DNA of 64,000 nucleotides from Promethearchaeota archaeon (GTDB taxonomy: Archaea; Asgardarchaeota; Lokiarchaeia; Sigyniarchaeales; SOKP01). This document shows, piece by piece, positions 1 to 64,000 of the stretch. Position numbers and translations under genes: made by a program. The notes beneath the pieces were generated by a model. It did no database searches and had not been told where the DNA came from. It worked only from the letters and a program-made list of their open reading frames with translations. Positions within the stretch are counted from its first letter, which is position 1. Every line of letters starts with the position of its first letter. The stretch covers positions 32,001 through 96,000 of the forward strand of contig JAHPZJ010000028.1 in the NCBI GenBank assembly GCA_019058245.1. Direction: 5' to 3'.

Positions 1-113
1 AAGCTTGAATAAGAAATTGACGGATGTAAATAGTATAACATTAAATATGAATAAGAATAAAAATAAAAATAACATAAATAATTAATCTCAAAAATCTATG
101 AGGAACTATAATA

Positions 114-923
114 ATGCCATTTTTTGATAATGAGGGTGTTAAAATTTATTATGAAGTTGAAGGAGAAGGCCCACCAGTGGTCCTGATTCATGGGTTTGCT
201 GCAAGTTTAGAAGGTAATTGGAAAGGAACAAATTGGGTGAAGGTTCTAAAGGATAAATATAAAGTAATACTTTTGGACTGCCGTGGACATGGCAAAAGTG
301 ATAAACCCGTGGATCCAAAGCAATATGGCGCACATATGACTGATGATATAATAAAGCTGCTTGATCATTTATCTATCAAGAAAGCTAACTTCTTTGGGTA
401 TTCTATGGGCTCAAGATTAACCATGGAACTTTTATTAAGCAATCAAGAACTCTTTATAAGTGCTATTCTTGGGGGATATGCACTTCAGTTTCCTGGAGAG
501 AAAGAAATAGCTGCTGCTGAAAAGAGAAGACGTGATTGGATTGAGGCTTTAACAGCAAAAGATGTGGATAGCCTAAAAAATCCAGAGGCTTTAAGATTTA
601 TACGTACAATTTCGTTTTATAAAGATTTCAATTTACAAAATTTAGAGGCTTTAGCTGCCGTTTTGAAGACAAGTTTTCAAATTGAGGGAGATTTAGCCAA
701 AATTAATGCTGAAAGAAAAGAAACTCTTAAAAAAGTCAATGTACCAGTTATGACTGTTGTAGGATCTGATGATTTCATTCCTGGGGATAAAACTTTAGTA
801 GCTCAAATAGTTCCAGATGCTTGTCACTTTCAAATTCAAGGAAAAGACCATATAAATGTTGTCCCTGATCCCAAATTTCATATGGTAGTAAAAGCCTTTC
901 TGGATTATGTAAACAAGAATTAG
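114..923 (+). CDS. Alpha/beta-fold hydrolase
   Basis: HGF oxyanion motif, LDCRGHGKS, nucleophile elbow GYSMG, C-terminal His (KDH); GAGGA SD upstream. Confidence 0.9.
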   Translation: MPFFDNEGVKIYYEVEGEGPPVVLIHGFAASLEGNWKGTNWVKVLKDKYKVILLDCRGHGKSDKPVDPKQYGAHMTDDIIKLLDHLSIKKANFFGYSMGSRLTMELLLSNQELFISAILGGYALQFPGEKEIAAAEKRRRDWIEALTAKDVDSLKNPEALRFIRTISFYKDFNLQNLEALAAVLKTSFQIEGDLAKINAERKETLKKVNVPVMTVVGSDDFIPGDKTLVAQIVPDACHFQIQGKDHINVVPDPKFHMVVKAFLDYVNKN

Positions 924-973
924 ATGGATAGATACCTAAATTACTAACTTTATTTTTTCTATTTTTAATTATT

Positions 974-1291
974 ATGGCAAGTTCCGAAAAATTAGAGCAT
1001 ATTATAAAAAAAGAGATTTATAAGTTACGTAATTTAGGAGAGTATAGCCGAAAAGGAAGTGATCATCTTTCTTATAGATCAATAATCAAGTTTGAATTAG
1101 GTGAGCCAAAAGAATTAATCTTCCAAGACCAAATTGTTTTTGAAGTAATTTGTAAATATAATATTTATACTGAAACGGAATTCTTGCATCCTCCAGAAAT
1201 GGACGAGTTTTATACTGAGCATTATCATGATAAATTTATTTTTGATAAGGATTTTAAAGTTATAAAAATTGAAGATATGCGTAGTGGGTAA
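974..1291 (+). CDS. Hypothetical protein
   Basis: 105-aa ORF, ATG start, coding-like composition, same strand as the upstream gene. Confidence 0.7.
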   Translation: MASSEKLEHIIKKEIYKLRNLGEYSRKGSDHLSYRSIIKFELGEPKELIFQDQIVFEVICKYNIYTETEFLHPPEMDEFYTEHYHDKFIFDKDFKVIKIEDMRSG

Positions 1292-1590
1292 TAATCTAAG
1301 TTCTTTAATCCATATCTGTTTATACTAAGTATTTTCTTAAATTAAATTATAGAATGTATATGATAAATCAATTTCAGTTTATTTTATTTTTCCTAAATTA
1401 ATTCATTGCCTATATACATAAGAAAGTTATAACATAATCAATATGAGAATGTGATTTAATATAGAATATAATTAAGTTAATAAGCTCGGAATAAAACAAA
1501 TTAGAAATATTTATATATAAATCAATCAATAGTTAACAAAAATTATTTAATTCAATAAATTTACTAAACATTGAGGAGACGAATTAAAAA

Positions 1591-1677
1591 ATGGCAAAGA
1601 AGAAAGCTCCTGCTAAAAAAAAAGCTCCAGCTAAAAAGAAAGCCCCTGCTAAAAAGAAGGCACCTGCTAAAAAATAA
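1591..1677 (+). CDS. 28-aa Lys/Ala/Pro repeat microprotein MAKKKAPAKKKAPAKKKAPAKKKAPAKK (histone H1 tail-like)
   Basis: Below the ORF-track cutoff; GAGGAG SD at 1573-1578; repeat units differ only at synonymous third positions; TTTATATA box near 1510; T-tracts downstream. Confidence 0.85.
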   Translation: MAKKKAPAKKKAPAKKKAPAKKKAPAKK

Positions 1678-1769
1678 AGTTAAAAAGCTATATTTCAATT
1701 TTTTTCTAATTTTTGTTTTTTTTAATTTGATAAAACAGTTATAATAATTCAATTTTTTAATTATTTTTA

Positions 1770-2294
1770 TTATAGTAAAAATCTCTTGTCTAATTCAGTT
1801 CCACAATTTGGGCAATATTTTTTGTTCTGATTTAATTTATCGATTTTTATATTTTTAGTCAACTCTTTTTCTAGTTTTGAATATATATCTTTTAGCATAA
1901 TATCTTCGATTGAAATTAGATTGAGTTTCCCTTTTTTATATAATTTAAGTTTTTCTTCTTTTCTATTCATATAATCTTTTCCAAAATATCCCCAATATTC
2001 TATATAAATCTCATGTTCTGGTAAATACCAATCATACTTGAGAAAATTACCATTTATTTTGATTGTTTTCTCATATTCATGTTCAAGACCAAGACGATAA
2101 AGGTGATTATCTATAATTAATTCCCCTCTTGATTTTACAATATGACCATCAAGACATTTAAAACTAGTTGCTACTTGTGGAAGATATTTCTCTCTAAATA
2201 TTTTTTTTATTTTTAAAATAAACCAAGCGATTATTATAAAACATACAAGAAAAATTACACCACCTAAAATAAAATAGGTTAAAATTAGACTCAA
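1770..2294 (-). CDS. Membrane-anchored PD-(D/E)XK-like nuclease-domain protein with C-terminal Cys (zinc-ribbon-like) motif
   Basis: N-terminal TM helix; GHIVKSRGE...EYE...YDWYLP...YIEYWG pattern; C-terminal CPNCG; GGTGA SD 6 nt before TTG. Confidence 0.65.
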   Translation of the reverse strand: MSLILTYFILGGVIFLVCFIIIAWFILKIKKIFREKYLPQVATSFKCLDGHIVKSRGELIIDNHLYRLGLEHEYEKTIKINGNFLKYDWYLPEHEIYIEYWGYFGKDYMNRKEEKLKLYKKGKLNLISIEDIMLKDIYSKLEKELTKNIKIDKLNQNKKYCPNCGTELDKRFLL

Positions 2295-2544
2295 ATTTTA
2301 TCACCCAAATATGAACTCAGACTTTTTTGATTTTAATTTAATTGAATTTAATATATTTGATCATCTATTCATTTAATGAACTTATGACCTTTTTATAATT
2401 TCTCACTGAGGTGTTATAAGTAATTTCTTTTCTAATCCAAAATAAGTAACAATTATCTATTAATATTTTAAAGTATATAAACAGAATTTTGGATTTTTTT
2501 ATAATGTACTAATTAATATGATTTAATTAAGGACATATGGATTC

Positions 2545-2994
2545 TTAATGCACATATCTTTTTGAATAATCAATCACTTGACGTTTATAATCTTCATCTA
2601 TTAGGGGGGAAGAGACTAAAAAATCTGCTGTTGCTCTATTACAAGCAATGGGAATATTCCAAACAACTGCTATTCTAAGTAGTGCTTTCACATCGGGATC
2701 ATGAGGATGAGATTCTAATGGATCCCAAAAAAAGATAAGAAAATCTATTTCTCCCTCTGTAATTTTTGCTCCAATTTGTTGGTCACCGCCAAGTGGACCA
2801 CTCAGAAAAGTAGTAACCTTCAACCCAGTTTCCTTTTTGATTAACGATCCTGTATTTCCTGTTCCAAATAGATTATGTTTGCTTAAAGTTCCCCTGTTAA
2901 ATTTTACCCATTCTAATAGATCTTGTTTTCTTTCGTCATGGGCAATTAGAGCAATATTTTTTTTCTTAATCATTAAAATTTGATTGTTTAACAA
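2545..2994 (-). CDS. mgsA: Methylglyoxal synthase
   Basis: [34 protein letters not shown] motifs; true start probably the internal Met (MIKKK). Confidence 0.95.
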
Positions 2995-3219
2995 TTTACA
3001 TCTACTTTTTAATTATGGTAAATTATAAAACAATCATTCTATTTTATTTTTAACTAAATTAGGTTGTGATTATCTAATTAATTCTCAAATCTAACATAAT
3101 TTAGTTGTATTACTAATATACTACAACAATTATCTAAAAGTTGAAAGTTAAAAATATAAAGTCTATAATAGATCTAAAAATAAAAGCTTGTCAATAAAAA
3201 TCGGGGTATTTAATAAATA

Positions 3220-3609
3220 ATGATAAAATCGATATTAATTTGTGATTCTGTTGGGTATCCATTCTATTCTCGAAATTTAAATTCAAAATTTGGTCAAATT
3301 GATCCCACTATTTTTAGTGGTTTGATTTCAGCGATTGGTGCGATAGGTAAGGAATTATTCAGAGAAGATATAGCTACAATTGAATATGGCGACAATTATG
3401 AAATAACTATAATTACAAAAGAGTTGTTCGGAAATCATAATAAAGTAATTTATTTTGTCTATATATTTGAAGGGAATAAAGATCTTAAATTAATGAAGAA
3501 TTTAAGTACAAATATTTTTATTGAAACAAAACAAGTTTTAAAGGATAATAGCATTACCAAGTTGAATATTAAAGAAAAAGTAGATAGAATAATAGACAAT
3601 TTATTATAA
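3220..3609 (+). CDS. Stand-alone longin/roadblock-like domain protein
   Basis: SILICDSVGYPFYSR...IFSGLISAI pattern typical of Asgard longin-like domains. Confidence 0.6.
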   Translation: MIKSILICDSVGYPFYSRNLNSKFGQIDPTIFSGLISAIGAIGKELFREDIATIEYGDNYEITIITKELFGNHNKVIYFVYIFEGNKDLKLMKNLSTNIFIETKQVLKDNSITKLNIKEKVDRIIDNLL

Positions 3610-3799
3610 TCTATTTTAAAATTCCAATTTCTAATTTCTCATAAATATCAAGAAAATCATTTTCAATGAATCTAGGTTTTAGTATTGATTTCTGATTTCT
3701 ATTAGGGGTATAGTAATAGTATGAAAATTTGAATCTCCTCGAATTAAAAAATTCATAAGAATGCTTAGAGATTATTGAGAATATTTATAAATTCTAAAA

Positions 3800-5890
3800 A
3801 TGAATTCACTAATCATGGAATCAATAAAAAATTTTATTAAAAAATTCAATTCTGATCTTGTACTACTAACAGGCATGTTTCTATTTTTATTTCAGTTACT
3901 TGGTGATTTAATTGAATCTGTATATATGTTAGATCTCCTAAATGAAACATTAGATGAAAAAGCAGGGGGCTTATTCTTTTTGTTTACACCTCTTATCTTA
4001 TTGATCTTTAGAGAAAAGGTTCCAGATTATTTTCTTGAAGTTTTAGCTATAATTGCTACAATCTTGCGCTTAATTTCCCCATTTTTAGATTCAGCAAACA
4101 GGATTATAACTTCAGGGCTAGGTGTAGGATGTATTATGCTTTTTCTTCCCATATATTTCTCTCAGTCTATAAAAGATCAAAATTTAGAAAATAAAGAAAA
4201 AATAAGTTTAAAACTTAGTGTTGGACTAGCTTCGGCTATAATGCTTTCGATTACATTTAGAGCACTCAATGCCACAGTCGATATTTCAAGCTATAGCTAT
4301 TTTCAATTTATTGGGTGGGTTATAGCGATATTCGTTATTTTATCAATAATCTCTCGAATTTTGGAAAAAAAAACAGAGGGATCAACGAATATTTCTAATG
4401 AGGGAAAAATACTCTCTAATGAAAAAGATGAATCAAGAAAAAATATTAGATTTAAGGGTGTTAAATTATTATCTCTGGGGATTATGAGTGTTATAACTCT
4501 TAATTATTTTACTTTTATTAGCCCAACTGTTATTTCAAGATGGACAGAAGGAGATTATATAACAATTTCGATTGCTATCGCTGTGATGGTTTCTGCAACC
4601 ATACTCATTTTAACATTTAAACCAGAAATTCTTAGCAAGTTAAATTCAAGAATCCTTTGGATATGGAATGGTCTCTTTGTAGCATCTCTAGTTCTTACAA
4701 TTGCAGTTCATACTTTTCCTTTTCCCGCAAATCCTACTTCAGATCCCGTAATTATAAACCATCCATTAGGTATACAGTATTATATTCCTTTAGTTATAAT
4801 GATAGCTTTATTACCTATTGTGTTTATCGATTTTACACTTTTAAGTCGAGAACTTATTGAGCAACACCCAAGACCTTCAAAGATTGGTGCAGGTTTCGTG
4901 GTCGGTAGTCTCTTTTTTATCTTAGTAATGTTCATGCTAGTATTTACCAATATTTGGGGTTATGTGGAACCAGTGAGTCAATTATTTCGTAATTTATTTT
5001 GGTTACCTTTCTTACTAGTCGGAATAACAATTCCGATTATGGGAAAAGCTATCTTTAAGAAAAGAATGTTAGAATTCAAGTCCCTTTTCACTAATTTACG
5101 TGATAAAATAATAATAATTACATTTATTGCTGTTTTATTAGTTGGAACTACTGTGTCAATACTAGCTTGGGAATTACGTTCGAAAACACAAGATACAAGT
5201 GGGATAACTTCTCTAAGAATAATGTCATATAATATTCAACAAGGAGTAAACATTTATGGAGAGAAAAATTATGATAATCAATTAGCTCTTATAAAAGAAA
5301 TTAATCCCGATATTTTAGGATTAGTTGAATCTGATACCGCCAGAATGACACATGGTAGTTCTGATGTAGTACGTTATTTTGCTGATCACCTAAATTATTA
5401 TTCCTTTTATGGTCCTAGAACGGTCACAGGGACATATGGAGCCGCGATTCTTTCTCGCTATCCAATTATTAAAACAACAACTTTCTTTACCTATAGCGAC
5501 AAAGATGAAGTAGGAACCACGGAGGTTCAGATTAGAGTGGGCACTACAATATTTAATGTATATTTAAATCATCCCGCTGGGAGTACTGATGCTAGACAAG
5601 CCCACATGGATACATTAATGAATCGTATAAATAGTAAACCTGATGTTATTTCTATGGGAGATTTTAATCATAGAAATAATACTATTTATTATAATATGTC
5701 AGTTGCTATATTGCAGGATGTTTGGGAAAACGCTTTAACGCGAAGTGTAGTGGGGAGCAGTTTTGACCCATCTGATCGCATAGATCACATATTTGTATCT
5801 CCGAGTTTTACTGTATCAGAAACACAATATATTAGTATACCAGAATCACAATCAGATCATCCTGCAGTTTGGACGGAAATCCAATTCTAA
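3800..5890 (+). CDS. Polytopic membrane protein with C-terminal EEP (DNase I-like) domain, CWH43/PGAP2-interacting protein-like
   Basis: Many TM helices; SYNIQQG, DILGLVESD, YGP..TYGAAILSRYPI, MGDFN, RIDHIF, SDHPAV. Confidence 0.8.
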   Translation: MNSLIMESIKNFIKKFNSDLVLLTGMFLFLFQLLGDLIESVYMLDLLNETLDEKAGGLFFLFTPLILLIFREKVPDYFLEVLAIIATILRLISPFLDSANRIITSGLGVGCIMLFLPIYFSQSIKDQNLENKEKISLKLSVGLASAIMLSITFRALNATVDISSYSYFQFIGWVIAIFVILSIISRILEKKTEGSTNISNEGKILSNEKDESRKNIRFKGVKLLSLGIMSVITLNYFTFISPTVISRWTEGDYITISIAIAVMVSATILILTFKPEILSKLNSRILWIWNGLFVASLVLTIAVHTFPFPANPTSDPVIINHPLGIQYYIPLVIMIALLPIVFIDFTLLSRELIEQHPRPSKIGAGFVVGSLFFILVMFMLVFTNIWGYVEPVSQLFRNLFWLPFLLVGITIPIMGKAIFKKRMLEFKSLFTNLRDKIIIITFIAVLLVGTTVSILAWELRSKTQDTSGITSLRIMSYNIQQGVNIYGEKNYDNQLALIKEINPDILGLVESDTARMTHGSSDVVRYFADHLNYYSFYGPRTVTGTYGAAILSRYPIIKTTTFFTYSDKDEVGTTEVQIRVGTTIFNVYLNHPAGSTDARQAHMDTLMNRINSKPDVISMGDFNHRNNTIYYNMSVAILQDVWENALTRSVVGSSFDPSDRIDHIFVSPSFTVSETQYISIPESQSDHPAVWTEIQF

Positions 5891-6012
5891 TCTCACTTTT
5901 TTTTTGTACTTCTTAAACTGCAGTATCTCGGGTTTTTTAGAAAATTGATGCTATACAAGATATACTATAAAAATGGTTTAAATCTTAAGACTATTAATTA
6001 TTAAAGGAACTT

Positions 6013-6894
6013 TTATAGCCATTCAGCGTTAAGAGGTTTTCTAGCAGGTATTCTATAATAATGAGCTTTTGGGTATCCTATTGCTAATGTGTATCCAACA
6101 ATATGGTTTATTGGGAGTTCTACAATTTTTCTTATCGATCTTAAAATAGAGAAGAAAAAAGTCATATATCCTAAAGAACAAGTACCTAATCCTAATGTCT
6201 CAGCAGCTAGCATAATCTGACAAGCTGCTAAGGAACAATTTTCTTTTAATGCCAATGATGCCTCAGGGGAATGAATTATGATAATTTCTGCATCCCAATG
6301 CCATTCCTCTCTACCACGTTCTATCCTTTTTAACATCCTTTTAAAGAATGGAATGATTTCTTCGAGGCTACTTACAAATTGTGGGGGAAAGGATGTCTCC
6401 AAGGTTTTTCTTTTATGAGGATCTTCAAACGTTTCTATTATTTCTTTAATCTGATTGTTTATTTCATTAGATAACCTATTAAGTTTTTCACGATCTTGAA
6501 CAATAGTAAAATAAACATTTTCTTCATTTTTAGCTGTAGCAGAATATCTCCCTGCTACGTTTAATATTTTCTCAATTAATTCTTTTGGAACAGTTATATC
6601 TTTAAATTGTCTTCGAGACCTCCTTATTCGAAGAAGGTTAGATAAAGATTCAAAAGAAGATAAATATTCCTCGGTGGGAACATCTTTAAGAATTTCATCT
6701 TTATGAATTTTAAGCTTAATAGCATTAACTGGACAAACCGCAGCACATTTTCCACACTCAATACAAAATTCATCTGCTTCATCATTAATACTTAAAGTAT
6801 CTGAATCAAAATCATAATAATTACACTCATTTACACAAGCTTTACATTTAGTGCAAGATTTAATATCTACAATTATTTTAGAATTTTCTAACAT
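6013..6894 (-). CDS. Nitroreductase family protein with N-terminal ferredoxin domain
   Basis: CxxCxxCxxxC twice, RRSRRQF, LAAETLGLGTC. Confidence 0.9.
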   Translation of the reverse strand: MLENSKIIVDIKSCTKCKACVNECNYYDFDSDTLSINDEADEFCIECGKCAAVCPVNAIKLKIHKDEILKDVPTEEYLSSFESLSNLLRIRRSRRQFKDITVPKELIEKILNVAGRYSATAKNEENVYFTIVQDREKLNRLSNEINNQIKEIIETFEDPHKRKTLETSFPPQFVSSLEEIIPFFKRMLKRIERGREEWHWDAEIIIIHSPEASLALKENCSLAACQIMLAAETLGLGTCSLGYMTFFFSILRSIRKIVELPINHIVGYTLAIGYPKAHYYRIPARKPLNAEWL

Positions 6895-7360
6895 AGCTAA
6901 TATATATTATTTCTATATTTGATAGTTATTACATTATATGAATCTAATGTATATATATATGAAATTATAATTTAAATCAATTATTGAACTTATTATATTA
7001 AGTCTAACCATATTTCTTACTAAGTTTAATATTTGGATTATTTCCATATTTTCTTATTACTCAAGAATAATATTACCTAATATTCAACACAGTGTTCTTA
7101 TTTATTTGTTACCAATCGAATCTTTTTGGCTTTAAATCTTGATTCAATTGTTATTAGGCATTTTGATAGGTTTTTTTCTTTTAAAAGCAGCAATAAAAAT
7201 TGAAATAGAGAGATAAATCAAAAAGATTTCTATGTTTCTCTTCTCTTCAAATATTTTTTCTATATTTGAAAAGAATTAAACTTTTTTATAGTAGTTCATA
7301 GAAATTGCAATGCAATTAATATGATATATTAAAAAAAAGTAAAAAAGGAGAATATTAACA

Positions 7361-10105
7361 ATGCGAATTCAAAAGAAAAAGAATATAGTAAAGTTAGCAA
7401 CTGTTATTGTTATAACTATAATTGTTATGACAATTTTCTCAATTCCGTTGATAAGTATTATTGCACCATTAGGGGATATCCTTTTTCCTGGGAGTGGATT
7501 ATGGAATGTTCCGGGGGAGGTTCCAGAACAAGAGACGGTATATTTTCCAGGATTAGATAATGCTGTTAGAGTTTATCGCGATGAGTGGGGTATACCACAC
7601 ATTTATGCTTCTACAGAACAAGATCTTAGCTTTGCTTTAGGATATGTTCATGCACAGGATCGATTATTTCAAATGGATTTAGCACGTAGGAATGTAAGAG
7701 GAAAACTCTCTGAGGTTGTTGGAGATTTAGCATTAGAAGAAGATAAATATAATCTAGCAATGGGTATGGAATATTGGGCAGAAAAAACTCTTGAAGAATT
7801 GATTATAATGCAAGAAGCAGGACAAAATAATTATTATGATTTAATTAATAGTTATTCAGACGGAGTTAACTATTATATCAAGACACATCAAGGAGAGTAT
7901 CCAATAGAATACGCAATATTAGGATTCAAACCAACCAAATGGACCCCATTAGATACCTTATGCCTTGATAAATATATGGCTAAAATGCTTACTTGGGAGT
8001 ATGATGATTTATATAGATTAAAAACTGTGGAAGCTTTAGGAATAGCTAATTATAGCGAATTTATGGCAGATGCCACATATGGTCAAATTCCTATATGTCC
8101 TAATTATGGAAGTTTTAATGATAGTTCAGAACTCATATATGATGGTGGTCCATTACAGATAAGCTCAAACATATTACATACCATTTCTACATTTCTAACT
8201 AATATTGAGGAGATTCCTTCAGAAAAAGCATTACTAGAACTTCAAGAAAAGAATACAATTGGTTCGAATAATTGGGTTGTTGATGGAGTTAAAAGCAGCA
8301 CAGGAAAACCAATTTTATGTAATGATATGCACTTAGCATGGAACATGCCTGGAATATGGTATGAGGCACATTTAGTTGCTGAAGATACAGGTTTAAATGT
8401 CTATGGATTTACTCTTGCAGGTGCTAACGTAGTTATAGTTGGTCATAATGAGTATGTAGCATGGGGCTTCACAAATACTGGTTATGATGTTATGGATTGG
8501 TATTATTATGAAGAAACAGATGATAATCATTATATCTATAATGGTGTGGAAACTCCATATACTACTAGGACTTATGCTATAAATGTAAAAGGTCAGGGAT
8601 CTCAAACTTTTACGGTTAAAGATACAGTAAACGGTCCTGTTCTTAATGATTTTCTGAATGATGCTGTTCCTGACTCTTTAGATTCACAAAAAATTGTGTT
8701 AGCACCTAAATGGACGGCAAATAACATAACATATGAATTTATGGCATGTTATGGTTATAATTATGCAAAAAATAGGACTGAATTTGATCAAGCTTCAAGA
8801 TATTTTCACTGTCCTGCTCAGAATCATGTATATGGGGATATATATGGAACTATTGCAATGAGACCTACTGGATTGGTACCAATAAGAGATGACAGTCTAA
8901 CACCTACAGGATATTTAGGTAATGGGACATTACCATATAATGGATCGAATGGAGAAGGAGAATGGATAGGTTATGTTCCATTTGAAGAATTACCACATAC
9001 CGAGAACTCATCTCAACATTATTTAGTATCTGCAAATCAAATTGTAGTAGGTCCTGAATATAAGAAATATGCCCTTCAAAATAGTTATAATTCAGGTTAT
9101 AGAGGAAGGAGAATCAATGAATTACTCAATAATTCTGCAGATGGAACAGTTGGTATAGAAAGGATGAAAGAAATTCAATTAGATACCATATCGACACCAG
9201 CAAGAGCTTTAATTCCTTATCTTATTGAAGCAATTGAAACATTACCTTCTTCTCAAAAAACTACGATAACTATGGATGTCTTAACTCAATTGAAGAATTG
9301 GAATTATGATATGGATAAGGATTTAGCAGCTCCTACAATTTATCGGAAATGGCTTGATTTTTATGGAGATTATACTTTTGATGATGAACTTCAAGCAGTT
9401 GATGCTCCAGTAAGTCCTCCATTGAATGTATTAGAAAAGTTAACTCGGGATGAGCCAACATCTAAATGGTTTGATGATATAAACACACCTGAAATTGAAA
9501 ATAGAACCCATATAATTATTAAGGCTTTGGATTCTACAATAAGTTCTCTTTTAGATTTCTATGGTACAAATGAAGTAATTACCTGGAGATGGGGTGAAAT
9601 GCATCAGCTTTTATTTCCTCATTTACTTCCTGGATTTGATAGTTTTTCTAAAGGTCCGTATGAAGGAGATGGAGAAGCACATACAGTTAATCCCTCTGCA
9701 GTGAGTATCAGAGACGGTATAGGTTACGCTAGAGGTGGTTCATCTGAGAGGTTCATAGTAGATTTTAGTGATTTACAAAATTGTTGGAGCGTAATCCCTT
9801 CTGGACAAAGAGCTATATCAAATTCTAAACATTATTCTGATCAACTCGAGGAACTATTTTTACAAGGTAAATATCATCAACAATACTTCTATGATACTAC
9901 AGAAGATTATCCAGAAAACCATATTGAATCTCAAATTAGTTTTGTTGATAAAGAAGATCCCGAATTTATAATAATTTTAACTACATCTTTAATTGTAGGT
10001 TTTACAGTAGGTATTGCAATTGTGATTGTAGGTTATTATAAAAGAGATGTAATTCGTTCAAAATTCAGAGAGTTTAAAGAGAAAAGAGGAGGTGTCAAGA
10101 ATTAA
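7361..10105 (+). CDS. Penicillin acylase family Ntn-hydrolase, membrane anchored at both ends
   Basis: RDEWGIPHIYA, GYVHAQDRLFQMD, G|SNNW autoprocessing Ser, NDMHL; N- and C-terminal hydrophobic helices. Confidence 0.92.
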   Translation: MRIQKKKNIVKLATVIVITIIVMTIFSIPLISIIAPLGDILFPGSGLWNVPGEVPEQETVYFPGLDNAVRVYRDEWGIPHIYASTEQDLSFALGYVHAQDRLFQMDLARRNVRGKLSEVVGDLALEEDKYNLAMGMEYWAEKTLEELIIMQEAGQNNYYDLINSYSDGVNYYIKTHQGEYPIEYAILGFKPTKWTPLDTLCLDKYMAKMLTWEYDDLYRLKTVEALGIANYSEFMADATYGQIPICPNYGSFNDSSELIYDGGPLQISSNILHTISTFLTNIEEIPSEKALLELQEKNTIGSNNWVVDGVKSSTGKPILCNDMHLAWNMPGIWYEAHLVAEDTGLNVYGFTLAGANVVIVGHNEYVAWGFTNTGYDVMDWYYYEETDDNHYIYNGVETPYTTRTYAINVKGQGSQTFTVKDTVNGPVLNDFLNDAVPDSLDSQKIVLAPKWTANNITYEFMACYGYNYAKNRTEFDQASRYFHCPAQNHVYGDIYGTIAMRPTGLVPIRDDSLTPTGYLGNGTLPYNGSNGEGEWIGYVPFEELPHTENSSQHYLVSANQIVVGPEYKKYALQNSYNSGYRGRRINELLNNSADGTVGIERMKEIQLDTISTPARALIPYLIEAIETLPSSQKTTITMDVLTQLKNWNYDMDKDLAAPTIYRKWLDFYGDYTFDDELQAVDAPVSPPLNVLEKLTRDEPTSKWFDDINTPEIENRTHIIIKALDSTISSLLDFYGTNEVITWRWGEMHQLLFPHLLPGFDSFSKGPYEGDGEAHTVNPSAVSIRDGIGYARGGSSERFIVDFSDLQNCWSVIPSGQRAISNSKHYSDQLEELFLQGKYHQQYFYDTTEDYPENHIESQISFVDKEDPEFIIILTTSLIVGFTVGIAIVIVGYYKRDVIRSKFREFKEKRGGVKN

Positions 10106-10559
10106 AATAAATAAACCTAAATTAGATATCAATCCTGAAACACGAAATTTCCTCATTTCATTTATAATTACCGGCCTTCTAACATTTGCTCTAACATATC
10201 TAGAAATCTGGCAGTTAATGATAATTCCCGGTATCATAGGAGGATTATTCAACAAGACTATGAGACGAGGAATTTATTGTGGGGCTCTTGGTGTTTCATT
10301 AGTATGGATTTTCTACTTGATTTATTTAATAGCTGCAAATAATTTTTATACAAATTTGGATCAATTTGCGGGATTAATCTTTGGAGGTTTAGGCTATGGT
10401 TCAATTATCCTTATCTTGATAATACTCTTTGGCATTTTATTTGGTGCATTAGGTGGTGCAATCGGGAGTGGAATTATGCAAATAATACTACCCAAATTTG
10501 AAGAAACCTCTAATGAAAATATCAAACCTAAAAAAACAACAATTAATTCAAATCAATAA
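10092..10559 (+). CDS. Small membrane protein, coupled to the acylase gene
   Basis: Hydrophobic Gly-rich helices; overlaps the acylase stop; the called GTG lies inside the GGAGGTG SD, so the real start may be ATT at 10101. Confidence 0.75.
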   Translation: MSRIKINKPKLDINPETRNFLISFIITGLLTFALTYLEIWQLMIIPGIIGGLFNKTMRRGIYCGALGVSLVWIFYLIYLIAANNFYTNLDQFAGLIFGGLGYGSIILILIILFGILFGALGGAIGSGIMQIILPKFEETSNENIKPKKTTINSNQ

Positions 10560-10665
10560 TTTTTTTATTTTTTTTATACTTGTTTTTAACATAAAAATTT
10601 AAGAAATAATTTTATATAGAGGGATAATAAAAAAATCAAATAAGAAAAATAAGTAGTGTAAAAAA

Positions 10666-11025
10666 ATGATGGATGATGATAATAATTCTTTAATGAATGA
10701 AATTAAAAAAATTGAAGAAGCAGCAAAAAAGAAGGAACAATATATAGTAGACAGAATTAATAGTGAACATAACCCTAAAATTAACGAACTTGAATCAAAA
10801 TTAACCAACATTCGTAGTGAATTTAGTAGAATCGAAGAAGAAATTAAAGAAATGGAGGCAAAACAGAAAGAATACAAAAAAAGAAAGAGAGAATTAATTG
10901 TTGCTGCCCAACCTATAAAGAAGGAATTAAAAGAATTGGTTGAACAGAAACTTAAAGTCTTAGAAAAATCACTGAAAGCAATAACTAAGGAAAAGACTGT
11001 TAAGAAAAAAGCTATTGACAAATAA
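10666..11025 (+). CDS. Coiled-coil protein (possibly truncated by a premature TAA)
   Basis: E/K-rich heptads; frame continues IEEVKRME to a second TAA at 11052. Confidence 0.7.
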   Translation: MMDDDNNSLMNEIKKIEEAAKKKEQYIVDRINSEHNPKINELESKLTNIRSEFSRIEEEIKEMEAKQKEYKKRKRELIVAAQPIKKELKELVEQKLKVLEKSLKAITKEKTVKKKAIDK

Positions 11026-11088
11026 ATTGAAGAAGTTAAAAGAATGGAATAATGGTATTTAGAAATAATAGACGAAAAAGGCTTGAAT

Positions 11089-12426
11089 TTATTTAATTTT
11101 ATATTGACTTTTCAAGAAATTTATAACATACTCTTTTACTTTATCTCGATCAGGTAAGCTAGCTATCATTCCATATATTGCAGCGTCTCCAGAAGAAGTT
11201 TCTTTTGGATTATTAAGAACTTCATTAGCTGATTCCCGAAGGTCTTTCAAGAAGATATCAGTAATCTCTTCATGATGTGGATTGACCATCATATGTAAAG
11301 CATTTGGAAATTGGATTCGATCTAAATGCCAATCTTTTTTATCCAAGATATCACCTAAATGATAAACATCAAATTTATTAGAAGTAAAGGAAAAAACACT
11401 CATTACTGGATTTCCGATAATGTATAACTCAGGTATTTGATTAATCCCTTCAATTAACTTTTTTGAAGTATCCATTACTTTTTTTGCTAGTTTTAGATAT
11501 CCATCCATTCCTAAATGTTTCATTGCAGCCCACGCCGCCGCTATCGCTCCTCCTGGACGAGTTCCTCTCATGGATGGAGAAATATAGATCCCTCCTGACC
11601 AATCAGTATATACAGAAAATTGATGTTTCCAGATTCTTTCTTTTCGATATAATATTAAAGATGCTCCTTTTGCACCATAACCATATTTATGAACATCAGC
11701 AGAGATAGATGTGACACCTGGTACAGAAAAATCAAAATCAGGTACTTCATAACCTAATTTCTTAACAAATGGTAACATAAATCCTCCTAAACATCCGTCA
11801 ACATGCAATCCGAGATCATGATCTTTCGCAATTATTCCTAGCTCAGTTATAGGGTCTACTACTCCTCTTGGAAAATCGCAGGCAGAGCCAACTAGTAAAA
11901 TTGTGTTATCATTAATTGCATTTTCTATAGCTTTCACATTTGCTCGATAATTATTCTTATCTACTGGTATTCTTACCGATTTTACTTTAAAATAGTCAGC
12001 TCCTTTTTCAAATGCAGGATGAGCAGAGTTAGGTAATATCATTTCAGGGTTCTTAATGTTAGGAAATTTCTCTTTGGCCCAATCTCTATATGTTTTTATA
12101 GCCATTAGAATACTTTCAGTGCCACCAGAAGTCATACTTCCACAACATCTTTTATTTCCATTAAATAAATCAATACCCATAGAAACTACTTCAGTTTCAA
12201 ATTTTTTTAGACTTGGAAAGGCAATTGGACTTAAAGCATTCTTTGAGAAAAACATTGTATATGCTTTTTTAAGCATTTCGGTATGCTCGTCGTTTGCGTG
12301 GTAAACTAAACTCCAAACTTTACCCTCTCTCCAATTTATATCATCGTTACGGCTTTCATCCATTTGTTTTAGGACATCTTCTACTGAATGCCCTTCTTGT
12401 GGTAATACTACTTTAGGTCTAGCCAT
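11089..12426 (-). CDS. Sphingosine-1-phosphate lyase-like PLP-dependent enzyme (group II decarboxylase family)
   Basis: TSGGTESILMA, AHPAFEK, HVDGCLGGF, SISADVHKYG (PLP Lys), GTRPGG, C-terminal AAIYG. Confidence 0.88.
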   Translation of the reverse strand: MARPKVVLPQEGHSVEDVLKQMDESRNDDINWREGKVWSLVYHANDEHTEMLKKAYTMFFSKNALSPIAFPSLKKFETEVVSMGIDLFNGNKRCCGSMTSGGTESILMAIKTYRDWAKEKFPNIKNPEMILPNSAHPAFEKGADYFKVKSVRIPVDKNNYRANVKAIENAINDNTILLVGSACDFPRGVVDPITELGIIAKDHDLGLHVDGCLGGFMLPFVKKLGYEVPDFDFSVPGVTSISADVHKYGYGAKGASLILYRKERIWKHQFSVYTDWSGGIYISPSMRGTRPGGAIAAAWAAMKHLGMDGYLKLAKKVMDTSKKLIEGINQIPELYIIGNPVMSVFSFTSNKFDVYHLGDILDKKDWHLDRIQFPNALHMMVNPHHEEITDIFLKDLRESANEVLNNPKETSSGDAAIYGMIASLPDRDKVKEYVINFLKSQYKIK

Positions 12427-12498
12427 TTTATTTTCACATAGATTTTAGATTTTATTATAATAATTTTTGTTAATAATTATATAATAACTATACTTTCC

Positions 12499-13656
12499 CT
12501 AAAAGGATTTTAAGGGGTATACTCCAAATTTGTTTACAGCGTCAATCATCCATTCTAAACGTTTAGGTGATATAGTTGGATGAAAATTAGCAGGAGAAAT
12601 TAGGAATCCACCCCCATGACCCATTGCTGATATTGCGTCTTTTACTGCTTGTTCCACTTCCAATTTTGATGCATCTACTAAAATATATCTTGTATCTATA
12701 TTGCCGGAGAGACATAATTTATCCCCAACATTTTTTTTTACATAAATAGGATCAACGAGAGGAGGCTCAAGGCATTGAAGACCATCAAATCCTGATTCAA
12801 CTATAAAATCTAGAAGATCTGTTATATCTCCATCAGTATGTAAGATATATTTACCTTCCCACTCATGTATCGCATCTGAAACTTCTTTATAGCAAGGAAG
12901 TAAATATTTATGGAAGTATTTTGGATTAATCATTGGACCATTTCTCTGATCTATATCTCCACCCTCTAGAAATATTTTAGCTCCACAATCAGCATAAGCC
13001 TTGAAAACAGTTAAGGTAAAGTCAGTGCAAAAGCGAAAGCGTTCTTCAATTAATTGAGGATCATTTTTAAGAGCACGGGCAAATGAAGCCATTCCCATTC
13101 CCTGCCATACAGGGGGAAAAACTGAAGTAAGGGCATTTTGAGCAAAAATACAAATCTTTTCTTTAATATCACGGCACTTTCTAAAAACGCCCTTATAAAA
13201 TTTCTTAGCTCTTCTATATTCTTCTTTCAAATCAGGTTTAGGGTATGCTTCCCAATCTTCTCGATTCCTAATATATCCATCATAATAATCAGGATAAGGA
13301 TTTCCATCTATATTTCTCAATTTATGTCTTTTGCCAAAGATATCGGTCATCTCACTTCGACTTTCAAGAATAAAAGGAATATATTGGATGCCAATCCCAT
13401 CAAAACCTATTTTATTAGCTGCTCTAATAGTTTTTGCAAACACAGAGATTTCAATATCATCTAATATTTGATTAATCCTTTCAATCCATTCATCTGGATA
13501 TTTTTCTTGCATCTCATCAAAGACATCAAAGGCAGTTTTTTCTAGTTTTCCTAAAATCATATCTGCAACATTTCCATCAATATTTATTGTATGAGTAGGA
13601 ATTCTATCAGGCTCTTCAAGGTTTAATGCAGTCTAAATTCTTTCAAAACTATCCAT
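12499..13656 (-). pseudogene. Uroporphyrinogen decarboxylase / MtaA-CmuA family protein with an in-frame TAG at codon 8
   Basis: Family-typical N-terminus MDSFERI*TALNLEEPDRIP lies in frame upstream of the called ORF (13560); HTDG, GFDGLQCLEP, LCLSGNID, GGGFLISP. May still be expressed from the internal ATG. Confidence 0.7.
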
Positions 13657-13868
13657 ATTTTTAATCTCAATTTTTTCCTATTTAATAGTTTAAATATTAT
13701 TAAAGATGAGAAAAATTTATTGTCATTATGAGTCATAAAACTCAGAAAACAAAATAAACAATCTGCTAATGAATGCTACTTATGTTATGAATTGATAAAG
13801 TTTTTACAGCCATATTATTCTTCGTTTTAGGTTCCAAGAATTGTCTTAGAAAAAATCTTGAAGATAGG

Positions 13869-14516
13869 TTAAAAAGAAGTAATTAAAATTAAAATCCCCA
13901 CAAAAATAAAGATTGATGTAGAAATTAATTTTAAATAAAATTTTGGCACCTTTTGGGCGATAAAAGCTCCAAAAAGAATTCCTATCCATGCCACAGAAAT
14001 TAGAGCTAAAAAAGATCCTAACCAAACTTCAAGAGGGAGTCTGTATTGTGAAGCTAGAGTAATCGTTAAAATTTGGGTTTTATCTCCTAACTCCATTAAA
14101 AATATATATATAAAACCTGCAATGTAAGGATTACTTTTAAATTTTGATAATATAGATGGTAATTCTTTCCTATCTTCAATACTATCTTGCTTTTTTTCAT
14201 TATTTGAAATATTAAAATCTTCAGAATTTCTCTCTAAATAGAGCTTCTTGAGATTTCTTGCTTCTAAAATCCCAATTATAATAAAGAGAATTCCTGAAAT
14301 TATTGAGATTATTAAAATTGGAACAAATTGAGTAATAATCACTCCGAAAAAAACACCAATAGTTACCAAGAGTGCAAATCCAAGAGTAACCCCTATCCCG
14401 ACTTTATAAAACTTCTTATATTCTAAAGCTAAGTTAAATACTATTAATTGAGTCTTGTCTCCAAGTTCTCCAAGAAACAATATTCCATAAGTTATGAAAA
14501 TAATTATAATATCCAC
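13869..14516 (-). CDS. TMEM165/GDT1 (UPF0016) family Mn2+/Ca2+ transporter
   Basis: Two ELGDKTQ motifs, about 6 TM helices. Confidence 0.93.
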   Translation of the reverse strand: MDIIIIFITYGILFLGELGDKTQLIVFNLALEYKKFYKVGIGVTLGFALLVTIGVFFGVIITQFVPILIISIISGILFIIIGILEARNLKKLYLERNSEDFNISNNEKKQDSIEDRKELPSILSKFKSNPYIAGFIYIFLMELGDKTQILTITLASQYRLPLEVWLGSFLALISVAWIGILFGAFIAQKVPKFYLKLISTSIFIFVGILILITSF

Positions 14517-14683
14517 ATTTCTTAAAATTAAATCATTTTTAAAAATAATGTGGATTTATTTCGATATTTGAATTAGCTAATGTTTTTAATTTAGTAAGTT
14601 AATATCTAAATCTTAACGCGATAAATTATATACAATAATGGTCTTTGTTAATCATAAATTACGATTTATTTTTTTTAATAACT

Positions 14684-16630
14684 ATGAATTATAATAAAAT
14701 TGTAAGTGGTAAAGCTGGGACAGAGAAATTCTTTCTTGGAAACGAAGCGATAGTGCGTGGTGCTATAGAAAGCGGGATAGATATTTATACTTTCTATCCA
14801 GGCACACCAAGCTCAGAAGTAGGAGAGAATTTTATGGAAATTTTTAGAGAAGCGGGAATGAGATGGGTGGAATATAGTATCAATGAAAAAGTGGCAATAG
14901 AGGTTGCTGGTGCTGCTTATGCTCGAGGAGCAAAAGCTATGGTAGGAATGAAAAATGTAGGGTTGAACGTTGCTTCTGATCCATTATTTGCTCTTGCTAC
15001 TACACGTCCGAAGAATGAGAATTCTGCTATGGTTATCTTAGTTGCTGATGATCCTCAGCAGTATTCAAGTGCTGTAGAAATGGACTCACGTTATTTTTTA
15101 AAAATCTTTAAAATCCCGGCATTAGAACCAAGTAATCCTCAGGAATGCTTGGAATTTACCAAAGAAGCATTTAACATTTCAAAAGAGTTGAAACTTCCAG
15201 TAATTTTAAGGACCGTAACGATGATTTCTCATGCCAGAAGTAATGTGGTAATTGGAGAGATAAAAACTTCAGGGATAGAAGAGAACTTTGATCTATCAAA
15301 GGAAGTTAACGTTGCTTCAAGAGTTTATTTTTTAGAGTTAAAAGAGGACCAAATATATAATAGGCTTAAAAGAGCATTAGAGATGTCAGAAAATAGCTCA
15401 TTGAACAGAATTGTAAATGAAAACTCAAAAAATCCATATGATTTAGGAATTATCACCAGTGGTGTATCATATAGTTATACAAATGAAGCATTAGATTTTT
15501 TCGAACTGGAAGCTCCAATACTCAAAATTGGCTTTATAAATCCACTTCCAGAAAGAAAAATTGCGGAATTTTTAAGGAATTTTAAACAGATATTTGTAAT
15601 TGAAGAAAATGACACGTTTCTTGAAACTCAAATACTTGCAATTGCCCAAAAAAATAGATTTAATGTAAAGATTCATGGGAAGGACCCATTTTCATACTCA
15701 AAAGAAAATACATTATTGCCTATGGTAGGAGAGTTAAATCCTACCAAAGTTGCATTAGCATTAGTGAAAGTATTAAATTTAAAACCAAGAATAGATTTAC
15801 GCCAAATTAATAAAAAATATAATTTAATGGCAAGACAAGCCATATTATGTGCGGGATGTCCCCACAGGGCAACAGGATATGCTCTACAAAAAGCTATTAA
15901 AAAGATTAAACTAAAAACAGGAAAAGATATATACTTTTATCAGGATATTGGATGCTATACACTTTTAGCATTACCACCTTTTTCTTTTGCTAATGTTAAA
16001 TATTGCATGGGTTCCAGCATAGCCTTAGCTCAAGGAGTTGCTCGAACAAGCGTAAGTCTTAATATCGCTATTATTGGTGATGGAACTTTTTTTCATTCAG
16101 GAATACCTGCATTAATAAATGGAATTTATAATAATACTCCAATTTTAGTTTTATTATTAGATAATGGATGGATTGGAATGACAGGACAACAACCAAATCC
16201 AGGGAGTGATACCCGCTACTATAAAGAGGGATCAACAAAAGAAGCAATAAATTTGGAGGATTTCTTACATGGTACAGGTGCGAATATTAGTACAATTAAC
16301 CATTATGAAAAGGATGATGAAAAATATATTTCAAATCTAACAAAACTTATTTTTGAAAAAGGAGTTGATGTGATAGAAAATAGAAAACTAAATGTTATTC
16401 TTATTAGGGATGAGTGCATTCAGAAAACGATTAAACGAGAGGCTCCAACGATAAGATATGTTAATCCAGAATTATGCAATAATTGTGGGCTATGTTATAA
16501 TAAATTAATGTGTCCTGCTATTGATTCAAAAGAAGAATTTGCATTTATTGACCGAAATTTATGTCTAGGTTGTGGAATATGTGAAGAAATTTGCCCAAAT
16601 AATGCAATCGAGAAGGAGGAGCCGAAATGA
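14684..16630 (+). CDS. iorA: Indolepyruvate:ferredoxin oxidoreductase alpha subunit
   Basis: LGNEAIVRG, YPGTPSSE, NEKVAIE, MKNVGLNVA, LCAGCPHR, DIGCY, GDGTFFHSG, C-terminal 2x[4Fe-4S]; ATG at 14684 preferred. Confidence 0.93.
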   Translation: MNYNKIVSGKAGTEKFFLGNEAIVRGAIESGIDIYTFYPGTPSSEVGENFMEIFREAGMRWVEYSINEKVAIEVAGAAYARGAKAMVGMKNVGLNVASDPLFALATTRPKNENSAMVILVADDPQQYSSAVEMDSRYFLKIFKIPALEPSNPQECLEFTKEAFNISKELKLPVILRTVTMISHARSNVVIGEIKTSGIEENFDLSKEVNVASRVYFLELKEDQIYNRLKRALEMSENSSLNRIVNENSKNPYDLGIITSGVSYSYTNEALDFFELEAPILKIGFINPLPERKIAEFLRNFKQIFVIEENDTFLETQILAIAQKNRFNVKIHGKDPFSYSKENTLLPMVGELNPTKVALALVKVLNLKPRIDLRQINKKYNLMARQAILCAGCPHRATGYALQKAIKKIKLKTGKDIYFYQDIGCYTLLALPPFSFANVKYCMGSSIALAQGVARTSVSLNIAIIGDGTFFHSGIPALINGIYNNTPILVLLLDNGWIGMTGQQPNPGSDTRYYKEGSTKEAINLEDFLHGTGANISTINHYEKDDEKYISNLTKLIFEKGVDVIENRKLNVILIRDECIQKTIKREAPTIRYVNPELCNNCGLCYNKLMCPAIDSKEEFAFIDRNLCLGCGICEEICPNNAIEKEEPK

Positions 16631-17220
16631 AGGTTGACAGTTATAGAATAGTGCTTACTGGTTTAGGGGGTCAAGGATTAGTCAGTTTATTACAAATTTT
16701 AGGAAATGCTCTAAAAATTGAGGGATATAAAGTTATGACTTCTGAGACTCATGGTCTTAGTCAGAGAGGAGGAAAAGTGACTTGCTTTCTTAGTTTTGGA
16801 AATAAACTCCTTGCTCCAATACCAATGATAGGAACAGCAGATATGATAATTGCTTTAGAAGAAAGTACTATATTGGATGTTTTGAATTTTGCTAAACCAG
16901 ATAAAAGTACTAATTTAATAATATCTACTTATGAGAAACATGAAATTGAGAAGGATTATCCCTCTTTAGAATATCTATTAGATGCCTTGTATGAAATTTC
17001 AGAGAATATTTATTTTATTCCTGCCCATGAAGTTGCTGTAAAATCCCTTGGTAATTTAAAAACAATGAATATTGTTATCTTAGGTTATATTTTAAAATTC
17101 TTACCAATAAAAAGAGATGTAATTGAAACCGCCATAAAGGAAAATTTCTTAGGAAAAAGGTTTGAAATGAATCTAAAAGCCCTCAGTGAAGGTCAAAAAT
17201 TAATATCAAAAAATTTTTAA
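16627..17220 (+). CDS. iorB: Indolepyruvate:ferredoxin oxidoreductase beta subunit
   Basis: GLGGQG, SETHGLSQRGG; ATGA overlap with iorA. Confidence 0.92.
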   Translation: MKVDSYRIVLTGLGGQGLVSLLQILGNALKIEGYKVMTSETHGLSQRGGKVTCFLSFGNKLLAPIPMIGTADMIIALEESTILDVLNFAKPDKSTNLIISTYEKHEIEKDYPSLEYLLDALYEISENIYFIPAHEVAVKSLGNLKTMNIVILGYILKFLPIKRDVIETAIKENFLGKRFEMNLKALSEGQKLISKNF

Positions 17221-17419
17221 TCGTTTACTTATTTGTGTAATATATATTTGAGGTATTTTAGGCAATTTAGTCACTAAGAGAATAAATGATTTTCTTCTAA
17301 AAAAGACAGAGTGATCATAATAATTTATAATTTCAAAATTTAATTATTTAGTTAGATATGCATCTTTAAAAAAAGAAATAATTGTTTTTTTTAGGTTATT
17401 TGATTAATATAACAAGGGG

Positions 17420-20400
17420 TTGATTAATATTTCTAAAAGATTGAGAAGGTTTGGAATTGTTTTATCTAGTATGTTGTTTATTTCGAGTTTAATGCTTATT
17501 TTTAATTTTTCTCCACCATTAAATGAAAATAGTGTTGATCTTTCAAATGATCTAAAATTAAGTTCAAATGAATCTAACTCAAAACCATTATTAGTGTATC
17601 AATATGCAACCATTACTAACACTTTTTTCCCGCTATCTTTACCAAAAAACGTTAGTTTTACTTTATTAGAAGACTGGGTTTCAGAAAATATAACAATTTT
17701 TTATGATGGAGTGTCTCACAGAAAGGATTGGGTAATAAATGGTAGTTTTGATGCTGGTGAGGCTCCATGGGAATATTTTACAATTGAAGATGATACCATA
17801 TTTGTTCATATGTCTTGGGCATCTGGTTCTGTAGGAATTGAAATTGATAAAAATAATAATAATCTAGAAAAAGGTTCTTATGGATATTTTGAGGAAAATG
17901 TATCTATCTCTGAACCTTTAGCGTCTAATACATATGCAACCTTATCTATGGATTATTTATACACAATAGAATCAGGAGGGACACCCTCTAATGATAACAT
18001 TAGTGTGTTTTTATCTATAGATATTGAGGGTGTAGAACAAAATGTTTCTACATCCATATTGAATATAGTATGGAATAAATGGACACCAATGAGTGTAACC
18101 TATGATCTTTCAGATATTAACCAACAACTCCCAAATAATGCCACAATTAGAACAGGAGTCTATGTGACAAATGAGACTGATACAGGAGCTAAAGATCAAT
18201 GGATTAGAATTGATAATGTTGATTTTACCCTTTGGACTAAACCAAATCAAGAAAATTTAACAGTGGCTGAAGATCTTGAAGATAATTTCGAATATGGTTA
18301 TCAAAATATAACTTTTGGTAAGGGGAAAACCTTTATTAATAAAACAAAGAGTCCAATTGAAACTTCTGATATTTTATTTACAATTTCTAAAAATGAGATA
18401 ATATCTGAGGAAATCAACATTTATAATATAACAATTACCTCAGAAGCAATTAAGATCTTTAATTCTACAATAGCAGGTCAAGAAGGTACACAATTTTCAT
18501 CTAATACAATGATAACTTGGGAAACAGAGTGCTCTTTTTCAATTCCTTATAGTTATTTAAATAGTTGGGCAGAAATCAAGAAACCTAGTGATTGGAATAT
18601 CACTTCCGTATTAGATGGATATGATGTGGAAAAAAGGGAAAATTGTACAGGTATTGGACTTGGATCTGAAAGTTTAAAAATACCAGTGGGGATATTGGCG
18701 TCAGGGTTATGGGAAATTAAGGCAGTCAGTAGAAATTATATTATTCATGGTGAAATTGATGTGTGGAATTGGACAAATTATATACAACAATCAAACATTA
18801 CTTTGGGGGATATTTTTCAAATTAATATGACATTAAACGATACAATACCTTATGAAAATACCTATGTAAATTGTACCATCAAATTTCCTAATGGAACTAT
18901 ATATTGGGAAGGTAGTAAAGAGTTATTAGTTTCAAATGAAGTTCAATTTGGTGATTTTACAGTTGGAAAAAATATGACCGTTGGTAGTTATGAGGTGAAT
19001 TTATTATGGACAAATAATCAATCCTCTATCTATAGGGATAAAGTAGGGTACTCCCATTTTAATTTCATTGTATGGCATCATACAAATTTAACACCTGTAG
19101 ATTTATATATAGAGCGTATATCTGGAGAGCCACTTCTAATAAAAGTTAATTTCACTGATTATGATTGTAATACATATATTGATTTTGCAACTATAACTTA
19201 TAATGGAACTTTACATGGTGGAATTTCTGGAACAATGGCTTATCTTGGATCGGGTATTTACGTAGCAGAAGTGGATACAAGTAGTTTAGCTATAGGATCT
19301 TACTATTTCTCTTTTAATGCTTCAAAATCATATTATGAGAATCAATCTATTATGAAATTAATCCAGCTTAAAATAATATATCAACCACTTGCCTTAGAAG
19401 TTCCTGGTACAGTTATAAATGCTAATTCAAACGATTATGTAAACTGTAGTGTAAATGTAACTGGAGCACTTACACATACTTTAATACCTGGAAAAACCAA
19501 TATTTCAACTGATTGGCATAAACCATACGAAATATTGAATGGTACTATCGAAGGTACATATATTCTCAATTTTTCAACTTATGACGTACCTACTCAAGGT
19601 ACTCTTGAAACTTTCACAATCCAAATATTTGCTAATAAAACAAATTATGGCTCAACATCAGCTTATATTTCATTAACTGTACATCCAATCCCAACAATAG
19701 CAAATGTGAATGAATCTATTATTAATGTTGACTTTAATGAGAATTTTTCTTTAGAAGTGAATTTTATGGTTAAAACATCAAGTGAAATTATCACAGGGGC
19801 TATCTTAAATGTTAATTGGTCTTCGTTTTGTGATGTTAAACTAATATCTAATGGTTTTATTATAGATTGTTCAACAGAAGGTTTATCATTAGGTAGTTAC
19901 ACTTTAGTAATTCAAATAAACCATCCTGGATATGAAATTGCTTTTAAAAATGTTTATGTAAATATAAATCCAAAATCTACATCTTTAGTAATTTTTTTGA
20001 ATCAGAATGAAAAAACATCTGATAGATCTATATCAATATTTTGGAATGAACCTTTAAACATTACAACTCTTTATAAAGATTCATTGGCAAATGAATTTAT
20101 TGAAGGTGCCACAGTTCTGGTAAATGAGTCAAATACTTCTGAATCTTTATATCGAAATATTCCCCAATATTCTAAAATTTTCAATCCGGGTGATTTATCT
20201 ACTGGAATTCACTATTTAACAATTATTGCTCAAAAGGAAAATTATTTAAAATTTTCCAGTGATGTCACAATAACAGTGAAGCAAATTGAGATTAATATTA
20301 AAACAGTTAATTTTAATAATTCACTTGAAATGTTAGCAGGTAAATCTACTAATCTTATTATTAAACTTACTGAAGAAAATACCGGAATTATTATTGAAAA

Positions 20401-21421
20401 TGCAAGTGTTTCTTATTATGATTTGGAAAATATTTTTAATGAATTTCAAAATACTGGTAATGGAACATATGAAGCAAAAATAAATATACCAGATAATACT
20501 AAAGAAGGAACTTATTCAATAACACTTAATGTATTTATTGAGGGGGATATATATAAACCAGCTAAAACTTCATTCATTATAGTTGTGTCTAAAGAACCAA
20601 CTCCAAATTATTTAATTTGGATACTAACTGCTGGTATATTGATTCTTATTGGAGTAATAAGCCTTATAGGTGTAAGACATTATGTACTTTTACCAAAAAA
20701 GAGAGAAAAAGAATCGAAATTGCTGGCAAGAACTCAAAAATATAAAGATCTAATGAATATTGAAGCTATATTAGTTGCTCAAAGAGAGAGTGGTCTATAT
20801 TTATATTTGAAAAGTTATTATGCCTTAGAAAAATACAGAAAAGAACTACTTTCCGGATTTATCCATGCAATTACAACCATCAGTAAAGAAATTGTAAGAA
20901 AAGATACAATAATAGAAGAATATAGTGAGTTAAAAACGCCGAAAAGTATTGAAAGCTTAATCGAACTTGATTTCAAACACTTCTATTTTCTTATAGGTGA
21001 TTACAAGGCTATACGAATAATTTTCATTCTAAAAGACAAAGCTTCTGAGAGATTTAAAATTCAATTAAAAAATCTCTTAATGGCGATTGATTTAAAGTTT
21101 GCGGAAGATCTAGCAAATTGGACTGGAAATATTGCTAAATTTGAAAAAATAATGCCTTCTATTATTAATGAGTATTTTGATTTACCTTATAAAGAGTTAT
21201 TCCAATTAAACAGCCCCCGACATATTGCTAAGGTTAAAGAAGAAACGGAATTAAGTATAATGGAAAATCGGATTTTGAATGTCATTTATTCAATAGCTAA
21301 AGGTAAACAAAAGTTTTATTTATCAGATGCAATAGAATTGGTCGAAGAGAAAAACAAAGATTTAGTAATTGATGCACTTGAATCAATTTTAGAGAAAAAA
21401 ATAATAATATCTTCTAATTAA
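17420..21421 (+). CDS. Large surface glycoprotein: beta-rich ectodomain, TM helix, cytoplasmic longin-like domain
   Basis: N-terminal signal/TM; dozens of N-x-S/T sequons; TM near aa 1070; cytoplasmic ESGLYLY...LLSGFIHAI. Confidence 0.8.
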   Translation: MINISKRLRRFGIVLSSMLFISSLMLIFNFSPPLNENSVDLSNDLKLSSNESNSKPLLVYQYATITNTFFPLSLPKNVSFTLLEDWVSENITIFYDGVSHRKDWVINGSFDAGEAPWEYFTIEDDTIFVHMSWASGSVGIEIDKNNNNLEKGSYGYFEENVSISEPLASNTYATLSMDYLYTIESGGTPSNDNISVFLSIDIEGVEQNVSTSILNIVWNKWTPMSVTYDLSDINQQLPNNATIRTGVYVTNETDTGAKDQWIRIDNVDFTLWTKPNQENLTVAEDLEDNFEYGYQNITFGKGKTFINKTKSPIETSDILFTISKNEIISEEINIYNITITSEAIKIFNSTIAGQEGTQFSSNTMITWETECSFSIPYSYLNSWAEIKKPSDWNITSVLDGYDVEKRENCTGIGLGSESLKIPVGILASGLWEIKAVSRNYIIHGEIDVWNWTNYIQQSNITLGDIFQINMTLNDTIPYENTYVNCTIKFPNGTIYWEGSKELLVSNEVQFGDFTVGKNMTVGSYEVNLLWTNNQSSIYRDKVGYSHFNFIVWHHTNLTPVDLYIERISGEPLLIKVNFTDYDCNTYIDFATITYNGTLHGGISGTMAYLGSGIYVAEVDTSSLAIGSYYFSFNASKSYYENQSIMKLIQLKIIYQPLALEVPGTVINANSNDYVNCSVNVTGALTHTLIPGKTNISTDWHKPYEILNGTIEGTYILNFSTYDVPTQGTLETFTIQIFANKTNYGSTSAYISLTVHPIPTIANVNESIINVDFNENFSLEVNFMVKTSSEIITGAILNVNWSSFCDVKLISNGFIIDCSTEGLSLGSYTLVIQINHPGYEIAFKNVYVNINPKSTSLVIFLNQNEKTSDRSISIFWNEPLNITTLYKDSLANEFIEGATVLVNESNTSESLYRNIPQYSKIFNPGDLSTGIHYLTIIAQKENYLKFSSDVTITVKQIEINIKTVNFNNSLEMLAGKSTNLIIKLTEENTGIIIENASVSYYDLENIFNEFQNTGNGTYEAKINIPDNTKEGTYSITLNVFIEGDIYKPAKTSFIIVVSKEPTPNYLIWILTAGILILIGVISLIGVRHYVLLPKKREKESKLLARTQKYKDLMNIEAILVAQRESGLYLYLKSYYALEKYRKELLSGFIHAITTISKEIVRKDTIIEEYSELKTPKSIESLIELDFKHFYFLIGDYKAIRIIFILKDKASERFKIQLKNLLMAIDLKFAEDLANWTGNIAKFEKIMPSIINEYFDLPYKELFQLNSPRHIAKVKEETELSIMENRILNVIYSIAKGKQKFYLSDAIELVEEKNKDLVIDALESILEKKIIISSN

Positions 21422-21510
21422 GAAAAGCTCAATGTGATAAATATATTGATTTCATAAACATTACCTAAATATACAAAAGATTCTGATATTTTATGTGTAG
21501 GAATTTTATT

Positions 21511-22884
21511 TCATAAATACTTTTGTAGGTTTAGAATTTTTTTTTCTAATTTTTTAATTCGAGATTCATTTCCATTGAAATCTTGGACATCTCTAAGAAT
21601 TTTTAATCCTTGTTTGTAGTAATTAATGGCATTGATATAATCTTTCTTTTTTTCAGCTTTTTCAGCAGTAATCAAAGCATATTCAAGATCCATCTCTTTA
21701 ATCTTTTTATCAAGTTCTAACACTGAAAAAGAAATACTCCCAATTTCATCTTTAAAATCAAAACCAGTTGCTAAATATAAAGCTTTCTCATATTCTCGTA
21801 GAGCTTCTTTGTATATTAAAGATTTTTCAGCAGTTTGAGCTTTCTTAATATAGGTATGGATAGCCTTTCTAACTTCTTCTTCACTCATAGATTCTGCTTT
21901 TTTTTTCAGTTCATTAATAGCATCATCATTAGCAATAATTGGAGAAATAAGCTCATTGCTGGCTAATCTTGTTGCATTTGATTCATGAAATTTTAGGACC
22001 TTATCTTCAGCAATCTCTATTGTTGTTGGATATATAAAATTTTGTTCTAGAAGTCGATATATTTCATAAAGAATAACTTTAGCTTCAATGTTTACAATTT
22101 TTTGAACTTCATCAATTAAATTTATGATAAAAAAGAAGCGTTTTGAAGCTAATAATTTTTTAGCAAAATCTATTATTGCCTTTTGTATAGTATTTTTTTT
22201 GATTGTTTCTAATGTATCTGGTAGAAATGTATGGGTTAGAGTCATAGGAAAAACCAATTTAATATTAAAAGTATCAGCTATGAAATCAATCGTATCTCCG
22301 AAATCAAGCTTCTTTGTATTAATAAATAGTTCTAATCTATCTAAATATCTTGATTCATATTCATTTAAAAACTCAATAACAAGATTTTTCAAGCTATCAG
22401 AAGCTTCATGATCCAAAACTAAACAAATCCTAATATATTCTCTATTTTTTAGTAGAATATTGAATGTCTCATATTGAAATTCATAAAAAGGATATTTTTT
22501 TCCACTATTGGAATGATTATTAGTTGTGGTACCTGATTCAGAAAAAGTAATATTTGCTTGTATAAATCCTAAGAGTAATTCAATATTTATTCCTGCACCT
22601 GAAAGTGGATAATCTATTATTGGTAGTCCCGAATCTCTTGCCATTAATATAATGTGTTTAATGTTTAGAACATTTAGAAATTTTTGCCAGATATAATCTT
22701 GAAATACCTTGATACGGTTTTCTTCGGAATCAATTATAGTAATCTTTAAATTTTGATCTAAGTATAAACCAATTTTATGAAGTTGTTCTTTTACACACTC
22801 TTTACAGAAATCTGGATATTTTTCACAATCATTTTTATCTATTCCACAATCAAATCCAACAGGACTAATTTGAAAATATACCAT
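21511..22884 (-). CDS. Cys-motif + longin-like domain + TPR/MIT-like helical repeat protein
   Basis: N-terminal C-x6-C-x6-CxxC; DSGLPII...LLLGFIQA; C-terminal AEKAEKKKDYINAINYYKQGL-type repeats. Confidence 0.7.
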   Translation of the reverse strand: MVYFQISPVGFDCGIDKNDCEKYPDFCKECVKEQLHKIGLYLDQNLKITIIDSEENRIKVFQDYIWQKFLNVLNIKHIILMARDSGLPIIDYPLSGAGINIELLLGFIQANITFSESGTTTNNHSNSGKKYPFYEFQYETFNILLKNREYIRICLVLDHEASDSLKNLVIEFLNEYESRYLDRLELFINTKKLDFGDTIDFIADTFNIKLVFPMTLTHTFLPDTLETIKKNTIQKAIIDFAKKLLASKRFFFIINLIDEVQKIVNIEAKVILYEIYRLLEQNFIYPTTIEIAEDKVLKFHESNATRLASNELISPIIANDDAINELKKKAESMSEEEVRKAIHTYIKKAQTAEKSLIYKEALREYEKALYLATGFDFKDEIGSISFSVLELDKKIKEMDLEYALITAEKAEKKKDYINAINYYKQGLKILRDVQDFNGNESRIKKLEKKILNLQKYL

Positions 22885-23093
22885 TTAAATCAATATTTCA
22901 AAAAAATAGTTCTAATTTAAATTATAGCGTTTAATAACTTTAATTTTAATATATTTTATTTAACTTTTTCAGCAAATAAATATAGTAACAATATAGACTT
23001 TTTATTAATTTTTATAGTTTTTTGATTCTGTATCAATATAACGAAAAATGGAAAATTAAAAAAAAAAGAAAACTATTTAATTAAGATTTCTAA

Positions 23094-24128
23094 TTAAACG
23101 TGATATCTTTGATTAATTACGGTTTGGAATTGAATATTCGAGCGGGGGCGCTCTTGATAACCACCTCGCTTTGAAACCAAGTAAAAATGTGCCATATTTT
23201 TCTCATGTACTAGAGTAATTCCACGCCATTTGTTATTCTTAGAAGTAAATTCTACTACATTTCCAAGTGCGATTCCCTCTCTAGTAGTATATTTGAAACT
23301 TAATCTTGCTAAAATCTTTAGAAGTTCATCATGAAAATCAACGAGCTTCTGCTTAGGGTTATCCTTAAATCTTAATGCTTCAATGGAAAAAGCTTTAAGA
23401 ATATCTTTACTCATTGTTTTCCATACTTTAGGATTTGCATAAAACTCTATACCTATAAATTCTCCATTAATAAACACTGCAATTCCGCATTGATTTTCTA
23501 TATTTTTAAAATGCTTAACAAGGTCTCCAGTCTGTTTTTCAGATTCTTTTGTCATTTCAAGGTAACTTTGAGTTGGAGCAATAGATGGGAGATAATTCAT
23601 TTCGTATCTATGTGATTGAATCTCATTCCATACTGCGCCTTGTCCTGCAGCAGAAATAGCTTCATATGCTACATTAGGGTGGAGCCTAGTACTTGATGAT
23701 TTGAAACCTCGACTTTTATTATAAGTCCATCTTGATTGTTCCACGCATTTAGCAGGGATTGTATATTTTTGTTTATCAATTCCAGGATTTTTGCTGACTA
23801 AATTTTGTTTTCCTCCTTTATGTAATAAAATTGGCTCCCATATGGTTCTATCTTGTTTTCCACCATGAACTGTCATTCCAAATGGAATTAGTATTTGTGT
23901 ATCACTTTTATTTATAACTTCCAAATGACCAACAGATTCTGTTTCAATAATCTCGATTAGGTCAAGTTCTTCTGCTTCTTTAATACTAATGAATTCTATA
24001 AATTTGTCATCTTGAACAATGATGGGGATAATAGTCATATTTTTATAAACTTGAGGAGTATCTAATTTAAGATAACTTAAAGGGTTTTCAAATATGGTTT
24101 TTACAATTTCTATACTTTCATTTTTCAA
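23094..24128 (-). CDS. ARPP-1 (DUF6569)-like domain protein
   Basis: LEVINKSD..ILIP.G..V.GGKQDRTI, IPAKCVEQSRW, QGAVW, QCGIAVFINGE pattern. Confidence 0.7.
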   Translation of the reverse strand: MKNESIEIVKTIFENPLSYLKLDTPQVYKNMTIIPIIVQDDKFIEFISIKEAEELDLIEIIETESVGHLEVINKSDTQILIPFGMTVHGGKQDRTIWEPILLHKGGKQNLVSKNPGIDKQKYTIPAKCVEQSRWTYNKSRGFKSSSTRLHPNVAYEAISAAGQGAVWNEIQSHRYEMNYLPSIAPTQSYLEMTKESEKQTGDLVKHFKNIENQCGIAVFINGEFIGIEFYANPKVWKTMSKDILKAFSIEALRFKDNPKQKLVDFHDELLKILARLSFKYTTREGIALGNVVEFTSKNNKWRGITLVHEKNMAHFYLVSKRGGYQERPRSNIQFQTVINQRYHV

Positions 24129-24523
24129 ACATAATCATCCTCCTTTTTATTATTTTTGTTTTTTTCCTCTTCATAGAGAGGATTTATAAATTTATTAACA
24201 ATATTTTTCCCATTTTTGGTAAGTTCTACTCCATAAGAGACTTTGAGTTTTCCATCTTTAGCCACTCCATTAATTCTAGTTCCTTTTTCTTGTGGAATTT
24301 CTGTTTTTGACATTTCTTCTGTGTGAGTTTGTATCAATCCTTCTCTTTTAAGAGCATTTAGATGATAATTTAAGCTCTGTTTTTTCATGCCGAAATCATC
24401 TGCTATCTTTTTAGGTCTTTGAGGATTTTCTGATAGTTCTTTTAGGATATCTGCTCTTATAGGATTTCTAAATACAAGCCCCACTTTATCAAAAATGGGT
24501 TTCTTTTTTTTTTTGTTTTTCAT
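24125..24523 (-). CDS. ArsR-family winged-helix transcriptional regulator
   Basis: NPIRADILKEL...IADDFGMKKQSLNYHLNALKREGLI; 4-nt overlap with the downstream gene. Confidence 0.85.
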   Translation of the reverse strand: MKNKKKKKPIFDKVGLVFRNPIRADILKELSENPQRPKKIADDFGMKKQSLNYHLNALKREGLIQTHTEEMSKTEIPQEKGTRINGVAKDGKLKVSYGVELTKNGKNIVNKFINPLYEEEKNKNNKKEDDYV

Positions 24524-24543
24524 AATAAATCACCAAAGAAATA

Positions 24544-24573
24544 TTTACGGTAAAAAATAATTTTTACTGTAAA
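24544..24573. promoter_or_regulatory. Inverted-repeat operator upstream of arsR-ARPP-1
   Basis: TTTACGGTAAAAA-ataa-TTTTTACTGTAAA (13-bp arms, 1 mismatch) between a minus-strand TTTAAATA box (about 24593-24600) and the SD. Confidence 0.7.
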
Positions 24574-24706
24574 AAAAAAAGATGACATTAGTATTTAAAT
24601 CTTTGTTTCTTTTTTATTGAAGATTCAAATTCCGTATCAATAAAAAGATCTTGAAATGAAATAATACAGAAATCCTATTATGAAATAATAAAGAGAAAAA
24701 TGAATT

Positions 24707-25087
24707 TTATATTAAGATGAAATAAAATATTCCCAGTATAATTACAATTAACATAACTACGTATAATACTCTACTAGCCCATATATGTACAAATCGTATT
24801 CTGCTGTCCTTTGTTTTAACTGCAACATAACCACCAATAAGGTCACCAATTAAAATGATAACAACAATTAGTCCTATAATTCCATGGGCGATATGTAAAA
24901 TTAATCCACTTAATATAAGAAGTCCAATCAAAATTAACTCTACGCCTGTAGCCGCAAAACAAAAATGTAAGATTCTCCAATTTTTTGGTTTATGAAATGC
25001 CACAAATAACATTGCTACGGAAATATGAATAAATCCTATTAACATAATAATAAAGTGGGGAACTTGAAGAAGATCTACTAACGCCAT
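24707..25087 (-). CDS. Small 4-TM membrane protein with His residues in or near the helices (cytochrome b561-like?)
   Basis: Four hydrophobic helices each carrying a His (PHF, LHF, AHG, VHI). Confidence 0.6.
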   Translation of the reverse strand: MALVDLLQVPHFIIMLIGFIHISVAMLFVAFHKPKNWRILHFCFAATGVELILIGLLILSGLILHIAHGIIGLIVVIILIGDLIGGYVAVKTKDSRIRFVHIWASRVLYVVMLIVIILGIFYFILI

Positions 25088-25559
25088 TTCATTTTTTCAC
25101 TTCTCTAATTTTATTATTAACCATCAGTAAATAAAACATTACTAAAACGCGATAATTAGAATATAGGATTGTATTATGGAATAATATATAATATTTTTCC
25201 TTTCGAATTAAAAATTAAGATTGAATCATAAGCATAAGATATGAGGGCGCTATAAAAAGTAATCTAATTCTTATAGGATTTTAATAGGATGAAATACCTA
25301 TTTCATTGCATTTAATTCTACTTTTAGATTTTTATTTAAATTGAGTAAAATTGAAGTAAGATTTCTTTTGTGTTTAGAGTAATACTGCCTCAAGATTAAA
25401 ACACGATGAAAAAAATAATGGAATAAATATTAACAGTATATTATTAGTGGGGTAGCATTTTTGAGAAATAGAATTTGATTTTTGCTAATTTTTTCAATGA
25501 TCTTCAACCTTATAATAAATTATTAATTTAATAACTAAAAATAAAAAAATGTTTACAAA

Positions 25560-26387
25560 ATGTCAATAGTAGGAATAAATCAAGAAAAGTGTTCAAAATG
25601 TAAACTGTGCTTGCAAGAATGTAGACGCAGTCCTTTTTATGTTATGGAAAATGGAGATATTGGATTTAATGAGAAGGTACTACCATGTATTATGTGTGGA
25701 CATTGTATAGCAATTTGTCCTGAAAATGCTATTCTAACTAAAGATATGGATGATATTGATACCTTCGCTGGAATTGATTCGCCTGAAACACTAATAGACT
25801 ATGATGACCTTTTTAAATTATTACGGGTAAAACGTTCAATTAGGCGTTATAAGAACAAAAAAGTTCCGAAAGAAATAATAAATAAAGTTTTTGAAGCAAT
25901 GAGATATGCCCCTAGTGGAGCCAATAATCGAACGTGGCGCTATCTCATTATTTCTGACCAAGAAAAATTAAGTAAGTTAAGTACTGAAGTAATAAAAACC
26001 AATTACTTATATATGGGATTTGAATCTGGTGAAAAAGCGATAGAATATTATCAATCTATAAAGAGAGATCCTATTTTTTTCGGAGCACCACATTTAATAG
26101 TTCTTTATTACGAAACAGTTCAAAAAAGCATGACTTTACTTGGTTTAAGAGCAAATGACGTAGGAATAGCTTTAACTTATGGTATGTTAGCGGCTGAAAC
26201 TCTCGGATTAGGAACCTGTTGGATGGGAGGTCTTCAAGGGTCAATTGCAGCAAATCGAGGAATTCTAGATATTTTAGAAATAAAAGGTCATGTGCTTGGA
26301 GCATTCATCTTAGGCCTTCCTGCTGTAAAGTATCGTAGAACAACTCCACGATCACCACTTAAGATAAAAGGATTAGATGAACTTTAA
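25560..26387 (+). CDS. Nitroreductase family protein with ferredoxin domain
   Basis: Two Cys clusters, KRSIRRY, APSGAN, LAAETLGLGTCW; paralog of 6013..6894. Confidence 0.9.
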   Translation: MSIVGINQEKCSKCKLCLQECRRSPFYVMENGDIGFNEKVLPCIMCGHCIAICPENAILTKDMDDIDTFAGIDSPETLIDYDDLFKLLRVKRSIRRYKNKKVPKEIINKVFEAMRYAPSGANNRTWRYLIISDQEKLSKLSTEVIKTNYLYMGFESGEKAIEYYQSIKRDPIFFGAPHLIVLYYETVQKSMTLLGLRANDVGIALTYGMLAAETLGLGTCWMGGLQGSIAANRGILDILEIKGHVLGAFILGLPAVKYRRTTPRSPLKIKGLDEL

Positions 26388-26456
26388 TTTAAAAATGAAT
26401 TAGAAGAATTCTATTAAAATCTATAAAATTCAAATAAAATTTTTATTATTTTAAAC

Positions 26457-27878
26457 TCAAATTTCAATTGGATTATAATTTTCTGTTAATTCTTTACCAC
26501 GTTCAATATAAAAGAATTTGGCATGTTTTGGGTTAAGTTTTTGCTTTAATATCTCAAGAGCTTTTAATCCTTTCGGAAATTCATCACAAATAAAGAAATC
26601 TACACTAGCATATCCATGTTCTGGCCAAGTATGAAGAGCAGCATGGCTAGTTTCTAATATTGCTACCACACTATAACCAAATGGATGGTAAATATGATTA
26701 TAGATATCGATAATAGTCAATTCTGCAGAATTGAGTGATTCTAAAAATGCTTGAAATATGAATTTATTATCCATAAGTAGATCTTTAGATTTAAATCGCA
26801 TTTCTCCCGTGAAATGATATCCAATGGGGCGAAAAGTTAAATCTCTTCCATTTTTAAGTTCAGAAGTGTAGAGAGGTTGTGATTCGTATTTATAACTTAA
26901 TTGTGTATTTGTAGCCATTACTGATTGTAAATAATAAAGATGGCTAAATTGCCCTATAATACTGGCACCTTTGTAGTGGTTAAAATTAGGAAGCATCTCT
27001 TTAAGAATAAATCCATGATCTAATATTGATAATTGTAAATTTAAAGTATCATTAGGAGGTTTATTTCCAAAACATAGAAAACATTTCTTTCCAATGATAG
27101 GGTATAATGTTCCATTAATATTAATGTATGATTTAAGTACTTCTCTAGCTCTCTTTAAGAATAAACGTAATCCCTCATTTGTATAAGGAGGATCCATTAT
27201 AACAACATCATAATTATTTTGAATATCTTTAGGACTTGGATTCTTTAAATCGTGGTGAACAACATTAAAATTTTTTAATGATTTATGTAAAATAACATTG
27301 GAAAGAAAATCTAAAATTCGCTCATCGACGTCTAAAACAGTGATCTCTTTTGCTAATCCGGTTAAAGCAACTGCAATCGAAGTGGCGTCATCATCACCAA
27401 GAAAAATTATTTTTCTTCCTTCAATTTCACCTTTTTTAATTAAATAAAAAGTTCGTTTTAAAACCGTCATTAAATTTGCATGCGATTGATCAAGAGCATA
27501 TTCTGCTTTTGGTCGTTTCTTTAGATGCGTTTCTATCTGCTTTAGATACAAAAATTCATCTGGTATTTCATCTAAATCAAAATTAATTTGATTAGGAAAA
27601 GGATCATAATCAAATGTTAAATTTAAATTCTTCATTACCCATTTTTTTCCTTTCTCCCCGAGAAAAGTTTTATCAGCAATTAAACCAGCCTTTACTAACT
27701 CCCCTCTAACAGCCGCAAGAGTAGGAATTGCAATTCCAGTTTTTTGAGACACTTTTTTATTTTTAAGAGTAGGAAAACGATACATAGTTAAAAGTATTGA
27801 TCTAATTCCTTCGATACCCTCATCTAAATGTGCTTTATTAGCTATATTTATAAGTAGTTCTTCCGTTTCAGAATTCAT
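26457..27878 (-). CDS. Fusion of a BpsA/DUF43-like aminopropyltransferase with a C-terminal pyruvoyl AdoMet decarboxylase (SpeD/SpeH) domain
   Basis: N-terminal HTH; RP...LDQ, FLGDDDATS, LDVDERIL, HDL..P, DPPYT; C-terminal GYH...GYSVVAILETSHAALHTWPEHGYASVDFFIC. Confidence 0.85.
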   Translation of the reverse strand: MNSETEELLINIANKAHLDEGIEGIRSILLTMYRFPTLKNKKVSQKTGIAIPTLAAVRGELVKAGLIADKTFLGEKGKKWVMKNLNLTFDYDPFPNQINFDLDEIPDEFLYLKQIETHLKKRPKAEYALDQSHANLMTVLKRTFYLIKKGEIEGRKIIFLGDDDATSIAVALTGLAKEITVLDVDERILDFLSNVILHKSLKNFNVVHHDLKNPSPKDIQNNYDVVIMDPPYTNEGLRLFLKRAREVLKSYININGTLYPIIGKKCFLCFGNKPPNDTLNLQLSILDHGFILKEMLPNFNHYKGASIIGQFSHLYYLQSVMATNTQLSYKYESQPLYTSELKNGRDLTFRPIGYHFTGEMRFKSKDLLMDNKFIFQAFLESLNSAELTIIDIYNHIYHPFGYSVVAILETSHAALHTWPEHGYASVDFFICDEFPKGLKALEILKQKLNPKHAKFFYIERGKELTENYNPIEI

Positions 27879-28140
27879 GATCTTATCGCTTGGGTATTCA
27901 AAAACGCATTTTTTGATTAACTCTAATAAAATTTAGAACATAATCGTTAATAATATTTTCTTTTCCATATTAAAGCAAATCATCCATATTAGTAATATGT
28001 TTTATAGCTTGATACTGAAAAAATCAAAAAAAGCAAATTGATAAAATAAGAATAATAGGCATTTTAATTGCTAGATCAAGTTTATAAATTGTATGATCTA
28101 GACTATCATAGAATTAGTTTCAATTTAAAAACAGCCGTTA

Positions 28141-28977
28141 ATGATGAAAGAATTAAACGATATCGGGCATTATAAGATTATCGAATTCCCAAAAGTGAGA
28201 ATCCCCACTCTAGACTTCCTATCATTAGGAGCAAAAAAACATTATGTCAAAGGCTTAATTGAATTTGATGTAACAGAAGGTAGGAAAAAAATTCGGGAGC
28301 ATGAGAAGAATACTGGACAAAAAATTTCATTTACTTCCTGGCTTCTTAAATGTATTGGACAAGCTGCTAGTGAATATAAAGAAGTTCATTCTATGATGAT
28401 GGGAAAGAATAAGATCATCCAATTTGAGGATGTTGATATTTCGGTTGCTGTTGAGAAAATAGTTGGAGGAATAAGGACCCCTATTCCAATTGTTATTAGA
28501 AAAACTAATAAAAAAACAATTAAACAAATTAATGAGGAAATCAGAAAGGCTCAAGCCGAAGAAACTAGTGAACCAACATTGCTAGGAAACCATAATATGA
28601 AAAAAAAATTAAAAACATATGTGGCTTTACCGAAATTTATTAGAAAATTAATTTTAAAGAGTAAATTTAGAGATCCAAGAAAAATAAAGCAAATTATGGG
28701 AACTATAATAGTTACTTCAGTAGGTATGTTTGGAAAACTTTATGGATGGCCAATACCCACAACTACTCATCCTTTAGCTTTTGGTGTTGGGGCAATAACC
28801 AAAAAACCGGGAGTTATTGAGGATAAAATCGAAATTAGAGAATTTTTAGCAATTACAGTTTTATTTAATCATGATGTGGTAGATGGGGCACCTGCTACTC
28901 GATTTATATCACGACTGGGTGAATTATTAGAAAGTGGATTTGGATTACTTAATTTAGAATCGTTTATTTTCTTTTAA
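28141..28977 (+). CDS. Stand-alone 2-oxoacid dehydrogenase E2-type acyltransferase catalytic domain
   Basis: GTIIVTSVG, FNHDVVDGAPATRF (HxxxDG); no lipoyl domain. Confidence 0.85.
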   Translation: MMKELNDIGHYKIIEFPKVRIPTLDFLSLGAKKHYVKGLIEFDVTEGRKKIREHEKNTGQKISFTSWLLKCIGQAASEYKEVHSMMMGKNKIIQFEDVDISVAVEKIVGGIRTPIPIVIRKTNKKTIKQINEEIRKAQAEETSEPTLLGNHNMKKKLKTYVALPKFIRKLILKSKFRDPRKIKQIMGTIIVTSVGMFGKLYGWPIPTTTHPLAFGVGAITKKPGVIEDKIEIREFLAITVLFNHDVVDGAPATRFISRLGELLESGFGLLNLESFIFF

Positions 28978-29073
28978 TCTCATAACAAAAATAAATAATT
29001 TTTATAAGATTTAAAATATGATTAGATTTTATATTCACGTACTAATTCTCTTTTAAATTAATCTTCAGTGTCT

Positions 29074-29604
29074 CTAAGATCTTTTATGGATGTGTGAAAC
29101 TAATTTCAAAAAAAAATCTTTCACACCATTACCTATTTTTGCACTAGCTTCAATATATGCACAGGCCCCAATCATCTTTTTAACATTCTCTGCTTCTTGT
29201 TTTTCAATTATTCTGTTTTTAGAATTTATTAAATCAAGTTTATTTCCAACAAGTACACTTGAGAAATTTCCAAGAACCTTTTCAATTTCTTTTTTCCATT
29301 TTAAAATATGTTCGAATGTTTCCCTCCTTGTTAAGTCAAAAACATATACAATACCCTTTGCTCCTTTATAAAATTCATGTCGTACCCACTTATAGCGTTC
29401 TTGTCCAGCTAAGTCCCATATTTGCAAGGTAAAGGTATCTTTAATATCACGAATTTTAATGTATTTTGCAAAAAAATTAGAACCAATTGTTGAACCGACA
29501 TTTGGGGTAAATCTCCTTTCCAAATACTGGTGAAGTAAAGTAGTTTTGCCTACACTAAAGTCTCCGCATATACATATTTTATAGAAAGGAATTTCTGTAG
29601 TCAA
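29074..29604 (-). CDS. Rab/Ras-like small GTPase
   Basis: G1 GDFSVGKT, G2 TIG, G3 WDLAGQE, G4 GNKLD, G5 EASAK; no C-terminal Cys. Confidence 0.93.
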   Translation of the reverse strand: MTTEIPFYKICICGDFSVGKTTLLHQYLERRFTPNVGSTIGSNFFAKYIKIRDIKDTFTLQIWDLAGQERYKWVRHEFYKGAKGIVYVFDLTRRETFEHILKWKKEIEKVLGNFSSVLVGNKLDLINSKNRIIEKQEAENVKKMIGACAYIEASAKIGNGVKDFFLKLVSHIHKRS

Positions 29605-29806
29605 CCTGAAATAAATTAAAAATTATAAATAAACTAGCAGCATTCAAATTTAATAGTTTTATGATTATTTAAAAAACTTTAAATAATTTTAAAGAAAGCT
29701 AGATTAATTCAATAAGAAAGAATATGCGAATAAAATAAATTTCCATTATAATCAGACTTATAGTGAGGAGATAATTATTCTTAATAAAAATCTAATGTGA
29801 ATAAAA

Positions 29807-30487
29807 TTGAAGCAATCATTTAAAATCTATATTGTTTTTGATAATAAATGCCACAAACCAGGATTTTTACCTGGTTTTGGATTTTCAGTGCTAATATATA
29901 ATTATTTCACAGAAAATTTTTCCTTATTTGATACAGGCGGAAGCGGAGATATTTTAATCCATAATATTAAAAAATTCAATGTTGATATTTCAGCTATAAA
30001 CAACATAATTATTTCCCACGCCCATTTAGATCATGCAGGTGGTTTAGCAAATATATTACATATTAATCCGAATATCAAGGTTTATGTCCCAAATGATGAG
30101 GAAAAAGGGTTTTCAGATGCATTTCCAAATAATCAAATCTATGGGTGTTCAGATATGACCGAAATTGAAAAAAATCTCTTTATTTCAGGACAAATCACAG
30201 GAAGTTTTATCCCAGAGCAATCAGTTTTTCTAAAAACTGAGGATAATGAATTTGTTGTATTAGTTGGTTGTGCACATCCTGGTCTAGAAAAATTCATCAT
30301 AAAAGCTCGGAATATTTCCAGAATTAGAGCAATAATAGGGGGATTTCATGGCTTTAAAGATTTTTCTTATTTAAAAGATATTGATTTTATAGGGGCTTGC
30401 CATTGTACACAGTATTACAATTCTATAAAAGAGACATATCCGAATCAATTTAAACGTATCTGTGTTGGAGATAATTATAGTTTTTAA
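29807..30487 (+). CDS. MBL-fold metallo-hydrolase
   Basis: LFDTG, SHAHLDHAGG, GCAHPG, GGFH, CHCT. Confidence 0.88.
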   Translation: MKQSFKIYIVFDNKCHKPGFLPGFGFSVLIYNYFTENFSLFDTGGSGDILIHNIKKFNVDISAINNIIISHAHLDHAGGLANILHINPNIKVYVPNDEEKGFSDAFPNNQIYGCSDMTEIEKNLFISGQITGSFIPEQSVFLKTEDNEFVVLVGCAHPGLEKFIIKARNISRIRAIIGGFHGFKDFSYLKDIDFIGACHCTQYYNSIKETYPNQFKRICVGDNYSF

Positions 30488-30830
30488 AGGAGATAATTTA
30501 AATTAAAAATTATTCTTCTAATTTTTAAAAAGAATTTAGGAATAAAATCATCCATAAATATTTTAAATTTATAATAAAGATCAATTTTATGTGTCATTTT
30601 CATATGATTAAGGAATTTATTTTAAGATAGGTGTTTATATAGATGGATGAATGAAATATAGAAGGAAAAGGTTTTTATAGTTATTAATCTTGGGGTTTTA
30701 AATTATCTTCTTTCTTAGTTTTATTATAATTAGCTTATTTTTTAGAGTATTTTTAAGTAAATTAGATGTGACTAGAAAGTTTAAATATTATGAAAATGAT
30801 ATATTAATAAAGAAAAGAAGGTGAATAAAA

Positions 30831-31391
30831 ATAGAATTATTCCCTACTTTATTAATAGGATGGTTAAATGGTTGGATTTTTCAAGCGATATTCTTTATTT
30901 TATTTGGAATTTTTTTATTAACTTGTTCAAAAGACGTAATTTCACGCTTATATGATGAAGAAGGATGGACCAAATCGCAAAGGATATTAACAGCAATCGC
31001 GAAAATATGTGGTTTAGTTGTTCTTATATTATTTATTTTTACTCCTTTGAAAGTTGGTTCTATAGAGTTTATTATTGGAATTATTCTAATAGTTATTGGA
31101 ATAGTAGGATTTCTTGTTGCGCTAAATACTTTCAAAAATTCACCATTTAATAAACCAATTACTAGTGGATTATATAAAATATCCCGGAATCCCCAATTGG
31201 TAATGATGTATATTGTATCAATAGGAAATTGTTTAGCAATTGGTTCTTGGACTGCTTTAATTATTTTTGTTTTATCAATTATAGCAGGGCACTTCCGTAT
31301 TCTAGGAGAAGAAGAAAGACTTACAGAGCAATACGGTGAATCATATCTAGAATATAAGAAAAAAATTCCTCGATATTTTATATTTTTCTAA
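30831..31391 (+). CDS. ICMT/PEMT-family membrane methyltransferase (paralog 1), probable ATA start
   Basis: ITSGLYKISRNPQ, EEERL...YGESYLEY; frame is open for 72 hydrophobic codons upstream of the called TTG, back to an ATA 6 nt after GGTGA. Confidence 0.8.
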   Translation: MELFPTLLIGWLNGWIFQAIFFILFGIFLLTCSKDVISRLYDEEGWTKSQRILTAIAKICGLVVLILFIFTPLKVGSIEFIIGIILIVIGIVGFLVALNTFKNSPFNKPITSGLYKISRNPQLVMMYIVSIGNCLAIGSWTALIIFVLSIIAGHFRILGEEERLTEQYGESYLEYKKKIPRYFIFF

Positions 31392-31444
31392 ATAATACAG
31401 AAAATAGGTTAAATAGATAATGAAATTATAATTGGTGAAAAAAA

Positions 31445-32056
31445 ATTATCGAAATAAACCATATTAAAATATTTTTTATCATTTCTATATTGTTATTTAT
31501 TATTGGCTTTATTTGGCCTCTTATAGTAGTAAAAAAGAACGGAAATGATCCTCATGGTACTCATGAGGGATATTCTTTATTGACACAGTGTAGTGCGGTA
31601 TCGATATTCTTATGGTTAGGGCTGATTATTTTCTTTATATTTTTCAATAATTTAATTGAAAATCTCTTGCGTCTATATTTCTTGTTAAATGATGTGTTAA
31701 TTATAACTGGGATGATTATCATTTTAATTGGATTTTTATTAGAAATATTAGGGATTATAGCACTTGGGATAAACTTTAGGATTGAACTCCCTACAGATGA
31801 GACTGAACTTGTAACTACAGGTATTTATAGAATTATGAGAAATCCTATAGTTTTTGGGATATTTTTACTTGTTATTGGTTCCTTTCTAATAATTCCAACA
31901 ATAATTGTGTTATTAATAGCAATTTTTAATATATTTACTTTTAATTCAAAAGCTATTGATGAAGAAAAATTTTTACTTAGCAGATTTGGTGATGAATATA
32001 AGAAATATAGTAATAAAGTAGGGCGATATTTACCCTTTAAATTAAAAAAAAATTAA
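31445..32056 (+). CDS. ICMT/PEMT-family membrane methyltransferase (paralog 2), probable ATT start
   Basis: LVTTGIYRIMRNPI, EEKFL..RFGDEY..Y..KVGR; ATT 6 nt after GGTGA. Confidence 0.8.
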   Translation: MIEINHIKIFFIISILLFIIGFIWPLIVVKKNGNDPHGTHEGYSLLTQCSAVSIFLWLGLIIFFIFFNNLIENLLRLYFLLNDVLIITGMIIILIGFLLEILGIIALGINFRIELPTDETELVTTGIYRIMRNPIVFGIFLLVIGSFLIIPTIIVLLIAIFNIFTFNSKAIDEEKFLLSRFGDEYKKYSNKVGRYLPFKLKKN

Positions 32057-32094
32057 GTTAAATATTATTAAAAAGTTCCTAGAGGTTTAGATTA

Positions 32095-32736
32095 ATTATT
32101 TCAATATTATGGACGATTAGATTAAGTTTAATTGGATGTTTATTTATTCTTATAGCGATTTTTGCATACTTTCTTAAAAATCGTGAGAAATACTCAGTAT
32201 TTTTAGAAAATCTTGCTCTAAATATCATTTCGGTTATTATTTTTAACATGTTTTGCTATATTCCCATGCTTCTTCCTTCTGATGAAAAAATTATACAAAA
32301 ACCTCAATTGCTTAATCACTTTTTAATTATTATATGGTTTGATGTATTAGCTTTGATTATAATGATATTAGGTGTGATTTTTTTATTATGGCCTGTTTTA
32401 AAGCGCAGAACGATTGGAGCTCAAGATACTGCGGGTAAATTATTGACAGACGGTATTTATTCATTTTGTAGACATCCAATTTATTTAGGAATAGTACTCA
32501 TATCTTTAGGATTTAGTTTAGGAGGGATTAATGTTGATGGATTATTAGTATTTCCATTGGTTCTATTGTTAAATTATGTTCAAGCAAAAATAGAAGAAAT
32601 TTATGATGTTGGAAGACGGTTTAAAGAGGAATATTCAAGATATAAGAGAAACACGAGATTATTTGGTCCAATATGGTTTTGGAGTTTTTTATTTATAAGT
32701 TTAATTTTTCCATTAGTAATTACTTCAATAATATAG
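32095..32736 (+). CDS. ICMT/PEMT-family membrane methyltransferase (paralog 3), probable ATT start
   Basis: LLTDGIYSFCRHPIYLG, EE...RF..EY..YK; frame is open for 51 codons upstream of the called ATG, back to a GAGGT SD. Confidence 0.75.
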   Translation: MISILWTIRLSLIGCLFILIAIFAYFLKNREKYSVFLENLALNIISVIIFNMFCYIPMLLPSDEKIIQKPQLLNHFLIIIWFDVLALIIMILGVIFLLWPVLKRRTIGAQDTAGKLLTDGIYSFCRHPIYLGIVLISLGFSLGGINVDGLLVFPLVLLLNYVQAKIEEIYDVGRRFKEEYSRYKRNTRLFGPIWFWSFLFISLIFPLVITSII

Positions 32737-32769
32737 GGTAAGGTTCATTCTGATTGTCCTAGATAACTT

Positions 32770-32988
32770 TTAGTAACGCTTTTTCATCCAAATAATAAAT
32801 TGAACTCTTGTAAATAATAAGATTCCTCCGAGGAGAAGTGCAATACCTATAGCCATTATTAATGGAGAATAATTTTCTGGAGAATTTATATAACTTATCA
32901 TCCAAAAAATAATAATTATAATTGCAATTAATATCATTAATAGAGAGACATTTCGAATTTTTTGATCTAATTTATCTGATTCATTCAT
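32770..32988 (-). CDS. Small two-TM membrane protein
   Basis: 72 aa, two hydrophobic helices, basic tail. Confidence 0.7.
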   Translation of the reverse strand: MNESDKLDQKIRNVSLLMILIAIIIIIFWMISYINSPENYSPLIMAIGIALLLGGILLFTRVQFIIWMKKRY

Positions 32989-33083
32989 ATTTACAGAATT
33001 AAGATTGTAATATAATCATTAAAAATTCATATTAGATTTGTTATATTTATTAAAAAGAGAATAAAAATATTTAAATCCATTTT

Positions 33084-35174
33084 ATGGTCCAACCATTTGG
33101 AAAAAAAATGACTTTGCATAAAGAAGGAAGAGTATATACACCTGAAAATTTAACAAATTACATAGCAAAAATTTCAATTGAAAAATTTCTAATAGATAGA
33201 ATAAATATAAAATTTTCAACTAAAATAAGGAGTATTTCAACCCTATTAGAAAAATATAATGAATCTGAAAATGCTGAACGAGATGTAATAGAGAATTCTA
33301 TTAATGTATATGATAAAGACCAATTAAAATATATTTTTGAAGTATTAAGGGATCTTAGTATATTAGATCCTGCTGTGGGGAGTGGACACCTTTTAACTGC
33401 TGCTTTAGATGTTTTAGAGAAATTATATTTCAATTTGCGAAGCCTAGGAATAATAAATTGGTCAAATTATAAAATAAGAAAAGAGATTATATCTAATAAT
33501 TTATTTGGAGTTGATATCAATAAAGAAGCAGTTGAAGTTACAAGAAATAGGTTGCTAATAGCTTTAAGTGAATCGATTTCAAACGAAAAAGATAATAATC
33601 TTTTCCCAAATATTGATTTAAATTTAAGAGTAGGAAATGCGCTAGTTGGATATACACATCAATCCGAAATTATTTCTCATAATTATAATAATCTAAATGA
33701 TAGTTTTTATGATGAAATTAAACAACTCTTTCAAACCCATAAAGACCTAAAATTCTCTAATTTAACAGTAGAAGAGAAAAAAATAAAATTATTAGAATTG
33801 AATCCTTTTCACTGGTTTTATGAATTTCCAAAAATTATGGAAAAAGGAGGTTTTGATATAATAATTGAAAATCCTCCTTATATTTCTAATAGACACCTTT
33901 CTCCTCTCGAAAAGGCAGTGTTTAAAAAAAGATATAAAACACCTAAAGGTTTAATGAATACTTTTGGAATCTTTATTGAGAGATCTATTAATTTATCTAA
34001 CTCAATGTCAATAAGTAGTTACATACTTCATAAAAATATTATTCGTTCTAATAATTATCATTTGTTGAGGAAATACCTTCTTGAATATACTACTATTGAA
34101 GAAATAATTGATATAGGAGACAGTGCTTTTCCATCCATAACTGCAGAAATAGTTATTTTTCTCATAAAAAAGGAATCCGCATCAAAAGATCATAAAATTA
34201 AAATAATAACTAATTTCAATAACCAAAATTTACTTTCAACTAGAGATATTTTAGTCAAGAAATTACCCCAAAAACTCTATTTAGAGCAAGAGAATTATAA
34301 TTTTAATTTAGAACTCCAATATGATGAACTTGAGATTATTAATTATATTAAAGAGAATAAAGAATATGTTTTAAATGATTTTTTTGAAGCCAGAACGTGT
34401 ATTGCCACTGGAAATGACACTAAATTCTTAAAAGATCATAAAGTTAACAGCAAGTTCAAAAAAACGCTCAGGGGTAAAAATATTGGTCGTTTTTATATAG
34501 AATTTGACGGATTATATGTTAATTATGACCCTAAAGCACTCCATAGGGCTCGGGAAGAATTGATATTTCAAAAACCTGAAAAATTAATAATGCAAACAAT
34601 TAGTTCAAATCTCACTGTAGCATATGACAATAATAAATATTATCCATTAAGTACTTGTATTGTGATAATCCCTAAAGATAATTTGGATGAAGTATTTAGT
34701 ATTAAATATCTTCTCTTATTGCTGAATTCGAAAGTTATGAACTTTTATTATGATTTTATATTTAATTTGGGCGCACGTTTAACTACTGAGATTTCTGTTA
34801 ATAATATTAATCGATTACCGCTTAAAGTACCTAAAAATTATGAGATTTTTGATAAGTTAACTGATATAATGACAGTGATGAATAAAAATATAGTTTTAAG
34901 AAATGAAAATAAATGTAAAATAGATTTTTTAGATGATTTAATAAATCATTTAATTTATGAGATTATTTTTTTAAATAAATTTCAAATAGATGGGTTAAAT
35001 ATCGAATTAATCAACAGAGTATCCTTATATCTTAAGAATCTAAAGCAGTTATCATTTGAAAGATTAGAGCTTTTTATTAAAAACTTACAAAGTGATGAGG
35101 ATATAAATAATGAAGTAGAAAATATTAACAAACATCCTTGGATTATTAAAATAGAAAAATACTTTGAAAAATAA
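33084..35174 (+). CDS. N6-adenine DNA methyltransferase (Eco57I/TaqI-like, gamma class) with target-recognition domain
   Basis: VYTP, ILDPAVGSG (motif I), FGVDIN, FHW..EFP, GFDIIIENPPY (motif IV), LLLNSK TaqI_C-like region. Confidence 0.88.
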   Translation: MVQPFGKKMTLHKEGRVYTPENLTNYIAKISIEKFLIDRINIKFSTKIRSISTLLEKYNESENAERDVIENSINVYDKDQLKYIFEVLRDLSILDPAVGSGHLLTAALDVLEKLYFNLRSLGIINWSNYKIRKEIISNNLFGVDINKEAVEVTRNRLLIALSESISNEKDNNLFPNIDLNLRVGNALVGYTHQSEIISHNYNNLNDSFYDEIKQLFQTHKDLKFSNLTVEEKKIKLLELNPFHWFYEFPKIMEKGGFDIIIENPPYISNRHLSPLEKAVFKKRYKTPKGLMNTFGIFIERSINLSNSMSISSYILHKNIIRSNNYHLLRKYLLEYTTIEEIIDIGDSAFPSITAEIVIFLIKKESASKDHKIKIITNFNNQNLLSTRDILVKKLPQKLYLEQENYNFNLELQYDELEIINYIKENKEYVLNDFFEARTCIATGNDTKFLKDHKVNSKFKKTLRGKNIGRFYIEFDGLYVNYDPKALHRAREELIFQKPEKLIMQTISSNLTVAYDNNKYYPLSTCIVIIPKDNLDEVFSIKYLLLLLNSKVMNFYYDFIFNLGARLTTEISVNNINRLPLKVPKNYEIFDKLTDIMTVMNKNIVLRNENKCKIDFLDDLINHLIYEIIFLNKFQIDGLNIELINRVSLYLKNLKQLSFERLELFIKNLQSDEDINNEVENINKHPWIIKIEKYFEK

Positions 35175-35209
35175 AAAAATAATGAAAGAATTAGTAGATT
35201 ATTACTTGA

Positions 35210-35515
35210 TTACAAACTTTTACCTAATACCTTAACCGCATCTCTCATTCCCATTACCATCTCAGTTTTCATTGAAAAACCTTCTATTTTCCAGAATGGC
35301 GTGAATAATTTTGAAACCTCGATTGCTGCTTCATCAGCTTTTCCTTTTTCTACAAAGATAATATTATAACCCTTTATTCCACGATTTTTATCAGGAGCAG
35401 CGAAAGTTTGCCATTTCTTTATATAAGGCGGAAATTTGCCTTGAACTTCTTGAAATGCTTTGAACCATTCATCAGTTTTATTATATGGGATCCATTGAGT
35501 AGTTATAAAAATCAT
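35210..35515 (-). CDS. Hypothetical small protein
   Basis: GAGGTGA SD, ATG start, coding composition. Confidence 0.8.
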   Translation of the reverse strand: MIFITTQWIPYNKTDEWFKAFQEVQGKFPPYIKKWQTFAAPDKNRGIKGYNIIFVEKGKADEAAIEVSKLFTPFWKIEGFSMKTEMVMGMRDAVKVLGKSL

Positions 35516-35661
35516 ATAGGTATCACCTCTCTAATTATTTATAATTAAGATTTAATTTTAAAATATTTTACATTTTTGTTAGTAAATATATAAATTTTTG
35601 CTTTTTTATAACTCAAGTTAGAAAATCATAATAGAAATTGTTCATTTTTTTATAATATTGT

Positions 35662-36153
35662 ATGTCAAGAATTAATTCTTCTGAATTTAAAGTTAAACTC
35701 AAAATTCAAATAAATAATTTACTAACTATTTATGAGCAAAAAACTGAATGTGGGATATTCTTTAAACTTAGTCCAGATAAATCACCTTTAGAGGTTGTTG
35801 GAGTATTAAATTTTTTACAAGATAAGATTAAGAAATGGGGAAACACAAATATCTTTAGTTATCATGGATCACTATTTGGTGGAGACTATGCTCTATTAGT
35901 CGGATCAAGGAATTTGGAGGAAGCCATAAGTATAATAATTTATATGTACCTTTCTAGTATTATAGACGCGAATTATGAAGATGATATTTTTTTACAGAAA
36001 ATAGAAACATCGATGGATCTTGAGCTACTTTTAAGAAATCACATTTCAGAACATATAGATAAAGGATATCCAGCTAACCGAGATTTAGAATCAGAATTAT
36101 CAACGCATCTAAACAAATTGATTAGAAAAAATCCCGAACAAACAATAAAATAG
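35662..36153 (+). CDS. Hypothetical protein
   Basis: 163-aa ORF with ATG start, no recognised motif. Confidence 0.7.
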   Translation: MSRINSSEFKVKLKIQINNLLTIYEQKTECGIFFKLSPDKSPLEVVGVLNFLQDKIKKWGNTNIFSYHGSLFGGDYALLVGSRNLEEAISIIIYMYLSSIIDANYEDDIFLQKIETSMDLELLLRNHISEHIDKGYPANRDLESELSTHLNKLIRKNPEQTIK

Positions 36154-36162
36154 AGATATAAC

Positions 36163-37506
36163 TTATTCTTTATTATTGGGGTTTCGCCGTTTAACATTTC
36201 TAGAAAGAAATAAAAGAGATAATAAAACAACAAGTCCAAAAAATACTTCAAAAACAAAAATTCCATATAAAAACACTTCTACAACATATCCAGCAATGAT
36301 TGGAGTTAATCCAAAACCGATCCCTATTAAGATTTCGTTAATAGTAGCGTATTTAGAAGTATTTTCCGCTGTACCATATTCAAGCATGATTTTCATCCCA
36401 CATCCATGGATTAATCCCAAAAACAACCCTACAAAAATTATAACAATTGAAGTAAATAAGAGATGATCTACAAGGATAATTGTTAAAGCCACCACTACTA
36501 TAAGAGGAACACTTAGCAGAGTTGTTATTTTTCTAGTATAAGGTTTCATATAATTTATCCAAGTTAATCCTAAGAGTTGGAAAAATTGTAGTCCGCCTTG
36601 TACAAGATAAGTTAGATAGGACGGGTTTTCAAAAGCCTTTAAAATCACAGGGTATCCAAATATAAAAATTGTTTTTGATATTGATAAAAAGACAATGCTT
36701 ATCCATGAAAACAATACTGGAAATATTAACATAGGTGTGTGGGAATTAATAGTTAAATCTTCTTTTAAATCCAAATGAGAAAGTGGATCTTCAGATTGAT
36801 AAATTACAATTTTTTCAGAAGTCTCAATTTCTGTATCCTTTCCTAAAAAGAAACTGACGGGAATTAATAAGAATGATATTAACCAAGAGGTAATCATTGC
36901 AAAATAATCATTCCAAGTAAAAGCCCATATAAAACCGATAACAAGCCCTCCAATAAAGCCAGCATTCCAAGAATAATTGAATAATGCAAAATTTTTCTTT
37001 GATTTCTCCTTACTGTCAATTTTTTGCCATTTACTTAATAAATAGGTGCAATTTGGCCAAAATAATCCCATTATTAATCCTAATAAAATTCGACATATTA
37101 TTAAGAACCAGAGTTCAGGATAAATTATTTGTGCACCTGTTAATCCAACTGTTAAAATACAGTTAAGAATAAGTGCATTACGAATCCCTAAAAATCTTTT
37201 GGTAATAAATTGCCCAAAAACTGGACCAATGATATAAACTAGAGAACCCACAGCACTTATAAATCCTAAAGCACTTGCACTTATATCAACAACAAAATAA
37301 AGATAATTTGCTAAAGCTCTTTCAAATATAGATACATAAAATAATCTTATAAAAGCAAGTGTAAATATTGGCCATGTCTGATTAGTTAATTTTGAGTTAG
37401 TGCCAAAAGTATTATTGTCTTGAATTCTATCTAACATCTCTATAATTTTATATTCACTGCAAAAAGATAATGTGTAAAATAATAAATTCCTCATATATTT
37501 TTTCAA
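36163..37506 (-). CDS. MFS transporter
   Basis: About 12 TM helices, CRILLGLIMG motif; true start probably MLDRIQ (about 37437). Confidence 0.85.
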   Translation of the reverse strand: MKKYMRNLLFYTLSFCSEYKIIEMLDRIQDNNTFGTNSKLTNQTWPIFTLAFIRLFYVSIFERALANYLYFVVDISASALGFISAVGSLVYIIGPVFGQFITKRFLGIRNALILNCILTVGLTGAQIIYPELWFLIICRILLGLIMGLFWPNCTYLLSKWQKIDSKEKSKKNFALFNYSWNAGFIGGLVIGFIWAFTWNDYFAMITSWLISFLLIPVSFFLGKDTEIETSEKIVIYQSEDPLSHLDLKEDLTINSHTPMLIFPVLFSWISIVFLSISKTIFIFGYPVILKAFENPSYLTYLVQGGLQFFQLLGLTWINYMKPYTRKITTLLSVPLIVVVALTIILVDHLLFTSIVIIFVGLFLGLIHGCGMKIMLEYGTAENTSKYATINEILIGIGFGLTPIIAGYVVEVFLYGIFVFEVFFGLVVLLSLLFLSRNVKRRNPNNKE

Positions 37507-37659
37507 ATGATTGAAAAGTGTTATTTGATAATATCTCGAGATTTTAATTTAATCTGTGTTTAAAATCTATTTGATCTAAAAATTTTGAAATTCATAAGCA
37601 TAAACTTATTAAAAAGAAATACTTACATTTCATAATCCCAATTTTAATAGGTTTTTTAA

Positions 37660-37914
37660 ATGGGAAAAGGAACAGTAAAATGGTTTAACAAGAAAAAGGG
37701 CTATGGTTTCATTACCCCCGATGATGGTTCTCCTGATATTTTTGTTCACTATTCTGCTATAGCAGGTGAAGATAGCGAATTCAAGATTGTGTATGAAGGA
37801 GACATTGTAGAATATGAGGTTACAGAAGGTCAAAAAGGACCACAAGCAAGTAATGTGACTATAATTGAAAAAGGCCCCCGAATGAGTTCCCAAGGTCGAA
37901 GATCTTTTTATTAA
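37660..37914 (+). CDS. cspA: Cold-shock domain protein
   Basis: [13 protein letters not shown] (RNP1), DIFVHYSAI (RNP2), KGPQASNV; basic C-terminal tail. Confidence 0.95.
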
Positions 37915-38105
37915 TAAAGTTAATTATTAATTAGATTAAAGAGCAAAGGATTCAAATATTAGGAATTTTGGAAGATATGAAATATATGAAAGTGAGTTGA
38001 AACGCCTTTTTATTATTATTTTAAATCTTACATATTCCCTTTTTTTTAATTTTTTGATTACATTCTTTTTATTATAATCAACATTCACTATCTATTATTT
38101 TTCTG

Positions 38106-39626
38106 TTAGATATTAAATACTTCATTATCCTTTAACAGAATTGCATTTTCAAAATTTTCACTAAACCATTTAGGATTATCAGTATGTACAGGAATTATAA
38201 TATCAGGATCTATTGTTTCAACTGCCTTAATTAAGTCTGATTTTGAAACATGACCAGAAGCGTGATATCCTTTCATAAATTGTGGCTTAATTCGATTTTC
38301 CTCTTCAATCATATCAAATCCAATAATCTTAAATTCAAAAAATTTTAGCCAATAGTATAATCGTGCAAAATCGAATTCACTTTCTTCCTCAAAAGCTTCA
38401 CTTGAGGAATATATATATGTTCCTCCTTTAATTTTAATATCCAATAAATTTTTTATATCAAAAAGTGAAAAACATAAGATGTAACTATTAGGGTTATTAG
38501 AGATGGTTATTGGTTCCAAATAGTTAAAATCAATCTCCTTCGCAAGGATGGTATCTTCCCAGTATCTGGTTGAACTTCTCAAATCCTTATATATGAGCAT
38601 ATCTTCTATTCTATCAATTCCATCAGCTTTTTTGAGAGCATTTAATAGATAGGCATCTTTAGATGTAATAACAAGATTTTTACCCACTTTCTTCGCAATT
38701 TTTTTAAAAATTTCCAATCTTTCGAAATTTCTTGCAGAAAAATCTGCTATAACTAGGCCTTTTGAATTTTCAACTTCTTTCAAACAATTTTCATATACAG
38801 TGTCCTCAGATTCCTCAATATCTTTTCTAGCAGCACGAGTACCTTCAATTATTAAAACAGATGCGTTTTTTGCTTCATTGATGAAATTTTCACTTTTTCT
38901 AGCATTTTTACCGTGCAAACGAAAGTCACCTGTATATGCTATTGAATTATCTCCAGAAAGAATATAAGCTGTCGCTCCAAAAATTGAATGATCTACCTCA
39001 AATGAGTTAATTTCGAATTTTGAGGAGAAATCGTCTAGGTGACTTAAATTTCCATAATTGAGGTTTTTTTTACTTTTAGCATTCAGTTCCATAAATTCAA
39101 GCAATGAATCTTGAAATTCTTCTGTACACATTAAATCTCGGCCATAATAGGTATTCGTCTTTGATTCTAAAGTTCTCCCATCTCCTTTAGGTGTTCTTTT
39201 TGAATAGTAAATAGCATCAGGACCAAGTTTAACACTAGCAGAATCAAAAAATCCTTTAAGTAAGGCTAAAGTGATTGGAGATGCTCCAATAGGAATATCT
39301 GGATTGAGCAATCCAATATTACCAAAATGATCCATATGAGCATGACTTAGTAATATGGCATTTATATTTAGATTAGGAAATGATGAGATATCACAATCTG
39401 AAGTAATAATATCTTTTCGGTAAATTTTGTATTTAGGAATTAAATTTAGATAAAAGAGATCGTAAATACCTCGAGTACTTCTCGGTGATATATATTCTTG
39501 GAAAAAATATCCATATTTTTTGAAATTCATTCCAAAATCAAGAAGAATTCCCTCATCTTTTTCTTCTACATAGATCTTATTTCCTCCAATAGTATCATTT
39601 CCATCGAAAATTTTTATAGTTGTCAT
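38106..39626 (-). CDS. MBL-fold beta-CASP ribonuclease (RNase J-like)
   Basis: IGGN, LDFG, SHAHMDH, VDHS, YTGDFRLHG, HASGH, PVHT. Confidence 0.88.
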   Translation of the reverse strand: MTTIKIFDGNDTIGGNKIYVEEKDEGILLDFGMNFKKYGYFFQEYISPRSTRGIYDLFYLNLIPKYKIYRKDIITSDCDISSFPNLNINAILLSHAHMDHFGNIGLLNPDIPIGASPITLALLKGFFDSASVKLGPDAIYYSKRTPKGDGRTLESKTNTYYGRDLMCTEEFQDSLLEFMELNAKSKKNLNYGNLSHLDDFSSKFEINSFEVDHSIFGATAYILSGDNSIAYTGDFRLHGKNARKSENFINEAKNASVLIIEGTRAARKDIEESEDTVYENCLKEVENSKGLVIADFSARNFERLEIFKKIAKKVGKNLVITSKDAYLLNALKKADGIDRIEDMLIYKDLRSSTRYWEDTILAKEIDFNYLEPITISNNPNSYILCFSLFDIKNLLDIKIKGGTYIYSSSEAFEEESEFDFARLYYWLKFFEFKIIGFDMIEEENRIKPQFMKGYHASGHVSKSDLIKAVETIDPDIIIPVHTDNPKWFSENFENAILLKDNEVFNI

Positions 39627-39834
39627 TTTTTTGATTAGATTTAATTACTTTAGAAAAAAATTTTTTTTACAAAATAAATTACTATAAATCCTTTATTGAT
39701 TAGTTTATTTAATATCTACTAAAATTATTATTAATGTTTGATATTTTATTGGATTAGTTTATTAATAATATATATAAGTCTACTTTAAATTAAAGAAAGA
39801 ATAATTTAAAAAAGAATTACTATTAGTAGAAAAT

Positions 39835-41046
39835 ATGAATCAAAAAGTCCAAGAAAGGTCTTCTGACTTTTCAAAAATACTTGAATTTGTAATTTTTTTA
39901 TTATTTTTTTTAGGTCCTTTAACTGGTAATATTATCAATGTCTTATTTAATGTCCTTTCTTCTCAATTTCAAGTTACTCCTGATGAAATATTAATTGCAA
40001 TTCCAGCATTTATGTTTCCATTTGCGATTACTCAAATTTTTTCAGGTGCAATATCAGATATTAAAGGTAGAATTCCAGTATTAATTTTAGGGTTAAGTTT
40101 ATTTACAATAGCAATGTTAACAGCTGCCTTATCATTTAATCTAGAAATATATGTTATCGCAAATATAATAGGAGGTATCGGATTTGGTTTTATAAATCCT
40201 GTTCTTATAGCACTCATGACGGATATTAGTACTCCTTCTAACTTACCCAAAAAAATGGGGTATTTAGGAGCTAGCGCTAATCTAGGTGTAGGTATCGGTC
40301 CATTAATTGCCTCTCGGATGATTTTAATTGGCTGGCAGTCCATCTACATTTTATTCATTATTATTACTTTCTGCTCTTTAATATTTTTTCTTATATCTAC
40401 TAGACCTCCTCAAAAAATTCTAGAAGAATCAGGAATTCGAATCTTAATATCTCAATTATCACAGGAATGGCGCCGATTAATTGTGATTCTAATGATGATA
40501 TCTGCATTCTTACTTGCTCATACATACATAGCAATAAATATTTGGACTTCGAAAATTTTAACACAATCTAATGTTTTAGATGAAGAAATAATAGGAAATA
40601 TTCTTGGATTATCAGGTATTGGAGCAGCAATAACAGGATTAATAACAGGTTTTTTGATAAAACAAAAAGGAGTAAAACTGCCTTTAATTATAGGTTCACT
40701 GATACTTTTTTTTTCTATTATGACATTACTAATTATTGGAGATATTAGCAATCCAGTCATATTCATACTTTTGACAATTGCTTGGATATTAGCTGGATTT
40801 TCTGGTGGAATTCTTTATACTTCATTGACTTACTATTGTCAGGTTTTATCTCCAGAAAGACGAGGGGTTTTAGCAGGATTATTAACAGCAAGTTATTTCA
40901 TAGGAATTGCATTAGTCCCAATCACTCTATCACCATTCTCAAATGCTTTTGGTATTACTGGCATATATAGTGTTATTTTACTTATAACGATCATTTTCAT
41001 TATAAGTATATTTCTATTAAACACTTTAGCAAATCATAGAATATAA
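39835..41046 (+). CDS. MFS transporter
   Basis: GAISDIKGRIPV (motif A), about 12 TM helices. Confidence 0.9.
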   Translation: MNQKVQERSSDFSKILEFVIFLLFFLGPLTGNIINVLFNVLSSQFQVTPDEILIAIPAFMFPFAITQIFSGAISDIKGRIPVLILGLSLFTIAMLTAALSFNLEIYVIANIIGGIGFGFINPVLIALMTDISTPSNLPKKMGYLGASANLGVGIGPLIASRMILIGWQSIYILFIIITFCSLIFFLISTRPPQKILEESGIRILISQLSQEWRRLIVILMMISAFLLAHTYIAINIWTSKILTQSNVLDEEIIGNILGLSGIGAAITGLITGFLIKQKGVKLPLIIGSLILFFSIMTLLIIGDISNPVIFILLTIAWILAGFSGGILYTSLTYYCQVLSPERRGVLAGLLTASYFIGIALVPITLSPFSNAFGITGIYSVILLITIIFIISIFLLNTLANHRI

Positions 41047-41125
41047 AAAAAATATATTACAAAAAAAAAATAGATTTACTTCAATATATTTCTCTGAAAT
41101 TAGGAAGAAATCAATGTTTAACTTT

Positions 41126-41452
41126 CTAGGATTTAATCATTATTAGTATCATCTTAAACTTTTTTGGAGCATATAACGCATGTGGCTCATTAGCAGGCAT
41201 GATAATAATTTGTCCATTTTTAAGATGAAATTTCTCTTTTGATATAGTTATTTCGGCTTCTCCGTCAAATATAAAAACTAGAGCGTCAAATGGCGCTGTA
41301 TGTTCACTTAAACCTTCCCCTTTATCGAAAGAAAATAAGGTTACTGTACCAACATCTTTATTTATTAAAGCTCTACTCACAACAGAGTTTTCTTGGTAAT
41401 CGAGCATAGATTCTAAATTCATTATTTCTTTCTTGATATGTTTATCACTCAT
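41126..41452 (-). CDS. Cupin domain protein
   Basis: LSEHTAPFDA...GEAEI...MPANEPHAL. Confidence 0.92.
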   Translation of the reverse strand: MSDKHIKKEIMNLESMLDYQENSVVSRALINKDVGTVTLFSFDKGEGLSEHTAPFDALVFIFDGEAEITISKEKFHLKNGQIIIMPANEPHALYAPKKFKMILIMIKS

Positions 41453-41602
41453 GATCTTAATAGTTTTAAAATTATTGTTATAAAAATTAAAAAGAAAAAT
41501 ATAATTTAAAAATAAGAGCGAACATGTTTAATTAGATTATACTTAATTATCTCAGAATTCACATAGGAAATATAGAAATAATTAAAAATTAAAATATTAT
41601 GG

Positions 41603-42178
41603 TTACATTTCAACTGGAACTCGCCATTCTATTCCGCAATCGCCGCAATGATACTTTTTTCCATATATACGAGGATAATCGCAAATTATATGAGATTTAT
41701 CAATTATTTCTCGGATAAGTGTCTTATTTCTATTTCCACATTTAGGACATTCTCTTCTTGAGTCTCCTTGGAGTACGTCTCCTTTGTGCATTTCAAGAGG
41801 GGCTACATTTTCAGAGAAAATTGATTCTGGAACATATCTTTCAATTTTTTGCTTAATTGGTTCGATTTCCTCTTTTAAAATAGGTTCTTCAATCAATCTT
41901 TCTGACTCAATTGTTTCCGCTTCTATTTTAGGGGGTGATATTTCTGTTATGGATGAAGGAGTTCCAATGACAGGTTTTGGAGTTTCTATAATTACTTCTT
42001 TTTGTTCTGCATAACCCTTATCTCTATCTTCTAATTCTGCAATTTTTTTTTTAAGTTCTTCATTCTCCTTAATCAATTCCTTGATTAGGTCTTCATATTC
42101 TTGTGGAGTGAAATCTTTATTATCTTCCATATCTTTACTCATTTTTTGATTGTATATGATATTTACATAAGTAAACAT
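41603..42178 (-). CDS. Coiled coil + acidic/Pro linker + C-terminal zinc-ribbon protein
   Basis: LIKENEELKKKIAELE; CPKCG...CGDCG; true start probably MSKDMED. Confidence 0.75.
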   Translation of the reverse strand: MFTYVNIIYNQKMSKDMEDNKDFTPQEYEDLIKELIKENEELKKKIAELEDRDKGYAEQKEVIIETPKPVIGTPSSITEISPPKIEAETIESERLIEEPILKEEIEPIKQKIERYVPESIFSENVAPLEMHKGDVLQGDSRRECPKCGNRNKTLIREIIDKSHIICDYPRIYGKKYHCGDCGIEWRVPVEM

Positions 42179-42310
42179 TTCATATGAACATAATAAGAGG
42201 TCATATTAAAAAACTTAAGGAAATCTAAAATTTTTACGAAAGAAAAAAGATTTTTAAATTTTTAATTTATTTATTTTTATATTGTTAGAATACACTTGAG
42301 AGTGAATATA

Positions 42311-43177
42311 ATGCAACTATTCAATATTAACAATAAGGGAGAAATGATAGGGATAGATAGATTAGATTTTGATGCTAATGATGTATATCTTGTGGATGAT
42401 ATAGAAAAAAATACAATTTACATTTGGGTCGGAATGGAAGTAGAACAAAATAAAAAAGATATCACAGCAGATATCGCAAGAAAAATTGATAAAGAAAGAG
42501 GGGGATCAGCAAAAATCCTTATTATGAAACAAAAAAGAGAATATGGTTCCTTTTTAGCAATGATGAATGATTTAATAAAGGGGAATATACCTGGAAAAAC
42601 AATTGAAAGAAGACCTGAATTCGTATTTAAGGCACCTCCTAAAACTATTAAACCTAATAGGGCTGAGCAAACATCAGAAGAGAAAACGATTAATCTTGAA
42701 GAGAGAATAACAAAATGGCTACTACAAATTAAAGAACATAGAGTATTTGAACCAGACAAAAAAGAAAGTCTTGATGCTGTAAAATTCATCAAGTTTGAGG
42801 AGTCCCATGAAGAAATACAAACTGAGAGCAAAACAGAGGCAGAACAATTGTTAGAGCAAACGGAAAAACATAAAGAAATTGAACCCGAATTTGTTGAGGT
42901 AGAACTGGAAGAACCTGATTTAAAAACAGAAATAAAAGAAGCTGCATATTTTCTTTCCTTAGACAGATACTCCTATAACGATTTATGTTGGATGTTGGCT
43001 GAAAAAATTCAAAAAATGAATATTGTAATGCCTTCTATTGAAGATATAAAACGAAAGGCAGAAGAAGTCTTTAGTTCAAGTTGTACTTATGACGAACTAT
43101 GTTGGTTAAATGCTGAAATGGATATATTGATTAAGAAAAGCTTTATTGAAAAAGAGAAGAAGATGTTTAGATATTAA
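42311..43177 (+). CDS. Single gelsolin-like domain protein with a duplicated C-terminal helical repeat
   Basis: FDANDVYLVD...IYIWVG...ARKI..ERGG..KI....Q.RE...F; two IK..A..[LV].....Y..LCW..AE repeats; ATG after a GAGAGTGA SD. Confidence 0.75.
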   Translation: MQLFNINNKGEMIGIDRLDFDANDVYLVDDIEKNTIYIWVGMEVEQNKKDITADIARKIDKERGGSAKILIMKQKREYGSFLAMMNDLIKGNIPGKTIERRPEFVFKAPPKTIKPNRAEQTSEEKTINLEERITKWLLQIKEHRVFEPDKKESLDAVKFIKFEESHEEIQTESKTEAEQLLEQTEKHKEIEPEFVEVELEEPDLKTEIKEAAYFLSLDRYSYNDLCWMLAEKIQKMNIVMPSIEDIKRKAEEVFSSSCTYDELCWLNAEMDILIKKSFIEKEKKMFRY

Positions 43178-43200
43178 AAATTAAGATTTTATAGTTATTA

Positions 43201-43506
43201 TTATCCACAACAACTATTGTTTTGAGGATTTTTAGCAACAGAGCGAGCATTCCATAAGCAACCACAACCTTTTTGTTCTTGTAAAAAAATTGCCATTGTA
43301 GGACAATTTCTTTTACAAGCAGAGCACTCCGTGCAAAGTTCTGGATTATTAATTTCAAATTTCCCATCTTTATTTGGAGTTGGGAGTCCAAAAGGACAGA
43401 TTTCTCCACATATACCACAACCTGTACATAAATCAGGGTTGATTGAGATCTTTGGGATATTTAATGAAATTTTAACTGATTTTGATTTTAATGTTAATTT
43501 GATCAC
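43201..43506 (-). CDS. hgcB: HgcB-like 2x[4Fe-4S] ferredoxin with C-terminal Cys tail
   Basis: CTGCGICGEICP, CTECSACKRNCP, then GCGC and terminal SCCG; immediately downstream of the hgcA-like gene. Confidence 0.8.
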   Translation of the reverse strand: MIKLTLKSKSVKISLNIPKISINPDLCTGCGICGEICPFGLPTPNKDGKFEINNPELCTECSACKRNCPTMAIFLQEQKGCGCLWNARSVAKNPQNNSCCG

Positions 43507-43558
43507 CTTTTTTTTTCCTATTAATAATATTTGTTTATATTATTTATCTTAATTTGTT

Positions 43559-45247
43559 TTAAAATATTAGAGGGAAAATGATACTAATAGCTAGAGATAT
43601 TAAACTAATTATAAATAAAACCATATTGATTTTACTGAAAATTGGATATTCTTCTTGGATCTCCCGAGGGCTAGTTGCCATAGTATATCCACTGTACGAC
43701 ATTGTAGAGAAGAATGCTAACCAAAAGTAAAAGCAAGATTGCCATAATATTAAGAAGAATGAATTATGAATAAGCCAAGATATACTACTTAATAGAAAAA
43801 CATTTATAATACCATAAATCAAACCTTTAATAATAAATCTTCGAGTGAAATTGGTAATAGGGTATAAAAACATAATTGATGCATTAGTAATAATAACCCA
43901 AAGCCAAATTTCAGCAACAATCCACATTAACCTTATTTCTACAATATTTAATATGCTTAATCCTAATATAATTAAAATTAATGCAACACTTGGCCATAAG
44001 AAAATCTTTCGAAATAAAAATGTAGTATGCGTAATAGCTGCACGCAAACGATGAGAAGCTGTAAATCTTGCTAATCTCATTTTCTCTGGCTTTCGAGCAG
44101 GGCGTTCATTTAGAAATTTAGGAATATGTTTCGCCCATACAGGTCCAAATAAGATATTATATGGGAAATTTGACGCTTCACTTTTTATTAAGGGAGATGC
44201 AATTCCTCCAGCAGAAAGTTGAGGAAGTATTAATGTTTTCTTATTAGAAATATTAGTAATATCAGTTGCTTCTACTGCTTCAATCAATTGTTTATTTCCA
44301 AAATTATTTCCTCGAGCTGCACACCAAACATTTATCCCATTAGAATCAACACATAAAACCCAAGCGTTTATCCCTTTAAGAGCACGCATTAATTTAATAT
44401 ACGTATAACTATAATTAGCAGTTACTAAAATAGGTGAATCTCTGTCAGGAATCCCCGATTTATAAATACCTGGCTCTATTGGTACATGATCTACCTGTCC
44501 TGTAAAAATACAACGATAAATGTTCATTTGCGCCCGAAATCCTTTAAACTTTTTAAACTTAGGATGATAATAACCAGGTTCTTTTAAATTATTATTCTGA
44601 ATCTTTTTTAATTCAATAACTCGAATAGAACCATGATTCCATCTTTTTTCTGCCACTAATTTAAAACCAATAGGCTCTAAATAATTGAAAAACCATTTGA
44701 CTAAAAATGTATTAGGCAATCGGAGCCTACCTAATTTTTTTTTGTACTTCCAACGTTTAATGTTAAAAAAAATTCTCCAAAGCCCAGAGGGGACAAATTC
44801 AGCGGCAAGTATCATCCGACCATTCGGTTTTAAAGCCTTCCAAGCATTTCTTAGAAAAGTTTGTTGTTCAAATGGTCTAAGTTCTGAAAGCATAAATGTA
44901 CTTACAATCAAATCTTTAGAATTATCTTCAGCAGGTAAATCAGTAATTGATCCTATTTGGTATAAAAGTTTCGTTTTGGATTCAGAAGGAAAATTTTTCA
45001 TAGCCGTGTTAATCATTTGTAAGTTTTTATCAATAGCTAGAACTTCACTCCCCTTTAACGCCATTTTTTTAGCAAGAGCTCCTGTACCGCATCCTACTTC
45101 TAGGATAATTTGTGGTGCTTTAATTCGTTCTATTATCCAATTCTGAACTTCGATATTCGTACCTTTTGTAAGTTCAGTGAATTTTGATTCATAAGTCTCA
45201 GGCTCTAATTCCAATTTCCGCATGTAGACTACAGCTATTTTATTCAC
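43559..45247 (-). CDS. hgcA: Class I SAM methyltransferase fused to an HgcA-like corrinoid-binding domain and membrane anchor
   Basis: ILEVGCGTG, AID, DLIVSTFMLSE, LKPNGRMI; then IEPGIY..G.PD..SPILVTANY, GINVWCAARG, LILPQLSAGG, FGPVWA and about 5 C-terminal TM helices. The symbol denotes homology; Hg activity is unproven. Confidence 0.8.
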   Translation of the reverse strand: MNKIAVVYMRKLELEPETYESKFTELTKGTNIEVQNWIIERIKAPQIILEVGCGTGALAKKMALKGSEVLAIDKNLQMINTAMKNFPSESKTKLLYQIGSITDLPAEDNSKDLIVSTFMLSELRPFEQQTFLRNAWKALKPNGRMILAAEFVPSGLWRIFFNIKRWKYKKKLGRLRLPNTFLVKWFFNYLEPIGFKLVAEKRWNHGSIRVIELKKIQNNNLKEPGYYHPKFKKFKGFRAQMNIYRCIFTGQVDHVPIEPGIYKSGIPDRDSPILVTANYSYTYIKLMRALKGINAWVLCVDSNGINVWCAARGNNFGNKQLIEAVEATDITNISNKKTLILPQLSAGGIASPLIKSEASNFPYNILFGPVWAKHIPKFLNERPARKPEKMRLARFTASHRLRAAITHTTFLFRKIFLWPSVALILIILGLSILNIVEIRLMWIVAEIWLWVIITNASIMFLYPITNFTRRFIIKGLIYGIINVFLLSSISWLIHNSFFLILWQSCFYFWLAFFSTMSYSGYTMATSPREIQEEYPIFSKINMVLFIISLISLAISIIFPLIF

Positions 45248-45397
45248 ACCTATTTATCGTATTTTAGAAAATTCTTTTTAATTTTTATTCATAAAAAGTC
45301 ATATTAAATTTAATTTTTCAGTCGAATAAATCAAAAAAAAAATAAAAAACTTGAGATTAAATTTTTTAAATTTTGCTTTTGATAGAATTATATTAAT

Positions 45398-45481
45398 TTA
45401 ACAACACCCTTCTTTTGATTGGGATTCCTCTTCATCATTTTTAGGTTCTTCAGAACAACATTCTTTATCTTTATCTTCCAT
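45398..45481 (-). CDS. 27-aa acidic di-(Cys-Cys) peptide MEDKDKECCSEEPKNDEEESQSKEGCC
   Basis: Below the ORF-track cutoff; ATG...TAA, GAGGT SD about 12 nt upstream, own BRE/TATA and operator. Confidence 0.75.
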   Translation of the reverse strand: MEDKDKECCSEEPKNDEEESQSKEGCC

Positions 45482-45523
45482 AAGTAATTAAGACCTCGTT
45501 TATATTTAATTGTTAGATAATTG

Positions 45524-45555
45524 ATAGTTAGGAGCCTAACTATATAAATGTTTCG
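45524..45555 (-). promoter_or_regulatory. BRE-TATA promoter overlapped by a perfect palindromic operator (probable MarR site)
   Basis: ATAGTTAGG-ag-CCTAACTAT at 45524-45543; minus-strand CGAAACA-TTTATATA at 45541-45555; degenerate copy at 45563-45580. Confidence 0.75.
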
Positions 45556-45622
45556 TTTCATATAATTAGGAACTTAACAAAATAATTTAATTTAAAATTT
45601 TAAAGGAGCGTAAGTTAAAGCG

Positions 45623-46087
45623 TTAACATTTTAGTGAGTTTAATAATTTCTGAAGTAATTCTCCTAACTTTTTCACCTCTTCTTCATTGATTTCTGGACA
45701 ACACCCATTAACGATTGATTCTAAGGGAGGAGTTTCATTTTTTAAGTTTTTGCCCTTTTCTGTAAGTTTAACAAGGAGACTTCTTCTATCCGAAGGATGT
45801 AATTTGCGAGTAACTATCTTCTTTTTTTCCATTGTATCTACTACTCCTGTAATTGTAGATCTTGAACATCCACATTTTTCTGCTAATTCTTTAAATTGTT
45901 GACCATCGGATTCCCATAGCTGACTTAATATAAAATGCTGTGCTGGAGTTAGTTCTAATTCTTGAATATTATTACGCTTTAATTTTTCGTATTTCTTATT
46001 TATGGTATTAATTAAAGAAAATACATTGACAATATGTTTAGGTTTACATGAATTTTCACATAATTCATGGTTTTTTTTTTCACTCAT
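45623..46087 (-). CDS. Cys-rich MarR-family transcriptional regulator
   Basis: LTPAQ..IL..LW, SRSTITGVVDTME, DRRSLLVKLTEKG; Cys in CENSC, CGC, GCC and at the C-terminus. Confidence 0.9.
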   Translation of the reverse strand: MSEKKNHELCENSCKPKHIVNVFSLINTINKKYEKLKRNNIQELELTPAQHFILSQLWESDGQQFKELAEKCGCSRSTITGVVDTMEKKKIVTRKLHPSDRRSLLVKLTEKGKNLKNETPPLESIVNGCCPEINEEEVKKLGELLQKLLNSLKC

Positions 46088-46307
46088 GTCTATATTAAAT
46101 TATTAGGATCATTATAATTTATGTCCTTATAATATTTATAATCCTCAGTCTTTATTAATTTTTCAATTTTCAAAACAAAAAATTAGTTCCAAATAAGCCT
46201 AAGAGTATAAAAACCTTTGGTAAATAATTATTTTGAGTAGATAACTTTAAATATTCATTTTTACTGTCAATACATAAAAAATTTTTAGAAATTAAAGGTG
46301 AAAATAT

Positions 46308-46889
46308 ATGGAAAATAGTAATGATATAAGCGAAGAACAATTTTGGAAAGAAGCTATAAAGAAACATACTAATGCTTTTATAGTGATGATTGTAGCAGCT
46401 GTTTGTTTAATTATAGGAGCTGTTTTGACATTGTTTTGGATTATAGAGGTAAATCCTTTCGTTGACCCACAAACTGGCTTAATTGGTAATTGGACACTGA
46501 ATTATATCGTTGGATTCTTTATACAATTAATATTAGCGGAATTATTATTTGTGGGCGCTCCGGCAGCATTATTTTTTGGCTTAGGAGGATATTTATGGTG
46601 GAGTAAGTTACCCGCAGAAGATAAAGAATGGTTTAGAGCAAGAGACAAAAAAGAAAAGCACAGAAAGCAAAATTGGGGTGGTGGTGGTGGTTTTGGTTTC
46701 TTTATGTTTATTGCTTATTGTATTTATATTGCTGTTGATGGAAATTACAATACACCAATTGGGACTAAGCCATGGGGATATTGGGTTTATTCATGGTTTT
46801 TAACCTTGATGTGGATATTAATTGTGCTCGGAATTCCTGCGTTGATTATACTTATAATTGTATACTTTACTTATTGGAGAAAAAAATAA
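46308..46889 (+). CDS. Four-TM hypothetical membrane protein
   Basis: GGTGA SD, hydrophobic helices, GGGGG linker. Confidence 0.8.
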   Translation: MENSNDISEEQFWKEAIKKHTNAFIVMIVAAVCLIIGAVLTLFWIIEVNPFVDPQTGLIGNWTLNYIVGFFIQLILAELLFVGAPAALFFGLGGYLWWSKLPAEDKEWFRARDKKEKHRKQNWGGGGGFGFFMFIAYCIYIAVDGNYNTPIGTKPWGYWVYSWFLTLMWILIVLGIPALIILIIVYFTYWRKK

Positions 46890-47048
46890 ATATTAATTTT
46901 AACTTTTTTTTTTATTTTTCACTAATTTTAAGAAATTTTAACCAAATGCCTTCAAAAACTTAATATATCCGCAATTTAACCTAAGTCCAAATATATTTTC
47001 TATTATTTTAATAAATCTTATTTCTTTTCAATCAATTATTCCTACTTT

Positions 47049-48224
47049 TCAAGAATTTTTAAGCGGCGTCATAAAACCCCCAGCATTTCTTTCTGTCAGG
47101 GGAATCATTTTTTCACATTCTTCTATTTGTACAACTTTATCAAAAAAGAATTCTCCTATATTTTGAGCTTTTAAATACAATTCATCGATATATTCTTCTT
47201 TAATTGAACGAAATAAAAATATTTTAAGAATCGGTTCAGGTTTATCTTCTAGATCCCAAACACCAACAGCAATCCCATCTAAAAAAATAGTTGATGTTAT
47301 ATTTCCAGATCGATCAAATATCAGATTATAATTTTTGGCACCTATATACCTTTCACGATTCTTATATCCCATTGGATATGGATCGAGTCTGGGTAATATA
47401 TTTAATGTTTGTTTTTGCGAATTAGGTAAATTATCTATCTGGTCTATATCTTCTTCAAACATTAGAAATTGTTGTTTTATATTAGTAATTTTAACTTTTA
47501 TCAATTTACTGTCTATAGCACTTAAAGCATTTCTAATTTTGGTCTTTGTTAAACCTGTCCACCAAGAGATATCATTCTCCGATACTGGTCCATATGTTTT
47601 AATATAATTCTCTACAAGGAGTTGAATTGCCTCATTTTCATCAAATTTTGTTAAATTTAGGTTAGGGAAATAGTCACCAAATGCTACATATTTATTTCTT
47701 CGATCCTTCCAATCTTTGATTGGTTTTCCTCTAATGAGTAAACCATAATTACACATAACTTGGATAATTGCTGGGATATTTGATTTGGAGTTCATTTCTT
47801 TTCTTATCTCTGATGCTGACAATTCTTTTTCTTTTAATAGTTTCAATATATTTTGTGATATATCCTGATATTCTTTCAATGTAATCTTATGAAATTCCAT
47901 AAATTTTTCGAAAGATTTACTAATTATATTAGAAGTTGCAGCATACACTATTGGAATAAAATTTTTGGTTTCAATAAAGATAGTTCTTCTCATTCCTCGT
48001 ATTCTTGCGAGATTTTTAATCAGATAGAGTTCATTTTCCAAATCATTTTTAATGAAATTATTAGTTCTTGCAAAAAGAGATAAATATGAAGTAGTAAGTT
48101 CCGTTGAATGAAGTCCACATAAATCATCAGTTATTTGTAATATATCATCAATTTTTGCATTTTGAGTTAAATGTTGTTTCTTCAAAATTAGTTTATTAAC
48201 TTGATCTAAATCCAAAATTCGCAT
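47049..48224 (-). CDS. AlkZ/YcaQ (HTH_42) family DNA glycosylase-like protein
   Basis: GLHST...YLSLFAR, MRRTIF, YIKTYGPVSENDISWWTGL, LPRLDPY.MGY, G..VGVW. Confidence 0.8.
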   Translation of the reverse strand: MRILDLDQVNKLILKKQHLTQNAKIDDILQITDDLCGLHSTELTTSYLSLFARTNNFIKNDLENELYLIKNLARIRGMRRTIFIETKNFIPIVYAATSNIISKSFEKFMEFHKITLKEYQDISQNILKLLKEKELSASEIRKEMNSKSNIPAIIQVMCNYGLLIRGKPIKDWKDRRNKYVAFGDYFPNLNLTKFDENEAIQLLVENYIKTYGPVSENDISWWTGLTKTKIRNALSAIDSKLIKVKITNIKQQFLMFEEDIDQIDNLPNSQKQTLNILPRLDPYPMGYKNRERYIGAKNYNLIFDRSGNITSTIFLDGIAVGVWDLEDKPEPILKIFLFRSIKEEYIDELYLKAQNIGEFFFDKVVQIEECEKMIPLTERNAGGFMTPLKNS

Positions 48225-48314
48225 TTTTATTTATTTTGGTTGTTAAATGATAGATAGTGTATTTATCAATTTCGATAAAAATTAAAAAAATTATATTTAA
48301 AATAATGAAAAAGG

Positions 48315-48896
48315 TTATTTACTCAACTTTTCTAGCAAAAAAGCAAAATTCTTGCCTAAATTTTCAAATGTTTCAATACCCTCTTCATCATCCAACACTT
48401 CTCCCGCTTGTCTTCCAATTCCTACATTCCAATAACTCGAACCAACAACAAACATCTGGTTTATAAGAAAGAAATAGTTTATACTTGAGAAAACATGATT
48501 TGCTCCAGCCCTCCTAACTGCTACAACTGCTGCTCCTACTTTGTGTTTTAATTTTCTTCCAGCAGCATATCCGCAACGTTCTATTAACGCTTTTGTGGTT
48601 GTTGTTAAATTAGAATAATATGTGGGAGAACCAATAATTATTCCATCAGAATTTAACATCTTTTCAATATACTTATTCATATTATCTCCAGGTAATACAC
48701 ACTTTTGATCATCATTATCTCTACATTTCATGCATGCCGTGCATCCTTGCATTTTTTCCATCCCAATCCAATTATAATCACATTCTATCCCAGCTGCTTT
48801 TAATTCATCCATAACGACATTTAAGCAATGATATGTATTTCCTTCTTTTCTGGGACTTCCATTAAATAATACCACTTTCATTATTATAGACCTCAA
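48315..48896 (-). CDS. Iron-sulfur flavoprotein (Isf) / flavodoxin family
   Basis: NGSPRKEGNT, CTACMKC......C, GSPTYY, VRRAGA, GSSYWN. Confidence 0.9.
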   Translation of the reverse strand: MRSIIMKVVLFNGSPRKEGNTYHCLNVVMDELKAAGIECDYNWIGMEKMQGCTACMKCRDNDDQKCVLPGDNMNKYIEKMLNSDGIIIGSPTYYSNLTTTTKALIERCGYAAGRKLKHKVGAAVVAVRRAGANHVFSSINYFFLINQMFVVGSSYWNVGIGRQAGEVLDDEEGIETFENLGKNFAFLLEKLSK

Positions 48897-49027
48897 ATAT
48901 TATAATTTTCAAATTATTCTTCAATAATTAATACGACACTTTTAATTTTTATAAAAATCCTCTTATTATAATTAAATTTTACCTCTTTTATAATAAGAAT
49001 AAAAAAAAGAATTATTAGTTAATAATC

Positions 49028-50386
49028 TTATTTCCAAACATTTACTGCTTCTTTTAGATGTTCAATGGCTTTTATTTCATTGGGTTTGATCTTTAAAAGT
49101 AAGTCAGTACCTTTTTTTCTTTTATCTTCTGGGAACTCACCTTCAAATGTAAATGGAAATATTTCAACAAATTTTGCAAGCAAATCTTTAGACTTAGAAA
49201 ATTCTTCAGAAGCCTTTATTAACGGTTTATATTGAGGTCTATCTATGTATCGTGTTGCGACTCTTTTTAGAAACTCTACGGTTGTGGATCTACCTTCTAA
49301 TGCACAATTTGCTACATAACTATTTCCAAAATAAATTAAATTTTCTCCCTTTATTCCTTTTTGTAGGACATTTGCCCATTCTACAAAAGCTTCTGGTCCT
49401 GCAACATAAGTATCTTCATGTGCGTAATTCTTTCCTTCTGCCATACGAATCGCACGTTCAATAGCTTCCTTGTCTCTAACTTTTGGATCAACATCTATTT
49501 GCTTATCAAAGGAGAAATAATGTAATAATCCTGGTGCTTTTATTTTGTCATATGGAATTGGTGTTTCTGGTAAGCCCTGATAGTGTCGAAATGTGCTAAC
49601 AAGATAGGACTCATCTTTATAACCATAAACAATCCCATATTCTGGAACTGGAATCCCCCAAAAAACTATTGGTTTTTGATTCTCATTAAAATCTTTTTTG
49701 AAGTGATCGAATAATTTCTTGGCTTGACCTCTTTTAGGTGTATCTATGTCAATTTCACTTTCATATTTGGTTTCCTCCTTATATCCCCATTTAATTTCAA
49801 TTCCAAGGGCTTGTGTACCCTTCAGGATTTCATCATATGCTTTATGAGCTGTTGGTCCAGATGCACAAGTGTCTTTCTTTGCCACATTGATAAAAAAGGA
49901 CCACCCACTATAACCCCCCACATCAATTATACTACATTCTTGTCCAAAAGATTTTAAAACACCAGAAACTGCACCTAAATATGATATCCAACACTTTTGA
50001 TATACGGGAATATTACTAGTTCTATTTTCACCCATTTCAGTTAACCTTCTTTTCTGGAATCCTTGTGAATAATATTGTTGGATTTTTTTTCTCTCAAATA
50101 ACTCTCGAACTTTTGCATTATCATAAAATTTAGTAATTGCTTTTAGTAATTCTTGTCCATCTTGGGTAATTCGATAAAATCCCCGTTCAAAACGCTCTAT
50201 TAATTTCACTTCAATTAATGAGGTCAAATTATTTGAAAGAGCTGTCTTTTGTAATTCAGTTTGGCGTTTTAATTTACTAAAATTCAAAATTTGTTCATTT
50301 AATAGAGATAATATTTGAATTCTTTTTGGATGTGCTACTGCTTTTAGAAATTCTGTCATTCCTTCAATATTATCCAATAATAACAC
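49028..50386 (-). CDS. ArsR-type wHTH regulator fused to a large C-terminal putative sensor domain
   Basis: AVAHPKRIQIL...LSNNLTSL...GFYRITQDG; about 330-aa C-terminal domain; likely start TTG (MDNIEG). Confidence 0.75.
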   Translation of the reverse strand: MLLLDNIEGMTEFLKAVAHPKRIQILSLLNEQILNFSKLKRQTELQKTALSNNLTSLIEVKLIERFERGFYRITQDGQELLKAITKFYDNAKVRELFERKKIQQYYSQGFQKRRLTEMGENRTSNIPVYQKCWISYLGAVSGVLKSFGQECSIIDVGGYSGWSFFINVAKKDTCASGPTAHKAYDEILKGTQALGIEIKWGYKEETKYESEIDIDTPKRGQAKKLFDHFKKDFNENQKPIVFWGIPVPEYGIVYGYKDESYLVSTFRHYQGLPETPIPYDKIKAPGLLHYFSFDKQIDVDPKVRDKEAIERAIRMAEGKNYAHEDTYVAGPEAFVEWANVLQKGIKGENLIYFGNSYVANCALEGRSTTVEFLKRVATRYIDRPQYKPLIKASEEFSKSKDLLAKFVEIFPFTFEGEFPEDKRKKGTDLLLKIKPNEIKAIEHLKEAVNVWK

Positions 50387-50503
50387 CTTAAATTGTTATT
50401 ATAGTAAAAATAGTCAACAACATATTTAAGTCTTCCTATGTATCCAGAACACTGTTCACGAAAAGGCGGAATAGTATAATAATATTTTTCAAAAATATAT
50501 ATT

Positions 50504-50827
50504 TCACTCAATTCTTTCCACTTTGAATATTACAGGTCGAAACCAATCAGAGCATCCAGTAATAACAGTGCCTTTATATTTCATTCCTAGTACATCTCCT
50601 CCTGACGCTACAAGCATTATATCCTTTCTTATATCTGCCCATGCCCAATGGCAGAATCCATCGGGAACCTGAGCAAGATTTGGATCAATTATTATTTCTT
50701 GACCTTCTTCAAAAATCTCGCATAGTTTCATACCAGTATATTCATCACTGATAAATTCTTCAATCAAGTCTTTATTCAATGACTTTTTCAATACTGTTAA
50801 TTTACATTTTGGCATAGATGATTTCAT
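50504..50827 (-). CDS. TIGR04076-family-like protein
   Basis: CKLTV, C..FEEGQE, FCHWAW, CSDWFRPVIFKVER. Confidence 0.8.
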   Translation of the reverse strand: MKSSMPKCKLTVLKKSLNKDLIEEFISDEYTGMKLCEIFEEGQEIIIDPNLAQVPDGFCHWAWADIRKDIMLVASGGDVLGMKYKGTVITGCSDWFRPVIFKVERIE

Positions 50828-50914
50828 TTTTTAACCTCATTTATCATACAAATTTTCAAATTCTTTATTTTATAATTGCATATTATTGGATGTTAAATAA
50901 TAATTAAGTTTAAA

Positions 50915-52150
50915 ATGGAAATTCGACCAGAATTACTAGTCCCTGTTCAAGATTGGAATTCTCTTAAAATAATAAGTGGATTAGCAGACGCGATATATTT
51001 TGGTGTTGAGCAATACAATATGAGACAAAAAGCTATTAATTTTGAGAGAAAAGATTTAACTAAGATTAGTGAGTATTGTCATAATCAAAACCCACCATTA
51101 AAAGCATATTTAACCACAAATATTTTAATATATGACACAGAATTACAGGATTTAGAGTATCTAATTATAGAAGCAAAAGATGCTAAAATTGATGCGATTA
51201 TTGCCCATGATCTTGCTGTGATTCGAATTGCTAAACGTAATAAGATGAAATTTCATATATCTACACAAGCAAGTGTTTCAAATATTGAAGCGGCGAAATT
51301 TTATGAGGATTTAGGGGCAGAAAGGATCATTTTAGCCAGAGAGTTATCAATAAAACAAATAAATCTTATTAAACATTTACTTTCAAAAACAGAAATTGAA
51401 TGTTTTGTTCATGGGGCAATGTGTACATCGATTTCAGGAAGATGCTATTTTTCAGCTACTATTTGTGATTCTGAAGAATATTCTGCAAATCGAGGAAATT
51501 GTGTCCAACCTTGTAGAAGGGAATGGAGAGTTATTGATGATGAGAATAACGAATTTATCTATAATGGTCAAATGTTTTTGAATGCAAAAGATCTATGTAT
51601 GATTGAATATATTCCGGAGCTTATTGATGCTAATATCGATGCTTTTAAGATTGAAGGTAGAATGAAAGATCCCCTTTATATAAAAACAGTTTCAGAATGT
51701 TATAGAGAAGCAATAGATAGTTATTTTGATGGAACATATGGAAAAGAAAAAATTACCAACTGGTTAAAAAGGCTATCAATGGTATATAATCGAGGATTTC
51801 ATACTGGATTTTATTTTCATAGACCAACTATCGAAGATATTGAGTTAAATAGGAGAGGAAATATATCTGAATTTAAAAAACATTACATAGGAAAAATACT
51901 TTCATATGATCAAAACAGTAAGTCGGCTAATGTTTTATTAGAAAGCCTAGAATTTCCCTTAAATATTGGAGACGAAATCATAATCATAGGTTCCAATACA
52001 TATACTATCGAAACAATCAAAAAGATGATTTATAAAGGTGAGAAGATAAAAAATATATCTAGAAAAAGATATACTGATCCAGTTAAAATCAATTTACGCA
52101 TTAATAAGGAAGTCGAAGTAAACGCAAAGATTTATATCATAAAAAAATGA
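50915..52150 (+). CDS. U32 family protein (probable tRNA/RNA hydroxylation enzyme)
   Basis: PELL.P, ADAIYFG, HISTQASV, LAREL, FVHGAMC..SGRC, NRG.C.QPCR, KIEGRMK. Confidence 0.92.
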   Translation: MEIRPELLVPVQDWNSLKIISGLADAIYFGVEQYNMRQKAINFERKDLTKISEYCHNQNPPLKAYLTTNILIYDTELQDLEYLIIEAKDAKIDAIIAHDLAVIRIAKRNKMKFHISTQASVSNIEAAKFYEDLGAERIILARELSIKQINLIKHLLSKTEIECFVHGAMCTSISGRCYFSATICDSEEYSANRGNCVQPCRREWRVIDDENNEFIYNGQMFLNAKDLCMIEYIPELIDANIDAFKIEGRMKDPLYIKTVSECYREAIDSYFDGTYGKEKITNWLKRLSMVYNRGFHTGFYFHRPTIEDIELNRRGNISEFKKHYIGKILSYDQNSKSANVLLESLEFPLNIGDEIIIIGSNTYTIETIKKMIYKGEKIKNISRKRYTDPVKINLRINKEVEVNAKIYIIKK

Positions 52151-52202
52151 TTTTTATGTGAAACATCACTCGATAGTAGGCATTATGGTTTCAATAGTAA
52201 AA

Positions 52203-52877
52203 ATGAATTTTGAAGAAAAGAGAAAGCAACTGGTTGAAAGTCTTAAAGAAAGGGGTATTCTAACTAAAGAAGAAGTAATTAAAGCAATGTCTATTGTACC
52301 AAGACATAAATTTGTTCCAAAAGAGGCTGAATCAAGTGCATATATTGACTCGCCTCTTTCAATTGGATTAGGACAAACTATCAGCGCTCCTCACATGAAT
52401 GCTATGATGTGTGAGTGTTTAGAATTATCTGAAGGAGAAAAAGTATTAGAAATAGGAACTGGTTCGGGGTATCATGCTGCTTTATGTGCAGAATTAGTTG
52501 CCCCAGAAAGTTCAGAAAATCCTGGTCATGTATTCACAATTGAACGTCATGAAGGATTAGTAAAACGTGCTAAAGAGGGCCTAAAAAAAACTGGATATGA
52601 TAAAAAAGTTACAGTAATTCATGGAGATGGAACTCTGGGATTTCCCAAAGAAGCACCTTATGATAAAATATTGGTGACAGCCGCTTCTCCTACGAAGATT
52701 CCTACTCCCTTGAAAGACCAGTTAAAGGAAGGAGGAATTATTTGTATTCCCGTAGGATCTAAGAGCTTTTCTCAAAATTTATATACTATTAAAAAACTTA
52801 AAGGAAATTTTGACTCAAAGAAAATAACTGGTGTTCGTTTTGTCCCTCTTATTGGAGAATATGGTTTTGAAAGCTAG
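52203..52877 (+). CDS. pcm: Protein-L-isoaspartate O-methyltransferase
   Basis: VPRHKFVP, GQTISAPHM, VLEIGTGSGYHAA, GDGTLG, APYDKI.VTAA, VRFVPL. Confidence 0.95.
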   Translation: MNFEEKRKQLVESLKERGILTKEEVIKAMSIVPRHKFVPKEAESSAYIDSPLSIGLGQTISAPHMNAMMCECLELSEGEKVLEIGTGSGYHAALCAELVAPESSENPGHVFTIERHEGLVKRAKEGLKKTGYDKKVTVIHGDGTLGFPKEAPYDKILVTAASPTKIPTPLKDQLKEGGIICIPVGSKSFSQNLYTIKKLKGNFDSKKITGVRFVPLIGEYGFES

Positions 52878-52890
52878 ATATTAAAAATAA

Positions 52891-53046
52891 CTATTTAAGT
52901 AATAAACTGTTTAAACATTTCTCAAGTTTTTTATTTTTAAGTTGTGTTCTAATATTCTTGACGAATTTTGATCTCTCAATACATTCATGTAGATACTCAT
53001 CACAACAGTTCCAACTTAAACATTCTGTATTATTATTAGCTTTCAT
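52891..53046 (-). CDS. 51-aa small protein, paralog of 53214..53357
   Basis: MKANNNTECLSWNCCDEYLHECIERSKFVKNIRTQLKNKKLEKCLNSLLLK; shares the IExxxFVKNIRxxL motif with its neighbour. Confidence 0.65.
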   Translation of the reverse strand: MKANNNTECLSWNCCDEYLHECIERSKFVKNIRTQLKNKKLEKCLNSLLLK

Positions 53047-53213
53047 AATTCAGATCTATTTTTAGTTAATTTTTGTATTGTCTATTCATATGAGAAGAAT
53101 CTAACTATATTAATGTAGCATCTAGAAATTGGAATAGATCATACTAGAACCTTTTCAATTTATAAAAAGAGTAAGATTTGCATTTATAAAAACTAAGTTA
53201 TGATAATAAATAT

Positions 53214-53357
53214 CTATTGTTGAAGTTTTTTCTTAAGTTTTTGTTCCATCAACTTTTTTCTAATATTTTTAACAAAATGATTATTTTCTATATTTCGTTT
53301 TACTGATTTTTCATTGTATGTCCAGCCATTTCTATTACCATTCTCATTAATTACCAT
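53214..53357 (-). CDS. 47-aa small protein, paralog of 52891..53046
   Basis: MVINENGNRNGWTYNEKSVKRNIENNHFVKNIRKKLMEQKLKKKLQQ (internal ATG of the called ORF). Confidence 0.65.
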   Translation of the reverse strand: MVINENGNRNGWTYNEKSVKRNIENNHFVKNIRKKLMEQKLKKKLQQ

Positions 53358-53487
53358 AAATGTCAAACCAATGCAAATTCTGTGTTTATTAGTTCTTACT
53401 AGGAGGTTAATATATTTAAAGATAGTTAAATTCGACAAAAATCGTGCATATATCGACAATGTTGTTATTTATCCAATGATTTAAATA

Positions 53488-55665
53488 TCATGTAATTATA
53501 AGTTTTAAATTAAATTCTAAATTTTTTTCAAGCTTAATTATAGGACATATATTTATACCTTGATATATTTCTTTATAGCCCTCATCTGTATATGCATATG
53601 CGATTATTGGAAATTTACTAATTTTAATTGAATCATTTTTACTTAAAATATCAATCTCAAAACCTAGATCATATGTTTCATCATAAGCTTTAAAATGCGA
53701 ACCAATAAATTGAAATGGGTCAATTAATTTATTATATTTATCATCTTTTTTTTCTATTTGGTTGCTTTCCCATTGGAAATTTTCAGTATCTCCGTTAAAG
53801 AAAAAAGGAATATCAATTCCAAGATTTAAATTCTTAATAATACGGGTAAGAACCTTTTGATTTTCATCATTTTCATCGAGATTTATTCTAATTTTCACTT
53901 TTATTTCTCTATCTTCAACATAAATATCTTTTGTAATTCGAACAGAGTTTCTTTCATCAGTATCAGTGTCCTTTATACTTCCTATTTTTTCCATTTCAAT
54001 GATAGCAATCTTTCCTTCCTTTTCGCTGCTAGTAACCTTGAAAGTATCATTAACAAAATCTCCAAATTCATAATATTGATCTGATTGGAGTTGTTCAAGA
54101 GTAACATCATCATGCAAAACCCTAAGACGTAATAAATTTCTCTTGAATCTATCAACCATAACTTCTTTTGTTTTAAGTTTTTTACTTTCATGGTAAGCTT
54201 CTGGCCATCTTGTTAAAGTATTTAACAAATTATAAGATTTTGGTTTATAATCTAACTCAAAAATAGTTCCGCCATCGTTAGGATTAACATACACATTTAA
54301 AACATCAGATTCAATTAAATACTCTGTTTTGCTATCCTTAATAAAATCGATGGGAGTTATATAAATATATGATTTCATTTTAGGATTGATTAAAGAATTA
54401 ATATCATCAATTATTCTTTCAGCATTAATTAAATGAGTATAAACTGAAAATCTAAGAAACTGTAAATAAACTCCACCAAATAATCCGTGCCAATAACAAT
54501 CATTACATTGAGCTTTATAAATCTCATCCCAAGCTTCTTCAACTTTTTTTAAGATAACAGAAATAAGTTGTTCATTTTCAAGCTTTGACAGAGTTTCTTC
54601 AATTACTATAAGTTTGTTTCTAACATATAACATCTTTTTGTGCATATTATTGGATTCAGGATACTTTACTAGAAAATATCTCCAAAACCCACCACGAAGA
54701 AATTGATAGATCTCCTTCTTTTCCTCATCTTCTCTTAATGATTTCCGTATAATTTTGAATTTTTTGCGAATATCTGTGGGTAAAACCCATTCTTCCATTT
54801 TATCATAACTCGCTGTGGGTAGATATACCAAACTTTTTGCGGGATATTGACTCATATATTCTGAAAGCGTTATTGATTTAATCCATGAATTTTGTTTAAT
54901 TTGTTCAAAAAATGCTGGAATAAATGGCTTCCCTTTGTCTCCTTCTTGATGCCCAAATCCTTTTACATAGCAAATTTGATGTGTAGTTCCCCACACTCCC
55001 ATTTTTTCTGCATCGGATATTAATAAAGCACATCTGTCACCCTTTTCATCAGCAGCTTTTTTTAAATAATCAACAGACATATAAGTAGGTTTCCAAGGGG
55101 TTAAATATCTCAATTCTTCGTTAATAGGAAATATCCGTAGAGTTTTTCCTTCATCTTCGGTAATATATGAATAATACGTTCCTTCCTCGGTAATTCCAGT
55201 AGAACGAAAATGATTGTCATCAACGATTACATACTTTAATCCAACATCATTTAAGAAAGAGGGATAATTTGGTTCCCAAACTCTTTCTGATAACCAAGCA
55301 CCTTTTACTTCTAATCCGAATTCTTCTTTTATTAGCTTAGATAACTTTTTCATTTGAGCAATTTTATCACGATATGGTATGATAGCAAATATTGGCTCAT
55401 AATACCCGCCACCAATAATCTCTATCTGACCTCTTTTTGCCATAACTTTTATCTTATTTACAAGATCTGGCTTATTTTTAATAAACCATTCTAATAAATT
55501 GCCTGAAAAGTGAAGTGTAAATTTAACATCTTTATATTTGAAAATATTCTCAATTAAAGGTTCATATGACTTTTTATAACAATCTTCTATAACAAAATTG
55601 AAGTTATCAACGGGTTGATGGAAGTGCAAGCAAAATAATAGGCAAATAGTATTTTTTTTATCCAT
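53488..55665 (-). CDS. GH57 alpha-amylase / 4-alpha-glucanotransferase
   Basis: HFHQP, GGGYYEPI, WLSERVWEP (nucleophile), DAEKMG (acid/base), ASYDKM, KYPESN.MHK, QCND.YWHG.FGG. Confidence 0.93.
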   Translation of the reverse strand: MDKKNTICLLFCLHFHQPVDNFNFVIEDCYKKSYEPLIENIFKYKDVKFTLHFSGNLLEWFIKNKPDLVNKIKVMAKRGQIEIIGGGYYEPIFAIIPYRDKIAQMKKLSKLIKEEFGLEVKGAWLSERVWEPNYPSFLNDVGLKYVIVDDNHFRSTGITEEGTYYSYITEDEGKTLRIFPINEELRYLTPWKPTYMSVDYLKKAADEKGDRCALLISDAEKMGVWGTTHQICYVKGFGHQEGDKGKPFIPAFFEQIKQNSWIKSITLSEYMSQYPAKSLVYLPTASYDKMEEWVLPTDIRKKFKIIRKSLREDEEKKEIYQFLRGGFWRYFLVKYPESNNMHKKMLYVRNKLIVIEETLSKLENEQLISVILKKVEEAWDEIYKAQCNDCYWHGLFGGVYLQFLRFSVYTHLINAERIIDDINSLINPKMKSYIYITPIDFIKDSKTEYLIESDVLNVYVNPNDGGTIFELDYKPKSYNLLNTLTRWPEAYHESKKLKTKEVMVDRFKRNLLRLRVLHDDVTLEQLQSDQYYEFGDFVNDTFKVTSSEKEGKIAIIEMEKIGSIKDTDTDERNSVRITKDIYVEDREIKVKIRINLDENDENQKVLTRIIKNLNLGIDIPFFFNGDTENFQWESNQIEKKDDKYNKLIDPFQFIGSHFKAYDETYDLGFEIDILSKNDSIKISKFPIIAYAYTDEGYKEIYQGINICPIIKLEKNLEFNLKLIIT

Positions 55666-55961
55666 TTTTCTTAAATCACCAATTGTTTTTAGCTTTCTGG
55701 AAAATTGAAAGAATAACTATAAGATATGATAGATTTTATCAAGAATACGTTTGAAATTTAGAAATAATAAGAATTAACCATTTAAAAAATAATCTAAATC
55801 TATCTATTTTTCTTTCAGATCTTTTTCATTTAAATACCCAAAATTAAAGTATTCATCAAAATTTGATTTTTTTGTCTAAGCTAATTTAAATATTAATAAA
55901 ACTTAATTATTAAATTACATTAACTAATTTAAAGCCTTCAAAAGATTAAGAAAATTTAAAT

Positions 55962-56417
55962 ATGGCTCCAGAAATTTCAGAAACTATAAGGAAATGGATT
56001 AAATTAAGTTTATCTAAATCAATATATAACATTTTTAAATTTTCGAAAGAAAATGATATATCTATGCCTCAAATTGGTGCTCTCATACGAATTTTTCGTA
56101 AAAGCAATTGTAATGTATCAGTTATTGGCACAGACTTGGGAATTTCGAGTGCAGCAGCAAGTCAGTTGCTAAATCGAATGGTTCAATTAGGATTGATTGA
56201 GAGATCAGAAGATCCTAATGATCGAAGGATTAAAAATCTAAGTTTATCACAAAAAGGACTTGAATTTCTTAATGAATGTTTTCAAACCAGTTATAAATGG
56301 TTTGAAGATTTAATAATTACATATAGTAATGATGAGAAGAGAGAGATCGTTGCTGTATTTAACAAATTGATAAATAAAATTAATATAAATAATGATGTAC
56401 CTGATTTAGAAATTTAG
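55962..56417 (+). CDS. MarR-family regulator
   Basis: ISMPQ, LGISSAAASQLLNRMV, EDPNDRR. Confidence 0.9.
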   Translation: MAPEISETIRKWIKLSLSKSIYNIFKFSKENDISMPQIGALIRIFRKSNCNVSVIGTDLGISSAAASQLLNRMVQLGLIERSEDPNDRRIKNLSLSQKGLEFLNECFQTSYKWFEDLIITYSNDEKREIVAVFNKLINKININNDVPDLEI

Positions 56418-56465
56418 TATTGTCATTTTAAATAATTAATCAAAAAAATTAAAGAAAATGGAATT

Positions 56466-58682
56466 ATGAATAGGACATTCAAATATACAAAACCTTACCT
56501 TCCGATGATAATAGGAGCAATCGTGCTTTTATTTGTGCAAGCGAATGTAAATTTAGCATTACCAAATTATCTATCTGACATTGTAAATGTTGGAATTCAA
56601 CAAGGTGGTATTGAGGATAAAGTACCGGTTGCAATTACTCAAAAAGAAATGAATAGAACATTATTTTTCATGAATAATACAGATGATAAAGATATGGTAT
56701 TAGCCCAATACACACTTTATGATAATAACTCTGATAGATATGATTATTATGCTAAAATATATCCGGTTATTAGCACCGAACCAATATATGTTCTCAATAA
56801 TCGTTCTAAATCGGCTGTCATTCAATTAAGTTCAATAATGACTAAACCGCTTGTAATTGTATTTTTTGTCAAACAAATTATGGAGAATCCAGATTTAGCA
56901 ACTACATTGGGTTTTCCTACAGATACTGATTTATTCATTTATTTAGAAAGTTTGCCCGAGGTCATAAGAACTCAAATTATTAATGAGTTTTATGCTGAAT
57001 TTGATTCTTTTGATAAAACAATGTTGGAACAAGCTGTTATACAGTCAATAAGAGCAGAATACGAACTTCTTGGTATGAATATGGATGAGATTCAGATGAA
57101 TTATATATGGCGAATTGGGATTTTAATGTTATTAATGACATTAATATCAGTATTATGTATTATCGGAGTGAGTTATTTATCTGCTAAAACCGCTACTGGA
57201 ATGGCTCGTGATATTCGAGAGGATTTGTTCATAAAAGTTGAAAGTTTTACAAATATAGAGTTTGATAAGTTTTCTACAGCATCCTTAGTGACCCGTTCAA
57301 CCAATGACATTACCCAAATTCAGATGATCATTATTATGTTGGTTAGTATTGTATTTTATGCCCCAATATTAGGTATTGGAGCTATTTTTCATGCGATGTC
57401 TTCAGCATCATCAATGTGGTGGCTAATAGCAATACCTGTTGTAGCACTTATATCTATTATAATCATGGTTTTTATAATTGCTTTACCTAAATTTAAGTCA
57501 ATCCAAGATTTAATTGACGACCTTAACCTTATTACACGTGAAAATCTTACAGGTATGATGGTAGTAAGAAGTTTTAACAAGCAAGAATTTGAAGAAAATC
57601 GTTTTGATAAGGTTAATCTTGATTTAACGAGAAAAAGTTTGTTTATAAATAGATTAATGTTCATATTAATGCCATTAATGATGTTTATAATGAATGGAAC
57701 TATGGTTTTAATTATATGGATTGGATCTCATGAAGTCGCGAAGGGATTATTGCAGATTGGAAATATGATGGCATTTATGCAATACACGATGCAAATAGTA
57801 ATGTCATTTTTAATGATTTCTATAATGTTTATTCTACTTCCACGAGCTAGTGTGTCAATAAAAAGAATAGGTGCGGTATTGGATACTGAACCATCCATTA
57901 AAGATTCCCAAGATTCACGTTTGTTTAAAGAACCCTTCGATTCTACAATTGAATTTCGTAATGTATCATTTAAATATCCTGGTGCTGAAGAGAATGTATT
58001 ACATGGAATTAACTTTATAGCACGTCCAGGCGAGACGACAGCGTTTATAGGAGCAACTGGATCTGGTAAATCCACACTTATAAATTTGATACTCCGATTT
58101 TATGATGTCTCTTCTGGATCAATTTTAATTGATGGCTTGGATATTCGGAAAGTTTCGCAACATGATTTACGAGAAAAAATAGGATATGTTCCTCAAAAAA
58201 GCTCCTTGTTCTCAGGAACTATTTCAAGTAATTTATATTATGCGAATGAAAACGCTGAAAGTAAAACAATACAATCAGCAATTGAAATTTCACAAGCTTC
58301 CGAATTTGTAAGTGCCAAAGCCAGGGGTTTGGAGTCAAGAATTTCGCAAGGTGGTAGTAATGTATCTGGTGGACAAAAACAGAGATTATCCATAGCAAGG
58401 GCAATTGTAAAACAATCTCCAATTTATATCTTGGATGATAGTTTTTCTGCGTTAGATTTTAAAACTGATAGAGCATTACGTAAGGCATTCAAAGAAAATT
58501 TAGAAGACATCACATTATTAATTGTCACTCAAAGAGTTTCCACTATTATGGATGCTGAACAGATAATTGTACTTGATAATGGTAGAATTGTAGGTAAAGG
58601 TTCACATATAGAGCTGTTGAAAACTTGTGAAACATATAAGGAAATTGCTTTATCTCAACATACAATGGAGGAATTATTATAA
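56466..58682 (+). CDS. Heterodimeric ABC exporter, subunit with degenerate Walker B/H-switch
   Basis: TMD; GATGSGKS, VSGGQ, ILDDS, VTQR. Confidence 0.93.
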   Translation: MNRTFKYTKPYLPMIIGAIVLLFVQANVNLALPNYLSDIVNVGIQQGGIEDKVPVAITQKEMNRTLFFMNNTDDKDMVLAQYTLYDNNSDRYDYYAKIYPVISTEPIYVLNNRSKSAVIQLSSIMTKPLVIVFFVKQIMENPDLATTLGFPTDTDLFIYLESLPEVIRTQIINEFYAEFDSFDKTMLEQAVIQSIRAEYELLGMNMDEIQMNYIWRIGILMLLMTLISVLCIIGVSYLSAKTATGMARDIREDLFIKVESFTNIEFDKFSTASLVTRSTNDITQIQMIIIMLVSIVFYAPILGIGAIFHAMSSASSMWWLIAIPVVALISIIIMVFIIALPKFKSIQDLIDDLNLITRENLTGMMVVRSFNKQEFEENRFDKVNLDLTRKSLFINRLMFILMPLMMFIMNGTMVLIIWIGSHEVAKGLLQIGNMMAFMQYTMQIVMSFLMISIMFILLPRASVSIKRIGAVLDTEPSIKDSQDSRLFKEPFDSTIEFRNVSFKYPGAEENVLHGINFIARPGETTAFIGATGSGKSTLINLILRFYDVSSGSILIDGLDIRKVSQHDLREKIGYVPQKSSLFSGTISSNLYYANENAESKTIQSAIEISQASEFVSAKARGLESRISQGGSNVSGGQKQRLSIARAIVKQSPIYILDDSFSALDFKTDRALRKAFKENLEDITLLIVTQRVSTIMDAEQIIVLDNGRIVGKGSHIELLKTCETYKEIALSQHTMEELL

Positions 58683-60550
58683 TGCAGAGACGTCCCCAAA
58701 GAGGCCCAATGGGTGGAGGCCCAATGGGTAGAGGCCCAATGGGTAGAGGGGCATTCCCCATGATGGGAGGTAAAGCAAAAGACTTTAAAGGTACTATTCG
58801 AAAATTATTTGCTTATATGGGTAAGTACAAAAAGGTAGTAATAATTGCAATCATTTTTGCGATAGCTTCTACAACCGCCGTCATTTTTGGTCCGAAGATT
58901 TTAGGGATGGCAACTACAAAATTATTTGAAGGTTTAATTGACCAAATAAGAGGTACAGGTTCAATTGATTTTGAATATATTGGATTTATAATTCTTTTAA
59001 CAATTGGGTTGTATGTACTTTCTGCAATATTTAGATTTGTACAAGGTTGGATAATGGCCAAAGTTTCCACAGATACATCTTATCGCCTAAGGCAAGATAT
59101 CTCCAAAAAGATTAACAAATTACCTCTCAAATATTTCGATAAAAAAACACATGGTCAAGTACTGGCACATGTAACTAATGATGTGGATGTAATTAATCAG
59201 ACTTTAAGTCAAACACTTACCCAGATAATTACTTCAATTGTTACTATAGTTGGTGTTCTCATAATGATGTTATCTATCAGTTGGTTTCTAACTCTAATTG
59301 CGTTGCTTATAATCCCAATTTCACTAATTTTAATGCGAACGATTATGAAGAGGTCTATAAAGTACTTTATAAAACAACAGCAATACTTAGGTCATGTAAA
59401 TGGTCATGTTGAAGAGATGTTTAGTGGTCATGTTGTAATGAAAGCTTTTAATGGGGAGGAAAAAAGTATTAAGAAATTTTCTGAATATAATAATATACTT
59501 TATAAATCTGCATGGAAAGCGAGTTTTTTTTCTGGTTTATTGATGCCACTAATGTTTTTTATAGGAAATATAGGTTATGTTGGAATTGCCATATTAGGTA
59601 GTTGGCTCGTTATAATTAATTCTATATCTATTGGTGATATTCAAGCATTTATCCAATATATCCGTACTTTTACACAACCCCTAACTCAAATTGCAAATAT
59701 CTCTAACACAATTCAACAAACTATAGCAGCAGCAGAAAGAGTCTTTAAATTCCTTGAGGAAGAAGAAGAAATTGAAGAGACGATGAATCCTATTAAAATT
59801 GAAGATAAAAATACCTACCAGGTTGAATTTAAAAATGTTCAATTTGGATATAATCCAAATAAAATTGTAATCCATAATTTTTCAGCCTTAGCAGAATCTG
59901 GTAAAAAAATAGCTATCGTTGGTCCAACAGGGGCAGGAAAGACCACAATTGTCAAACTTCTAATGCGTTTTTATGATATACTTGATGGTAGTATTTTAGT
60001 AGATGGAAAAGAAATTAGAAATTTCACTCGAAAAGATCTACGTACTTTATATGCTATGGTTCTGCAAGATACATGGCTTTTTAATGGGACTATAATGGAA
60101 AATATACGGTATGGAAATAGCGACGCGAGTGACAAAGAAGTTATTGAAGCTGCTAAAGCTGCACATGTAGATGATTTTGTCCATTCATTACCGAATAGCT
60201 ATAATATGATTATTAATGAACAAATTACTAATATATCTCAAGGTCAAATGCAACTTATAACCATTGCTCGAGCTGTTTTAGCGGATCCTAAAATACTTAT
60301 TCTTGATGAGGCTACCAGTTCTGTAGATACCCGAACTGAGATACTAATACAAAAAGCTATGGATAAATTAATGGTAAACCGTACAAGTTTTATTATAGCT
60401 CATAGATTATCAACAATCCACAATGCAGACCTTATTCTCGTAATGAATGGGGGAAATATAGTTGAACAAGGAACTCATGATGAATTAATGGCAAAGAATG
60501 GATTTTATGCCGACGTCTATAATAGTCAATTTGTAAGTATAAAAAGATAA
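58682..60550 (+). CDS. Heterodimeric ABC exporter, subunit with consensus Walker B/H-switch
   Basis: TMD; GPTGAGKT, ISQGQ, ILDEA, IAHR; TAATG coupling. Confidence 0.93.
   Translation: MQRRPQRGPMGGGPMGRGPMGRGAFPMMGGKAKDFKGTIRKLFAYMGKYKKVVIIAIIFAIASTTAVIFGPKILGMATTKLFEGLIDQIRGTGSIDFEYIGFIILLTIGLYVLSAIFRFVQGWIMAKVSTDTSYRLRQDISKKINKLPLKYFDKKTHGQVLAHVTNDVDVINQTLSQTLTQIITSIVTIVGVLIMMLSISWFLTLIALLIIPISLILMRTIMKRSIKYFIKQQQYLGHVNGHVEEMFSGHVVMKAFNGEEKSIKKFSEYNNILYKSAWKASFFSGLLMPLMFFIGNIGYVGIAILGSWLVIINSISIGDIQAFIQYIRTFTQPLTQIANISNTIQQTIAAAERVFKFLEEEEEIEETMNPIKIEDKNTYQVEFKNVQFGYNPNKIVIHNFSALAESGKKIAIVGPTGAGKTTIVKLLMRFYDILDGSILVDGKEIRNFTRKDLRTLYAMVLQDTWLFNGTIMENIRYGNSDASDKEVIEAAKAAHVDDFVHSLPNSYNMIINEQITNISQGQMQLITIARAVLADPKILILDEATSSVDTRTEILIQKAMDKLMVNRTSFIIAHRLSTIHNADLILVMNGGNIVEQGTHDELMAKNGFYADVYNSQFVSIKR
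58701..58749 (+). repeat. 15-bp coding tandem repeat (x3.3) encoding GPMG[GR]
   Basis: GAGGCCCAATGGGT[G/A] x3 plus GAGG. Confidence 0.9.
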
Positions 60551-60847
60551 AAGATTCTTTCAGATTTAAGGCAAGAATGTTTTAATATTTTAATCGAAAG
60601 TAAGAATTGAATGAATATAACTCTTATTTTTAATCAAGATTATTAAATTTTTAGGCCAAAAATACAAAGAATTCTTAAAAGTTTTAAAAAAAATGATGAA
60701 AAACTCTTAACTGTTAAGACTATTAATACACATATTTTTAAACCTATTAATAATCTTGTAAATAAAATATTTTAATATAGTTTCAATGAATTGAAAAATA
60801 TAATAGTTTTTGTAAATTAAAAACTATATTTAGTAAAAAAAGATCTA

Positions 60848-62578
60848 ATGATTTCTATGATAAATTATTTAGAAAAAAATATGATTCAAGGAATTTGTAA
60901 TTCCAACGAGTTTAAAGGATGGCTACTTTCAAGAAGATGGTTTGGAGACAAATCAACTTTATCGAATTTAGAGTTTGATGTTTCACTCCATTATTTTGAA
61001 AATATTACAAAGAATATTTTTCTCACCATAATCGAAATTAAAACTTCAAATTATTCAAAACGATATTTTCTTCCATTAATTTATTATAAAAAGATTGAAG
61101 AAATTCTTGATTCCAGTGAAAAAACCCATTCCAATATTGTGAAGCTTACGGAAAATACTTTCAGCAAGAAGTTGGTTATAAATGTAGAAAATAATCAGAA
61201 AATATTTACACTCAACTTGTTAGAAGCTGAGTTTTGTCTTTTCTTCTGGAAGAAAATGTTATTTGATACAAATATCTCAGAGAGATTTCCATCATTGGAT
61301 TTAGAATTAATCCTCTATAATAAACAATTTGAAGACGACGTAAATATGAAAAAAGTACAAAATTTAATAGAAGCAAGCTTATATCCTGATCGCTATAGCC
61401 TTTCAATAAATCAATTAGGAAAAGGAAACACTACAAATACCTTATTTTCATTAAATATAATAAATAACAGGTTTCCCGAGCAAGATCCAATTTCGTATGT
61501 ACTAAAATCTTACAAAGTTTATTCAACAACTATAGAACCTTCTGCTTTATTTGTTTTAGTTAAAAACAAATTTCCAAATGCTCCAAAGATTTATGGAACA
61601 ATTAAGGTACATGATAAAGAAACAATTCAAATTATGGAAAATGTTCCAAATAATGGAAATTTGGGAGATATATACTGGACTGAACTTAATAAAATGATAA
61701 ATACTATATTCAAAAATGCAGATACTAATTATTCCAAATTTAACGATAAATCAAATATTTCTCAATTAATTAAAGATCATTGCCTTGAAACCATTAGAGT
61801 ATCTTCTGAGATAGGAAAATATATCAACAATCTGCATAAATCTTTAATTTTACCATCCCAAATAGAGTATAGTGTAGAAACTGTTGATAGCGGAACTTAT
61901 CTTAAAACCTACACAGAAAAATTAAATTCGATGATCTCAGAGTTACTTACTAACATGACGGATCAACCAGAAAGCACATTTTTTAATTTACCAAAAGTGA
62001 GTTCAATCCTTATAGATATTAAAGATATTATTGAAAAATTTCGATCAGAATTTAAAGCCCAAAATATTAATATTCAACCAGTACATCAAGATTTACATAT
62101 GGAACAAATTCTTTATAATAAAATCGATGACCACTATAATTTTTACTTCATAGATTTTGAAGGAGATCCACAACTTTCTTTAGAAGAGAAAAAAAGTAAA
62201 TTTCCAATTGAAAAAGATCTAGCCTCTTTTTTAAGGGCCCTCAGTTACATAAAATTCAACACTTTGCTAAAATTTATTGAAAATAAGATTATACGGAAAG
62301 ATAAATATGAAGTACCTGAAGAAATTCTATATAATCTTTTCTTCAGACGCGCTGCTAGACCCTTAAAAAAAGTTCTCGATATAGTACTTAATGTTCTAAA
62401 TACCTGGGAAAAGAGGTTGATAGGAAAAATATTAAAAAATCTGAAAGCAGATTATATTTTAATTACTTATTTCTATATTGAAAGAGCATTGCATGAATTA
62501 AATTATGAAATATTATTTAGACCCAATATGATCATTACACCTATATTGGGTTTAAAAGAGATTATAGAAAAAAGTTAA
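60848..62578 (+). CDS. Maltokinase (Mak/Pep2)-like phosphotransferase
   Basis: WL..RRWFGDK N-cap, VHQDLHMEQIL, IDFEGDP, DLA.FLR.LSY, ELNYE...RP. Confidence 0.8.
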   Translation: MISMINYLEKNMIQGICNSNEFKGWLLSRRWFGDKSTLSNLEFDVSLHYFENITKNIFLTIIEIKTSNYSKRYFLPLIYYKKIEEILDSSEKTHSNIVKLTENTFSKKLVINVENNQKIFTLNLLEAEFCLFFWKKMLFDTNISERFPSLDLELILYNKQFEDDVNMKKVQNLIEASLYPDRYSLSINQLGKGNTTNTLFSLNIINNRFPEQDPISYVLKSYKVYSTTIEPSALFVLVKNKFPNAPKIYGTIKVHDKETIQIMENVPNNGNLGDIYWTELNKMINTIFKNADTNYSKFNDKSNISQLIKDHCLETIRVSSEIGKYINNLHKSLILPSQIEYSVETVDSGTYLKTYTEKLNSMISELLTNMTDQPESTFFNLPKVSSILIDIKDIIEKFRSEFKAQNINIQPVHQDLHMEQILYNKIDDHYNFYFIDFEGDPQLSLEEKKSKFPIEKDLASFLRALSYIKFNTLLKFIENKIIRKDKYEVPEEILYNLFFRRAARPLKKVLDIVLNVLNTWEKRLIGKILKNLKADYILITYFYIERALHELNYEILFRPNMIITPILGLKEIIEKS

Positions 62579-62591
62579 TTATCTAAAAAAT

Positions 62592-63188
62592 TTATTCTTC
62601 TTCTACATCAGGTAGTTTAGCAAATTCGAAGGAATAATGGGAGGAAGATATATCAATTGGTTGTACCTGCTTTTGGTATGCAGTTCGTATTTTGCTTTGG
62701 TCAGTAATTTTCGACGTAGTCCAATTTGCATTGAATTCACCTTGATTAAAAATTCTCCATGCAAAAGCTTCCACAAATTTTTGAGGTCCAAATTTCTTAT
62801 CTATTAAAATATATTTATTATCATCAATAAAATTTCGAAAAAACCCTAGGTTATCACATAAGTCTAATTTATAAAAGATATCATCAATTTTACCATTTAT
62901 TCTTGCGCAATCATTTATGAAGCGCGCTAATTTATCTCCTAACTTAATTTGATCCTCTTCCACTTCTTTCTCAACAAGTTTTCTTAAAAAGCTTCTTTTT
63001 ATCATCATAAAATCTCGATCATTTAAAGATTGAAGCGAACTTTTTTGTTTAATTATATATTTTGATATTTCTAAATAGTTTCTAATAAGATCAGCTTTAG
63101 AAATACCCAATTTTCTTCGGACCTTCTCTAAGTTTTCATTTAAATTTTCATCAATTCTAACAGTTATAACAGTTGTTGATTCTTTCAA
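62592..63188 (-). CDS. Ribbon-helix-helix (CopG-like) regulator with C-terminal domain
   Basis: VITVRIDENLNENLEKV...GISKADLIRNYL. Confidence 0.8.
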   Translation of the reverse strand: MKESTTVITVRIDENLNENLEKVRRKLGISKADLIRNYLEISKYIIKQKSSLQSLNDRDFMMIKRSFLRKLVEKEVEEDQIKLGDKLARFINDCARINGKIDDIFYKLDLCDNLGFFRNFIDDNKYILIDKKFGPQKFVEAFAWRIFNQGEFNANWTTSKITDQSKIRTAYQKQVQPIDISSSHYSFEFAKLPDVEEE

Positions 63189-64000
63189 TTTATTTCATCT
63201 TTCTGAATATTTTTTTTTTTTCATTTAAGATTTTTGGGCTAAATTTCGGCTTATTTGTGAATTACTCTTATCTTTTTATTTGTAATTAATATATTTATAT
63301 GTAACATAAGTAATATTAGTATATAAATGATTAATATCAACGAAAAATTAAATTTAAATTGATCTCAAATTATCTGATGACTGTAAATTTAGAATGATAA
63401 GATATCTATAATAATGAAAGATTAACTTATTTTAGGGTTTTGAAGTTTTTCTAATATATTATTCATTATTTCTTTATTTATTATACTTTAATATTAGGAA
63501 AGTTAACTATTTATTCTAAATTGAGAAATCTTAAGTGGTAATTTATTGAGGTCTTATTTCTGACATTATTTTCATAGAAATTTTTTTTACAAAAAAATAA
63601 AGAACATAAATCACATTATCTAATGCTTAAGGTTCTTAAATTTAAATATTATTAAAAAATGATACATTTATTTAATAAATTTTTAAATTATTTTATGAAA
63701 ATTAAAATGGTATGATTTCATAATGTTTGAATCAATTATTATTTCTAGAATATTTTTTTTTTAAAATCTTTATGGTCATAAATATACTACGCTAATCTCT
63801 TAGAGAAATTCAAGTCTATCATTAAGATTTTTTGTTCCTTTTTATTAAACAAATATCTATCCAAATAAAATTTTGTTTTACATATTCAATGATTTTCAAT
63901 GTCATTTGTAAGTATAGTAATCAAACGTAACATAGGCTTACAAAAGACACACAAGGTAAATATATATGCAGTAAAAAATATAGGTTTCATGTATAAACCA

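Follow-up and report, generated by a model that had tools for sequence, protein, structure and literature searches.

Does a repeat coding for lysine, alanine and proline in the genome of a Promethearchaeota archaeon constitute a gene and, if so, what might its product do? The repeat lies in the window, the term used here for the whole 64,000-nucleotide stretch of contig JAHPZJ010000028.1 that was analysed; the host genome (3.09 Mb, 29% GC, 76% complete) contains five histone-fold (PF00808) genes. A preliminary description had proposed a plus-strand microprotein of 28 residues, half of them lysine and none acidic, and the ORF matches it: the translation reads Met-Ala-(KKKAPA)x4-KK, with 14 lysines and no Asp or Glu. 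Minus the initiator Met, the computed product has 27 residues, a mass of ~2.84 kDa and a charge of ~+14. Among the 22,569 ATG ORFs of ≥15 aa in the genome, this one tops K/A/P richness (0.96; runner-up 0.56). Assembly error at 1591-1677 was rejected: a contig from run X6, of the same study as a possible source run, is identical over 1316-2000, and run X9, from another study, holds a variant of the gene in one piece. None of the sequencing runs listed as containing the locus was of RNA, a result that weighs neither for nor against expression.

Table 1. Elements of the micro-gene (window coordinates) and acidic micro-genes of the host (contig and locus coordinates).
Feature	Position	Strand	Remarks
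BRE-like purine run and TATA box (AGAAATA TTTATATA)	1503..1517	+	TTTA and the A 3 bases before it invariant in 45/45 aligned upstream regions
Shine-Dalgarno-like element GAGGAGACG	1573..1581	+	GGAG 1575-1578 at -16; AGGAGACG/AGGAGAGG conserved across the genus
K/A/P microprotein ORF, 28 aa	1591..1677	+	ATG 1591, TAA 1675-1677; orthologues in 45 genomes, pN/pS 0.084
Four 18-nt units, each KKKAPA	1597..1668	+	six deviations from consensus, all synonymous
T-tract, candidate archaeal-type intrinsic terminator	1699..1723	+	faces convergent gene ending at 1770
Acidic Trp-repeat micro-gene, 37 aa	C24:14876-14989 (L260:2577-2690)	+	SD, TATA, T tract
Acidic Trp-repeat micro-gene, 31 aa	C13:382214-382309 (L261:2515-2610)	+	SD, TATA, T tract

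Variation within and between species bears on whether the peptide is under selection. Differences among the four units fall exclusively at synonymous third positions (6/6), as had been noted at the outset, an outcome with a probability of ~1e-4 to 5e-4 under random change. Among 13 species whose orthologue has the 37-aa form without gaps, pS was 0.52 and pN 0.044 (pN/pS 0.084), the ratio was lower in the sense frame than in every other frame, and 29/36 third positions were variable, compared with 4/36 first and 8/36 second positions. Other frames are also open across the repeat, which was not counted as evidence in either direction because K/A/P codons seldom create stops in other frames. On the opposite strand, a 62-aa TTG frame (1564-1752) was unconserved among 46 orthologous loci, just 16 of which held any start-bearing antisense frame, inconsistent in frame and length; the antisense ORF had rightly been regarded as spurious.

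The 46 orthologous ORFs encode 27-38 aa with 14-19 lysines, and no Asp or Glu, aromatic or large aliphatic residue. Their composition is K 50%, A 28%, P 17% and G 3% (98% together), with 1.3% Ser plus Thr; prolines are mostly spaced by 5 or 6 residues, lysines occur in runs of 2-3, and unit order varies freely, with charge held at 14-19. Unit number differs in frame between relatives (the run X9 relative, for example, carries an in-frame 18-nt insertion behind 1644), so slippage is active as well. The initial claim of selection as opposed to slippage is therefore right as to selection and wrong in its exclusion of slippage; the two jointly shape the repeat. Five orthologues have premature stops with an in-frame remnant behind, and since all five stops come after codon 27, they suggest a floor of ~14 charges, with no particular C-terminus needed. 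Pyrrolysine or other read-through at these internal stops was ruled out (4/5 are TAA, and their positions differ). Judged on these comparisons, the locus is a real monocistronic gene under purifying selection, and what selection preserves is the charge, spacing and minimum length of the product.

The TATA box predicted upstream was confirmed (Table 1) and lies ~82-86 nt before the ATG in most orthologues; transcription would start at ~1540, giving a leader of ~50 nt. A ‘strong’ Shine-Dalgarno element had also been predicted: the element is conserved, and GGAG at -16/-15 is the modal position for long ORFs of this genome, but its 5-nt AGGAG core makes it adequate rather than exceptional. A run of ≥5 T follows 8-62 nt past the stop in 45/46 orthologous loci. 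A sigma-70 promoter scan gave chance-level results, that model being unsuited to archaea.

Pattern searches with locus extraction recovered stand-alone orthologues in 45/135 genomes of the host's Lokiarchaeia family (own genus 29/54, second genus 15/42, third genus 1/10), and metagenomes add 13 contigs with the micro-gene. Absence from related genomes, which the preliminary description had named as grounds for refutation, is thus not what was found, and conservation within the Promethearchaeota/Lokiarchaeia lineage agrees with the original attribution of the gene to an Asgard archaeon. One genome of another genus (G052) was left out: its micro-gene and upstream flank are identical to those of G097 at every base (L158 / L198), and the copy is probably a binning error. 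A wider range, suggested by matches titled Thor-, Odin- and Hermodarchaeota, was rejected, as their coordinates coincide with genomes placed in the same genus or family. One locus (L101, G093) has a tandem pair of micro-genes, each with its own TATA box, the upstream copy being divergent.

Absence was tested by DNA profile in seven genomes, scoring the best 150 candidates per genome: no copy was found in five near-complete genomes of the own genus or in two complete sister-family chromosomes (6,035,313 and 4,361,485 bp). In genomes without the micro-gene the best profile matches were mostly histone genes, which share with it a common layout of TATA box, long AT leader, SD and MAKK. In G003 (97% complete) the syntenic region is intact and N-free, and the micro-gene is missing; since a one-gene tree places this genome beside carriers with moderate support (91/94), loss is likely. 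Its absence from an intact syntenic locus indicates that the micro-gene is dispensable and accessory.

The micro-gene lies in a 480-nt gap bounded by the ends of a same-strand 105-aa gene at 1291 and of a convergent gene at 1770. Across the own genus the region is loosely conserved and heavily shuffled, with adjoining genes differing in identity and direction, and no histone, other chromatin, ribosomal or translation-operon gene adjoined any micro-gene examined. The 105-aa ORF (974-1291, +) has no Pfam match and groups only partly with nitroreductase-like neighbours of ~246 aa; a chimeric form of it in L006 is consistent with gene-end shuffling in the region. Elsewhere in the window, an ABC-transporter-like gene has an N-terminal (RGPMG)n segment encoded by a 15-nt repeat (58700-58749, +).

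The micro-gene is apparently undescribed. None of ten exact microprotein sequences was found in a collection of 15 billion proteins, in which the histone was found; trypsin would, by computation, leave fragments of ≤4 residues; such micro-genes therefore escape surveys. The ESM Atlas contains a 37-aa orthologue, labelled hypothetical and surrounded by unnamed clusters of 30-38 aa; the closest named cluster there is PF07382 HC2 (17% of members, score 0.92). The microprotein matched nothing in Pfam, NCBIfam, PDB or Rfam, and the micro-gene nothing among viral contigs, while a phmmer search of representatives among 1.84 billion proteins gave a single weak match to this low-complexity query. No description of such a microprotein was found in the literature, and a text search of an Asgard chromatin proteome survey showed no mention of such a peptide (bioRxiv 10.64898/2026.07.02.735847).

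What does the peptide resemble? In six-frame translation, KKKAPA occurs at two sites only in the genome: the microprotein and the start of a tailed histone (C28:252652, 81 aa), whose first nine residues are the same as those of the microprotein. Within the host family, 51 of the 68 HLoB-type tails contain the motif KKAPAKK, as do 34 of the 46 microproteins. Because KKKAPA is found besides only in the histone and KKAPAKK is common to both sets, the closest likeness of the microprotein is the N-tail of the cell's own histone, and not H1 specifically. The preliminary description had overlooked this likeness, as it had the acidic micro-genes found with such peptides in other Asgard classes (see below). 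The tailed histones of the host family fit the HLoB class, with tails mostly of 12-14 aa in the genomes examined; two tailed histone genes, in L024 (G060) and L042 (G080), leave frame early through a frameshift or insertion, either as assembly errors or as pseudogenes. Tailed histones of Loki are abundant and associate with DNA; their tail lysines are methylated, and acetylation and deacetylation of the tails have been demonstrated in vitro (bioRxiv 10.64898/2026.07.02.735847).

Descent of the microprotein from a histone tail is plausible, though unproven because the motif arises convergently. Tail length showed no compensation between carriers and non-carriers in the own genus, g1 (14.1 versus 14.4 aa, p 0.38), tails in genus g22 were longer, not shorter, with the micro-gene, and microprotein and tail sequences showed no co-variation within genomes. 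On the two sister-family chromosomes the histone is present as two or three paralogues with longer tails, and the free peptide was not found there.

The repeat pattern also gave 58 matches among 185,579 species genomes. The carriers include a bacterial HU with its first 23 residues in common with the microprotein, as well as bacterial DksA/TraR, PPDK and a tailed histone-like protein, and between bacteria and the microprotein the motif is convergent. Two stand-alone bacterial ORFs, of 28 aa in Dormiibacterota (L209:1593-1679, -) and 49 aa in Ignavibacteria (L196:3844-3993, -), are nearly the same as the microprotein, and Sedimentisphaerales MAGs (L172, L189) encode a 94-aa protein, histone-like by eye and Pfam-negative, with an N-terminal (KKAAPA)n tail. 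Lokiarchaeia RNA polymerase subunits and a tRNA synthetase (ProRS) also bear K/A/P tails or repeats; given its presence on these proteins and on bacterial PPDK, the motif cannot be read as a sign of DNA binding only. In the polymerase, the end of A' has a variable Lys-rich linker, often K/A/P, followed by a conserved GKNAIWRGK module (L073, L075, L077, L079, L081, L082, L089, L099, L296; own copy C30:19160-22081, -), and an RpoE'-like subunit (L070) likewise has a basic tail.

As to function, the reading favoured here, at a probability of about one half, is that the microprotein, a disordered polycation, associates with nucleic acid and compacts it, the target probably being DNA or chromatin. 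A separately transcribed, stand-alone gene would yield an intrinsically disordered polycation of 27 residues, in which clusters of 2-3 lysines, alanine spacers and a proline every 4-6 residues would display ~14-19 evenly spaced charges; the recurrence of proline at that interval should prevent any fold or helix. The peptide would contact phosphate backbones without sequence preference, then neutralise and bridge them, and in the role of a ‘free histone tail’ it would aid compaction of DNA or histone-coated DNA, as trypanosome H1 and chlamydial Hc2 do. Two weaker suggestions are that methylation or acetylation of its tail-like lysines, as on the histone, might inactivate it, and that acidic microproteins could strip it off nucleic acid. 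The roles proposed here and below are not mutually exclusive.

A specific and tentative proposal, rather unlikely as it stands, is that the microprotein is a released, repeated histone tail that works in trans, serving histone-coated DNA as a minimal counterpart of a linker histone, governed by the lysine marks of HLoB tails and removed by D/E/W microproteins that act in the manner of prothymosin-alpha. An RNA- or ribosome-coating peptide (an RNA chaperone, hibernation or condensate factor) working by the same charge mechanism is likewise possible, if improbable. The sequence of a polycation cannot discriminate DNA from RNA, Hc2 prefers RNA and represses translation (PMC2848022), ribosomal proteins are among the associates of a Toxoplasma H1-like protein (PMC9769792), and the K/A/P tails of RNA polymerase subunits and ProRS would suit such a role. 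Set against this, the micro-gene was never in or beside a ribosomal or translation operon, its units vary in order and its product in length, whereas ribosomal proteins have fixed contacts, its distribution is patchy, and the exact motif match is to a histone tail.

That the main partner is protein, with nucleic acid secondary, is quite unlikely: the microprotein would here be the basic half of a split module and pair or form a coacervate with a D/E/W microprotein, as prothymosin does with H1. In four other Asgard families a Lys-rich ORF of 17-32 aa stands 43-111 nt behind a D/E/W micro-ORF and is followed by a T tract (L128, L134, L226, L229), and the microprotein may represent the basic component of this wider Asgard acidic/basic module, detached from its partner, although homology of the basic peptides between Asgard classes is not demonstrable, the sequence being so simple. 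The host has two unlinked acidic Trp micro-genes of the same promoter layout (Table 1), with relatives in at least 41 host-family genomes. In g1, 15/17 genomes with the acidic pattern also carry the basic gene (Fisher p 0.0009, a value inflated by kinship and assembly quality), but in g22 the co-occurrence is not significant (p 0.16), and some genera that lack the basic gene have acidic micro-genes. Nor are the two adjacent in the host family: no acidic micro-ORF lay within ~1.5 kb of any basic micro-gene, and no convincing basic ORF was seen beside the acidic micro-genes. A third D/E-rich ORF of 67 aa (C13:448527-448730, -) lies upstream of a small-heat-shock-like gene.

The identity of the first nine residues with those of the HLoB histone would also suit a role as decoy or buffer substrate: the microprotein, in effect a string of tail motifs, would soak up the enzymes that write or erase tail marks, or the proteins that bind tails. 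The host genome has four SIR2 genes, and LoHAT2 and LoSIR2b act broadly on tail peptides (bioRxiv 10.64898/2026.07.02.735847). This reading is nevertheless very unlikely, given the lack of co-variation with tails, the presence in many orthologues of PKKKAP or AGP units that are absent from tails, and the report that no reader domains were found (bioRxiv 10.64898/2026.07.02.735847). Highly improbable, too, is a role in defence as a cationic peptide or in binding some other polyanion, such as polyphosphate granules or membranes: the KPAA tail of AlgP does organise polyphosphate granules (PMC9239181), but the microprotein has no signal peptide and no hydrophobic face (GRAVY -1.66), and no transporter, protease or ppk gene was linked to it in the neighbourhoods of orthologues. 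A DNA repeat, small RNA or regulatory leader peptide, with which the missing exact database entries and stop-free other frames would agree, is scarcely credible in view of the codon-position and sense-frame bias, the conserved start, SD, TATA and stop, the negative Rfam result, the terminator downstream with a next gene that varies in identity and direction, and the orthologue in the ESM Atlas.

If it binds chromatin, the microprotein would be a missing component of the Asgard nucleoid and among the smallest of H1-like proteins; if the in-trans tail reading is true, it would be part of an archaeal H1-plus-chaperone system that evolved independently of eukaryotic H1. Such claims are bounded by the patchy distribution of the micro-gene, the restriction of this form to one family and its convergence with bacterial peptides, and the micro-gene tells nothing about the ancestry of eukaryotic H1.

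Among known systems, the HLoB histone shares with the microprotein its start, the KKAPAKK motif, a monocistronic layout and the host genomes. In contrast to it, the microprotein has no histone fold, all orthologues stop after 27-38 codons and run into a T tract, the motif is repeated 4-6 times, the locus is separate (the five PF00808 genes of the host lie elsewhere), the SD context differs (AGGAGACG in the micro-gene, GTGGAGGAAT in the histone gene), and distribution is patchy rather than widespread. With the C-terminal domain of eukaryotic H1 it has in common K, A and P composition, disorder and high charge, and to this extent the original comparison with an H1 tail was apt; the label ‘linker histone’ does not carry over to a peptide of 27-38 aa with no globular domain and a convergent motif. 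Canonical H1 is far longer and has a winged-helix globular domain and the S/TPKK motifs that are essentially absent here. Lacking the winged helix, the microprotein is not a member of H1, no homologue of which had been reported from archaea (PMC6136690).

Closer in architecture are kinetoplastid H1 and the Toxoplasma TgH1-like protein, each a single disordered K/A/P domain without a winged helix (PMC3486875, PMC9769792); that of T. brucei compacts chromatin (PMC3486875). They have ≥73 and 91 aa, whereas the microprotein has 27-38 aa and is archaeal, and common descent is not demonstrable because of low complexity and the convergent motif. Chlamydial Hc2/HctB and Bordetella BpH1 resemble it in Lys-rich pentamer or hexamer repeats with even charge spacing (PMC2848022), in varying in length by repeat number and, for BpH1, in being dispensable; Hc2 condenses DNA, has a higher affinity for RNA and acts as a translational repressor (PMC2848022). 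At 165-237 aa they are five to eight times longer than the microprotein, which has no PF07382 match and no non-repeat domain. The KPAA tails of Pseudomonas AlgP and PhaF consist of K/A/P repeats with affinity for DNA and polyanions, and in vitro binding to DNA has been shown for KPAA peptides (PMC9239181); these tails are attached to a folded domain, whereas the microprotein is free-standing and twice as Lys-dense. Placed by its sequence in this company, the micro-gene is a minimal variant among K/A/P polycations, with a specific tie to the histone tails of Asgard archaea.

Follow-up and report, generated by a model that had tools for sequence, protein, structure and literature searches.

A BpsA-related transferase fused to a pyruvoyl AdoMet decarboxylase in an Asgard archaeon, a candidate one-gene module for aminopropylation

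In the window studied here (the whole 64,000-nucleotide stretch of DNA that was analysed, from a Lokiarchaeon and thus an Asgard archaeon), one gene on the minus strand appears to unite two steps of polyamine metabolism, and the question it raises is what its product makes. An initial annotation had described it as a BpsA-type aminopropyltransferase joined in frame to a full, self-cleaving pyruvoyl AdoMet decarboxylase (AdoMetDC), implying branched or unusual polyamines. The label assigned by automatic annotation is just 'adenosylmethionine decarboxylase', which hides the transferase half. The features of the gene are the following.

26457–27878, minus strand: whole gene for the fusion protein (ORF; length and start identical in 120 homologues)
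27543–27878, minus strand: N-terminal helical, winged-helix-like domain, residues 1–112 (HTH_24, 5xnc alignment, AF2)
26925–27542, minus strand: Rossmann-fold aminopropyltransferase-like domain, PF01861, residues 113–318 (Pfam; PDB 5xnc/2qm3/6j27)
27387–27398, minus strand: GDDD motif, G161–D164, the dcSAM aminopropyl-binding motif in BpsA (121/121)
27180–27194, minus strand: DPPYT motif, D229–T233, with D229 equivalent to Tk Asp225 and Tyr for the Glu of DPPET (121/121)
26829–26924, minus strand: flexible linker, residues 319–350 (AF2 pLDDT <50 for 323–350)
26859–26873, minus strand: conserved L/I-Y-T-S-E motif in the linker, residues 336–340 (alignment)
26460–26828, minus strand: class-1b pyruvoyl S-adenosylmethionine decarboxylase domain, residues 351–473 (PF02675, TIGR03330, 1tlu/1tmi)
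26646–26651, minus strand: predicted self-cleavage site Thr410/Ser411 (aligns with T. maritima E62/S63)
26586–26633, minus strand: catalytic His416 (26631–26633), W-P-E with Pro419, and Cys431 (26586–26588) (121/121)

The gene is a single ORF of 473 aa plus stop codon, with an ATG start and zero internal stops. The protein begins with a helical N-domain, continues with the Rossmann domain of PF01861 (BpsA_C) and a disordered linker, and ends in a class-1b pyruvoyl AdoMetDC that is complete and whose extent (about 26460–26828) agrees with the 26826–26457 estimated at the outset. The same two-domain architecture was present in the best 120 of 293 relatives, at 59–100% identity. This is far beyond chance and, with PF01861 and a full-length PF02675 both lying in one ORF, the existence of a single fused polypeptide is confirmed. 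Across the query and these 120 relatives, GDDD, DPPYT, S411, H412, H416, W418-P419-E420 and C431 were invariant (121/121), and both domains look competent and under purifying selection.

The decarboxylase half, through which the protein would be expected to dimerize, matched AdoMet_dc (PF02675) at residues 355–461 over the full profile (1–107/107; E 1.3e-25, 90.2 bits), and also the NCBIfam equivalog TIGR03330 (SAM_DCase_Bsu; 91.4 bits, cutoff 75.65). It superposed on the T. maritima AdoMetDC (1tlu/1tmi) with a TM of 0.85 and an rmsd of 1.5 Å. The cleavage serine, previously assigned to 26646–26648, is indeed Ser411, aligned with T. maritima S63, and its spacing to His416 (+5) and Cys431 (+20) is identical to that of S63/H68/C83, residues whose roles in AdoMetDC are known (PMC10407285). 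Since the serine had been placed correctly, autocleavage should, as had been anticipated, keep the transferase joined to the beta chain, with predicted chains of 410 aa (beta) and 63 aa (alpha).

Compared with the class-1b enzyme of T. maritima (SpeD/SpeH; 1tlu, 1tmi, 1vr7), the domain has the same fold, the same Ser/His/Cys spacing and an H-T-W-P-E stretch with its Pro. It differs in being C-terminal to a transferase, so that the beta chain has 410 aa and not about 62, and in the cleavage dipeptide, which is Thr/Ser instead of the canonical Glu/Ser, the Glu being one position further upstream. Ser411 was found in 121/121 sequences and Thr410 in 120/121, whereas the remaining fused lineages, including sister Asgard clades, are all E/S. 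Every bona fide AdoMetDC is reported to keep one Pro that the derived arginine decarboxylases (ADC) have lost (PMC10407285); Pro419 of H-T-W-P-E, which we take as that diagnostic residue, was invariant in 121/121.

For the transferase half, BpsA structures were the best matches in both sequence and structure. The BpsA_C profile (PF01861) covered residues 113–318 with E 4e-43 and 147.9 bits (cutoff 27), the match being limited to profile positions 4–199 of 243, while PF01564, the spermidine/spermine synthase domain, scored just 12.2 bits (E 0.14). The GDDD, DxDER and DPP motifs noticed earlier were recovered at the expected positions (GDDD 161–164, DVDER 183–187, DPP 229–231). GDDD corresponds to the dcSAM aminopropyl-binding motif of BpsA, Gly157–Asp160 in the T. 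kodakarensis (Tk) enzyme, in which Asp159 and Asp160 are essential (PMC12979288). The N-domain gave a weak HTH_24 match (Pfam, residues 26–67), could be aligned, from residue 51 on, with the corresponding domain of Tk-BpsA (5xnc), and was modelled by AF2 as helices across residues 3–120 (pLDDT about 80–94). In the alignment it has no CxxC, a motif that both canonical BpsA and the unfused relatives possess; the latter end in a C4 zinc ribbon, and the fused Asgard forms are without both elements.

The next-best structural matches of the Rossmann domain were METTL5 and PH1948. DPPY is a classic motif of N-methyltransferases acting on nucleic acids or proteins, and here DPPYT is common to the entire subfamily. 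However, methyltransferase models all remained below cutoff (PF10237, 23.0 bits against 23.2; PF03602, 18.6 against 24; PF05175, 16 against 23), the position of the SAM loop is held by GDDD and not by a Gly-rich loop, and DPPY is the sole (D/N)PP(Y/F) N-methyltransferase feature shared with RsmD, METTL5, PrmC and N6AMT.

With BpsA itself (EC 2.5.1.128; T. kodakarensis TK1691, 5xnc/5xnf/5xnh; Thermus thermophilus, 6j27), the protein shares PF01861, a helical N-domain plus Rossmann arrangement, GDDD and, of the four acceptor-site residues (Asp225, Glu259, Tyr290 and Tyr316), Asp225 of the DPP (D229 here) and Tyr290 (Y302). In both, the Rossmann domain is followed by a flexible segment. Unlike BpsA, it has DPPYT in place of DPPET, an AdoMetDC fused to it and no N-domain CxxC, and it occurs in mesophilic hosts that have no SpeE. 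The Glu259 column is occupied by Lys273 (K/R across the clade, often with an acidic residue 3–4 positions on, in a loop whose alignment is uncertain), and the pocket insertion of ~30 residues that carries Tyr316 is absent. Also absent is the acidic C-terminal cluster E-x-x-D-D-E-E, replaced by a single conserved Glu340 in L-Y-T-S-E, after which the decarboxylase follows. In BpsA this flexible acidic cluster carries the aminopropyl group. The linker motif (Y337 and T338 in 121/121, E340 in 118/121) aligns with the start of the canonical acidic lid. With Tyr where BpsA has Glu228, Lys in the Glu259 column and no Tyr316 insertion, the acceptor pocket is unlike that of the BpsA enzymes, and polyamine binding is therefore not assured as far as the alignment can tell.

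In quick trees, computed with SH-aLRT values and no bootstrap, the DPPYT clade was separated, at SH-aLRT 98–100, from Asgard BpsA of the Tk type (391 bits to 5xnc). By this phylogeny the transferase is no orthologue of BpsA and sits in a separate, strongly supported clade. The DPPYT subfamily, which shares the Lys at Glu259, the missing pocket insertion and the missing acidic tail, is large and mostly found outside thermophiles. Besides Asgard archaea, its hosts include Vagococcus, Xenorhabdus, Paenibacillus and Lachnospiraceae, and the architecture is not peculiar to the lineage studied here. What survives of the initial annotation is the fusion and the placement of the serine. BpsA orthology does not, given the separate clade (in the quick trees) and the several missing acceptor-site and lid features; with it go the implication of branched polyamines and, as the subfamily is common in mesophiles, cultured bacteria among them, any signal of thermophily.

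What the enzyme could act on depends in part on its surroundings. The fusion is the only PF02675 gene and the only PF01861 gene in its genome (76% complete). We found no true SpeE in the host genome, in near-complete congeners or in the fused Asgard family f22, and no carboxyspermidine route (nspC/CASDH) in the host or its congeners. The congeners encode PdaD and an agmatinase family, implying that amine acceptors are available, and beside PdaD they carry a DS-family paralogue that may yield homospermidine. This paralogue weakens the argument, which we had considered, that the enzyme acts on diamines because no triamine exists. We also considered spermidine supply to deoxyhypusine synthase (DHS) as a necessary role. 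However, DHS was present in 41/41 genomes of the family and the fusion, patchy even there, in 7/25 sampled genomes, meaning that the fusion is an accessory gene that hypusination can do without.

AdoMetDC has been joined to this subfamily repeatedly. Fusion or adjacency arose at least three to four times: in the Asgard fusion clade, in a bacterial clade that mixes fusions with bpsA-like–speD operons, in a third, divergent clade, and as an N-terminal fusion. In the SpeD-less Asgard family f5 (SpeD in 0/13 genomes), the four sequences examined have GDSD for GDDD; among 150 representatives, 0/9 proteins with a variant GDxD motif were fused, a number too small for a test. It is thus one lineage, f5, that supports GDDD versus GDxD as a possible marker of donor specificity.

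In bacteria, a GNAT gene lies downstream in Vagococcus, Lachnospiraceae, Dysgonomonadaceae, Spirochaetales and one further bacterium; in Spirochaetales it separates the transferase gene from speD. Over its full length, the GNAT of Vagococcus is homologous to an E. faecalis protein described as a 'spermine/spermidine acetyltransferase' (2fl4/9dsb; E 1.5e-20). Other bacterial neighbours include efflux-type transporters and TetR, and such a context (small GNATs, transporters, TetR) is typical of small-molecule metabolism. Among the Asgard loci compared (the window, Loki locus L026 and Hod locus L027), there were no shared neighbours, whether polyamine-related or connected with nucleic acids or translation. 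A divergent acyltransferase-fold gene lies next to the fusion at 28141–28977; it is adjacent in L113 and L115 also, and in tandem in L035 and G049. As a functional partner it is a weak lead, being phyletically uncoupled from the fusion.

The reading that we consider probable is that of a bifunctional, self-processing polyamine synthase that both makes and uses decarboxylated SAM (dcSAM) and has a small amine as acceptor. The C-terminal class-1b AdoMetDC would cut its own chain at Thr410/Ser411, converting Ser411 into the pyruvoyl cofactor and leaving the 63-aa alpha chain held non-covalently on the 410-aa chain (beta segment, linker and transferase). The decarboxylase would then turn SAM into dcSAM, which the GDDD site of the transferase would bind, passing the aminopropyl group to the acceptor, possibly via the linker I/L-Y-T-x-E in the manner of the acidic lid of canonical BpsA. 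Likely starting amines would be those already in the cell, namely agmatine, putrescine and possibly homospermidine. As no SpeE-type synthase, second AdoMetDC or carboxyspermidine pathway was found in the fusion-bearing Asgard genomes, we infer that the fusion could be a self-sufficient one-gene module for aminopropylated polyamines.

Such a synthase might still be a true BpsA-like one at work in a mesophile, aminopropylating the secondary N4 of spermidine to give N4-aminopropylspermidine or N4-bis(aminopropyl)spermidine. The closest structures are consistent with this, as are the retained equivalents of GDDD, Asp225 and Tyr290 and the flexible segment with its conserved acidic residue, and the DS-family paralogue of the congeners could supply homospermidine as a triamine acceptor (PMC10981699). 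We nevertheless regard it as unlikely: the protein falls outside the canonical BpsA clade, its Pfam match stops at position 199 of 243, Lys occupies the Glu259 column, the Tyr316 insertion and the acidic cluster are missing, no SpeE or carboxyspermidine route was found that would provide spermidine, and Asgard lineages with canonical-type BpsA also carry SpeE and a stand-alone SpeD. A small probability likewise attaches to a transferase that uses the dcSAM of its fused partner on something other than a polyamine, such as the exocyclic amine of a nucleobase, a protein side chain or another metabolite. Several observations point this way, namely DPPY and the weak N6-adenine/RsmD/MTS-type N-methyltransferase matches (PF10237 being only just below cutoff), METTL5 and PH1948 as next-best structures, the winged-helix-like N-domain, the terminal zinc ribbon of unfused relatives and a pocket less acidic than that of BpsA. 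On the other hand, the same N-domain occurs in canonical BpsA, whose action on polyamines is proven, and the fused Asgard forms have lost the zinc ribbon and CxxC; the bacterial GNATs (one of them a polyamine-acetyltransferase homologue), transporters and TetR disfavour a macromolecular target, and conserved nucleic-acid or translation genes were absent from the Asgard loci compared. Extended to the whole DPPYT subfamily, the idea would be that of an aminopropyltransferase for macromolecular or other non-polyamine nitrogen, or for a metabolite that is then N-acylated, with no polyamine synthase involved. We think this decidedly doubtful; if true, the repeated capture of AdoMetDC would have given Asgard archaea and many bacteria a one-gene writer for an aminopropyl modification that has so far not been described.

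Alternatively, the decarboxylase may have been neofunctionalized (as in SpeDC/SpeDA) for ornithine or arginine, thus supplying the acceptor and not the donor. Fusions of the SpeD1–SpeD2 (AdoMetDC–ODC) type occur in Desulfotignum phosphitoxidans and Omnitrophica, and in their ODC domains processing at E-T/S, a site matching L-E-T/S here, was proven by S229A (PMC10407285, Fig. S5). Thr410, just ahead of the pyruvoyl Ser, belongs to the four ODC markers, taken from the text of Fig. S5, and the L-E-T-S stretch is similar to I-E-T-S in ODC domains that have been validated (PMC10407285). Yet the other three (Gln, Phe and Tyr) are absent, and the local sequence, A-I-L-E-T-S-H..H-T-W-P-E..A-S-V-D, keeps the S-H and H-T-W-P-E signature of AdoMetDC, including the Pro lost in ADC forms, whereas the ODC domains read Q-L-I-E-T-S-L..G-H-F-A..A-Y-I-D (Q...ETSL...GHFA) and have no H-T-W-P-E. 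The E/S dipeptide of the other fused lineages, the absence from the genome of a second AdoMetDC on which a GDDD-type transferase could draw, and a PdaD that already handles arginine in congeners further argue against this change of substrate, which we judge very improbable. Hardly to be expected, finally, is that one or both halves are catalytically dead, the protein being a plain methyltransferase or carrying its decarboxylase-like domain for structural dimerization. Human spermine synthase, with its inactive AdoMetDC-like domain, offers a precedent (PMC12803844), and in some relatives, 434–445 aa long, the decarboxylase core has diverged (N-S-N...HTW(P/E/Q)E). However, all residues known to be essential are invariant in the protein and its 120 close relatives, and GDDD in place of the Gly-rich loop, with methyltransferase scores uniformly below cutoff, speaks against a methyltransferase.

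Returning to the self-processing polyamine synthase, we compared it with known fusions. Those of AdoMetDC and aminopropyltransferase occur in Ca. Pelagibacter, a delta-proteobacterium and Krumholzibacteria, with animal spermine synthase as a descendant (PMC11107197, PMC12803844). The initial statement that known fusions are SpeE-type held, in that the literature we found describes only these, all with the decarboxylase N-terminal. They follow the same functional logic, a class-1b AdoMetDC in one polypeptide with the aminopropyltransferase that consumes its product, but their transferase is of the PF01564 type, whereas here a BpsA-type transferase is N-terminal and the order is reversed. The coupling is convergent with that of the SpeE-type fusions. 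A full-text search of the published literature returned no description of a BpsA-type::AdoMetDC fusion.

According to a 2026 review, bpsA orthologues are confined to thermophiles; the present gene is one of a large sister subfamily whose hosts are archaea and bacteria of mesophilic habit. If spermidine-type polyamines are indeed made, this would be a third route of aminopropyl transfer, independent of SpeE, and the sole one found in those sampled Asgard genomes that bear the fusion. No archaea are known to be more closely related to eukaryotes, and such a route would bear on how ancestral polyamine and hypusine metabolism is reconstructed. The subfamily is also present in cultured hosts (Vagococcus fluvialis, with orthologue WP_167806534, Xenorhabdus hominickii, Paenibacillus motobuensis and Clostridium faecium), which makes the question of the product directly testable.

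The fusion gene is one unbroken ORF whose product matched, in Pfam, both BpsA_C (PF01861; residues 113–318, E = 4e-43) and, over its full length, AdoMet_dc (PF02675; residues 355–461, E = 1.3e-25). This bears out the two-domain fusion proposed in the initial annotation, which was right down to each detail: the GDDD, DxDER and DPP motifs it named were all found, and its placement of the cleavage serine was exact.

26457-27878, minus strand: fusion gene, single uninterrupted ORF, 473 aa
residues 161–164 (minus strand gene): GDDD motif
residues 183–187 (minus strand gene): DVDER motif
residues 229–231 (minus strand gene): DPP motif
26646-26648, minus strand: Ser411, the cleavage serine

An AlphaFold2 model, predicted from 50 relatives, was confident in both halves (mean pLDDT 84.7), with residues 323–350 forming a disordered linker. 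In Foldseek searches, model residues 1–345 matched the BpsA structures 2qm3, 5xnc and 6j27 at a probability of 1.0, and the C-terminal domain matched Thermotoga maritima AdoMetDC (rmsd 1.5 Å, TM 0.85). The nearest relatives (59–88% identity, equal length, both Pfam domains) come from Promethearchaeota/Lokiarchaeota, Thor-, Hod- and Hermodarchaeota MAGs and are named ‘adenosylmethionine decarboxylase’ in the database, the AdoMetDC part alone being annotated. The host genome (3.09 Mb in 31 contigs, 76% complete) has one PF02675 gene and one PF01861 gene, both of them the fusion.

The decarboxylase half passed TIGR03330, the NCBI curated equivalog model (91.4 bits vs a cutoff of 75.65), and aligned with T. 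maritima AdoMetDC without gaps. Ser411, His416 and Cys431 correspond, with identical spacing, to S63, H68 and C83 of that enzyme, whose equivalents are required in AdoMetDC for processing and catalysis (PMC10407285); all three were kept in 121 of 121 fused relatives. Equally invariant (121/121) was the W-P-E following His416. A proline kept in all bona fide AdoMetDCs is missing from the arginine-decarboxylase derivatives (PMC10407285), and we take this diagnostic residue to be the sole Pro of the H-T-W-P-E core.

The single departure of this core from the AdoMetDC pattern is Thr410, which precedes the serine in 120 of the 121 fused relatives, where AdoMetDCs have Glu; the fusion reads L-E-T-S-H against I-S-E-S-H, with the Glu moved one position upstream. 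The canonical Glu|Ser was found in every other fused lineage examined, sister Asgard clades included. Validated SpeD-derived ornithine decarboxylase (ODC) domains carry Q-L-I-E-T-S-L...G-H-F-A (PMC10407285 Fig. S5), and an S229A mutant identifies this serine as their processing site (PMC10407285), so that self-cleavage at Thr|Ser is proven for the AdoMetDC fold. Of Gln, Thr, Phe and Tyr, the residues that mark an ODC (PMC10407285), the fusion has the Thr alone (1/4). The domain is most probably a functional AdoMetDC with lineage-specific variation at the cleavage site. Self-cleavage at Thr410|Ser411 would split the protein into a chain of 410 aa that comprises the transferase, the linker and the beta segment, and a pyruvoyl-bearing alpha chain of 63 aa, which fits the earlier expectation that the transferase would be left on the beta chain.

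The features that define BpsA (PMC12979288, a 2026 review) are a GDDD motif, whose Asp159 and Asp160 position the aminopropyl group of dcSAM, the acceptor-site residues Asp225, Glu259, Tyr290 and Tyr316 (Thermococcus kodakarensis numbering), and a flexible C-terminal acidic cluster, which carries the aminopropyl group during ping-pong catalysis. Residues were mapped via a canonical Asgard BpsA (391 bits to the T. kodakarensis enzyme) and a 21-sequence alignment. The fusion keeps GDDD, Asp225 (as D229) and Tyr290 (as Y302), but reads DPPYT where BpsA has DPPET after Asp225, and lacks both the acidic cluster and a ∼30-residue insertion with Tyr316. The Glu259 column is occupied by Lys273 (Lys/Arg clade-wide), an assignment that is not firm, the position being part of a loop that often has an acidic residue 3–4 positions further on. 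Where canonical BpsA starts I-Y-Y-D-E-E, the disordered linker of the fusion has L/I-Y-T-S-E (Y337 and T338 in 121/121, E340 in 118/121). In transferase-domain trees, which were quick trees with SH-aLRT support and no bootstrap, the fusion fell in a clade apart from canonical BpsA (SH-aLRT 98–100). The description ‘BpsA-like’ thus holds for the PF01861 family, GDDD, D229 and Y302, but given its separate clade and the several defining features it fails, this half should not be classed as BpsA.

Searching 1.84 billion representative proteins with a profile turned up 8068 matches at E ≤ 0.001; in the best 150 representatives of these, DPPY(T/S) was present in all and GDDD in most.

Forms of the DPPY subfamily
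∼330–350 aa
∼380–400 aa, C4 zinc ribbon at the end
C-terminal AdoMetDC fusion without ribbon (the type found in the window)
C-terminal AdoMetDC fusion, ribbon retained, 501–564 aa
434–445 aa, decarboxylase core diverged
N-terminal AdoMetDC fusion, at least one case

Single-ORF fusions occurred in Heimdall-, Odin- and Hodarchaeales MAGs and, among bacteria, in the cultured Vagococcus fluvialis (109 cluster members), Xenorhabdus hominickii and Paenibacillus motobuensis, as well as in a Lachnospiraceae and a Dysgonomonadaceae MAG. In Clostridium faecium and a Spirochaetales MAG, a zinc-ribbon gene was followed by a separate speD, the gene order being the domain order of the fusion. The wider tree contained one Asgard fusion clade (SH-aLRT 99), a bacterial clade with fusions and operons interleaved (97) and a divergent group set apart (100), and the N-terminal fusion separated from the other fused groups; AdoMetDC has thus been joined to this transferase family at least 3–4 times. 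The confinement to thermophiles claimed for bpsA orthologues in the 2026 review does not hold for the whole family. The 434–445-aa proteins (P0181, P0188, P0245 and relatives) form a separate fused clade with the core N-S-N...H-T-W-(P/E/Q)-E, in which Ser, His and Cys are kept, the His after Ser is lost and the diagnostic Pro sometimes is; their decarboxylase substrate may have changed.

Given the fusion to a competent AdoMetDC, the recurrent coupling and the invariant GDDD, the transferase donor is most likely dcSAM. The unfused zinc-ribbon form was present in 13/13 genomes of Asgard family f5, and SpeD in 0/13; the four f5 sequences examined (L010, L011, L014 and L015) have GDSD, not GDDD. 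These proteins may use another donor, and the pattern fits, in this one lineage, a part for the middle Asp in donor choice.

Polyamine genes were surveyed in 151 genomes of the phylum, with SpeE counted at >165 bits. In f8, f15, f17, f19, f20 and some other families, SpeE was present and SpeD and the PF01861 gene stood alone, the latter often clustered with both. In f1, the family of the window, and f22, the PF01861 gene was fused, SpeD occurred in the fusion only (bar one extra short match in genome G104) and SpeE was not found, matches being methyltransferase noise of 20–33 bits. Carboxyspermidine decarboxylase was absent from near-complete congeners (best match 44 bits vs a 409-bit cutoff), and carboxyspermidine dehydrogenase was not found in four of five. 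SpeE was not found in the Dysgonomonadaceae MAG or C. faecium and was present in the Paenibacillus fusion host. In X. hominickii, whose fusion is TetR-linked, speE is apparently split into two overlapping frames (G151:C79:106975-107516; profile positions 1–82 and 79–181) and either a pseudogene or an error in sequencing could account for this.

The survey also revealed a third PF01861 class, with T-D-S-S-H-C replacing DPP(E/Y), located in speD-speE-X operons (L006:1547-4030, L007 and L008; f19 and f8). Proteins of 677–698 aa with a weak PF01861 core (L019:1031-3456, L020:1285-3806 and L021; f7 and f17) are encoded, at L019 and L020, next to a divergent SpeD-like gene of 130–141 aa, which may be another transferase–decarboxylase pairing.

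The fusion is best explained as a putative self-sufficient polyamine synthase with agmatine, putrescine or another such amine as acceptor: one half would make dcSAM and the other half of the same protein would consume it. Any of these amines could be the one used, with one or several aminopropyl groups added in linear or branched form. Congeners encode pyruvoyl arginine decarboxylase (PdaD) and PLP-dependent decarboxylases, and the genome of the window has an agmatinase-family gene adjoining deoxyhypusine synthase (DHS; G000:C31:29578-31368, outside the window), so amine acceptors are available. In bacteria, a small GNAT gene follows the fusion in Vagococcus, the Lachnospiraceae MAG and one further bacterium, and lies between the transferase gene and speD in Spirochaetales. 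The Dysgonomonadaceae fusion is followed by GNAT and methyltransferase genes, and an MFS transporter is encoded ∼1.4 kb upstream of it; the Xenorhabdus fusion has its start overlapped by a TetR gene and has GNAT and EamA exporter genes near it. In Vagococcus the GNAT is homologous over its full length to the Enterococcus faecalis ‘spermine/spermidine acetyltransferase’ (2fl4 and 9dsb, E = 1.5e-20). This context points to free amines as acceptors. A non-polyamine acceptor is also possible in view of the DPPY motif, a pocket less acidic than that of BpsA, and METTL5 and PH1948 as structural neighbours.

A BpsA-like branching reaction is possible too. DHS-like enzymes produce homospermidine in cyanobacteria and also in Thermus, where agmatine is the starting amine (PMC10981699). 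A second DS-family paralogue occurs in most genomes of the family, beside PdaD in G049 (C25), G150 (C36) and G071 (C52). Together with the DHS–agmatinase pair in the genome of the window, this arrangement suggests that Lokiarchaeia have a DHS-like pathway to homospermidine or one that couples agmatine, through which a triamine acceptor might arise without dcSAM. We also considered the fusion as the sustainer of hypusination, and rejected it: DHS was present in 41/41 genomes of the family and the fusion in 7 of 25 sampled from f1, these counts being of genomes as samples, with relatives non-independent and the window's genome 76% complete. The other 18 (most 90–100% complete) lacked BpsA, SpeD and SpeE altogether; the fusion gene is accessory in its own family.

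We found no published description or test of the BpsA-type::AdoMetDC architecture in the literature. A functional parallel exists in the bacterial AdoMetDC–SpeE-type fusions validated by the Michael laboratory and ancestral to animal spermine synthase (PMC12803844, PMC11107197); since these have the reverse domain order and a different transferase family, the coupling is convergent. The fusion can be tested directly in cultured bacteria.

Two further loci near the fusion, an ArsR-type HTH gene overlapping an ARPP-1-domain gene (23094-24523, minus strand) and a Ras/Rab-like small GTPase gene (29074-29604, minus strand), keep their synteny with it in the closest relative, L113, with no link to the fusion evident at either place. 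Divergent from the fusion gene lies that of a CAT-fold acyltransferase of the 2-oxoacid-dehydrogenase type (28141-28977, plus strand, 278 aa), a stand-alone catalytic domain that lacks a lipoyl domain and retains the catalytic H-D-V-V-D-G. The adjacency recurs in divergent orientation at L113 and L115 and in tandem at L035 and G049 (57–110 nt downstream). Phyletically, the acyltransferase, widespread among Asgard genomes (38/151), is independent of the fusion; in archaea it could take the place of the GNAT partner seen in bacteria, and its position beside the fusion could also be due to chance.

Follow-up and report, generated by a model that had tools for sequence, protein, structure and literature searches.

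Within the window, the whole analysed stretch of DNA of 64,000 nucleotides, four minus-strand genes encode a MarR repressor, a short peptide, a methyltransferase-corrinoid-transmembrane (TM) fusion protein and a ferredoxin (Table 1). The analysis confirmed these four genes and the operator, and all of them are conserved. The core unit is the fusion protein together with the ferredoxin and not the four-part arrangement, and MarR, operator and peptide form a separable, replaceable and lineage-limited cassette. We estimate about an even chance that the locus belongs to a MarR-repressed regulon which would handle a thiophilic metalloid in trivalent form, with As(III), methylarsenite or Sb(III) as the likeliest, by SAM- and corrinoid-dependent methylation, with the peptide as thiol buffer or chaperone.

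An earlier sequence-only reading had described four co-oriented genes in an Asgard archaeon, with clustered cysteines in MarR, peptide and ferredoxin and a perfect palindrome over the peptide promoter. All four genes were found again, the host belongs to the Lokiarchaeia, and the Cys clusters were borne out, including two Cys-Cys pairs in the peptide. The palindrome arms are perfect and overlap the TATA box, with a spacer that is not self-complementary. The interpretation as a complete four-part circuit was partly supported, in that the genes are conserved and share a regulon; as a unit, it reduces to fusion and ferredoxin alone.

Table 1. Features of the locus (window positions; the strand is given where applicable).
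Feature	Position	Strand	Remarks
MarR repressor, 154 aa	45623..46087	-	PF01047
Weaker upstream operator copy, 4 mismatches	45562..45581		Position conserved
BRE-like plus TATA-like archaeal promoter element, conserved	45541..45559	-	Putative function
Main operator: inverted repeat, 9-bp arms, 2-nt spacer	45524..45543		Conservation, palindrome scan
Acidic peptide, 27 aa, CC-x16-CC	45398..45481	-	SD at about 45492-45497
T-tract separating the peptide and fusion genes; leaky terminator possible	45332..45350	-	Putative function
MTase-corrinoid-TM fusion, 562 aa	45247-43559	-	
N-terminal class I SAM-methyltransferase domain, CpaM-like	44606..45247	-	131 bits, cut-off 180
HgcA/CdhE-type corrinoid-binding domain; cap helix NVWCAARG	44093..44527	-	Cys309, codon 44323-44321
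C-terminal membrane anchor, HgcA-like, about 5 helices	43559..44059	-	
HgcB-like 2x[4Fe-4S] ferredoxin, 101 aa, 12 Cys	43201..43506	-	

Operator, repressor and peptide

The TATA box (45541-45548) overlaps the main operator. The genome contains 34 comparable palindromes, or about 0.7 per 64 kb, and a palindrome alone is thus not rare. The operator was taken as real because it is conserved across genomes, not because of palindrome rarity: the same site is found at the same place in many genomes, with changes in both arms. The peptide promoter holds the only two high-scoring operator sites of its own genome, and a genome-wide regulon in the window's genome was rejected, as there is one strong site only. 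In one genome (G229), the operator precedes marR/peptide, the fusion gene and the ferredoxin gene on three contigs; since it stands ahead of three separated units, these constitute a regulon. One-mismatch operator matches were about as frequent as in the reversed control and were excluded, while zero-mismatch matches were used without a separate control. A sigma-70 promoter scan was uninformative for archaea. An NADPH-dependent FMN reductase is also a regulon member. In five loci its gene abuts the fusion gene with no T-tract between them, which implies read-through.

Cys72, Cys74, Cys129 and Cys130 of MarR are invariant or nearly so. In trees calculated with quick IQ-TREE or FastTree, which contain long branches, the clade of the window's MarR is sister to a MarR clade preceding arsM, and this sister clade heads arsM in 12 of 13 loci. 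A synteny check had been proposed for marR and peptide, and the linkage of marR, operator and peptide to the fusion gene is conserved (MarR within 3 kb in 15 of the 92 distinct loci with enough flank).

The peptide is absent from the public protein collection and behaves as a coding gene. Its 24 distinct alleles have an SD motif, a conserved stop, whole-codon length variants, a third-position excess and a pN/pS of about 0.5. The T-tract suggests that transcription in the window may stop before the fusion gene. In two members of the arsM-linked sister MarR clade, the Cys-Cys tail of ArsM is copied as a peptide, and the ArsM N-tail also occurs as stand-alone copies (none of 1000 shuffles matched as well). 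In most cases, composition-matched shuffles came as close to ArsM tails as window-type peptides did, and direct homology was not shown. As an unannotated 27-aa product, the peptide makes a candidate for a minimal As(III)-binding module. It is possible, though with clearly less than an even chance, that MarR and peptide act as a stand-alone metalloid-buffer cassette, whose position before the fusion gene would be incidental and which would have no catalytic role. At least 10 loci have MarR and peptide but no fusion enzyme, most fusion loci lack the peptide, and the T-tract parts the two genes; against this, the displaced fusion and ferredoxin genes of G229 have the operator directly in front of them, and read-through is implied at the five FMN reductase loci.

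Identity of the fusion protein and its ferredoxin

The fusion starts either with GTG at 45247 or with ATA at 45238. A frameshift or assembly artefact was rejected, since 541 such proteins were found, and each of the 120 listed contains both domains at full length. When close relatives of the methyltransferase domain were sought as stand-alone proteins, mostly fusion fragments came up. The cobalt-ligand Cys309 is invariant in 75 sequences, the C-terminus has TM helices of the HgcA type, and the structure matches the HgcA model 9a0b_A. Canonical HgcA was nevertheless rejected, and the identification as HgcA/HgcB in the sequence-only reading failed by motif, NCBIfam cut-off and tree. In the window and in all of the best 120 homologues, the cap helix carries RG instead of GK, the canonical cap being N(V/I)WC(A/S)(A/G/S)GK by the community high-stringency definition. 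The score against the HgcA model NF040863 is 168.9 bits, below the cut-off of 275, and the GK-type HgcA branch (SH-aLRT 99; quick IQ-TREE, 163 columns) excludes all fusions. Canonical HgcA bears an N-terminal CC/CU extension (Haft and Gwadz preprint); the N-terminus of the fusion is the methyltransferase, and no Cys-Cys pair is present anywhere in it. Judged by its sequence, the corrinoid part represents a paralogue of HgcA, not HgcA itself.

CpaM (NF043040) is the best of all methyltransferase models for the N-terminal domain and is matched over almost its whole length, but its cut-off is missed; the domain is 28% identical to the true CpaM of the same genome. The HgcAB-like fusion model NF043039 gives 177 bits and also misses its cut-off (285), the ferredoxin being a separate gene here. 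In the window's genome, the same three modules also occur split the other way, as CpaM plus HgcA::HgcB, both over the cut-off. ArsM identity was rejected because the score is far under the cut-off (NF008823, 39 versus 263 bits) and the catalytic Cys is missing, with Phe at the aligned position. As the fused domain lacks the catalytic cysteines of ArsM, any As methylation would go via the corrinoid. CdhE/AcsC of the Wood-Ljungdahl CFeSP, defined by N-terminal FeS and TIM-barrel domains and by the lack of a cap Cys and of TM helices, was rejected as well (69 bits versus a cut-off of 306, separate branch).

The ferredoxin has two CxxCxxCxxxCP motifs (Cys27-37, 58-68) as in HgcB, followed by invariant Cys81 at the position of HgcB Cys73, by Cys83 and by the C-terminal pair Cys99-100. 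It reads CTECSA instead of the HgcB motif C(M/I)ECGA and misses the cut-off of NF040864 (53.5 versus 99 bits). A complex of fusion and ferredoxin was predicted with a score of 0.72 (best control 0.00), which may reflect likeness because a computed HgcAB model sits in the structure library. Among solved pairs, 58 of 80 reach the mark applied, against 2 of 110 mismatched pairs; at least 85% of contacts are shared between prediction runs, and the partner pLDDT is at least 75.

Distribution and arsenic context

Fusion and ferredoxin are widespread in Asgard archaea, including both cultured Lokiarchaeia, and often lie behind arsR/acr3. Within 3 kb, 44 of the 92 distinct fusion loci have ArsR (with an alpha3 CVCE motif), 27 an Acr3-like, six an ArsC-like and two an ArsM gene; these counts include kin and are not independent. 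Most fusion loci have ArsR/Acr3 in place of MarR-peptide. The arsenic context includes P. syntrophicum MK-D1 (QEE17993.2) and L. ossiferum (UYP44054.1), and the ArsR association is also found in Thorarchaeia. No ars gene or MarR was found nearby in 29/92 loci, including all distant loci of family f16. In L084 and L101, arsM is in the same operon as the fusion gene; the order in L101 is marR-arsM-DUF166-fusion-ferredoxin, and in a FastTree phylogeny this locus branches as the sister of the clade that contains the marR-peptide-fusion loci. Fusion and ArsM co-occur in many genomes (ArsM in 48/135), and the fusion is therefore not simply an ArsM substitute. Neither mer genes nor a methyl-acceptor TIM-barrel gene recur among the neighbours of the fusion. 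CobS was not found in the 76%-complete window genome or in MK-D1, so the corrinoid must be salvaged.

The substrate had been left as Hg or equally As, Sb, Bi, Se or Te. The metal(loid) theme stands, and the context favours As/Sb over Hg, Se and Te. The canonical HgcA motif is present in only 1 of 400 Asgard genomes, and by sequence almost all Asgard 'hgcA' matches appear to be non-canonical paralogues.

Proposed function and known systems

In the regulon proposed here for trivalent metalloids, MarR would bind the palindrome over the TATA box and would be released once the metalloid binds the thiols of Cys72/74/129/130. A short transcript, with the T-tract downstream, would yield the CC..CC peptide in excess, which would sequester the metalloid and may pass it on, thereby standing in for the N-terminal Cys-Cys tail of canonical HgcA and ArsM that is missing in the fusion. 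The ferredoxin would dock on the corrinoid and TM parts and reduce cobalt to Co(I), the fused domain would bind SAM and methylate Co(I), with Cys309 as lower ligand, and the methyl group would pass to the metalloid held by Cys81/83 and the terminal Cys pair of the ferredoxin. Any methylation of Hg would be a side activity. For HgcAB, SAM is the methyl donor (PMC11588087), and a Cys-triad MarR sensing As(III)/Sb(III) provides a precedent (10.1101/2021.08.12.456183). Against this proposal, deletion of canonical hgcAB in ND132 did not reduce As resistance (10.1101/2022.10.17.512643), and related fused HgcAB proteins gave no Hg methylation in culture. The near-universal fusion in the host's family (96/134 at E<1e-80) also fits a housekeeping role.

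MarR proteins commonly sense redox via Cys, e.g. E. coli MarR. A rather unlikely alternative is a thiol, redox or electrophile-stress regulon, in which the MarR cysteines would sense oxidation, peptide and FMN reductase would buffer thiols, and the fusion would methylate a non-metal membrane-side acceptor (sulfide, thiol, lipid or quinone), the arsenic genes being fellow travellers. The NADPH-dependent FMN reductase fits here, as does a fusion that is near-core in the family and often without an ars neighbour; the recurrence of ArsR, Acr3, ArsC and ArsM beside the fusion across Lokiarchaeia, and of ArsR in Thorarchaeia, the sister MarR clade heading arsM and the metal-handling Cys tail retained by the ferredoxin argue against it. 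We regard it as improbable that the system acts on methylated arsenicals, either removing or moving methyl groups (demethylation or corrinoid methyl harvesting) or completing MAs(III) to DMA/TMA after ArsM. Methyl transfer by corrinoid proteins works both ways, and ArsM co-occurs, in L084 and L101 even in the same operon; a class I SAM domain, however, implies downhill transfer from SAM to cobalt, and the recurring methyl-acceptor gene is lacking. A working Asgard HgcAB with Hg as physiological substrate is very unlikely, since the retained cobalt-ligand Cys, TM helices, Cys73 equivalent and terminal Cys pair, and the proposal in print of Asgard hgcA-like genes as Hg methylators, are set against the deviating cap and ferredoxin motifs, the scores under the HgcA/HgcB cut-offs, the position outside the HgcA clade, the lack of recurring mer neighbours and tested non-canonical homologues that did not methylate Hg.

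The window's system could help to explain the original function of the HgcAB family, whose native role has long been in question. Tentatively, an ArsM-independent corrinoid As (or Sb) methyltransferase with a peptide metallochaperone may represent this function, with Hg methylation derived or a side activity; most of the 'Asgard mercury methylators' would in that case handle arsenic. The arsenic hypothesis is directly testable owing to the system's own SAM-binding domain, its arsenic-operon context and its presence in both cultured Lokiarchaeia. In surveys of methylmercury risk, Asgard 'hgcA' matches should not count as methylators without a test.

The arrangement had been thought undescribed, but curators already recognise the pairing of methyltransferase and corrinoid protein, namely CpaM together with HgcAB-like proteins (NF043040/NF043039), and Asgard hgcA-like genes are already in print. 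A literature search combining hgcA paralog, SAM-dependent methyltransferase and arsenic gave no match (the text of Zhang et al. 2023 lay outside this search). New in this analysis are the split regulon and the MarR-arsM link.

With HgcA/HgcB (P. mercurii ND132; NF040863/NF040864; PMC7305189, PMC11588087), the system shares the Cys cap helix, the corrinoid domain with TM anchor, an adjacent 2x[4Fe-4S] ferredoxin with extra Cys and terminal Cys pair, SAM as the presumed donor and links to ArsR-type regulators. It differs by the fused class I methyltransferase, RG for GK in the cap, the missing N-terminal CC/CU tail, another ferredoxin motif, a separate branch, and MarR regulator plus peptide. 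CpaM and the HgcAB-like fusion of the 'fused hgcAB' clade (PMC4646819, PMC10083202) comprise the same three modules and are the best NCBIfam matches for both fusion domains, with a bona fide pair elsewhere in the genome; in the window, however, the methyltransferase is fused to the corrinoid protein, the separate ferredoxin keeps its Cys tail, both cut-offs are missed and regulation is of the arsenic type. ArsM and the ars operons (ArsR, Acr3, ArsC) are alike in the SAM-dependent class I fold, shared operons, the MarR lineage and Cys-Cys tails, whereas the catalytic cysteines of ArsM are absent from the fused domain. The MarR-ars subfamily (AdMarRars; 10.1101/2021.08.12.456183) likewise comprises conserved-Cys MarR proteins, including a vicinal pair, that head arsenic genes; compared by Cys position alone, its triad Cys36/Cys37/Cys157 contrasts with Cys72/74/129/130, and the window's MarR, unlike AdMarRars, has an archaeal promoter.

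Gene organization and spread of the fusion

The sequence-only reading had placed four genes on the minus strand around a palindrome, and all four are present.

Features of the module and its surroundings in the window
Feature	Position	Strand	Length
MarR regulator	46087-45623	minus	154 aa
Palindrome (operator)	45524-45543		9-bp arms, 2-nt spacer
Cys-Cys peptide	45481-45398	minus	27 aa
Start region of fusion	45223-45251
Fusion	45247-43559	minus	562 aa
Ferredoxin	43506-43201	minus	101 aa
Gelsolin-domain protein	42296-43177	plus
NADPH-dependent FMN reductase	48315-48896
Eco57I/TaqI-type DNA methylase	33084-35174

According to Pfam and NCBIfam, residues 6-214 of the fusion are a class I SAM-methyltransferase (top model CpaM NF043040, 131 bits), followed by a corrinoid domain of the CdhD family and then a hydrophobic tail, which best match HgcAB-like NF043039 (177 bits) and HgcA NF040863 (169 bits); none of these models reached its NCBIfam cut-off. 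The AlphaFold2 model (pLDDT 81, pTM 0.77) has a Rossmann methyltransferase, then the corrinoid domain, then roughly five TM helices; in structure comparison it resembles solved methyltransferases and the computed HgcA model 9a0b. An artefact was ruled out, as both domains are present at full length in all 120 relatives among the matches listed of 541 found. The start codon is ATG in some genomes and ATA, ATC or CTG in others, the aligned codon keeps a fixed distance from the SD sequence, and in some genomes a stop codon follows the upstream GTG. Initiation at a non-AUG codon, ATA at 45238 in the window, is therefore likely from the alignment.

The corrinoid-TM part was matched at E<1e-80 in 96 of the 134 other family genomes, and this fusion is also present in Thorarchaeia and in a further distant family. 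The cultured P. syntrophicum MK-D1 (CP042905.2) and L. ossiferum (CP104013.1) carry it immediately 3′ of an acr3-like gene with arsR divergent. All named close loci are Asgard save one (L022), which is labelled 'Nanopelagicaceae bacterium' yet is a typical Lokiarchaeia locus on a probably mis-binned contig. A bacterial CpaM::HgcA-like fusion with ferredoxin in Ca. Abyssubacteria (P0311; L218:5001-6830) forms a separate branch; thus the fusion is not strictly Asgard.

The gelsolin-domain gene is convergent with the ferredoxin gene and recurs there in about 40 loci of the genus; it probably marks just the chromosomal site. The FMN reductase gene is co-oriented, 2.2 kb upstream of marR, and has no strong operator. 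In other Lokiarchaeia (e.g. L091:7533-7991, L100:7695-8066) two further genes continue the operon. One, in 23 loci, encodes a thioredoxin-like CxC protein that carries a Cys-Cys tail and has no Pfam match; the other, in 20 loci, encodes a small protein whose last residues are often Gly-Cys. Fourteen loci have DUF166 ahead of the fusion, and HgcC, known next to canonical hgcAB, lies immediately ahead of one fusion (L077:7701-7964; NF040962, above cut-off).

Relation to HgcAB, CpaM and ArsM

The assignment of fusion and ferredoxin as HgcA and HgcB was not borne out. The cobalt-ligand Cys309 is invariant in the alignment; the cap helix ends in RG, not GK, in all 120 top matches, so that the fusion fails the high-stringency HgcA definition (PMC10087281). 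The ferredoxin has both cluster motifs, Cys81 (equivalent to Cys73) and a terminal Cys pair, and lacks the C(M/I)ECGA motif. A phylogeny had been proposed as a check, and in a quick corrinoid-domain tree of fusions, HgcAB-like proteins and GK-type HgcA, the latter formed one branch (SH-aLRT 99) with all fusions and HgcAB-like proteins outside, in agreement with the placement of Asgard sequences within the fused-HgcAB subtree (PMC10083202). Canonical HgcA identity was rejected on the RG cap, the scores below cut-off and this position, and a true Hg methylase is the least probable reading. The canonical cap motif is encoded in only 1 of 400 Asgard genomes (L272, G397:C110), where contamination is 9% and the gene may be foreign.

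ArsM identity of the fused methyltransferase was rejected because the catalytic Cys is absent; by its sequence, the domain is a divergent CpaM relative. The same genome encodes on contig C11 (L028:826-2591) a true CpaM (247 bits), whose gene overlaps that of a true HgcAB-like fusion (377 bits) with an extra Cys in the cap helix, and MK-D1 (L206) has a fusion gene similar to the latter. These are the window's three modules joined in another way, which argues that they work together. Since HgcAB takes its methyl group from SAM (PMC11588087), the simplest role of the fused methyltransferase would be methylating Co(I). In the predicted complex, the ferredoxin sat against the corrinoid and TM parts, with a score of 0.72 against 0.00 for the best control; runs shared at least 85% of contacts, and partner pLDDT was at least 75. 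Among solved pairs 58 of 80 reached the docking mark, as did 2 of 110 mismatched ones, and the score possibly arises from likeness to known models.

Operator, peptide and regulon

The palindrome overlaps a TATA-like box and has a weaker copy 38 nt upstream. This genome contains comparable palindromes at about 0.7 per 64 kb, so conservation served as the criterion: the site is kept at the equivalent place in relatives with changes in both arms, which confirms the proposed palindrome over the peptide promoter. A matrix derived from relatives' sites found this promoter as the sole strong match in the window's own genome (29 bits; second copy 14.6, next unrelated site 12). Among the 135 family genomes, 27 exact-pattern sites were detected: 22 beside this MarR, three ahead of displaced module members, one beside a paralogous MarR and one at a contig end. 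An additional copy ahead of marR itself in several genomes ties the site to this regulator. More distant MarR paralogues (L254, L256, L258, L260, L261) have a near-identical operator, which lies ahead of genes for a small HTH-like protein and a different methyltransferase, so it characterizes the subfamily.

The peptide had no entry in the protein collection searched. Its 24 alleles keep the SD sequence, the stop codon and both Cys-Cys pairs, change length by whole codons and show pN/pS of about 0.5, which argues for a real small gene. Second copies, duplicated or decayed, lie immediately ahead of the fusion in three loci (L004, L009, L024). ArsM proteins of the marR-arsM loci examined carry N-terminal Cys-Cys tails, and in two loci stand-alone peptide copies of this tail fill the slot that follows marR or arsM (0 of 1000 shuffles scored equally well). 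The window-type peptide shares this slot and the CC-spacer-CC plan; because its likeness to ArsM tails is not clearly above shuffles, we only infer descent from such a tail. Canonical HgcA has an N-terminal CC/CU tail, which the fusion lacks and the peptide may supply in trans.

The sequence-only reading had described a complete sense-bind-methylate circuit, which holds in part. The MarR-operator-peptide cassette, frequently accompanied by an FMN reductase, is found in at least 10 loci that have no enzyme gene and is absent from most fusion loci, so the four-part layout is lineage-limited. In one genome (G229), operators precede marR and peptide, fusion, and ferredoxin on three contigs, and in five loci an FMN-reductase gene runs directly into the fusion. 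The module therefore looks like a regulon, whose parts share an operator although the cassette is separable. In the window, a T-tract downstream of the peptide gene may act as a leaky terminator.

Arsenic context and proposed mechanism

Neighbours within 3 kb were counted at 92 distinct loci of the fusion whose flanks were long enough; we chose the loci, and they include non-independent kin. The counts were ArsR with the alpha3 CVCE motif in 44, an Acr3-like permease in 27, MarR in 15, an ArsC-like gene in 6, ArsM in 2 and none of these in 29. The proposed linkage of marR and peptide with hgcAB-like genes is conserved in relatives, in a minority of these loci. The closest paralogous MarR clade lies immediately ahead of arsM in 12 of 13 loci and has Cys72, 74, 129 and 130 in common with the window's MarR; a MarR sensing As(III)/Sb(III) through Cys has precedent (10.1101/2021.08.12.456183). 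In a FastTree phylogeny of the fusion, with informal rooting and branching order, arsR/acr3-type loci lie around the base, L101 (marR-arsM-DUF166-fusion) is sister to the clade with the window, and marR-peptide loci fall within that clade. This is consistent with ArsR having been replaced by MarR-arsM as regulator, with arsM then reduced to its tail. Hg, As, Sb, Bi, Se and Te had been considered equally possible substrates; loci, MarR sister clade and ArsM tails point to arsenic or antimony.

In the mechanism we propose, MarR thiols would bind the metalloid and free the promoter, and the peptide, made in excess, would buffer or deliver it. The ferredoxin would reduce the corrinoid, and the methyltransferase domain would move a methyl group from SAM to cobalt and thence to metalloid held by the thiols of the ferredoxin tail. 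A SAM synthetase is encoded; CobS was not found in this genome nor in MK-D1, which implies corrinoid salvage. As a whole, we give this mechanism an even chance. Against it count that ND132 without hgcAB was no less resistant to As (10.1101/2022.10.17.512643), that tested fused HgcAB proteins formed no methylmercury, and that ArsM and the fusion coexist in many genomes. A redox or thiol stress system with an organic acceptor is a less likely reading, and action on methylarsenicals is improbable. In the window's own genome ArsM was not found (76% completeness), and arsR-acr3 lies on another contig than the fusion, as an intact pair on C10, which elsewhere has a short remnant of a broken acr3 with a TAG inside it (L199 and L200/L201 for pair and remnant together).

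In the literature covered, which leaves out Zhang et al. 2023, no paper describing the methyltransferase fusion or this regulon was found. The hgcA-like genes of Asgard archaea, a link between hgcAB and arsenic, and the CpaM family were known before; this analysis adds the split regulon defined by the operator, the sister clade of MarRs that precede arsM, the putative link of the peptide to the ArsM tail and the finding that canonical HgcA is nearly absent from Asgard genomes.

Follow-up and report, generated by a model that had tools for sequence, protein, structure and literature searches.

SmtA, like MymT, is a bacterial metallothionein, small, cysteine-rich, and without aromatic residues; in the SmtA/SmtB type, its gene lies beside that of a cysteine-bearing, metal-sensing repressor, and the operator overlaps the promoter. 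ArsD, the arsenic metallochaperone of ArsA, folds into a protein of about 120 aa. It captures As(III) with a vicinal cysteine pair and a third thiol (Cys12, Cys13, and Cys18) and hands it on (PMC12415280). Vicinal pairs are also among the ligands of type 2 and type 3 ArsR regulators, as in Cys95/96/102 of AfArsR and Cys15/16/55 of CgArsR (PMC11868830). In the HgcA/HgcB pair, flexible terminal arms with a vicinal Cys-Cys (or Cys-Sec) accompany a corrinoid methyl-transfer enzyme: canonical HgcA carries CC or CU in an N-terminal extension, the PC[U/C]GP arm (bioRxiv 10.1101/2022.07.06.499078), and HgcB ends in a CC tail (PMC7305189). The proposed role of these arms is to collect Hg(II) or pass it on (PMC7305189; bioRxiv 10.1101/2022.07.06.499078), collection being assigned to the Cys94/95 tail in HgcB (PMC7305189). 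Furthermore, bona fide hgcAB have been linked to ArsR-like, arsenic-responsive control (PMC10349881).

The locus described here lies in a 64,000-nt stretch of a Promethearchaeota contig (the window; G+C about 28%), which also contains a gelsolin-domain gene. Its own assembly comprises 3.09 Mb and is 76% complete, and the genomes used for comparison are MAGs. Four genes form a co-oriented row on the minus strand: a MarR-family regulator, a 27-codon ORF, a 562-aa fusion, and an HgcB-like ferredoxin. The features of the row are as follows:

45623–46087, minus strand: cysteine-rich MarR-family regulator (Pfam MarR, E 7.9e-17)
45565–45578, no strand assigned: second, degenerate copy of the candidate operator, GTTAAGTTCCTAAT, on the upstream side of the BRE
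45541–45555, minus strand: BRE-like CGAAAC (45555–45550) and TATA box TTTATATA (45548–45541), a candidate archaeal promoter with putative function
45527–45540, no strand assigned: candidate MarR operator, a perfect palindrome GTTAGGCTCCTAAC that directly adjoins the TATA box
45493–45497, minus strand: SD-like GAGGT, 11 nt before the ATG
45398–45481, minus strand: gene of the 27-aa peptide, with Cys-Cys at residues 8–9 and 26–27
45333–45349, minus strand: oligo-T tract (T6-A-T10), 48 nt past the stop codon; candidate archaeal terminator
43559–45247, minus strand: 562-aa fusion of a SAM methyltransferase of the CpaM type with a corrinoid/membrane protein resembling HgcA (Pfam Methyltransf_25 and CdhD)
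43201–43506, minus strand: HgcB-like 2x[4Fe-4S] ferredoxin ending in NNSCCG (NF040864, 53.5 bits, below the cut-off)

The short ORF runs from an ATG at 45481 to a TAA at 45400–45398 and encodes MEDKDKECCSEEPKNDEEESQSKEGCC, a product of 3.1 kDa with a pI of 4.1. An earlier, sequence-only reading had described it as an acidic 27-aa ORF with two Cys-Cys pairs and with SD, TATA/BRE, operator, and T-tract signals of its own; the ORF is present exactly as described, and all of these signals were found in its flanks. An overlapping ORF of 57 aa (45388–45561) was considered as an alternative and rejected, as stops interrupt that frame in 7 of 31 orthologs.

Compared with the described systems, the peptide would work most like a metallothionein–repressor pair or a minimal ArsD, and it is a member of neither. 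With the SmtA/SmtB type it shares small size, richness in cysteine, the lack of aromatic residues, a gene position beside a cysteine-bearing repressor, a (candidate) operator overlapping the promoter, and the predicted sequestration of the inducer. Low mass, high cysteine content, and missing aromatics also agree with the operational definition of metallothioneins; no match to a metallothionein family was found in Pfam, NCBIfam, or PDB for any of the 31 family members. The peptide differs from this type in having only 27 aa and four cysteines in two vicinal pairs instead of a cluster-forming CxC or CxxC array, in its regulator, which is of the MarR rather than the ArsR/SmtB type, and in its archaeal host. 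ArsD is alike in its vicinal pair, and the context of the peptide is arsenic-related. However, the peptide is a quarter of the size of ArsD, is predicted to be disordered, and shows no sequence match to it; ArsD proper (PF06953) is thioredoxin-like with Cys12-Cys13-Cys18, whereas the 27-aa peptide has the vicinal arrangement only and no Pfam match. No arsA gene was detected in the loci examined. Like the arms of HgcA and HgcB, the peptide carries flexible vicinal cysteines beside a corrinoid methyl-transfer enzyme, in its case with a pair near each end. Those arms are parts of enzymes, whereas the peptide has an ORF to itself, complete with SD-like motif, stop codon, and T-tract, lacks PCUGP, and is tied to MarR and not strictly to the enzyme; it is thus neither an HgcA extension nor an HgcB tail.

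Two Cys-Cys pairs in a short ORF are not a strong signal as such. At least two pairs occur in 10 of the 11,137 ATG-initiated ORFs of 20–45 aa in this genome, and one of the ten is a chance ORF within the hgcA-like gene (43911–43997, minus strand, other frame; 28 aa, MAKCC...VDCC). As this chance product has Cys-Cys at both ends, the motif alone proves nothing. The composition by itself is not exceptional; it is conservation that lifts the peptide above chance.

A profile search recovered 31 orthologs of 25–38 aa: 28 of 53 species genomes in the window's own Promethearchaeia genus have the gene, as do 3 of the 42 in one sister genus. The remainder of the 400 genomes of the phylum yielded no ortholog and only two marginal matches (E 0.016 and 0.033). 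The frame is open in all 31 orthologs, while each of the other five frames contains stops in 7 to 31 of them. ATG and stop codon are invariant, all indels are in frame (3 to 27 nt), and an SD-like motif (GAGGT, GGAGG, or AAGAGG) lies 6–11 nt ahead of the ATG. Pairwise variation at codon positions 1, 2, and 3 amounts to 0.24, 0.15, and 0.33, the third position being the most variable; mean pN/pS is 0.46, and pN is below pS in 95 of 105 ortholog pairs. Cysteine codons swap between TGT and TGC and are never replaced. Based on the codon-position pattern, pN < pS, the in-frame indels, the fixed start and stop, and the SD-like motif, the ORF is judged to be a genuine, conserved coding gene under purifying selection on its cysteine pairs and their spacing.

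The same features stand out in the alignment of the products. The first pair begins at residue 8 in 27 of 31 orthologs, the spacer between the pairs has 16 residues in 21, and 30 have 0–2 residues past the last pair; the motif reads xCC[STA]E. Overall composition is 22% Glu, 16% Cys, 14% Lys, 11% Ser, and 11% Asp (Asp plus Glu 33%), with 1.6% hydrophobic residues, 0.1% Tyr, and neither Phe nor Trp. Four loci (L013, L015, L061, and L066) have gained a third pair by short internal insertions. Two copies look decayed, a second copy in G100 without the last pair and a copy in G003 without the C-terminal half. The ORF and both of its pairs are retained at orthologous loci; the loss that the sequence-only reading had named as a refuting outcome did not occur. 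No Pfam or NCBIfam family matched any of the 31 members at E ≤ 0.1, a PDB profile search gave no match, the ESM Atlas returned noise-level matches only (0.81), and Rfam had no match over 45150–45750. Among 1.84 billion protein representatives, a profile search identified six proteins of 25–36 aa, all belonging to this peptide family, unnamed and in singleton clusters. No match was found in the literature searched either; the family is conserved yet has no name in the databases searched.

The flanking signals are conserved as well. Nearly all orthologs have a TTTAWATA box 60 to 80 nt upstream of the ATG. The palindrome GTTAGGCTCCTAAC occurs only once in the 3.09-Mb assembly and is placed after the TATA box, ahead of the predicted start site; a palindrome of the GTTAGGATCCTAAC type is kept in the ortholog alignment, and the twin arrangement of candidate operators is conserved. 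Downstream, a run of at least seven T within 80 nt past the stop codon was found in 23 of 31 orthologs, usually 50–60 nt beyond the stop, compared to 7% of random 80-nt windows of this genome. A scan for bacterial promoters and terminators revealed no stem-loop terminator, a type of scan that does not apply to an archaeon. The T-tract reported between the peptide gene and the next gene is both present and conserved. As for the production in excess over the enzyme that had been derived from it, conservation of the tract would agree with a transcript that terminates on its own and is possibly made in surplus.

The MarR-family regulator has a conserved CxC at the start of its HTH, an invariant Cys-Cys pair near the C-terminus, and an N-terminal cysteine cluster. 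Orthologs with at least 64% identity are present in 29 genomes of the family, and the peptide gene follows directly downstream in all 29, with a divergent 27-aa version in G022. In contrast, the gene after the peptide varies. It can be the CpaM::HgcA-like fusion, as in the window; an FMN-reductase-type flavoprotein with a CxxCxxCx5C motif and then the fusion; this flavoprotein alone (G012, G007, G029, and G094); an hgcB-like gene (G140, where the adjacent MarR is decaying); or only an unrelated AP-endonuclease-2 gene (G017, G035, G011, and G022). In G097 the order is flavoprotein, peptide, fusion, and in G015 and G032 the peptide and flavoprotein genes have neither a nearby MarR nor the operator. 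The constant partner of the peptide gene is therefore the cysteine-rich MarR and not the HgcA-like enzyme, and the description of the peptide as heading the hgcAB-like genes had to be abandoned. This pattern also differs from that of a RiPP precursor: MarR alone is constant, and four genomes have no adjacent enzyme except the unrelated AP endonuclease. Two further genes of the window lie 2–3 kb upstream of MarR on the minus strand. One encodes a 193-aa FMN-reductase-type flavoprotein with a cysteine motif (48315–48896; 23% identity to the peptide-linked flavoprotein of relatives), the other a 452-aa protein (49028–50386) whose N-terminus resembles an ArsR-type HTH by eye.

The fusion scores 131 bits against CpaM (NF043040), 169 against HgcA (NF040863), and 177 against HgcAB_like, all below the cut-offs, and its cap-helix motif reads NVWCAARG. 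It apparently starts at a GTG within a conserved GGTGTG (45234–45250, minus strand), where coding-type conservation begins; no separate SD-like motif is found at the usual spacing, and a leaderless or unusual start may apply. All orthologs of the HgcB-like ferredoxin share a GCGC motif and the SCCG tail, and Cys-Cys within the last six residues occurs in none of the 2,415 ORFs of at least 120 aa in this genome. The echo of the peptide's terminal pair in its neighbors is accordingly borne out, by this SCCG end and by the invariant pair near the MarR C-terminus. The fusion is present in 30 of the 31 peptide-bearing genomes, the exception being a 62% complete genome. However, about half of the genomes of the genus contain the fusion operon without the peptide, from which it follows that the enzyme does not need it, and peptide and fusion are unlinked in G012, G017, G011, G029, and G007. 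We also considered a complementarity in which long HgcB-like tails would occur only where the peptide is absent, which proved not to be clean: extended tails with an extra CxC are found in acr3-linked operons, several such genomes carry MarR and peptide elsewhere, and short tails also occur in some genomes without the peptide. Elsewhere in the window's own genome (G000, contig C11:2983–4748), there is a second, unfused CpaM (221 aa) with an HgcAB-like fusion (261 aa from the first Met; open frame of about 370 aa), and this pair has no Cys-Cys tail and no Cys-Cys peptide nearby.

In the window, the peptide gene has no acr3, arsM, or mer neighbor; the arsenic-related context comes from relatives. 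A sister clade of MarR (45–59% identity) with CCC at the HTH start and the same invariant pair near the C-terminus adjoins genuine arsM (333 and 335 bits compared to an NF008823 cut-off of 263), and is located directly upstream of it in at least nine genomes (L079–L088; e.g., L079:971–1450 and 1713–2681). This suggests that the sister clade is an arsenic sensor of the MarR rather than the ArsR type in Promethearchaeia. In one genome (G061, L087), sister MarR (983–1462), arsM (1584–2384), a 234-aa gene (2451–3155), and the fusion form a single cluster. Furthermore, an ACR3-type arsenite pump gene lies directly upstream of the orthologous CpaM::HgcA-like/HgcB-like operon at seven loci (L025, L027, L031, L034, L036, L037, and L041), ending just before oriented position 3000, in species without MarR and peptide at that place; its score of 281 bits is essentially at the TIGR00832 cut-off of 282.8. 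In some of these loci and their relatives (L025–L032), the HgcB-like ferredoxin has a tail longer by about 20 aa, with an additional CxC ahead of the terminal pair. By gene neighborhood, the context of relatives points to arsenic-type metal(loid)s. Two apparently related, cysteine-containing ORFs of 51–54 aa, sharing C..C(W/F)NPEN, were observed between sister MarR and methyltransferase genes at two loci (L082:1608–1772, plus strand; L083:3546–3701, minus strand).

The ArsM N-termini of these archaea read SCCG-x(5-36)-SCCG. They resemble the peptide in having two Cys-Cys pairs and a hydrophilic spacer, in their presumed control by the sister MarR clade, and in the existence of free-standing copies. 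One such copy (G141, L098:1498–1647, minus strand; 45 aa) follows a sister MarR with no arsM after it, and another (G142, L084:2654–2788, plus strand) follows arsM with a TATA-like box and a T-tract of its own; both have 44–45 aa and two pairs 18 residues apart. They differ from the peptide in being Ser/Pro/Thr-rich instead of acidic and in a conserved helix in front, and homology between the two is unsupported (hhalign probability 2.9%). As these copies of an ArsM segment exist beside the 27-aa family, regulated stand-alone CC...CC peptides arose at least two times in this archaeal family.

We put at about an even chance that the peptide is a MarR-controlled thiolate peptide for soft metal(loid)s, acting as buffer or chaperone. 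Its gene would be transcribed from its own BRE/TATA promoter, with the adjacent MarR repressing via the twin operators. Derepression would follow once the cysteines of MarR capture a thiophilic metal(loid), As(III) being the likeliest candidate and Hg(II) another possibility. The short transcript would mostly stop at the oligo-T tract, which would yield the peptide in excess over the downstream enzymes. The product would be small, disordered, and highly acidic, fixed only in its two cysteine pairs (residues 8–9 and C-terminus) and the spacer of about 16 residues, which is nearly devoid of hydrophobic ones, and its four thiolates may enclose the metal(loid), in an S3 site for As(III) or an S2–S4 site for Hg(II). 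It would thereby buffer the metal(loid), and sequestration of the inducer would feed back on the sensor; where the genes are present, the metal(loid) might be handed to the HgcB-like Cys-Cys tail and the CpaM::HgcA-like methyl-transfer enzyme. We infer translation, metal binding, ligand identity, repression by MarR, and hand-off from sequence and gene context. A mini-metallothionein or metallochaperone had already been proposed in the sequence-only reading; this remains the best explanation and gains the arsM/acr3 context, but no sequence link to metal-binding families was found. Several observations weigh against it. A classical metallothionein cluster requires more than four cysteines, the solved proteins nearest to MarR are the thiol-oxidation sensors OhrR, MgrA, and SarZ, and the frequent neighbors of the flavoprotein and endonuclease IV-like types would also suit an oxidative-stress module. 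In addition, the window has no acr3, arsM, or mer beside the peptide, and many fusion operons do without it. We tentatively suggest, as a rather improbable case, a free-standing thiolate arm: the peptide would capture substrate in trans for a SAM/corrinoid metal(loid) methyl-transfer machine (CpaM::HgcA-like plus HgcB-like), replacing the CC/CU arm that canonical HgcA, or the cysteine-rich N-terminus that ArsM, has in cis, and would at the same time set the induction threshold of MarR by competing for the inducer.

The sensors nearest to MarR lead to the first alternative, a role in thiol or oxidative stress, which we regard as unlikely. MarR would be an OhrR-like oxidant sensor, and the peptide a sacrificial or recyclable dithiol/disulfide buffer which, together with the flavoprotein, protects enzymes whose Fe-S or Co(I) centers are oxygen-sensitive, the HgcA-like/HgcB-like pair among them. 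OhrR, MgrA, and SarZ are the best named or solved relatives of MarR, the CxxCxxCx5C flavoprotein lies between peptide and fusion or alone after the peptide in many loci, an endonuclease IV-like gene follows in six loci, and an aldehyde:ferredoxin oxidoreductase-like gene (named by motifs) precedes MarR in three. However, disulfides between vicinal cysteines are strained, and the usual redox motif is CxxC. The match of MarR to OhrR is at the family level only (56 bits compared to a cut-off of 200), and arsM and acr3 accompany the sister MarR clade and the orthologous enzyme operon, respectively.

Strict linkage to MarR, the sole invariant genomic partner in 29 of 29 cases, could also mean that the acidic peptide binds the cysteine-bearing arms or the DNA-binding face of MarR, with or without a metal(loid) or disulfide as a bridge, and serves as a co-sensor, anti-repressor, or feedback element. 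MarR and peptide stand alone as a pair in G017, G035, G011, and G022, and a similar acidic CC or CxxxC arm is found at the MarR N-terminus. We nevertheless consider such a partnership quite improbable: a repressor beside its sole target, as for SmtB/SmtA, explains the linkage more simply, no precedent was found in the literature searched, and in G015, G032, and G097 the peptide gene is kept although no MarR is nearby.

The thiols of the peptide, or a metal(loid) bound to them, might instead be the methyl acceptor of the CpaM::HgcA-like/HgcB-like system, with the peptide as a substrate or carrier equivalent in trans to the HgcA CC/CU extension or the cysteine-rich ArsM N-terminus. Beyond the co-occurrence with the fusion in 30 of 31 genomes, the fusion has its CpaM domain at the position of the HgcA arm with no Cys-Cys pair visible in the translation, and the ArsM N-termini here carry CC-(5 to 36)-CC. 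This proposal is very doubtful in view of the many genomes that have the fusion operon and no peptide, the five genomes in which the two are unlinked, and the non-significant profile comparison with the ArsM N-termini.

That the ORF is a leader peptide or upstream ORF, whose translation, for instance by stalling at cysteine codons, tunes termination at the oligo-T tract and hence read-through, had been offered in the sequence-only reading as the other option. It is the first ORF behind a regulated promoter, contains four cysteine codons, and is separated from the next gene by the conserved T-tract. The varying or unrelated downstream gene and the fusion operons without the peptide argue against a leader of the hgcA-like gene and for a product with its own function. 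About 50 nt separate the tract from the stop codon, and no stem-loop resembling a terminator was found. Selection acts on sequence, spacer length, and the position of the C-terminal pair, a constraint not expected of a mere stalling leader. The peptide gene thus fails as an attenuating leader in each of these respects, and read-through tuning is highly unlikely. Least probable by far is an untranslated element, a small RNA or a promoter-proximal DNA element, for which the ORF's being too short for most gene callers could be cited, against the coding-type variation described above and the lack of an Rfam match.

The native function of HgcAB-type enzymes and the source of their substrate are open questions on which the peptide bears; the published HgcAB model has Hg(II) coming "from an unknown source" (PMC7305189). 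A small, synthesizable peptide beside an HgcA-like system of Asgard archaea makes metal(loid) capture and hand-off directly testable. The unit of MarR, operator, and peptide is, moreover, a compact candidate biosensor/chelator pair. The locus also illustrates that metal(loid) response loci can include conserved genes shorter than the 30 codons at which gene calling usually begins. If the thiolate-peptide reading is true, the family would add a missing class of prokaryotic metal-buffering peptides, which is archaeal, has four cysteines, and is under MarR control; if the peptide is indeed a free-standing arm, archaea would have a hitherto undescribed kind of metallochaperone, minimal and encoded by a gene of its own.
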